Part shown: positions 1-64,000 of the stretch, one piece after another | How positions within the stretch are numbered: position 1 is the first letter of the stretch | Layout: each line of letters opens with the position of its first letter | Assembly (NCBI RefSeq): GCF_036507355.1 | Contig: NZ_AP027877.1 | DNA length: 64,000 bases | Direction: 5' to 3' (one strand) | From: Escherichia coli | GTDB lineage: Bacteria > Pseudomonadota > Gammaproteobacteria > Enterobacterales > Enterobacteriaceae | Notes under the pieces: generated by a model | The model's database searches: none | What the model saw: the letters and a program-made list of their open reading frames with translations, nothing else | Told to the model about the DNA's origin: nothing | Made by a program: the position numbers and the translations under genes

Positions 1-22438: not shown

Positions 22439-22977
22439 ACTGCCTGTTCGAGGCTGAAGCTGTCAACATTAACCTGCGGTTTCAGCCTGTCGTTCATGAT
22501 TTTAATGGCGTCGCCCAACTGCATCGCGCGACCCGCAATAACAACGCAGGGTTGTGCCAGCAGGCATAGCGCGGCATTCTCGCCAGATTCAACGACCAGT
22601 AAATTCACTTGCTCGTTAGTGTCGCTCAACCAAACGCAGGCCGCATCCCCCGGCATGGGCACCCACATTTCACCATGGGAAACAAAATGCCAGCTTTTCG
22701 GCATTTGCGGTTTGAGATAGCGAATTGCTACCAGTGCATTCAGCACCAGTTCGGCTTTTTGTTCTTTAGATAAATTAAAATCGCGGCACTTTTCTTCAAA
22801 AGAGAAATAGAGCGCGGCGTCGTCAACGCAAAAGCCTGCGGGAGAAAAGGCATCTGGAGTCAACATTTTGCGCGTAAAACGTGAGCGAAATAGCATACCA
22901 TTGGCTAAATCGAGCATCATTCGATCGTGCTCTTCATCGTAATACCAACGCCAGTTATCGTCTGGTTTAATTCGCAT
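22435..22977 (-). CDS. zapC: Z-ring associated protein ZapC
   Basis: 180 aa from [24 protein letters not shown]..., matches ZapC (YcbW). Confidence 0.92.
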
Positions 22978-23150
22978 CTGCCTCTCCCCAACCTTATAAA
23001 ACCGCAGCAACACAATCCATTGTCGCTTCGCTTAATAACCTCAACAATAAAAGTACAAAATGTCTAAATAAGCAACAGTGATGAATATAAAACAACCAGG
23101 GCTGAAAATAAAGCCCTGATTATCTTATAAAGAGGAATTCGAAGAAATAA

Positions 23151-24161
23151 TTAGATATGGGTAACGATTTCTTTAATCAGCGGCGGACCTTTAAAAATAA
23201 AACCAGAATAAATTTGCACCAGTGAGGCACCCGCAGCAATCTTTTCACGCGCAGCGATAACCGAGTCGATGCCGCCAACACCGATGATCGGTAAGCGACC
23301 GTTTAATTCCAGTGACAAGCGGCGAATAATTTCGGTGCTTTTTAACTGAAGCGGACGACCACTTAAGCCACCGGTTTGATCGCAATTTTTCATTCCCTGA
23401 ACCAGAGAACGATCGAGTGTGGTATTGGTTGCAATAACGCCATCAATATTATGGCGAACTAAACTATCGGCAACCTGGATCAATTCTTCTTCAGAAAGAT
23501 CCGGCGCGATCTTCACTGCGATCGGCACATATTTATGGTGCATCGCTTGCAAATCATTTTGTTTATTTTTAATCGCAGTTAAGAGATCATCCAGCGCTTC
23601 ACCATATTGCAGTGTGCGTAATCCTGGGGTATTTGGCGATGAAATATTGATGGCGATATATCCCGCATAGGCATAGATTTTTTCCATACAAATCAGATAG
23701 TCATCTTTGCCCTGCTCTACTGGCGTATCTTTATTTTTGCCGATGTTAATACCCAGGACGCCGTCATAATGGGCTTTTTTTACGTTCTCTACGAGGTTAT
23801 CAACGCCAAGATTATTAAAGCCCATACGGTTGATCAAACCTTCGGCATCTACCAGACGAAAGAGACGCGGCTTGTCATTACCTGGCTGTGGACGTGGCGT
23901 GACGGTACCGATCTCTATCGATCCAAATCCCATCGCGCCTAACGCATCAATGCACTCCCCGTCTTTGTCAAGACCGGCTGCCAGACCAAGCGGATTTTTA
24001 AACGTCAGGCCCATGCAGTTAACAGGTTTTGCAGGCACTTTCTGCCGCACCAGTGCTTCAAACGGTGTTCCGGTAATGCGGCGTAATTGCTGAAAAGTAA
24101 ATTCATGAGCGCGCTCTGGATCGAGCTGGAAAAGGGCTTTACGAACGAAGGGGTAGTACAT
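23151..24161 (-). CDS. pyrD: Dihydroorotate dehydrogenase (quinone)
   Basis: 336 aa from [22 protein letters not shown]..., matches PyrD. Confidence 0.95.
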
Positions 24162-24271
24162 GAACTCTCCTGGATTCCCGGTGTGCAAACCGGGGGCGTA
24201 TTATGTGCGAGTTCGGACCAAAAGGGAATTGACCTGCGGCAAAAAAAACGCAAACGTTTTCCGAACCTGTT

Positions 24272-24982
24272 TCAGGGCAGATTTTGCTCCTTCTTTGCAC
24301 TCAACCCGCCGTAATCATTTATCGCCCGCCAGGCAACATGACACGGTGCTATTGCCTGACACCAGCTTGTCTGACGCTGGCTTTTAGGCGGCACAACTCC
24401 CGCATTACTAAACGCTTTACCATTTACGCTCACCTGAATCAGGTTAATGTAGTAAGGCGTTGGGTTAGTGAGTTGTACACCCTGCGAATTCCGTGTCCAG
24501 CGTAATTGTTGATAAGCTTCCAGCGGGTCGCCCGGCAAACCTTCGGGTCGCCAGAACAGTTTAAATACCGAGCGCATCGCCACTTTTACGCTCTGATTTT
24601 CAACTTTGCCGGATGGCACGCTGGCAATGCTTAACTCAAATAGCGTTTCGCGATCCACAGGCAAGATGTCGCTTTCCGTTCTCAGCAAGCGCAACGTGCC
24701 TGTCGTACCGGGCTTCAGGAGAATAAGTGGCGGAGCGGCCAGTAATGGTGCTGGCACTGTCGACGCTTCACCCCCGGCCCAACGCGTTGGGCGGTTGATT
24801 TTACTGTTAATAAGCCAGGATTCCTGACTGGTATTAGTCAGTAAAATAGATATCGATTCTCTGTCTGCCGGAAAGATAAATCGCGTTCCGCCGACCACCA
24901 CTCCTGCCTGCAATTCACCCGCCACCAGCAGCGATAAAACGGCGAAAATCAAGAGCGCCAATCTGTTCCACGTATTAGTCAT
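24272..24982 (-). CDS. ycbF: Fimbrial (PapD-like) periplasmic chaperone YcbF
   Basis: 236 aa from MTNTWNRLALLIFAVLSLLVAGELQA (signal peptide), chaperone motifs; matches YcbF. Confidence 0.88.
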   Translation of the reverse strand: MTNTWNRLALLIFAVLSLLVAGELQAGVVVGGTRFIFPADRESISILLTNTSQESWLINSKINRPTRWAGGEASTVPAPLLAAPPLILLKPGTTGTLRLLRTESDILPVDRETLFELSIASVPSGKVENQSVKVAMRSVFKLFWRPEGLPGDPLEAYQQLRWTRNSQGVQLTNPTPYYINLIQVSVNGKAFSNAGVVPPKSQRQTSWCQAIAPCHVAWRAINDYGGLSAKKEQNLP

Positions 24983-25489
24983 AATGAAGTACAAATGTCG
25001 CGCTGGCATTCACTTTACCCGACTGCACATCGCTATTGACAGGTCGCAATTGCGCATAAAAGTTAATGGCACCTTACCGCTATGTAGGCTGTAGTCTTTA
25101 CTCGCCTGGTTAAGCGGAATCAATATCTTCGCATCATCCAGAATCGCAATTGCCAGCCCGCTGGCTGCATCCGTACCACTTTCAATGGACAACATTTCGC
25201 TCTGCACTCCGTCGGGGGTTCCTGAAAAGGTGACGTCAACCGTGCTGACATCTGTTCCGCAATCCTGCAAATTAATGATGAAAGATTTCTCCGGGCCATA
25301 ATTCCCATGAGAAAAACGTGTCAGTGAGACATCGCCTAACTGCACATTGATTTGCTTGCTATCCTGTGCCAGCACGCATGTATTACGGCGAAACGCTCCG
25401 CTAATGTTGACCGTGCCATCATGGGCAAATAGCTCACAACCCCCCGTTAATCCCAGTAAGAACAGAATCCAGATTATCCGTTTCAACAT
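24975..25489 (-). pseudogene. ycbV: Fimbrial-like subunit YcbV, apparently disrupted by a 1 bp frameshift near the 3' end
   Basis: N-terminal frame (MLKRIIWILFLLGLTGG...) ends early in ...LTFMRNCDLSIAMCSRVK; a second frame continues FYAQLRPVNSDVQSGKVNASATFVLHYD-stop (typical pilin C-terminus); span is 515 nt, one short of 516 nt for the expected 171 aa. Confidence 0.6.
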
Positions 25490-25496
25490 CACTCCT

Positions 25497-26039
25497 TCAC
25501 TGGTAAACCAGATCAAAATAGAGAACCGCCGTCGCATTACCGCCCGTTGCTCCCGCCTTTGTGGACTTATAACGAAGTTGATATTTGAGTGTGTTATCCC
25601 CGGCTTTTAAGGGCGTAAGAGGCTGGACCTGATTGAGCGGGATTTCTTGCTGACTTTGCGCATCAAGAATTTGCACGGCAATCCCCGTTGCCATACCACC
25701 GCTTCCGCCTGTGTCAGTTAGTTTGAGCAGTGTCGGCGCAAGGGTGTCAGCCTCGCCGCTAAAAAGGACGTCCGCGCCAGTAATACCAGCGGCACAACCG
25801 GTGATATCGATATTCAAATCAGCAGCAGTGCTTACGGTATTCGCGGCCTGAAAATCACTGATATTAAAATCGCCAATATGAATATTTTGTAATGCACTTT
25901 TGGTGGTGACATCACAGCCCTGATCGACCACATTCCCATAAATATGCATACTAACTTGTTCAGGCCCAGCCATCCCAACATGGATGTTAAGAATGCTAAA
26001 GAACAAGATAACGCACTGAAATATCGTTTTTTTCTTCAT
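25497..26039 (-). CDS. ycbU: Fimbrial-like subunit YcbU
   Basis: 180 aa MKKKTIFQCVILFFSILNIHVGMA..., ends ...AVLYFDLVYQ (pilin C-terminal motif); matches YcbU. Confidence 0.9.
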   Translation of the reverse strand: MKKKTIFQCVILFFSILNIHVGMAGPEQVSMHIYGNVVDQGCDVTTKSALQNIHIGDFNISDFQAANTVSTAADLNIDITGCAAGITGADVLFSGEADTLAPTLLKLTDTGGSGGMATGIAVQILDAQSQQEIPLNQVQPLTPLKAGDNTLKYQLRYKSTKAGATGGNATAVLYFDLVYQ

Positions 26040-26050
26040 AGGTTCACGCG

Positions 26051-29269
<3,219 letters not shown>

Positions 29270-29284
29270 GGTAATGACTCCAAC

Positions 29285-29788
29285 TTACTGATAGTGTTTT
29301 ATGTTCAGATAATGCCCGATGACCTTGTCATGCAGCTCCACCGATTTTGAGAACGACAGTGACTTCCGTCCCAGCCTTGCCAGATGTTGTCTCAGATTCA
29401 GATTATGTCGCTCAATGCGCTGAGTGTAACGCTTGCTGATAACGTGCAGCTTTCCCTTCAGGCGTGATTCATACAGCGGCCAGCCATCCGTCATCCATAC
29501 CACGACCTCAAAGGCCGACAGCAGGCTCAGAAGACGCTCCAGTGTGGCCAGAGTGCGTTCACCGAAGACGTGCGCCACAACCGTCCTCCGTATCCTGTCA
29601 TACGCGTAAAACAGCCAGCGCTGACGTGATTTAGCACCGACGTAGCCCCACTGTTCGTCCATTTCAGCGCAGACAATCACATCACTGCCCGGTTGTATGC
29701 GCGAGGTTACCGACTGCGGCCTGAGTTTTTTAAGTGACGTAAAACCGTGTTGAGGCCAACGCCCATAATGCGTGCACTGGCGCGACAT
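29285..29788 (-). CDS. insB: IS1 InsB (transposase C-terminal part, expressed as InsAB' by -1 frameshift)
   Basis: 167 aa ...[54 protein letters not shown]...; A6C slippery motif (revcomp of gtttttt at 29725-29731). Confidence 0.9.
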
Positions 29789-29982
29789 CCGACGCCATTC
29801 ATGGCCATATCAATGATTTTCTGGTGCGTACCGGGCTGAGAGGTGGTGTAAGTGAACTGTAGTTGCCATGTTTTACGGCAATGAGAGCAGAGATAGCGCT
29901 GATGTCCGGCAGTGCTTTTGCCGTTACGCACCACGCCTTCAGTAGCGGAGCAGGAAGGACATCTGATGGAAATGGAAGCCAC
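29707..29982 (-). CDS. insA: IS1 InsA (transposition repressor)
   Basis: 91 aa [43 protein letters not shown]... matches InsA. Confidence 0.92.
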
Positions 29983-30037
29983 GCAAGCACCTTAAAATCA
30001 CCATCATACACTAAATCAGTAAGTTGGCAGCATTACC

Positions 30038-30296
30038 CAAAATTGACGTTGCGCGTATCTACAATTGTCTGATTCAGAACAATATCGACACGATAAACCC
30101 CTGGCGTTATTTTTTGTCCTTTTTCGAAACGAGACAAATCGGCCACCATTGAGGGATCATCTTTGAAAAAGGCTGGATCGAACCAGGTTTCAGCTTGTGC
30201 ATTGAACGCTGCCGACACAAACACCACCAGCCCACCAATAAACGATGGCACTCCACCAGAGCTTAACAGGCTGTGTTGTCGGTGAGTTCTATACAT
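30038..30296 (-). pseudogene. elfC: 5' fragment of usher gene elfC (signal peptide plus first ~86 codons), cut off by IS1
   Basis: MYRTHRQHSLLSSGGVPSFIGGLVVFVSAAFNAQAETWFDPAFFKDDPSMVADLSRFEKGQKITPGVYRVDIVLNQTIVDTRNVNF - typical usher N-terminus; continues in frame with 27112-29269 once IS1 and one repeat copy are removed. Confidence 0.88.
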
Positions 30297-30320
30297 CTCG
30301 CTCTCTTAACTGAAGACGAA

Positions 30321-31022
30321 TTACGATTTACAGTTGAGTTGCGGCGTTTCCGCCCCGTAGTCATTGATGGTTCGATACGTTACGCTGCTATTTTTGGCAC
30401 CCTTTGGCAGAGAGAATTGGTATTTATCAAAGGGGGAAATCATTTGATTTTTAACTACCTTTCCACCTATTTTCAGGTCTGTCAGGGTAATGAAATAAGG
30501 TGTTGGGTTACTGACCGTAACCATGTCAGCTGACGAAGTGCAACGCAGTTTCGCCGGAGCCTCGCCTAAGGGATACGCTAAACCTTTTGGTCGCCAGAAA
30601 AGTTTGATGACGCTTTGTGTGGCAATCTTCAGGGTATTTCCCTCTTCCCGCTTCGTTGTTGAAGGGACTGCCCGTACGCTAGTGAAGAAAAGGGTTTCTC
30701 TGTCTTTCGCCAACGGCGCACCAATGTACATAATGCGTAACAGATTCTCATTAGCCGGATTCAGCACAAATAGCGGTGGTGTAATAATAAAGTCTGCTGA
30801 TTTTTTATTATCTGGGGTCATCACCCATGACTGAATAAGATAAGGAACATCCGGACTGGTGTTACGTACACCCAGTGAAATTTGCTCTTCACCTTCTGAA
30901 TAAACAAGACGTGTTGCTGCAAGTCCAATCCCGCCTTTACCTGCCGCCCATGCGGATGAGCAGCTGAGTAATATTGCCGTTAAACTTACGGTCACAATTC
31001 CCTTTGTTATGCAAGTTTTCAT
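30321..31022 (-). CDS. elfD: Fimbrial periplasmic chaperone ElfD (YcbR)
   Basis: 233 aa MKTCITKGIVTVSLTAILLSCSSAWA..., PapD-like chaperone motifs; matches ElfD/YcbR. Confidence 0.9.
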   Translation of the reverse strand: MKTCITKGIVTVSLTAILLSCSSAWAAGKGGIGLAATRLVYSEGEEQISLGVRNTSPDVPYLIQSWVMTPDNKKSADFIITPPLFVLNPANENLLRIMYIGAPLAKDRETLFFTSVRAVPSTTKREEGNTLKIATQSVIKLFWRPKGLAYPLGEAPAKLRCTSSADMVTVSNPTPYFITLTDLKIGGKVVKNQMISPFDKYQFSLPKGAKNSSVTYRTINDYGAETPQLNCKS

Positions 31023-31125
31023 AAATAGTCACTCTTAAAAAATATGAATATCCCCTCCAGAACACTGGAGGAGTACAAATTAATAAAACAATTAATGAGT
31101 TCTATTAATAGGTAATGACTCCAAC

Positions 31126-31629
31126 TTATTGATAGTGTTTTATGTTCAGATAATGCCCGATGACTTTGTCATGCAGCTCCACCGATTTTGAGAACGACAG
31201 CGACTTCCGTCCCAGCCGTGCCAGGTGCTGCCTCAGATTCAGGTTATGCCGCTCAATTCGCTGCGTATATCGCTTGCTGATTACGTGCAGCTTTCCCTTC
31301 AGGCGGGATTCATACAGCGGCCAGCCATCCGTCATCCATATCACCACGTCAAAGGGTGACAGCAGGCTCATAAGACGCCCCAGCGTCGCCATCGTGCGTT
31401 CACCGAATACGTGCGCAACAACCGTCTTCCGGAGCCTGTCATACGCGTAAAACAGCCAGCGCTGGCGCGATTTAGCCCCGACATAGCCCCACTGTTCGTC
31501 CATTTCCGCGCAGACGATGACGTCACTGCCCGGCTGTATGCGCGAGGTTACCGACTGCGGCCTGAGTTTTTTAAGTGACGTAAAATCGTGTTGAGGCCAA
31601 CGCCCATAATGCGGGCTGTTGCCCGGCAT
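31126..31629 (-). CDS. insB: IS1 InsB
   Basis: 167 aa, about 90% identical to the other copy; A6C motif (revcomp of gtttttt at 31576-31582). Confidence 0.9.
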
Positions 31630-31823
31630 CCAACGCCATTCATGGCCATATCAATGATTTTCTGGTGCGTACCGGGTTGAGAAGCGGTGTAAGTGAACTG
31701 CAGTTGCCATGTTTTACGGCAGTGAGAGCAGAGATAGCGCTGATGTCCGGCGGTGCTTTTGCCGTTACGCACCACCCCGTCAGTAGCTGAACAGGAGGGA
31801 CAGCTGATAGAAACAGAAGCCAC
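31548..31823 (-). CDS. insA: IS1 InsA
   Basis: 91 aa [43 protein letters not shown]... Confidence 0.92.
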
Positions 31824-32072
31824 TGGAGCACCTCAAAAACACCATCATACACTAAATCAGTAAGTTGGCAGCATCACCGAGTAATTCATTGATTCAACAT
31901 CTAATGACTATCCAATAAATAAATATGCGTGATATATAAAGCCCTTTCTTTAGTTTATTTTCAGAAAAAGATACACAAAATTTATATTTGGCATTTTCTT
32001 GTCTCTCCGACAGACTGAGCGAATTGTTATCAATGTTAACAAAACAAGAACAATTGGTTATAAGGAGAGAGT

Positions 32073-32647
32073 ATGCGTGTCATCACCCTGGCGGGTAGTC
32101 CTCGCTTTCCTTCTCGCTCCAGCTCCTTGCTGGAATATGCGCGGGAAAAACTAAATGGCCTGGATGTAGAGGTTTATCACTGGAATCTGCAAAACTTCGC
32201 CGCGGAAGATCTGCTTTATGCTCGTTTCGATAGTCCGGCACTCAATACCTTCACCGAACAGTTGCAACAGGCTGACGGGCTGATTGTCGCCACGCCTGTG
32301 TATAAAGCCGCTTATTCCGGTGCGCTGAAAACCCTGCTCGACCTGCTGCCAGAACGTGCGTTGCAAGGCAAAGTGGTGCTACCGCTGGCGACGGGCGGTA
32401 CGGTGGCCCATCTGCTGGCGGTCGATTATGCCCTTAAGCCAGTTTTAAGTGCGCTGAAAGCCCAGGAGATCCTGCACGGCGTGTTTGCGATGACTCACAA
32501 GTAATTGATTACCATCACAAACCCCAGTTCACGCCGAATTTACAAACCCGTCTTGATACCGCGCTAGAAACTTTCTGGCAGGCATTGCACCGCCGCGATG
32601 TTCAGGTTCCTGATCTTCATTCTCTGCGAGGTAATGCCCATGCGTAA
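32073..32647 (+). pseudogene. ssuE: NADPH-dependent FMN reductase SsuE, apparently frameshifted (truncated at codon 143)
   Basis: Frame from ATG 32073 stops at 32502-32504 (...HGVFAMTHK*); SsuE C-terminus [52 protein letters not shown] continues in the +2 frame to 32645-32647; consistent with a 1 bp deletion near 32485-32495. Confidence 0.7.
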
Positions 32648-33599
32648 CATCATTAAACTGGCGCTGGTGGGATTGCTTAGCGTCTCTACGATTGTGGTTG
32701 CTGCAGAATCCTCGCCTGAAGCGTTACGTATAGGCTATCAGAAAGGCAGTATTGGTATGGTATTGGCAAAAAGCCACCAGTTACTGGAAAAACGCTATCC
32801 GCAATCAAAAATCTCCTGGGTGGAGTTCCCCGCTGGCCCGCAAATGCTTGAGGCGTTAAACGTTGGCAGTATTGATCTCGGCAGTACCGGGGATATTCCG
32901 CCAATCTTCGCCCAGGCTGCCGGGGCTGATTTGCTGTACGTGGGCGTCGAGCCGCCGAAGCCAAAAGCCGAGGTGATTCTGGTGGCAGAAAACAGCCCGA
33001 TCAAAACCGTAGCCGATCTTAAAGGCCACAAAGTTGCGTTCCAGAAAGGTTCCAGTTCACACAATCTTTTACTGCGCGCACTACGCCAGGCCGGACTTAA
33101 GTTTCCTGACATCCAGCCCACTTATCTGACGCCAGCTGATGCCCGCGCCGCGTTCCAGCAAGGTAACGTTGACGCCTGGGCTATCTGGGATCCCTACTAC
33201 TCCGCTGCATTATTACAGGGCGGCGTGCGGGTGTTGAAAGACGGCACCGATCTCAATCAAACCGGATCGTTTTATCTGGCAGCTCGCCCCTATGCAGAAA
33301 AAAACGGCGCTTTTATTCAGGGTGTACTGGCAACCTTTAGTGAGGCCGATGCGTTAACCCGCAGCCAGCGCGAGCAAAGCATCGCTTTACTGGCAAAAAC
33401 GATGGGCTTACCGGCACCGGTGATTGCCTCTTACTTAGATCATCGCCCTCCTACCACCATCAAACCGGTTAATGCCGAGGTTGCCGCCTTACAGCAGCAA
33501 ACGGCAGATCTGTTTTATGAAAACCGTCTGGTGCCGAAAAAAGTCGATATTCGCCAACGCATCTGGCAGCCCACTCAACTGGAAGGAAAACAATTATGA
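32640..33599 (+). CDS. ssuA: Aliphatic sulfonate ABC transporter periplasmic binding protein
   Basis: 319 aa from [37 protein letters not shown]...; matches SsuA. Confidence 0.93.
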
Positions 33600-34741
33600 G
33601 TCTGAATATGTTCTGGTTTTTACCGACCCATGGTGACGGGCATTATCTGGGAACGGAAGAAGGTTCACGCCCGGTTGATCACGGTTATCTGCAACAAATT
33701 GCGCAAGCGGCGGATCGTCTTGGCTATACCGGTGTGCTGATCCCAACGGGGCGCTCCTGCGAAGATGCGTGGCTGGTTGCCGCATCGATGATCCCGGTGA
33801 CGCAGAGGCTGAAGTTTCTTGTCGCCCTGCGTCCCAGCGTAACCTCACCTACCGTTGCCGCCCGCCAGGCCGCCACGCTTGACCGTCTCTCAAATGGACG
33901 TGCGTTGTTTAACCTGGTCACAGGCAGCGATCCACAAGAACTGGCAGGCGACGGCGTGTTCCTTGATCATAGTGAGCGCTACGAAGCCTCGGCGGAATTT
34001 ACCCAGGTCTGGCGGCGCTTATTGCTGGGGGAAACCGTCGATTTCAACGGTAAACATATTCATGTGCGGGGAGCCAAACTGCTCTTCCCGCCGATTCAAC
34101 AGCCGTATCCTCCGCTTTACTTTGGCGGATCGTCAGACGTCGCCCAGGAGCTGGCGGCAGAACAAGTTGATCTCTACCTCACCTGGGGCGAACCGCCGGA
34201 ACTGGTTAAAGAGAAAATCGAACAAGTGCGGGCGAAAGCTGCCGCGCATGGACGCAAAATTCGTTTCGGCATTCGTCTGCATGTGATTGTTCGTGAAACT
34301 AACGACGAAGCGTGGCAGGCCGCCGAGCGGTTAATCTCGCATCTTGATGATGAGACTATCGCCAAAGCACAAGCCGCATTCGCCCGCACGGATTCCGTGG
34401 GGCAACAGCGAATGGCAGCGCTACATAACGGCAAGCGCGACAATCTGGAGATCAGCCCCAATTTATGGGCGGGCGTTGGCTTAGTGCGCGGCGGTGCCGG
34501 GACGGCACTGGTGGGCGATGGCCCAACCGTCGCCGCGCGAATCAACGAATACGCTGCACTTGGCATCGACAGTTTTGTGCTTTCGGGCTACCCGCATCTG
34601 GAAGAAGCGTATCGGGTTGGCGAGTTGCTGTTCCCACATCTGGATGTCGCCATTCCGGAAATTCCCCAGCCGCAGCCGCTGAATCCGCAAGGCGAAGCGG
34701 TGGCGAATGATTTTATCCCCCATAAAGTCGCGCAAAGCTAA
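33596..34741 (+). CDS. ssuD: FMNH2-dependent alkanesulfonate monooxygenase
   Basis: 381 aa [52 protein letters not shown]..., matches SsuD. Confidence 0.95.
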
Positions 34742-34749
34742 GGAACACG

Positions 34750-35544
34750 ATGATGGCAACGCCAGTGAAGAAGTGGTTATTGCGCGTTGCCCCCTGGTTT
34801 TTACCGGTGGGCATCGTGGCGGTGTGGCAACTGGCCTCCTCAGTTGGCTGGCTGTCGACGCGTATTTTGCCTTCACCGGAAGGAGTGGTGACGGCGTTCT
34901 GGACGCTCTCCGCCAGCGGCGAACTGTGGCAGCATCTGGCGATCAGCTCCTGGCGGGCGCTGATTGGCTTTTCAATTGGCGGATCGCTGGGGTTGATTTT
35001 GGGACTGATTAGCGGGCTGTCACGCTGGGGTGAGCGACTGCTGGATACCTCAATTCAGATGTTGCGCAACGTGCCGCATCTGGCGCTGATCCCGCTGGTG
35101 ATTTTGTGGTTTGGCATTGATGAATCCGCAAAAATCTTTCTGGTGGCGCTCGGTACGCTATTCCCCATTTATATCAACACCTGGCATGGCATCCGTAATA
35201 TCGATCGCGGGTTGGTGGAAATGGCGCGTAGCTATGGATTATCCGGCATACCGCTGTTTATCCATGTGATCCTGCCTGGTGCCCTGCCCTCAATTATGGT
35301 CGGCGTGCGTTTTGCGTTGGGCCTGATGTGGCTGACGCTGATTGTTGCCGAAACCATTTCTGCCAATTCAGGCATTGGTTATCTGGCGATGAATGCGCGG
35401 GAGTTTTTGCAAACGGACGTGGTGGTAGTCGCTATTATTCTTTACGCCCTGCTCGGCAAACTTGCTGACGTCAGCGCGCAGCTGTTAGAGCGGCTCTGGT
35501 TGCGCTGGAACCCGGCTTATCATTTGAAGGAGGCCACGGTATGA
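34750..35544 (+). CDS. ssuC: Aliphatic sulfonate ABC transporter permease
   Basis: about 263 aa membrane protein [28 protein letters not shown]...; matches SsuC (start may be second ATG at 34753). Confidence 0.92.
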
Positions 35545-36308
35545 ATACTGCTCGTCTGAACCAGGGCACACCATTGTTGCTCAATGCAGTAAGCAAACAT
35601 TACGCGGAAAATATCGTCCTGAACCAACTGGATTTACATATTCCGGCAGGTCAGTTTGTGGCGGTGGTGGGCCGCAGCGGTGGTGGCAAAAGTACCCTGC
35701 TGCGCCTGCTGGCAGGTCTGGAAACGCCAACCGCTGGCGATGTGTTAGCGGGCACCACACCGCTGGCTGAAATTCAGGAAGACACGCGAATGATGTTTCA
35801 GGATGCGCGTCTGCTACCGTGGAAATCGGTGATTGATAACGTTGGGTTAGGCCTTAAAGGCCAGTGGCGCGATGCCGCGCGTCGGGCGTTGGCTGCGGTA
35901 GGACTGGAGAATCGCGCCGGGGAATGGCCTGCCGCACTTTCAGGCGGGCAGAAACAGCGAGTGGCGCTGGCAAGAGCGTTGATTCATCGACCGGGGTTAT
36001 TGTTGCTTGATGAACCGCTCGGTGCGCTGGATGCCTTAACGCGACTGGAGATGCAGGATTTGATTGTGTCGCTTTGGCAGGAGCATGGTTTTACCGTCTT
36101 GCTGGTGACGCATGATGTGAGCGAAGCGGTAGCGATGGCTGACCGGGTGTTGCTGATTGAAGAGGGAAAAATTGGTCTGGATTTGACGGTGGATATCCCC
36201 CGTCCGCGCCGGTTAGGGTCGGTACGATTAGCGGAGCTGGAAGCGGAAGTATTGCAGCGGGTAATGCAACGTGGTGAATCTGAAACTCGCCTGAGAAAAC
36301 AGGGGTAA
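35541..36308 (+). CDS. ssuB: Aliphatic sulfonate ABC transporter ATP-binding protein
   Basis: 255 aa with Walker [10 protein letters not shown] and ABC signature LSGGQKQR; matches SsuB. Confidence 0.93.

Positions 36309-64000: not shown

Follow-up and report, generated by a model that had tools for sequence, protein, structure and literature searches.

Two complete copies of the insertion sequence IS1 lying in the same orientation on either side of a short segment have the outline of a composite transposon, and the finding of such a pair around the fimbrial chaperone gene elfD and the beginning of the usher gene elfC in Escherichia coli raises the question of how the arrangement came about: whether the segment moved or may move as a unit together with its flanking elements, whether one of the copies was generated from the other, or whether each of them marks an event of its own in the history of the locus.

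Within the window, i.e., the whole analysed stretch of 64,000 nucleotides (contig NZ_AP027877.1 of assembly GCF_036507355.1), which is collinear with K-12 965399-1028916, the IS1 end motif occurs three times against 0.02 occurrences expected by chance. Both elements are complete, read from the minus strand, span 768 bp and carry terminal inverted repeats at both ends. The left copy occupies positions 29270-30037 (IRR 29270-29292; IRL 30015-30037, beginning with GGTAATGCTGCC; insA 29707-29982; insB 29285-29788) and the right one positions 31111-31878 (IRR 31111-31133; IRL 31856-31878; insA 31548-31823; insB 31126-31629). In length (about 768 bp) and in their imperfect inverted repeats of about 23 bp starting with GGTRATG, they both conform to the IS1 family, and each encodes a 91-aa InsA and a 167-codon insB ORF, with the intact A6C -1 frameshift motif AAAAAAC at position 307 and an uninterrupted InsAB' fusion frame of 232 aa. 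The coordinates claimed for the pair in the earlier note proved to be exact, the direct orientation ascribed to it is borne out by the location of insA and insB on the minus strand in both copies, and the enclosed segment indeed measures 1073 bp (30038-31110) and contains elfD plus the first 259 bp of elfC.

Ungapped comparison of the left and right copies gave 69 mismatches over 768 positions (91.0% identity; 37 transitions and 32 transversions) with the longest identical run of 51 bp, and the differing codons comprise 15 synonymous and 6 non-synonymous ones in insA and 31 and 14, respectively, in insB. The divergence of roughly 8-10% previously estimated by eye thus encloses the measured value of 9%, near-identity as well as inverted orientation of the copies are excluded, and the reported variant of the terminal repeat (CATTACC versus CATCACC) is real. 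When typed against the K-12 copies IS1A, B, C, D and F, the left copy differs at 6 of the 768 positions from IS1F and at 69-72 from IS1A, B, C and D, while the right copy deviates from IS1A by 2 mismatches over 768 bp, from IS1B, C and D by 9 and from IS1F by 73, in line with the earlier description of the latter as near-canonical and of the former as a divergent isoform. Copies in many E. coli genomes are 99.9% identical to the left element, and many E. coli copies annotated as IS1A family are 100% identical to the right one. Judged by these nucleotide comparisons, the left copy is an IS1F-type isoform and the right copy is an IS1A-type isoform.

IS1A / IS1E of K-12 represents the "consensus" IS1, and IS1R of plasmid R100 resembles it closely. 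The right copy has the same length of 768 bp, inverted repeats, InsA/InsAB' organisation and A6C frameshift site as this K-12 element, but differs from it by the absence of a target-site duplication, because it is situated at a deletion junction. IS1F, in turn, has a near relative in the iso-IS1 of Shigella dysenteriae. Being a type IV IS1 removed by about 9.5% from the consensus, the K-12 IS1F has end variants in common with the left copy (IRL GGTAATG..., IRR ...ACTTACTGAT). However, the K-12 element carries a premature stop in insB and figures as a pseudogene in the annotation, whereas the InsAB' frame of the left copy is uninterrupted, and on the strength of this frame the latter may be functional. 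Our comparison of K-12 IS1F with the consensus gave 73 differing positions, which is also the published number (PMC12428005).

Target duplications produced by IS1 have a length of 8 or 9 bp (PMC12428005), and one of 8 bp surrounds the left copy: CAAAATTG stands at 29262-29269 and recurs at 30038-30045, being present as a single copy in K-12 (999467-999474). The left element represents a simple insertion, lying in elfC 259 bp past the gene start. The 3' part of the usher gene (27112-29269, minus strand) is severed from its start by this IS1F-type element, and the 5' fragment, placed by the ORF list at 30033-30296 on the same strand, consists of 259 bp of elfC (30038-30296) and continues into the IS1 end, where the stop codon (30033-30035) closes an ORF of 87 codons. 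Its product appears in GenBank as BED23014.1 ("hypothetical protein VEE46_27820") and in RefSeq as a FimD/PapC N-terminal domain protein. The 3' part has also lost 192 bp in frame (K-12 1000670-1000861, codons 485-549, according to BLAST against K-12 and the endpoint sequences) between two TGGCTAC repeats, at window positions 28060-28066, and no exact record was retrieved for the 704-aa C-terminal ElfC fragment that the sequence predicts. Both the 8-bp duplication at the left copy and this internal deletion had escaped the earlier note. elfD (30321-31022, minus strand) is intact and encodes 233 aa; ElfD in exactly this form is widespread in E. coli, occurring in tens of thousands of assemblies, and the gene is now devoid of upstream elfA and of the operon promoter. 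The segment between the two IS1 copies aligns to K-12 998402-999474 with 98.8% identity.

The right copy bears a different signature. Its flanks, CTATTAATA and GAGTAATTC, mismatch each other, so that no target-site duplication is present, and the element replaces K-12 997707-998401: 695 bp are gone, including the promoter of the fimbrial subunit gene elfA and all but 6 bp of this gene (534 of 540 bp lost). The deletion endpoint closes the interval 31023-31110 (minus strand), which is composed of the elfA-elfD intergenic region (31023-31104) and the final 6 bp of elfA (31105-31110, reading TATTAA on the gene strand); window position 31110 aligns to K-12 998402, and the end of elfA corresponds to K-12 998407. 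On the opposite side, GAGTAATTC at 31879-31887 (K-12 997698-997706; GAATTACTC on the elf strand) is the sole remaining copy of the 9-bp IS1A target. The 695-bp deletion marked by the right copy had been overlooked previously. The neighbouring ssuE (32073-32504, plus strand), lying outside the IS1 structure, contains a 1-bp deletion near 32487 as aligned to K-12 ssuE and encodes 143 aa versus 191 aa; this truncated product is also present on 5 other contigs.

Searches for other assemblies with the exact deletion junction of the window found none, and its elfD-side junction was absent from the GTDB species-representative genomes scanned. None of the 100-bp probes taken for the IRL junction of the left copy and for both junctions of the right copy is shared by any complete RefSeq E. 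coli genome as a single same-orientation piece, and among RefSeq complete E. coli genomes there was no match above 99.4%. The latter result had at first suggested that the DNA came from Shigella, an idea dropped when exact protein matches placed the window in an E. coli genome of GenBank (proteins BED230xx, locus tag VEE46_, chromosome of 4,643,937 bp). Since the exact junction was found nowhere else, the elfA-deleted state rests on one complete assembly.

The preceding state is preserved in a sister genome, sample SRR17480487. Over the 1073-bp segment the sister genomes have no mismatches, all other compared genomes having at least 4. In SRR17480487, contig L038 starts with the IRL end of IS1A, and the ssuE-side base adjoining this end is that of the window; contig L006 starts with the IRR end of IS1A joined to GAATTACTC and intact elfA and ends at an elfC::IS1F junction identical to that of the window. 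Thus, the 9-mer is found on both sides of the counterpart of the right copy, on the IRL side from L038 and on the IRR side from L006. This pre-deletion state is pieced together from a pair of short-read contigs belonging to a single sample, and because both of them end inside IS1, the continuity of IS1A between them is what we infer. A further sister-genome contig (L035) is 100% identical to window positions 19051-29322, the 3' part of elfC with them, and includes 53 bp of the IS1F-type end, while the IRL-ssuE junction is the same in the window, L037 and L038. On the IRR side, IS1A adjoins K-12 997698 in L006 and K-12 998402 in the window. The element has therefore been kept without its duplication, with one junction unchanged and DNA lost at the other end, which is the pattern by which adjacent deletions are recognised.

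Taken together, it appears probable that the cryptic elf (ycbQRST) chaperone-usher fimbrial operon decayed in place via three separate events, the third being most likely an adjacent deletion. An IS1F-type IS1 inserted into elfC, producing the 8-bp target duplication still seen there; an IS1A-type IS1 of the same orientation entered the AT-rich ssuE-elfA intergenic region with the 9-bp duplication GAATTACTC that the sister genome keeps; and a deletion then extended from the IRR end of IS1A, removing the elfA-side copy of the duplication together with the observed 695 bp, i.e., 704 bp. The last step most likely proceeded through intramolecular replicative transposition into a nearby site, giving an adjacent deletion and IS1 without duplication, and the IS1-elfD-elfC'-IS1 arrangement is a by-product of the three events and not the result of arrival as a unit. 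As in IS-promoted adjacent deletions, the IS remains in place with one of its junctions unaltered, and both the duplication and a contiguous piece next to one IS end are missing; here the pre-deletion insertion is preserved in a related genome and the mechanism is what we infer, with nothing different in kind. Classical adjacent deletions by IS1 were reportedly described for the gal region by Reif and Saedler in 1975, and replicative deletions are said to have been treated by Turlan and Chandler in 1995. Adjacent deletions frequently come after an earlier insertion, and a missing target duplication is commonly the result either of such a deletion or of recombination of one IS copy with another (PMC11708052).

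The final sequence of the locus fits both of these processes, the product of adjacent deletion and of IS1A-IS1A recombination being the same. Under the second of them, elfA would have been lost by RecA-dependent recombination between the upstream IS1A and another IS1A of the same orientation at the 3' end of elfA, leaving, identically, one IS1A with unmatched flanks, nothing of what had been between the two copies, and one junction common to the pre-deletion sister genome and the window. Repeated use of this locus as an IS1A target in many strains speaks for such a course, as does the recognised role of IS-copy recombination in the absence of duplications (PMC11708052). However, no genome was found to have the required second IS1A at K-12 998402, and at least three IRR-side endpoints departing from fixed IS1A copies (the window, L039 and L040) would each need an extra, correctly oriented insertion. 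We consider recombination an unlikely, though not negligible, route to the loss of elfA and retain adjacent deletion as the preferred one.

Far less can be said for the idea that 29270-31878 constitutes a Tn9-like composite transposon which has moved or is mobile as a unit with elfD. Two complete direct IS1 copies with intact transposase frames and ends do reproduce the outline of Tn9 (IS1-cat-IS1), where two directly repeated copies likewise surround a short segment, and this part of the earlier description, i.e., direct copies flanking 1073 bp, stands. However, the outer flanks CAAAATTG and GAGTAATTC are unmatched, therefore the unit as a whole lacks a bordering duplication; at its inner junction, the left copy holds the second half of its own duplication, which spans that copy only; the enclosed DNA is in its native place, collinear with K-12 as are both flanks; and in sister genomes the two IS1 copies are seen to have arrived separately. 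Nor was a moved copy found: across 4017 E. coli genomes the 1073-bp segment is effectively present once per genome, and no genuine plasmid was found to carry it, the 4 hits being records of chromosome size or of chromosomal context that contain the full elf locus. The flanking IS1 copies of Tn9 are near-identical. In the present case they are two isoforms, the cargo is native DNA of the chromosome, still at its original position, and both a unit-flanking duplication and signs of movement are lacking. Recombination between the left and right copies should be rare because of their 91% identity and the 51-bp limit of identical runs. The composite reading is only formal and, as an explanation of how the arrangement arose, has already been contradicted; movement or mobility of the whole as a unit is highly improbable.

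A recent duplication of one IS1, with the differences between the copies attributed to sequencing or assembly noise, has nothing but nearness and common orientation in its favour and deserves practically no credence in view of the 69 differences, of the match of each copy to a distinct widespread isoform at 99.9-100% and of the recovery of both junction types in independent short-read assemblies. The two IS1 copies were acquired independently, as the earlier note had supposed; the 9% divergence is mostly synonymous, an 8-bp duplication belongs to the left copy alone, and the events are separate in sister genomes.

Insertion of IS1 at this locus is not confined to the lineage of the window. In cS100a and WP5-S17-ESBL-10, which have a K-12-like background, a common IS1A has its IRL junction at K-12 997815 and its IRR ends at 997984 and 998381, respectively, representing nested IRR-side deletions into elfA, and these are an independent parallel to the deletion in the window. 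The same site in elfC is occupied by IS1A in the opposite orientation in E. coli 19SZHZ886Rt and relatives (L013), whose flanks show 13 differences from the window over 1073 positions. The shared IRL variant GGTAATG raised the possibility of a historical link between this element and the IS1F-type copy of the window, which was rejected given the differences in the flanks, the IS1A-type interior of the element (66 mismatches to the left copy versus 3 to IS1A) and the occurrence of IS1A with GGTAATG in 163 records. The 8-bp site CAATTTTG was used independently by an IS1F-type element (window lineage) and by IS1A, in opposite orientations and with the less common 8-bp duplication both times. It is conceivable, and we advance it tentatively, that the 5' end of the elf operon is a regional hot spot for IS1, with CAATTTTG as a precise one, and that fixed IS1A copies upstream of elfA gave rise to IRR-side deletions into this gene in at least two lineages. 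If true, the silent AT-rich promoter region of elf would be a natural system for the study of IS1 target choice and adjacent deletion.

As a whole, the locus exemplifies ordinary gene decay and known IS biology, with no new mobile element, and leaves the knowledge of IS1 unchanged; its value lies in annotation and strain history. The right IS1 should be annotated as situated at a deletion junction rather than as a fresh insertion, and the set of sister genomes provides a clear natural case of insertion followed, most likely, by adjacent deletion. Outside K-12, whose own IS1F is defective, there is thus an IS1F-type element whose transposase frame is intact. For the E. coli lineage concerned, the fimbrial operon ELF (YcbQ) is defunct, with elfA and its promoter deleted and elfC both split by an IS and internally deleted.

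Two IS1 elements of 768 bp, each delimited by IS1 terminal inverted repeats, occupy positions 29270-30037 (L copy) and 31111-31878 (R copy) of the window, which is collinear, in reverse orientation, with 965399-1028916 of E. coli K-12 MG1655 at 97.2-98.9% identity; the IS1 end motif occurs in the window 3 times versus 0.02 expected by chance. Since the 91-codon insA and 167-codon insB ORFs lie on the minus strand in each copy, both are in direct orientation, and the 1073 bp between them (30038-31110) contain elfD (30321-31022) together with the initial 259 bp of elfC. Direct reading of the region, ORF search and alignment thus bore out the positions, orientation and enclosed segment proposed in the earlier note, as well as its estimate of many substitutions between the copies (69 mismatches over 768 positions, or 91.0% identity, in an ungapped comparison) and the terminal-repeat difference, CATTACC versus CATCACC, which is real. 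The copies were typed against IS1A, IS1B, IS1C, IS1D and IS1F of K-12, where six IS1 copies are annotated; the remaining one, IS1E, has the same sequence as IS1A (PMC12428005). The R copy is of IS1A type (2 mismatches to IS1A, 9 to IS1B/C/D and 73 to IS1F) and the L copy of IS1F type (6 to IS1F, 69 to IS1A and 71-72 to IS1B/C/D), while the 73 mismatches counted between K-12 IS1F and IS1A agree with the published figure (PMC12428005). Many E. coli copies labelled “IS1A family” by NCBI match the R copy with 100% identity, and the L copy is 99.9% identical to copies across many E. coli genomes. Each still has its A6C frameshift motif and a 232-aa InsAB' frame free of interruptions, unlike K-12 IS1F, which has a stop codon in insB. 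Most codon differences between the copies are silent, with 15 synonymous against 6 non-synonymous in insA and 31 against 14 in insB, which, together with their distinct types, makes “independent acquisitions” the correct description; the two are isoforms of long standing that have been maintained separately, and neither is a decayed duplicate of the other.

The two insertion sites differ in what they preserve. The 8-mer CAAAATTG, single in K-12 (999467-999474), is found on either side of the L copy (29262-29269 and 30038-30045), in line with the 8 or 9 bp reported for IS1 target duplications (PMC12428005), and the L copy is a simple insertion. No target duplication accompanies the R copy, flanked by CTATTAATA and GAGTAATTC; its sides align to K-12 998402 and 997706, so that K-12 997707-998401 (695 bp) is missing, namely 161 bp upstream of the major fimbrial subunit gene elfA and 534 of its 540 bp, leaving only TATTAA (31105-31110). 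This deletion was overlooked in the earlier note, whose reading was otherwise of a real arrangement and largely right. Missing duplications usually mean adjacent deletion or IS-IS recombination, and adjacent deletions often come after an earlier insertion (PMC11708052).

Contigs of the same lineage were recovered by exact look-ups with ElfG, the truncated SsuE and the 87-aa ElfC N-terminal fragment (chosen because its stop codon lies inside the IS1 end), and two of them preserve the state before the deletion. In their sample, SRR17480487, contig L038 begins with the IRL end of IS1A joined to the ssuE-side base exactly as in the window, and contig L006 begins with the IRR end followed by GAATTACTC and intact elfA and elfD, terminating at an elfC::IS1F junction identical to that of the window. 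As GAATTACTC (K-12 997698-997706) flanks IS1A on both sides there, it represents a normal 9-bp duplication; the window retains the ssuE-side copy only (31879-31887) and therefore derives from an SRR17480487-like state in which 704 bp beside the IRR end of the R copy, made up of one 9-bp repeat and the 695 bp missing relative to K-12, were lost. The 1073-bp segment of L006 and of L007 (SRR31122001) has 0 mismatches to the window versus 4-14 in all other compared genomes, and sister contig L035 shows 100% identity to window 19051-29322, a stretch that takes in 53 bp of the IS1F-type end. Two insertions by different isoforms, independent of each other, were followed by a deletion that starts from the IRR end of the IS1A copy. 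It most likely arose by intramolecular replicative transposition of IS1A, yielding an adjacent deletion at this end. Adjacent deletion by IS1 is classical for the gal region, and replicative deletions are described in vitro and in vivo.

The main alternative, recombination of the R copy with a second IS1A of the same orientation at the 3' end of elfA, would leave an identical product. It is the less economical of the two, since fixed IS1A copies show several different endpoints and the two-IS1A intermediate was not found among the compared genomes. The K-12-like strains cS100a and WP5-S17-ESBL-10 carry IS1A oriented as the R copy with an identical IRL junction (K-12 997815) and IRR ends at K-12 997984 and 998381, respectively; here, independently of the window, a fixed IS1A has given two nested deletions that reach into elfA from its IRR side. 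Two further junctions in the window's lineage, each read from one side as the contigs end within IS1, come from L036 (GCA_905398635.1, 1-74), where an IS1A-type IRR end adjoins window 27261 (K-12 1001667) near the 3' end of elfC, as would be expected from a longer IRR-side deletion, and from L007 (1-26), where an IS1A IRL end adjoins K-12 997914 inside elfA, which may reflect either an inversion brought about by IS1 or another insertion in inverted orientation. Neither junction of the R copy was found as a single contiguous match in 5,426 RefSeq complete E. coli genomes, a set excluding the window's own, which exact protein matches identify as an E. coli GenBank genome with a chromosome of 4,643,937 bp (proteins BED23010-BED23031, locus tag VEE46_).

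The composite transposon suggested previously for 29270-31878 shares the outline of Tn9, but the evidence speaks against a transposed unit: no duplication surrounds the whole, cargo and both flanks keep native chromosomal order relative to K-12, the elfD-elfC' segment is on no genuine plasmid among the plasmid records searched (four “plasmid” matches being records of chromosomal size or context that contain the entire elf locus), and among the 4017 E. coli genomes having it the segment is in effect present once per genome. Loss of the unit by recombination between the L and R copies is possible but should be rare, since their longest identical run is 51 bp. The proposed survey of relatives did reveal one genome without the unit, L036, where the hybrid IS1 expected from such recombination was not seen and the IS1A-type end adjoins another elfC position.

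IS1 has struck the elf locus repeatedly in its 5' part. IS1A resides at three other sites in elfC, all inside the initial ~600 bp of the gene (AS19-RrmA-, CFS3246 and EM06-18-14), and an IS1B-type copy lies between elfA and ssuE in GF66.1. In 19SZHZ886Rt (L013, 2767-3534) and drafts L003, L004 and L005, IS1A occupies the exact 8-bp elfC target of the L copy (CAATTTTG), in the opposite orientation and on a different, K-12-like background (13/1073 flank differences), suggesting that CAATTTTG may be a precise IS1 hot spot, with an 8-bp duplication both times. In L003 (GCA_949281885.1, 10300-10345) the element is collapsed to ~166 bp and contains N; this is an artefact of assembling the repeat, not a miniature element. 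Base composition at the locus is AT-rich: the ±50 bp around the R insertion site have 22% GC, those around the deletion endpoint 31% and those around the L insertion 46%. IS1 is generally held to favor AT-rich targets.

Apart from the IS1 copies, ssuE (32073-32504) has a 1-bp deletion near 32487 relative to K-12 (GCCGAT to GCGAT), giving an NADPH-dependent FMN reductase of 143 aa versus 191 aa; this is not an assembly error, because 5 further contigs from this lineage encode the same truncated product. At 45077-45087 the window is without ~163 bp of K-12 (984320-984483, between gloC and aspC). Within elfC itself, a 192-bp in-frame deletion (codons 485-549; window 28060-28066, K-12 1000670-1000861), bounded by two 7-bp TGGCTAC repeats, is common to L035 and is not present in close relatives L028-L034. 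With the insertion into elfC, the loss of elfA and this internal deletion, the operon has been inactivated several times over, and the two IS1 copies of known isoforms represent an ordinary course of events, the pseudogenisation of a cryptic fimbrial operon.

Follow-up and report, generated by a model that had tools for sequence, protein, structure and literature searches.

In E. coli K-12 the gene ssuE is followed by an intergenic region of 355 bp, by elfA (540 bp), which encodes the major subunit of the Elf (Ycb) fimbria, by a spacer of 82 bp and by elfD. In the 64-kb stretch of E. coli DNA analyzed here, to which we refer as the window, the starts of elfD (31022) and ssuE (32073) enclose an interval of 1,050 bp, of which 768 bp are an IS1 element. 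This raises the question of what became of elfA and by which route an intact insertion element came to stand in its place. A preliminary description of the locus had remarked that no pilin-like reading frame was left in the interval, which we confirm, and had attributed the arrangement to an IS1-mediated adjacent deletion or to recombination between IS copies, and not to a simple insertion. This reading is borne out by our analysis: in K-12, and likewise in relatives free of IS elements, 695 bp separate the sequences that flank the element in the window, and what the locus shows is a deletion associated with IS1 rather than a simple insertion.

The IS1 element and the native sequence around it

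The features of the locus are collected in Table 1, and the coordinates that had been proposed for IS1, elfD, ssuE and the interval between the two genes were all reproduced. At exactly 768 bp, and with the ends GGTAATGACTCCAACTTATTGAT... and ...ATCAGTAAGTTGGCAGCATCACC, the element agrees with the size of IS1 (~768 bp) and with its imperfect terminal inverted repeats of ~23 bp. The IRR end (GGTAATGACTCC...) lies on the left, at 31111, and the IRL end (...GGCAGCATCACC) on the right, at 31878. Both reading frames of the transposase genes are intact, as is the A6C motif for programmed -1 frameshifting (AAAAAAC) at IS1 position 306, and the entire element is 100% identical to copies in E. coli cS100a and WP5-S17-ESBL-10 that RefSeq lists as IS1A-family transposase. 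The 9-bp flanks, CTATTAATA and GAGTAATTC, agree in 3 of 9 positions, and the 8- or 9-bp duplication expected of a simple insertion is absent. Note that the missing duplication tells of the history of this copy and does not call into question that it is an IS1.

Table 1. Features of the elf-ssuE locus in the window and of IS1 events mapped at the same locus in other E. coli genomes. Positions are those of the window unless marked L001, the K-12 reference segment whose position 1 is NC_000913 position 990000.
Feature	Position	Strand	Basis
Scar of a 186-bp in-frame deletion (62 codons) in elfC, the usher gene	28060-28066	-	alignment
Other IS1, simple insertion in elfC	29270-30037	-	sequence
elfD, chaperone gene, intact, 233 aa	30321-31022	-	ORF list
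elfA-elfD spacer, 82 bp, intact	31023-31104	-	aligned to K-12 L001 8409-8490
elfA remnant: last sense codon and stop (TAT TAA, minus strand)	31105-31110	-	alignment
Full-length IS1, 768 bp, IS1A type, no target-site duplication	31111-31878	- (transposase genes)	sequence
insB reading frame, 167 aa, intact	31126-31629	-	ORF list and translation
insA, 91 aa, intact	31548-31823	-	ORF list and translation
ssuE-proximal 194 bp of the 355-bp ssuE-elfA intergenic region, kept	31879-32072	+	K-12 L001 7707-7514
ssuE pseudogene	32073-32504	+	sequence comparison
ET210: simple IS1 insertion in elfA, 9-bp duplication GCTGGAGCA	L001 7985-7993		
3359: same ssuE-side junction as ET210; ~347 bp lost on the IRR side, no duplication	L001 7993		
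cS100a, WP5-S17-ESBL-10, PCP06171: common ssuE-side junction; other side at 7985, 8382 and 10622	L001 7816		
EC09: deletion with the ssuE-side junction of the simple insertion of GF66.1	L001 7593		
23AR1101, HCP4S3_I4, 2017.11.01CC: further deletions, 942 bp to ~4.2 kb			

On the elfD side the remnant of elfA is joined directly to the IRR end of the element. The elfD gene itself, whose product has identical counterparts widespread in E. coli, now stands without its native upstream gene and, most probably, without its native promoter. On the ssuE side a promoter-like site in the direction of ssuE (31960-31988) has been kept, and the first 9 bp of native sequence, GAGTAATTC, are a candidate remnant of the original IS1 target duplication. 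The ssuE gene is interrupted by a 1-bp deletion (a C at gene position 416, near window position 32487) that leaves 143 amino acids instead of 191, and the same allele is found in two assemblies of the same lineage (L010 and L011). SsuE, an FMN reductase, is thus truncated, while ssuA, ssuD, ssuC and ssuB appear intact from the list of open reading frames.

End points of the deletion and the lost sequence

The alignment with the K-12 interval that had been proposed as a check of the preliminary description yields precise end points. In K-12 MG1655, window position 31110 corresponds to NC_000913 position 998402, 6 bp before the end of elfA, and position 31879 to 997706, 194 bp upstream of the ssuE start codon; on the reference segment elfA extends from 7869 to 8408, with position 31110 aligning to 8403. 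The missing K-12 sequence amounts to 695 bp, made up of 161 bp upstream of elfA and 534 of the 540 bp of the gene. The window can be aligned to the ancestral sequence up to 31110 and again from 31879, so that the ends of the deletion coincide exactly with the termini of IS1. An ambiguity of 1 bp arises because IS1 and the deleted segment both end in a C. Being the outcome of a deterministic alignment, the deletion requires no chance model. The 695-bp segment is absent from the rest of the 64-kb window, in which a search with the ElfA protein matched only the paralogue ycbV, at 27% identity.

Of the two losses that had been proposed together, that of elfA is therefore directly observed, and that of the operon promoter is probable from the content of the deleted sequence. 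The K-12 elf operon is cryptic and a member of the H-NS regulon, SlyA binds to the 355-bp intergenic region, and a SlyA site has been proposed 8 bp upstream of elfA (PMC5797941). This intergenic region is AT-rich, with 27% G+C, and the deleted 161 bp comprise the ribosome-binding region of elfA. They also hold the proposed SlyA site and the only promoter-like match in the direction of elfA within the K-12 intergenic region, and for these two reasons we infer that the native elf promoter was lost.

Presence of elfA in the nearest relatives

Six relatives free of IS elements (L034-L039), found by a look-up with the ElfG protein of the window and encoding an identical ElfG, match the window at 99.9-100% identity to the left and right of each IS1. 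In every one of them an intact elfA of 179 amino acids lies between ssuE and elfD, and the flanks of the element are not contiguous but as far apart as in K-12. They possess neither an IS1 in elfC nor the 186-bp deletion in that gene. The elfA gene is thus ancestral at this position, and the deletion is derived and located exactly at IS1.

A simple insertion of IS1 into a lineage that had already been devoid of elfA, or a natural absence of elfA at this position, is highly improbable in view of these relatives. Some E. coli genomes with a PepN identical to that of the window (L028-L033) do lend it a measure of plausibility, as they are without the entire elfADCG-ycbUVF operon and their ssuE adjoins pyrD. 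However, they form a more distant group, with only ~96.6-96.9% identity in the ssu region, and they lack the whole operon and not elfA alone, whereas the nearest relatives have the gene. A simple insertion would moreover have left a duplication of 8 or 9 bp, at odds with the dissimilar flanks, and the ends of the deletion coincide exactly with those of IS1. The absence of the whole operon, which may be an old deletion or may predate the gain of the operon, is a different state that is uninformative on the ancestors of the window. Note that the gap between ssuE and pyrD in these genomes measures 236 bp (positions 16892-17127), and that ~75 bp of it align to neither flank in the window.

Further assemblies represent the lineage of the window itself. 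One of them (L011) is 100% identical over 6.6 kb, another (L010) 99.96% identical and a third (L040) 100% identical over 5.3 kb. All three have contigs that break off within the IS1 copies, at identical positions, and the ssuE-side junction is thereby independently confirmed. These data bear on the possibility that the structure is an artefact of assembly, with two IS1 copies on either side of elfA collapsed into one and 695 bp dropped. Repeat collapse is a known failure of short-read assemblers, but the finished chromosome contig of 4.64 Mb resolves two IS1 copies that are 1 kb apart, and L010 and L011 were assembled independently and show the same ssuE-side junction; we consider an artefact barely credible. 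As a side observation, L011, a Logan contig of 11,275 bp (SRR17480487), starts in IS1 at window position 31851 and is expected to end inside ompF (around window position 43125), which hints at a repeat or an IS element in ompF of that isolate; the gene is intact in the window.

Over 14 kb on the ssu-ompF side, the identity to complete RefSeq genomes of E. coli is at most 98.7%, and the lineage of the window is for this reason taken to be absent from that set. The whole structure and each of its junctions were found in 0 of 5,426 complete E. coli RefSeq genomes, where the nearest IS1 junctions are 14-26 bp off (strains H2, WP5-S17-ESBL-10 and 23AR1101). An exact-pattern scan of species-representative genomes for the actual ssuE-side junction alone gave no match, nor did a degenerate-pattern scan of a metagenome collection for both the real junctions and those of a hypothetical ancestor with a simple insertion at either site. 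An intermediate of the lineage, with one IS1 at either site, its duplication and an intact elfA, was found in none of the genomes or metagenome contigs scanned.

The second IS1 and the remainder of the window

Throughout its length the window is collinear with K-12 MG1655 (1,028,916 to 965,399, with the orientation reversed). Nothing but the two IS1 copies is inserted with respect to K-12, and these are also the only IS elements in 64 kb. The other three breaks all represent missing sequence, namely the 695 bp described above, 186 bp in elfC and ~160 bp between gloC and aspC. For the last of these, ~150-160 bp of K-12 (984320-984483) are absent at window position 45077-45087, and the gap may reflect variation in a repetitive extragenic element. 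The 186-bp deletion in elfC lies between 7-bp direct repeats (GTAGCCA).

The IS1 in elfC has the same orientation as the copy next to the elfA remnant, at a distance of 1,073 bp. As had been pointed out in the preliminary description, the flanks of the two copies differ in kind: the one in elfC is bordered by a clean 8-bp duplication, CAAAATTG, in contrast to the mismatched flanks of the other. The two elements are 91% identical, with 69 mismatches spread from position 19 to position 765. The copy in elfC is a divergent iso-IS1 with 99.9%-identical counterparts in many E. coli genomes, and the distribution of the differences shows that the element at the elfA remnant is not a chimera with it. 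We have considered whether the elfC copy arose from the other one by intramolecular transposition, and have rejected this in view of the 91% identity over the full length. Likewise, a Tn9-like composite transposon (IS1-elfD-IS1) with an outer duplication was rejected, given mismatched outer flanks and a separate duplication around the elfC copy. Between the two direct copies lie elfD and the 5' end of elfC, a segment that recombination could delete, although the divergence of 9% should make recombination between them rare.

Route of the deletion

The target duplication is missing because a deletion has taken place at the IS1. IS copies that lack a target duplication have been attributed to adjacent deletion or to recombination between IS copies, and in the lines of a long-term evolution experiment an IS had previously occupied the site in all 14 such cases of IS150, with deletions that often grew over time (PMC11708052). 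For the present locus we consider it probable that a simple insertion was followed by an adjacent deletion made by the transposase. In the first step, an IS1A-type element would have inserted simply into the AT-rich region between ssuE and elfA, most likely at the present ssuE-side junction and with GAGTAATTC as its target duplication. In the second step, the transposase would have joined the IRR end to a target 6 bp before the end of elfA, by the intramolecular replicative transposition that is the classical 'adjacent deletion' of IS1, and a circle unable to replicate would have carried off the 695 bp along with one of the two copies of the target duplication. The expected outcome is a single intact IS1 without a duplication, without the major pilin gene and without the native elf promoter.

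The genomes of other E. coli strains provide grounds for this preference, in that they contain both pairs of states before and after a deletion and nested deletions at the same locus (Table 1). In the ssuE-elfA-elfD region of complete E. coli genomes (L002-L009, L024-L027 and L041-L042) we have mapped 5 simple insertions (GF66.1, PEC389, EC590, H2 and ET210) and 8 deletions of 168 bp to ~4.2 kb. Strains ET210 and 3359 make up one such pair, with the same accessions for the neighboring proteins and with IS1 copies that differ to a similar degree from that of the window (97.7% and 97.9% identity, respectively). Across these sets the ssuE-side junction is fixed while the elf side varies, and it is by analogy to them that the ssuE-side junction of the window is taken as the probable site of the original insertion. 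In addition, the targets of IS1 frequently have a G or a C at both ends, a preference that we have used in choosing the ssuE-side site. The junctions at 7593, 7816 and 7985/7993 of the reference segment have been re-used by IS1 copies that differ in sequence. The IS1 of strain FDAARGOS_943, beside an IS5-family element, has a 9-bp duplication as well.

The same product could have been generated by RecA-dependent homologous recombination between two direct IS1A copies, inserted independently, one at the 3' end of elfA with the duplication CTATTAATA and one in the intergenic region with the duplication GAGTAATTC, an event that would remove elfA along with one IS copy. Such recombination is listed as a common cause of missing duplications (PMC11708052), and it would leave exactly what is observed, an intact IS1 whose left flank stems from one copy and whose right flank stems from the other. 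It also draws support from the frequency with which the locus acquires IS1. At least 82 of the 5,426 complete genomes, clonal relatives counted, have an IS1 within a few hundred bases of the ssuE upstream region, 25 of them in one orientation and 57 in the other, and two direct copies do occur 1,073 bp apart in the window itself. The recombination route nevertheless requires three events, against two for the adjacent deletion, and two IS1 copies flanking elfA are present in none of the genomes inspected. Nor is the element a mosaic with the elfC copy, though identical parental copies would leave no mosaic in any case. On balance we regard recombination as possible but unlikely, and favor the adjacent deletion for its smaller number of events and for the related states in other genomes. 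Note that both routes end in an identical product that the sequence alone cannot separate, and that a second insertion with subsequent recombination would account for the nested sets of other strains as well. The deletion, its end points, its derived state and the position of IS1 at the junction are seen directly; that the transposase and not RecA was at work, and that the ssuE side was the original insertion site, is no more than probable.

An orientation bias of IS1 at this locus was considered and rejected. A search with inverted ends retrieved the 57 additional genomes, many of them labelled ST361 or strain 361, and the apparent bias had arisen from the way in which matching pieces are joined. 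A broader reading of these events, which we put forward only tentatively, is that the ssuE-elfA intergenic region and elfA constitute a preferred landing zone for IS1, from which elf has been eroded repeatedly, mostly in one direction and across unrelated lineages, with the window as one instance, and that the loss might be selected. If so, the loss of elf would not be neutral but would remove a surface antigen while sparing the ssu genes. The enrichment of IS1 events over chance at this locus is a rough estimate, uncorrected for clonal relatedness.

Consequences for the Elf fimbria

A functional Elf (Ycb) operon comprises a major subunit, a chaperone and an intact usher. In the window the chaperone gene elfD is intact, but 6 bp are left of elfA, and elfC carries both an IS1 and the 186-bp deletion. 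Judged from this gene content, the strain cannot assemble the Elf fimbria, because elfA is lost, as most probably is the native promoter, and the usher gene is disrupted by two separate lesions. The IS1 itself holds a promoter-like match at 31871-31844 that corresponds to its weak promoter, and one may speculate that only read-through from it could reach elfD, 88 bp past the IRR end. Such read-through would be of no use, as elfC carries the second IS1 and the 186-bp deletion.

For annotation, the practical value of these findings is that the elf genes of this strain should be marked as remnants. The locus also offers a clean natural example, resolved to the base, of an IS1 without a target duplication that marks a deletion. 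Together with the nested deletions in other strains, the recurrent IS1 insertions at the locus illustrate, in a modest way, the dismantling of silent fimbrial operons by IS elements. A literature search retrieved no earlier description of an IS1-linked loss of elfA. The case is nonetheless one of routine decay of a cryptic fimbrial operon, in which the element, the operon and the mechanism have all been described before and which calls for no new mechanism.

Comparison with known systems

With respect to the K-12 operon elfADCG-ycbUVF, the window retains the same position, divergent from ssuEADCB, and intact elfD, elfG, ycbU, ycbV and ycbF genes, but unlike K-12 it has neither the gene for the major subunit nor the 161 bp of promoter-proximal sequence, and its usher gene is broken twice. 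Adjacent deletions promoted by IS1 are said to have been described by Reif and Saedler in 1975, and to be familiar from classical work on IS1 in the gal operon and on R plasmids. The structure in the window resembles them in its intact IS at a fixed junction, in the loss of sequence on one side up to a new target and in the absence of a duplication, and nested series with one fixed end are common to the classical deletions and to the other E. coli genomes at this locus. There is no difference in kind; the event in the window is deduced from its end product in a natural isolate.

A further parallel is found in the long-term evolution experiment with E. coli, in which deletions of the rbs operon are reportedly anchored at IS150. 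As in the IS-plus-deletion mutations of that experiment, repeated deletions of variable length extend from a resident IS into a dispensable operon without a duplication (PMC11708052). The laboratory cases differ in that their elements are of the IS3 family and not IS1, and in that they form a time series, where the present locus is known from natural genomes only.

In Shigella, IS elements including IS1 have disrupted or deleted genes for adhesins, flagella and curli (PMC7373316). The preliminary description had pointed to Shigella and EIEC for comparison, a hint that the origin of the window does not bear out, as its proteins are E. coli deposits (BED23017.1, BED23010.1 and BED23022.1 for SsuE, ElfG and PepN; locus tag VEE46_27850). 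Unlike the situation in Shigella, just two IS copies are present in 64 kb, both of them in the elf operon, and what is seen here is local decay and not a genome-wide expansion of IS elements.

Follow-up and report, generated by a model that had tools for sequence, protein, structure and literature searches.

The window, a 64,000-nt stretch of Escherichia coli DNA, is collinear with positions 965399-1028916 of the K-12 genome at 97 to 99% identity. It contains an intact IS1 element between the elf fimbrial operon and the sulfur-starvation operon ssuEADCB, in the following setting.

29270-30037, minus strand: second IS1, in elfC, same orientation, 91% identical to the first and of a different iso-form
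30321-31022, minus strand: elfD, 233 aa, intact, now without elfA and the elfA promoter
31105-31110, minus strand: elfA remnant, the last 6 nt (TAT TAA), placed by K-12 alignment
31111-31878, minus strand: intact IS1 (IS1A-type), 768 bp, recognized by terminal repeats, genes and Pfam domains
31126-31629, minus strand: insB' frame, 167 aa (Pfam DDE_Tnp_IS1, E-value 2e-78)
31548-31823, minus strand: insA, 91 aa (Pfam Zn_ribbon_InsA, 1e-21; HTH_Tnp_IS1, 5e-31)
31844-31871, minus strand: insA (IRL) promoter-like site CTGCCA-16-TATGAT from the consensus scan, reading into IS1
31879-32072, plus strand: retained proximal ssuE upstream region, K-12 -194 to -1, placed by alignment
32073-32647, plus strand: ssuE pseudogene (Pfam FMN_red) with a premature stop at 32502-32504

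The element next to ssuE is IS1 by its length (about 768 bp), by its imperfect terminal inverted repeats of about 23 bp, and by its coding content, comprising insA and insB' frames with InsA and DDE_Tnp_IS1 domains (Pfam ids PF03811, PF12759, and PF03400) and, between them, the A6C frameshift motif AAAAAAC, read from the sequence on the minus strand at about 31567-31573. Pattern search recovered both IRL (GGTGATGCTGCCAACTTACTGAT, 31856-31878, minus strand) and IRR (GGTAATGACTCCAACTTATTGAT, 31111-31133) with 0 mismatches, at a chance expectation of 0.00 in 100 shuffles. It shares 100% identity with the IS1 copy at the same locus in E. coli WP5-S17-ESBL-10 and 99.9% with that in EC09, both annotated as “IS1-like element IS1A family transposase.” IRL faces ssuE, and the insA start codon lies 55 bp inside it. 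An earlier note on this DNA had placed the IS1 end carrying the insA promoter 194 bp before ssuE, and this distance is exact, as IRL ends at 31878 and the ssuE ATG begins at 32073. The promoter-like site and both IS1 genes are on the minus strand and thus point away from ssuE.

Downstream of the junction, ssuA, ssuD, ssuC, and ssuB are full length on the plus strand and are followed by pepN on the minus strand; synteny beside pepN and identity to K-12 are preserved, and of the five ssu genes only ssuE is not intact. The same note had reported a frameshift in ssuE, which we can specify as one base missing after 32487, with a stop at 32502-32504 that leaves 143 aa instead of 191. This lesion would remove the FMN reductase and also uncouple translation of ssuA from that of ssuE: in K-12 ssuA begins 8 nt before ssuE ends, while here ssuE translation ends 136 nt before the ssuA start (32640), so that by these coordinates the coupling would be lost. 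The clear lesion of the ssu operon is thus the ssuE frameshift, not IS1.

On the other side of IS1, the 6-nt elfA remnant is followed by the 82-bp elfA-elfD spacer and by elfD. The elf fimbrial operon is dead in this genome, with elfA and the elf promoter gone and elfC hit by the second IS1, which is flanked by an 8-bp target duplication (CAAAATTG). Three lesions can be counted in the operon (the elfA loss, the IS1 in elfC, and a further loss in elfC). The last of these lies at about 28060-28066, where approximately 192 bp of elfC (K-12 1000670-1000861) are missing and two BLAST segments overlap by 7 nt, an arrangement that suggests a deletion between short direct repeats. Elsewhere in the window, at about 45077-45087, approximately 173 bp of the K-12 gloC-aspC intergenic region (984310-984482) are absent, probably a REP or intergenic indel.

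The elf genes themselves appear as latecomers beside ssuE. Since ssuE directly adjoins a divergent pyrD in L020, an Escherichia genome with no elf operon at this place, and in 28 other Enterobacteriaceae, elfADCG-ycbUVF has on this comparison been inserted between the two genes, within the compared set in E. coli alone. Upstream of pyrD in L020, about 138 bp separate the ssuE ATG from the end of a PurR-box-like motif, GCAAACGTTTTC, which we interpret as the pyrD operator for PurR. Homology between K-12 and L020 on the pyrD side stops exactly after this motif, and there lies the pyrD-side boundary of elf.

The extent of the change at the ssuE-elfA boundary emerges from alignment with K-12, as the earlier note had proposed. 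Over 31879-32072, 191 of 194 positions are identical, and homology resumes at 31878/31879, where a single C can be assigned either to the IS1 tip or to the ssuE-side sequence. By base-by-base extension of the alignment, the ssuE-side homology stops at K-12 position -194/-195 from the ATG. The ssuE-elfA intergenic region of K-12 measures 355 bp, of which 194 bp are kept here, and the upstream region was thus rightly described as truncated. Homology on the left ends at position 10403 of the K-12 locus, in which the elfA coding sequence occupies 9869-10408. Between these two points 695 bp of K-12 (genome 997707/8-998401) are absent and IS1 stands in their place; the intergenic region has lost its distal 161 bp, and elfA, with a length of 540 bp, has lost 534.

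A simple IS1 insertion, by which upstream sites would be displaced and none removed, draws on nothing beyond the presence of the element. IS1 usually generates a target duplication of 8 or 9 bp (PMC12428005), and no such duplication is seen here, the flanks ...TTCTATTAATA and GAGTAATTC... being different. The missing stretch is common to K-12 and most E. coli genomes, and the left flank is formed by the final 6 nt of elfA. We rejected simple insertion as refuted by the K-12 alignment, leaving it a negligible probability. The missing duplication is accounted for by the 695-bp deletion, and it counts against simple insertion, not against the identity of the element as IS1.

Deletion is a known consequence of IS elements (PMC12428005), and we consider it likely that the structure is an IS1-made deletion scar and not a regulatory device. 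As an IS1-associated deletion beside a promoter it would be an ordinary event of a familiar type, and nothing here points to a new mechanism. Both the adjacent deletion promoted by IS1 and the deletion by recombination between two IS1 copies belong to the classical behavior of this element. The scar could have arisen by intramolecular IS1 transposition (the classical “adjacent deletion”), or two directly oriented IS1 copies may have landed in the AT-rich, IHF-site-bearing region and then recombined. An intermediate, in which the same IS1 would have a duplication at one junction or the other, was found in none of 5,426 complete E. coli genomes, and the two routes are for this reason indistinguishable. 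Functionally, the deletion would have cost the genome elfA and the elf promoter, plus some distal AT-rich architectural DNA.

What remains in front of ssuE is an ordinary E. coli sequence. The retained 194 bp are 98.5% identical to K-12 MG1655, with differences at 31992, 32019, and 32045, and 100% identical to at least 15 E. coli genomes; 533 records reach at least 99% identity, and the sequence is the common allele of many IS-free E. coli genomes. The ssuE control region was delimited by comparative sequence analysis, in which an SsuE scan with one genome per species yielded 80 loci, and 29 ssuE upstream regions were aligned. The following conserved features were obtained.

K-12 -125 to -105: conserved block TTATGCnnTTTTnnGGCA
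K-12 -95 to -82: conserved block GATAAATCATTTAG
K-12 -70 to -56: conserved block CTCTGnCAnACTG
K-12 -51 to -33: conserved block AATTGTTATCAATGTTA, containing a TGTTA-N7-TAACA palindrome of LysR-box type
Nearest the gene: conserved block ...GGTTATAAGGAG, the ribosome-binding site
32025-32041, plus strand: putative LysR-box-type palindrome TGTTA-N7-TAACA, kept in nearly all of the 29 aligned upstream regions

All the conserved blocks on the ssuE side fall between about -130 and -1, with approximately 60 bp to spare before the junction. As far as alignment and motif matches can tell, the retained 194 bp hold all the conserved upstream blocks, both candidate sigma-70 promoters described below, the ribosome-binding site, and one IHF consensus. 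The palindrome, 30 to 48 bp before the ssuE ATG, is downstream of either candidate promoter and has AATTGTT/AACAATT inverted repeats around it. A CysB or Cbl operator is conceivable, as is a leader structure. Searched against Rfam, 31000-32700 matched no family at E<=1.

The E. coli sequence from about -72 to -135 has only about 50% identity to Citrobacter and is strongly diverged from the enterobacterial consensus, which makes the cross-genus footprint an imperfect guide for E. coli. In sub-blocks of this segment we observe identities of about 32 to 67% to L020 and other genera, and from -60 to -1 an identity of about 97% to L020. The insertion of elf may have been accompanied by a remodeling of the ssu control region. 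Polymorphism within E. coli, with 4 variable sites in -303 to -1 among 9 alleles, is too sparse to serve as a footprint.

Two sigma-70 promoter candidates, A and B, were recognized within the retained region.

31960-31988, plus strand: promoter candidate A, TTCAGA-17-TATATT, 9 of 12 matches, from the consensus scan
31988-32016, plus strand: promoter candidate B, TTGGCA-17-CAGACT, from the cross-genus alignment

Candidate A is the sole plus-strand match of the consensus scan, and the hexamer aligned with its -10 loses the T at position 6 in three genera. The -10 of candidate B coincides with the third conserved block; in our reading of the alignment, almost every aligned genus keeps its A at position 2 and its T at position 6, the two that are diagnostic for a -10 hexamer, and the remaining positions vary. 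We lean toward candidate B on these grounds of conservation. Position 31992 (K-12 -81) is the site of a common A/C polymorphism in E. coli, which turns TTGGAA (K-12) into TTGGCA. The C allele, which improves the -35 of candidate B to 5 of 6 matches, is carried by the window and by strains EC09, HCP4S3_I4, TUM1881, and VE-V10-F. Among genome-wide start-site data, the Cappable-seq supplements gave no hit, and for b0937 those of Kim 2012 list orthologues only.

From the IS1 junction to the -35 hexamer, the distance is 81 bp for candidate A and 109 bp for candidate B, and a LysR-type activator would be expected in the 40 to 80 bp before either -35, which are retained. For full ssu expression, a Cbl site directly in front of the -35 region is reportedly required. 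Cbl-dependent sulfate-starvation control of initiation would most likely be preserved, since such an activator site adjoins the -35 region. The ssu region of K-12 is also said to bind IHF at three sites and CysB at three, reportedly without influence of these CysB and IHF sites on a chromosomal ssuE'-lacZ fusion; if these reports are right, the deletion can only have removed dispensable sites. At tauA, the Cbl site extends from about -112 to -68 from the start. If candidate A is real and the ssu site is tauA-like, its distal edge would lie a few base pairs from the IS1 junction. A profile of the conserved blocks (nhmmer, blocks 1 and 2) gave a nonsignificant match upstream of tauA (E=0.12), and in K-12 ssu it hit only a non-homologous place (E=0.5). 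Local alignment of ssu with tauA gave weak scores as well, and we do not take this unconvincing motif sharing as evidence.

The earlier note had further proposed that upstream sites of the ssu promoter might be displaced or replaced by IS1 sequence, that an IS1 end might create an outward hybrid promoter, and that ssu control might thus be rewired. Only a part of the first proposal stands: two IHF-like sites are deleted with IS1 in their place, and the conserved blocks and candidate promoters are kept. Rewired control is not indicated, given that the conserved blocks within about 130 bp of the ATG and the candidate promoters are all retained. The IHF-like matches concerned are as follows.

31882-31894, minus strand: perfect IHF consensus WATCAANNNNTTR (AATCAATGAATTA), a candidate site 3 bp from the IS1 tip
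K-12 -234 to -222, deleted: IHF-like match with one mismatch
K-12 -242 to -230, deleted: IHF-like match with one mismatch

When the 355-bp region is shuffled by dinucleotides, 11% of the shuffles contain a perfect match of this kind, and the one at 31882-31894 is thus only suggestive of a site. In the account that PMC11043490 gives of Gamas 1987 and Prentki 1987, IHF binds IS1 at both ends and also binds a hot spot of IS1 insertion. Such binding would offer a plausible reason for the arrival of IS1 here.

For a hybrid promoter at the junction, the best candidate is the following.

31865-31894, plus strand: weak hybrid promoter candidate, -35 TTGGCA with -10 ATTGAT or TTGATT

This reading holds that the outward-facing TTGGCA of IS1 (31865-31870), 8 bp inside the IRL tip, combines with the flank to drive a Cbl-independent transcript into ssuEADCB, and IS1 fusion promoters of this type are documented (Prentki et al. 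1986, as entered in Table 1 of PMC9330008). The composite scores 8 of 12 matches, with a spacer of 17 to 18 bp and the -10 at 31888-31894. Yet the hexamers found at 16 to 18 bp from TTGGCA (CATTGA, ATTGAT, and TTGATT) match the -10 consensus at only 2 to 3 of 6 positions. None of them combines an A at position 2 with a T at position 6, as would be expected of a functional -10; the best reaches 3 of 6 and lacks the A. The consensus scan also found no plus-strand promoter across the junction between IS1 and the ssuE-side sequence. We regard an outward promoter here as very improbable.

A subtler effect would be a quantitative one, in which ssu level or sulfate sensitivity is altered by the lost upstream architecture and the start site does not move. 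Besides the two IHF-like sites, CysB sites may have been lost, and probably also DNA bound by H-NS in common with the silent elf promoter; IS1 with its IHF-binding ends, now in place of that DNA, would change bending or H-NS occupancy. The deleted 161 bp are indeed 65 to 90% A+T and contain the two matches with one mismatch, and the IHF and CysB binding reported for K-12 ssu is in line with such a role. Also in its favor, each end of IS1 has an IHF site, and bgl is freed from H-NS silencing when IS1 inserts upstream of its promoter (PMC11043490). Against this, the whole ssuE control region fits in about 135 bp in other genera, and the ssu operon depends on an activator and is not silenced. The reported indifference of the chromosomal fusion to IHF and CysB in K-12 also argues against it. 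On balance we find such quantitative rewiring unlikely, though it keeps a better standing than a hybrid promoter.

The deletion scar, with ssu control most likely unaltered, is not a peculiarity of a single assembly. The 143-aa SsuE is identical to GenBank BED23017.1 (E. coli), and contigs of GCA_905398585.1 and SRR17480487 with the same ssuE allele start inside IS1 and show the identical junction, with 0 to 1 mismatch to the window in 3.7 kb. Because the same junction and the same frameshift recur in independent public assemblies, their combination is a lineage marker and not an assembly artefact. The exact junction of the window was found in one piece in none of the 5,426 complete E. coli genomes.

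In approximately 20 of these 5,426 genomes, an IS1 in the same orientation lies in or beside the ssuE-elfA intergenic region. Eight of these loci were examined in detail and are given below with positions relative to the ssuE ATG.

23AR1101: ssuE-proximal IS1 junction at +27, deletion into elf; promoter and ssuE start gone
EC09: ssuE-proximal IS1 junction at -80, deletion into elf
HCP4S3_I4: ssuE-proximal IS1 junction at -120, deletion into elf
TUM1881: ssuE-proximal IS1 junction at -227, deletion into elf
PEC389: IS1 at -238, simple insertion with a 9-bp duplication
2017.11.01CC: ssuE-proximal IS1 junction at -264, deletion into elf
VE-V10-F: IS1 at -278, simple insertion with a 9-bp duplication
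WP5-S17-ESBL-10: ssuE-proximal IS1 junction at -303, deletion into elf

Deletions of 0.6 to 4.2 kb into the elf operon are thus present at six of the eight loci, and the junction of the window at -194 is one more member of this recurrent series. The junctions at +27, -80, and -120 cut away conserved ssu promoter blocks, while the one at -194 does not. We dropped the label “hot spot” for IS1, as approximately 20 among 5,426 genomes does not clearly exceed what a naive estimate predicts, and speak of recurrence only.

A more ambitious reading would make the ssuE-elfA region a recurrent landing and deletion zone for IS1, brought about by IHF-bent, AT-rich DNA, with the elfA losses under selection and ssu expression changed; we give it only a slim chance. 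Repeated and independent elfA losses, with a stepwise erosion of the ssu upstream region in different lineages, might then reflect selection for loss of the ElfA fimbrial subunit or for altered ssu control. In the lineage of the window, the IS1 end, itself provided with an IHF site, might stand in for the lost upstream architecture or modify its function. Should the distal DNA matter, the natural IS1 end points from +27 to -303 would constitute a ready-made deletion series.

The IS1-made deletion scar, which we prefer, has little import beyond strain annotation: IS1 erodes a cryptic fimbrial operon and nears the core of a sulfur-starvation promoter without reaching it. Of wider use is the compactness of the conserved ssuE control region, whose approximately 130 bp provide a clear minimal promoter fragment for studies of ssu regulation.

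Compared with the ssuEADCB promoter of K-12, which is activated by Cbl and inducible by sulfate starvation, the locus keeps the gene order ssuE-A-D-C-B beside pepN, a proximal 194 bp with 98.5% identity, and intact ssuA to ssuB, and it differs by the absence of the distal 161 bp, by the frameshifted ssuE, and by three substitutions, including -81 A>C. With the known IS1 fusion promoters it shares the outward -35-like TTGGCA 8 bp from the IS1 tip, whereas it has no adequate -10, and the junction lies more than 80 bp upstream of the native candidates and does not overlap them. The activation of bgl by IS1 or IS5 (PMC11043490) offers a parallel in position, with IS1 standing in AT-rich, nucleoid-protein-binding DNA about 80 to 145 bp ahead of a promoter. 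However, bgl is H-NS silenced and activated by insertion, in contrast to the activator-dependent ssu, which gives no sign of silencing or activation. Apart from the lack of an intermediate among the 5,426 complete E. coli genomes, the locus has the features of the classical IS1 deletions: one intact IS1 left behind, flanking DNA lost on one side or both, no target duplication, and AT-rich end points, with at least six other E. coli genomes showing the same at this locus with other end points.

What the first reader, a model, noticed from the sequence alone, without database searches (positions are those of the whole stretch)
32073..32647. Probable frameshift truncating ssuE, the FMN reductase of the sulfonate-sulfur utilisation operon
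The ssuE frame stops at codon 143 (...[11 protein letters not shown]). The +2 frame continues with [52 protein letters not shown], which matches the remembered SsuE C-terminus and ends overlapping the ssuA start as in K-12. That pattern indicates a single-base deletion near 32485-32495. ssuA, ssuD, ssuC and ssuB downstream look intact, so only the reductase is hit, and polarity or translational coupling to ssuA could also be affected.
Basis: partly seen in the sequence, partly recalled or inferred. Interest (0 to 1): 0.4.

Follow-up and report, generated by a model that had tools for sequence, protein, structure and literature searches.

The report
Frameshifted ssuE pseudogene, one lost base
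One missing C cuts short the flavin reductase gene ssuE of the E. coli sulfonate-sulfur operon in a small sub-lineage of strains; it is a real but ordinary, recent gene-inactivating mutation.

Summary
The ssuE frame (32073..32504) stops after 143 codons: 139 native residues plus MTHK. The next frame (32489..32647) encodes the remaining 52 SsuE residues and ends 8 nt into ssuA, as in K-12.

The cause is the loss of one C. Intact alleles read TTTGCCGATGAC; the window reads TTTGCGATGAC at 32484-32494. The other 575 bases are identical to intact ssuE of other E. coli.

It is not a one-off assembly error. At least three other datasets (two NCBI assemblies and a Logan assembly of an SRA run) carry the same deletion and the same upstream IS1 junction.

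It is recent and lineage-restricted:
- Sister contigs with an identical SsuA protein have an intact 191-aa ssuE.
- None of 5,360 complete RefSeq E. coli genomes matches the 80 nt around the site exactly.

The truncation removes a conserved hairpin and the last helix (155-173) of the flavodoxin-like fold, so loss of SsuE function is likely but inferred. ssuA, ssuD, ssuC and ssuB are intact.

An IS1 193 nt upstream has replaced elfA and the distal intergenic region, and a second IS1 splits elfC.

Verdict: ordinary pseudogene, low interest.

The parts
32073..32504 (+). Truncated ssuE reading frame: 139 native SsuE codons, 4 out-of-frame codons (MTHK) and a TAA stop
   Evidence: ORF. NCBIfam PRK10569 SsuE equivalog matched only at profile positions 1-140 of 191, 284 bits; the exact product is GenBank BED23017.1, labelled 'hypothetical protein'.
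32488..32489 (+). Site of the 1-nt deletion: one C of a CC dinucleotide is lost (intact alleles TTTGCCGATGAC, window TTTGCGATGAC)
   Evidence: Alignments to O145 RM9872, to sister contigs L004, L006 and L010 and to K-12 MG1655.
32489..32647 (+). Out-of-frame 3' remnant of ssuE: native codons 140-191 plus the stop, no longer translated. It encodes the hairpin (144-153), helix alpha5 (155-173) and the tail.
   Evidence: translation; match to 4PTY residues 140-191; structure model, TM 0.95 to 4PTY; 13 invariant columns among 44 orthologues.
32505..32639 (+). 135-nt stretch left untranslated between the premature stop and the ssuA start. It is C-rich at its 5' end (C/G 1.85). The ssuA Shine-Dalgarno GAGG lies at 32628-32631.
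   Evidence: composition and sequence; the local RNA fold is no more stable than shuffles, z -0.89.
32640..33599 (+). ssuA, intact (319 aa)
   Evidence: exact sequence named SsuA (BED23018.1).
33596..34741 (+). ssuD, intact (381 aa), the FMNH2-dependent alkanesulfonate monooxygenase
   Evidence: BED23019.1.
34753..35544 (+). ssuC, intact (263 aa from the annotated start; the ORF runs from 34750)
   Evidence: same length as the annotated ssuC in O145 and K-12.
35541..36308 (+). ssuB, intact (255 aa)
   Evidence: exact sequence named SsuB.
31879..32072 (+). Retained 194 bp upstream of ssuE (3 substitutions against K-12), with a sigma-70-like site TTCAGA-17-TATATT at 31960..31988
   Evidence: alignment. 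(consensus scan only, not evidence of function).
31111..31878 (-). IS1 (768 bp, insA/insB on the minus strand) with no target duplication. It replaces about 695 bp: all but 6 nt of elfA and the distal 161 bp of the elfA-ssuE intergenic region.
29270..30037 (-). Second IS1 (91% identical to the first) inserted in elfC after about codon 86, with the 8-bp target duplication CAAAATTG

Best explanation
ssuE in this E. coli genome is a recent, heritable, lineage-specific pseudogene created by loss of one C in codon 139 (GCC to GC-).

Shown: translation shifts frame after Ala139, adds Met-Thr-His-Lys and stops at TAA 32502-32504. The product keeps strands beta1 to beta5 and helices alpha1 to alpha4 of the flavodoxin-like NADPH:FMN reductase. 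It lacks the conserved [10 protein letters not shown] hairpin, the final helix alpha5 (155-173) and the C-terminal tail.

Inferred: without alpha5, which packs on the central sheet, the fragment is unlikely to fold stably, so the dedicated supply of FMNH2 to the SsuD monooxygenase is lost.

Inferred: ribosomes now stop 135 nt before ssuA instead of on top of its start codon. Termination-reinitiation coupling is therefore lost and some Rho-dependent polarity is possible. ssuA keeps its own GAGG Shine-Dalgarno, and ssuA, ssuD, ssuC and ssuB remain intact.

Inferred: growth on alkanesulfonates as sole sulfur source should be reduced or abolished, unless another flavin reductase substitutes for SsuE.
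For: - Lesion: a single 1-nt gap is the only difference from intact ssuE alleles over 575/576 nt. It is also the only difference from sister contigs over 31918..34164.
- K-12 carries the C.
- The repaired product matches 4PTY over 1-191 and the SsuE equivalog over 1-191/191 at 358 bits. The ORF as it stands matches 1-140/191.
- Real, not artefact: GCA_905398585.1, SRR17480487 (plus 3 similar places) and GCA_021425525.1 (plus 3 similar places) are 99.95-100% identical to the window over 3.7-4.3 kb, including the deletion. Each of these contigs ends at or just inside the IS1.
- The site is a CC dinucleotide, not a homopolymer run.
- Recent and restricted: contigs with an identical SsuA protein have a 191-aa ssuE (L004, L005, L006, L010). 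No exact match to the 80-nt context exists in 5,360 complete RefSeq E. coli genomes.
- Structural loss: the AlphaFold model of the repaired protein has pLDDT 85.2 and places beta5 up to residue 139, a hairpin at 144-153 and alpha5 at 155-173 with pLDDT about 95. Its TM-score to crystal structure 4PTY is 0.95 over 174 residues.
- Conservation: the lost segment holds 13 invariant and 14 nearly invariant columns in 44 orthologues, nearly all of them 191 aa long.
- SsuE supplies FMNH2 to SsuD (PMC11022551).
Against: - The Pfam FMN_red domain is almost fully retained (1-142 on profile positions 1-149 of 152), so residual folding or activity of the fragment is not excluded by sequence alone.
- No read-level data could be examined.
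- No expression or growth data exist for this strain.
- Other flavin reductases (for example Fre) may supply FMNH2. From memory, Kahnert et al. 2000 (J Bacteriol 182:2869) reported that SsuE is dispensable for growth on aliphatic sulfonates in Pseudomonas putida S-313. The paper is not in the library, so this is unverified here.
Confidence: 0.88

Rival explanations
1. Sequencing or assembly artefact: the C is present in the real genome and ssuE is intact.
For: A single-base indel is the commonest assembly error, and no reads could be inspected. The source genome is not in the RefSeq complete-genome set.
Against: The same deletion occurs in several independently generated assemblies: two NCBI assemblies, a Logan assembly of SRR17480487, and similar places not shown. 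The site is a CC dinucleotide rather than a long homopolymer. The allele always comes with the same IS1 junction, as a shared inherited haplotype would.
Confidence: 0.03
2. The lesion is real but phenotypically buffered. SsuD receives FMNH2 from another flavin reductase (Fre or similar), so the strain still uses alkanesulfonates. The pseudogene would be nearly neutral. This is compatible with the best explanation at the DNA level.
For: ssuA, ssuD, ssuC and ssuB remain intact, with no further substitutions in ssuA. SsuD uses free FMNH2 as a co-substrate rather than a bound cofactor (PMC11022551). From memory, and unverified here, ssuE is dispensable for growth on aliphatic sulfonates in P. putida S-313.
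Against: ssuE is kept intact and 191 aa long in almost all E. coli and enterobacterial orthologues, which argues that it contributes to fitness. A sister assembly has acquired a second frameshift in ssuB, which hints at relaxed selection on the whole operon after the first hit.
Confidence: 0.35
3. The operon as a whole is silenced. Premature termination causes strong Rho-dependent polarity, the IS1-associated deletion has removed upstream regulatory DNA, or both, so the effect reaches well beyond the reductase.
For: 135 nt become untranslated, and their first 78 nt are C-rich and G-poor (24 C, 13 G). IS1 has removed everything beyond 194 bp upstream of the ATG.
Against: The untranslated gap is short, and ssuA has its own GAGG Shine-Dalgarno 8 nt before its ATG. 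The promoter-like site at 31960-31988 and about 80 bp upstream of it are retained and nearly identical to K-12. The local RNA fold is unremarkable. The positions of the Cbl, CysB and IHF binding sites could not be checked in the literature held here.
Confidence: 0.15
4. Programmed ribosomal frameshifting or another recoding event restores full-length SsuE, or the site is a phase-variable switch.
For: The downstream frame is fully open and undamaged.
Against: Restoring the frame needs a -1 shift at G-TTT-GCG-A, which is not an X XXY YYZ slippery heptamer (by inspection). All other E. coli encode the protein in one frame, so there is no conservation of a recoding site. A CC dinucleotide is not a slippage-prone tract. 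The undamaged downstream frame is explained simply by the mutation being recent.
Confidence: 0.01

Closest known systems
E. coli K-12 SsuE (b0937; PDB 4PTY, 4PTZ, 4PU0), the NADPH-dependent FMN reductase of the ssuEADCB operon
   Same: Same locus and gene order: elf, then ssuE-A-D-C-B, then pepN. The repaired protein is 187/191 identical. The 8-nt overlap with ssuA is the same. The upstream 194 bp differs at 3 positions.
   Different: One C is missing in codon 139, giving a 143-aa product that lacks residues 140-191. The distal upstream region and elfA are replaced by IS1.
Other sporadic ssuE/ssu lesions in E. coli
   Same: These are independent, rare, lineage-specific inactivating or length-changing alleles of the same gene. 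They include a 13-nt deletion ending in the same out-of-frame THK* (P0013), a late frameshift (P0189) and an N-terminal frameshift (P0134). In-frame 10-aa duplications or deletions at [10 protein letters not shown] occur in P0121, P0126, P0129 and P0130. ssuD is annotated as a pseudogene in O145 RM9872.
   Different: The mutation and the genetic background differ. None is the -1C allele seen here.
IS1-mediated adjacent deletion and IS-driven gene decay in E. coli/Shigella lineages
   Same: A 768-bp IS1 without a target duplication replaces neighbouring DNA, and a second IS1 with an 8-bp duplication interrupts a fimbrial usher gene.
   Different: The ssuE lesion itself is a point deletion and is not caused by an IS. 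Only two IS copies occur in the 64 kb, so the window gives no evidence of genome-wide decay.

Membership tests
SsuE, NADPH-dependent FMN reductase (NCBIfam NF007859/PRK10569 and TIGR03567 equivalogs; Pfam PF03358) | Sequence score above the curated equivalog cut-off | tested here: met
   the truncated ORF scores 284.2 bits and the repaired protein 358.3 bits against a cut-off of 225. For TIGR03567 the scores are 222.1 and 244.6 against 164.
SsuE, NADPH-dependent FMN reductase (NCBIfam NF007859/PRK10569 and TIGR03567 equivalogs; Pfam PF03358) | Full-length coverage of the family model (191 positions) in one reading frame | tested here: not met
   the ORF as it stands covers profile positions 1-140 of 191. 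Only the two frames joined cover 1-191. The locus is therefore an ssuE gene by descent, but it does not encode a complete family member.
SsuE, NADPH-dependent FMN reductase (NCBIfam NF007859/PRK10569 and TIGR03567 equivalogs; Pfam PF03358) | Genomic context: first gene of ssuEADCB, with its stop overlapping the ssuA start | tested here: met
SsuE, NADPH-dependent FMN reductase (NCBIfam NF007859/PRK10569 and TIGR03567 equivalogs; Pfam PF03358) | Complete flavodoxin-like fold, including the terminal helix alpha5 | tested here: not met
   in the model (TM 0.95 to 4PTY) alpha5 spans 155-173, and the encoded product ends its native sequence at residue 139.
SsuE, NADPH-dependent FMN reductase (NCBIfam NF007859/PRK10569 and TIGR03567 equivalogs; Pfam PF03358) | NAD(P)H-dependent FMN reduction and delivery of FMNH2 to SsuD | not testable with these tools
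   Needs an enzyme assay of the 143-aa product.
Frameshift pseudogene (unitary, recent) | A single indel relative to intact orthologues, a premature stop, and the remainder of the protein recoverable in another frame | tested here: met
Frameshift pseudogene (unitary, recent) | The lesion is inherited, that is, present in independent assemblies of related isolates | tested here: met
Frameshift pseudogene (unitary, recent) | The ancestral intact state is present in the closest relatives | tested here: met
   L004, L005, L006 and L010 have an identical SsuA protein and an intact ssuE of 191 aa.
Programmed -1 ribosomal frameshift site | A slippery X XXY YYZ heptamer at the shift site, and conservation of the two-frame arrangement among relatives | tested here: not met
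   the sequence GTTTGCGA is not a slippery heptamer; all other E. coli genomes use a single frame.
IS1 insertion sequence | An element of about 768 bp with GGTAATGAC... terminal inverted repeats and insA/insB ORFs | tested here: met
   31111..31878 and 29270..30037 are each 768 bp, with a 91-aa InsA ORF and 167-aa InsB ORFs; the matching features in other genomes are annotated as IS1 family transposase.

The most novel reading that the evidence does not exclude
The most novel reading not excluded is that the ssuE frameshift is not an isolated accident. Together with the IS1-mediated loss of elfA and the IS1 in elfC, all within 3.3 kb, and with a further ssuB frameshift in a sister isolate, it could mark a sub-lineage that is shedding the ELF fimbriae and sulfonate scavenging as it adapts to a sulfur-replete, host-restricted niche. 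A variant of this reading is that SsuD keeps working on FMNH2 from a non-cognate reductase, which would show that SsuE is dispensable in E. coli.
Probability: 0.2. Interest if true: 0.25.

Novelty: already known. Interest (0 to 1): 0.1.

Why it matters
The finding matters mainly for annotation and phenotype prediction. This strain's ssuE should be flagged as a pseudogene; in GenBank the fragment is currently called 'hypothetical protein' (BED23017.1). The strain is predicted to be impaired in using alkanesulfonates as a sulfur source under sulfate or cysteine starvation.

The -1C allele together with the IS1 junction is a clean lineage marker. The strain and its sisters with intact ssuE form a natural near-isogenic pair at this locus. 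That pair could be used to ask whether SsuE is needed in E. coli or can be replaced by other flavin reductases.

No new biology is implied.

Tried and rejected
- **Sequencing artefact.** Rejected because the allele recurs in independent assemblies.
- **Programmed frameshift or phase variation.** Rejected: there is no slippery heptamer, no repeat tract and no conservation.
- **A separately translated C-terminal fragment.** Rejected. By inspection, the ssuE C-terminal frame has no ATG, GTG or TTG start before a TTG that would give only about 20 aa. The ATG at 32598 is in the ssuA frame.
- **Single-sequence AlphaFold model.** It was too poor to use (pLDDT 47.5) and was replaced by a model built from a 44-sequence alignment.
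- **RNA fold around the ssuA start.** It is no more stable than shuffles (z -0.89), so it says nothing about occlusion of the ribosome-binding site.
- **Literature.** The primary ssu papers are not held: van der Ploeg 1999, Driggers 2014, Eichhorn 2000 and Kahnert 2000. Full-text searches found nothing on ssuE pseudogenes, ssuE dispensability or mapped ssu promoter sites. Promoter and regulator-site positions and the dispensability of SsuE therefore rest on a consensus scan and on memory.
- **Identity of the source strain.** It could be taken no further than 'E. coli, GenBank proteins BED23010-BED23022, 4.64-Mb chromosome'. The best complete RefSeq genome is only 98.9% identical over 24 kb.

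Full report
**Observation.** The window carries an ORF at 32073..32504 (+) of 143 codons that ends ...[11 protein letters not shown], followed by TAA. Translating 32489..32647 in the next frame gives [52 protein letters not shown]. Joined after Ala139, the two pieces make a 191-aa protein. It aligns end to end (1-191 on 1-191, E 6e-122) with E. coli K-12 SsuE in PDB 4PTY, with four substitutions. The ssuE-frame stop at 32645-32647 overlaps the ssuA ATG at 32640 by 8 nt, the same arrangement as in K-12 MG1655.

**Cause.** A megablast of 32073..32647 against 5,426 complete RefSeq E. coli genomes found ssuE in 5,413 of them. The best hits (O145:H28 and others) are 99.8% identical, and there the 575 query bases span 576 record bases. 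Alignment shows that the only difference is one missing C. Intact alleles read TTTGCCGATGAC and the window reads TTTGCGATGAC, so the gap lies next to c32488. K-12 also has the C, alongside 22 substitutions. Codon 139 changes from GCC to GCG, still Ala, and the frame then shifts. The site is a CC dinucleotide, not a homopolymer run.

**Real or artefact.** The exact 143-aa product is in the public protein collection as BED23017.1, 'hypothetical protein VEE46_27850 [Escherichia coli]', on a 4,643,937-bp contig. The neighbouring SsuA, SsuD and PepN are BED23018, BED23019 and BED23022, so the window very probably comes from that genome.

The same allele occurs in other datasets:
- NCBI assembly GCA_905398585.1.
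- A Logan assembly of SRR17480487, plus three similar places.
- NCBI assembly GCA_021425525.1, plus three similar places.

These contigs are 99.95-100% identical to the window over 3.7-4.3 kb, including the deletion. All of them end at or just inside the IS1 that lies upstream of ssuE in the window. A shared haplotype in several independently assembled samples is inheritance, not a one-off assembly error.

**Age and distribution.** Contigs that encode an identical SsuA protein fall into two groups.
- One group carries the -1C allele and breaks at the IS1.
- The other group (SRR14996021, ERR3503833, GCA_019081545.1, GCA_900195525.1) has a 191-aa ssuE. Where the contig extends far enough, it also has an intact elfA and no IS1.

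Between the window and this second group, the stretch 31878..34164 differs only by the C and, in some contigs, by a 4-bp AATA repeat-unit indel far upstream. No complete RefSeq E. coli genome matches the 80 nt around the site exactly; the top band was 98.8%, which is one gap. The downstream out-of-frame part has accumulated no further change. The mutation is therefore recent and confined to a small sub-lineage. That sub-lineage has no close relative among complete RefSeq genomes; the best is 98.9% identical over 24 kb.

**Consequence for the protein.** Pfam FMN_red is almost fully retained (residues 1-142 on profile positions 1-149 of 152). The SsuE equivalog models are cut at position 140 of 191 (PRK10569) and 140 of 171 (TIGR03567).

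A single-sequence AlphaFold model was unusable (pLDDT 47.5). A model built with 44 orthologues reached pLDDT 85.2 and superposes on crystal structure 4PTY with TM 0.95 and rmsd 1.6 Å over 174 residues. In this model:
- beta5 ends at residue 139;
- a hairpin follows at 144-153;
- the last helix, alpha5, spans 155-173 with pLDDT about 95;
- the tail is disordered.

The truncated product thus lacks about 35 ordered residues, roughly a fifth of the ordered fold, including the terminal helix of the alpha/beta sandwich. Among the 44 orthologues, the lost segment contains 13 invariant and 14 nearly invariant columns. Most listed orthologues are 191 aa long, so this part is under purifying selection. 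Loss of function is the likely outcome, but it is an inference from structure and conservation, not a measurement.

**Consequence for the operon.** ssuA (319 aa), ssuD (381 aa), ssuC (263/264 aa) and ssuB (255 aa) are full-length. SsuA, SsuD and SsuB are identical to named database proteins.

Ribosomes now terminate 135 nt before the ssuA start. That stretch is C-rich at its 5' end (24 C against 13 G in the first 78 nt). ssuA keeps a GAGG Shine-Dalgarno 8 nt upstream of its ATG. A local RNA fold is no more stable than shuffled sequence (z -0.89). Loss of translational coupling and mild polarity are plausible, but neither is shown.

SsuD uses FMNH2 supplied by SsuE as a diffusible co-substrate (PMC11022551). 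Another flavin reductase could therefore partly substitute. My recollection is that this is the case in Pseudomonas putida S-313 (Kahnert et al. 2000), but the paper is not held and this could not be verified.

A 768-bp IS1 lies at 31111..31878 on the minus strand and ends 193 nt upstream of the ssuE ATG. It has no target duplication. It replaces about 695 bp present in other E. coli: all but 6 nt of elfA and the distal 161 bp of the 355-bp elfA-ssuE intergenic region.

The retained 194 bp differ from K-12 at three positions. They contain a sigma-70-like TTCAGA-17-TATATT at 31960-31988. Whether all Cbl, CysB and IHF sites survive could not be checked against the primary literature.

A second IS1, 91% identical to the first, sits in elfC at 29270..30037 with the target duplication CAAAATTG. 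Every other gene I checked in the 64-kb window has an ORF as long as or longer than my recollection of its K-12 length. The three lesions are therefore clustered within 3.3 kb.

**Comparison and novelty.** This is E. coli ssuE by sequence, context and descent, but it does not encode a complete SsuE.

Sporadic independent lesions of ssuE occur elsewhere in E. coli:
- a 13-nt deletion that ends in the same out-of-frame stop;
- late and N-terminal frameshifts;
- 10-aa in-frame duplications or deletions in the [10 protein letters not shown] loop.

In addition, ssuD is annotated as a pseudogene in O145 RM9872, and a sister of the present lineage has a further 1-nt deletion in ssuB.

There is no slippery heptamer, no repeat tract and no conservation that would suggest recoding or phase variation. 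The finding is a correctly diagnosed, ordinary, recent frameshift pseudogene. Its value lies in annotation and phenotype prediction and as a lineage marker. Interest is low.

Noticed in passing
window 31111..31878: An IS1 (768 bp, minus strand, no target-site duplication) replaces about 695 bp found in other E. coli: essentially all of elfA and the distal 161 bp of the elfA-ssuE intergenic region. This looks like an IS1-mediated adjacent deletion. It ends 193 nt upstream of the ssuE ATG.
   Followed up: yes
window 29270..30037: A second IS1 copy, only 91% identical to the first, is inserted in the fimbrial usher gene elfC after about codon 86, with the 8-bp target duplication CAAAATTG. The elf operon is therefore hit twice.
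   Followed up: partly
window 29270..32489: All three lesions (IS1 in elfC, IS1 with the elfA deletion, ssuE -1C) lie within 3.3 kb. Every other gene I checked in the 64-kb window has an ORF as long as or longer than my recollection of its K-12 length. Whether this clustering is chance or local relaxed selection is unknown.
   Followed up: no
L007 (GCA_905398585.1), equivalent to window 35969: A sister assembly with the same ssuE allele has an additional 1-nt deletion in ssuB that splits it into 146-aa and 127-aa ORFs. This is either further decay of the operon or an assembly error.
   Followed up: no
window 34165..36097 against L004, L006 and L010: Sister contigs have no substitutions against the window from 31878 to 34164 (L010 has one, at 33891). 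They then differ at about 37 positions (about 2%) from 34165 onward, which suggests a recombination breakpoint inside ssuD.
   Followed up: no
proteins P0013, P0121, P0126, P0129, P0130, P0134, P0189 (other E. coli assemblies): Other rare ssuE alleles exist: a 13-nt deletion ending ...HGTHK*, in-frame 10-aa duplications or deletions at the [10 protein letters not shown] loop (probably mediated by short direct repeats), and a late and an N-terminal frameshift. In O145 str. RM9872 ssuD is annotated as a pseudogene (L001 4525..5655).
   Followed up: partly
L004/L005 position 1..233 (elfC): In sister contigs without the IS1, the called elfC product is 609 aa rather than 866 aa. elfC may be truncated there by a different lesion.
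   Followed up: no
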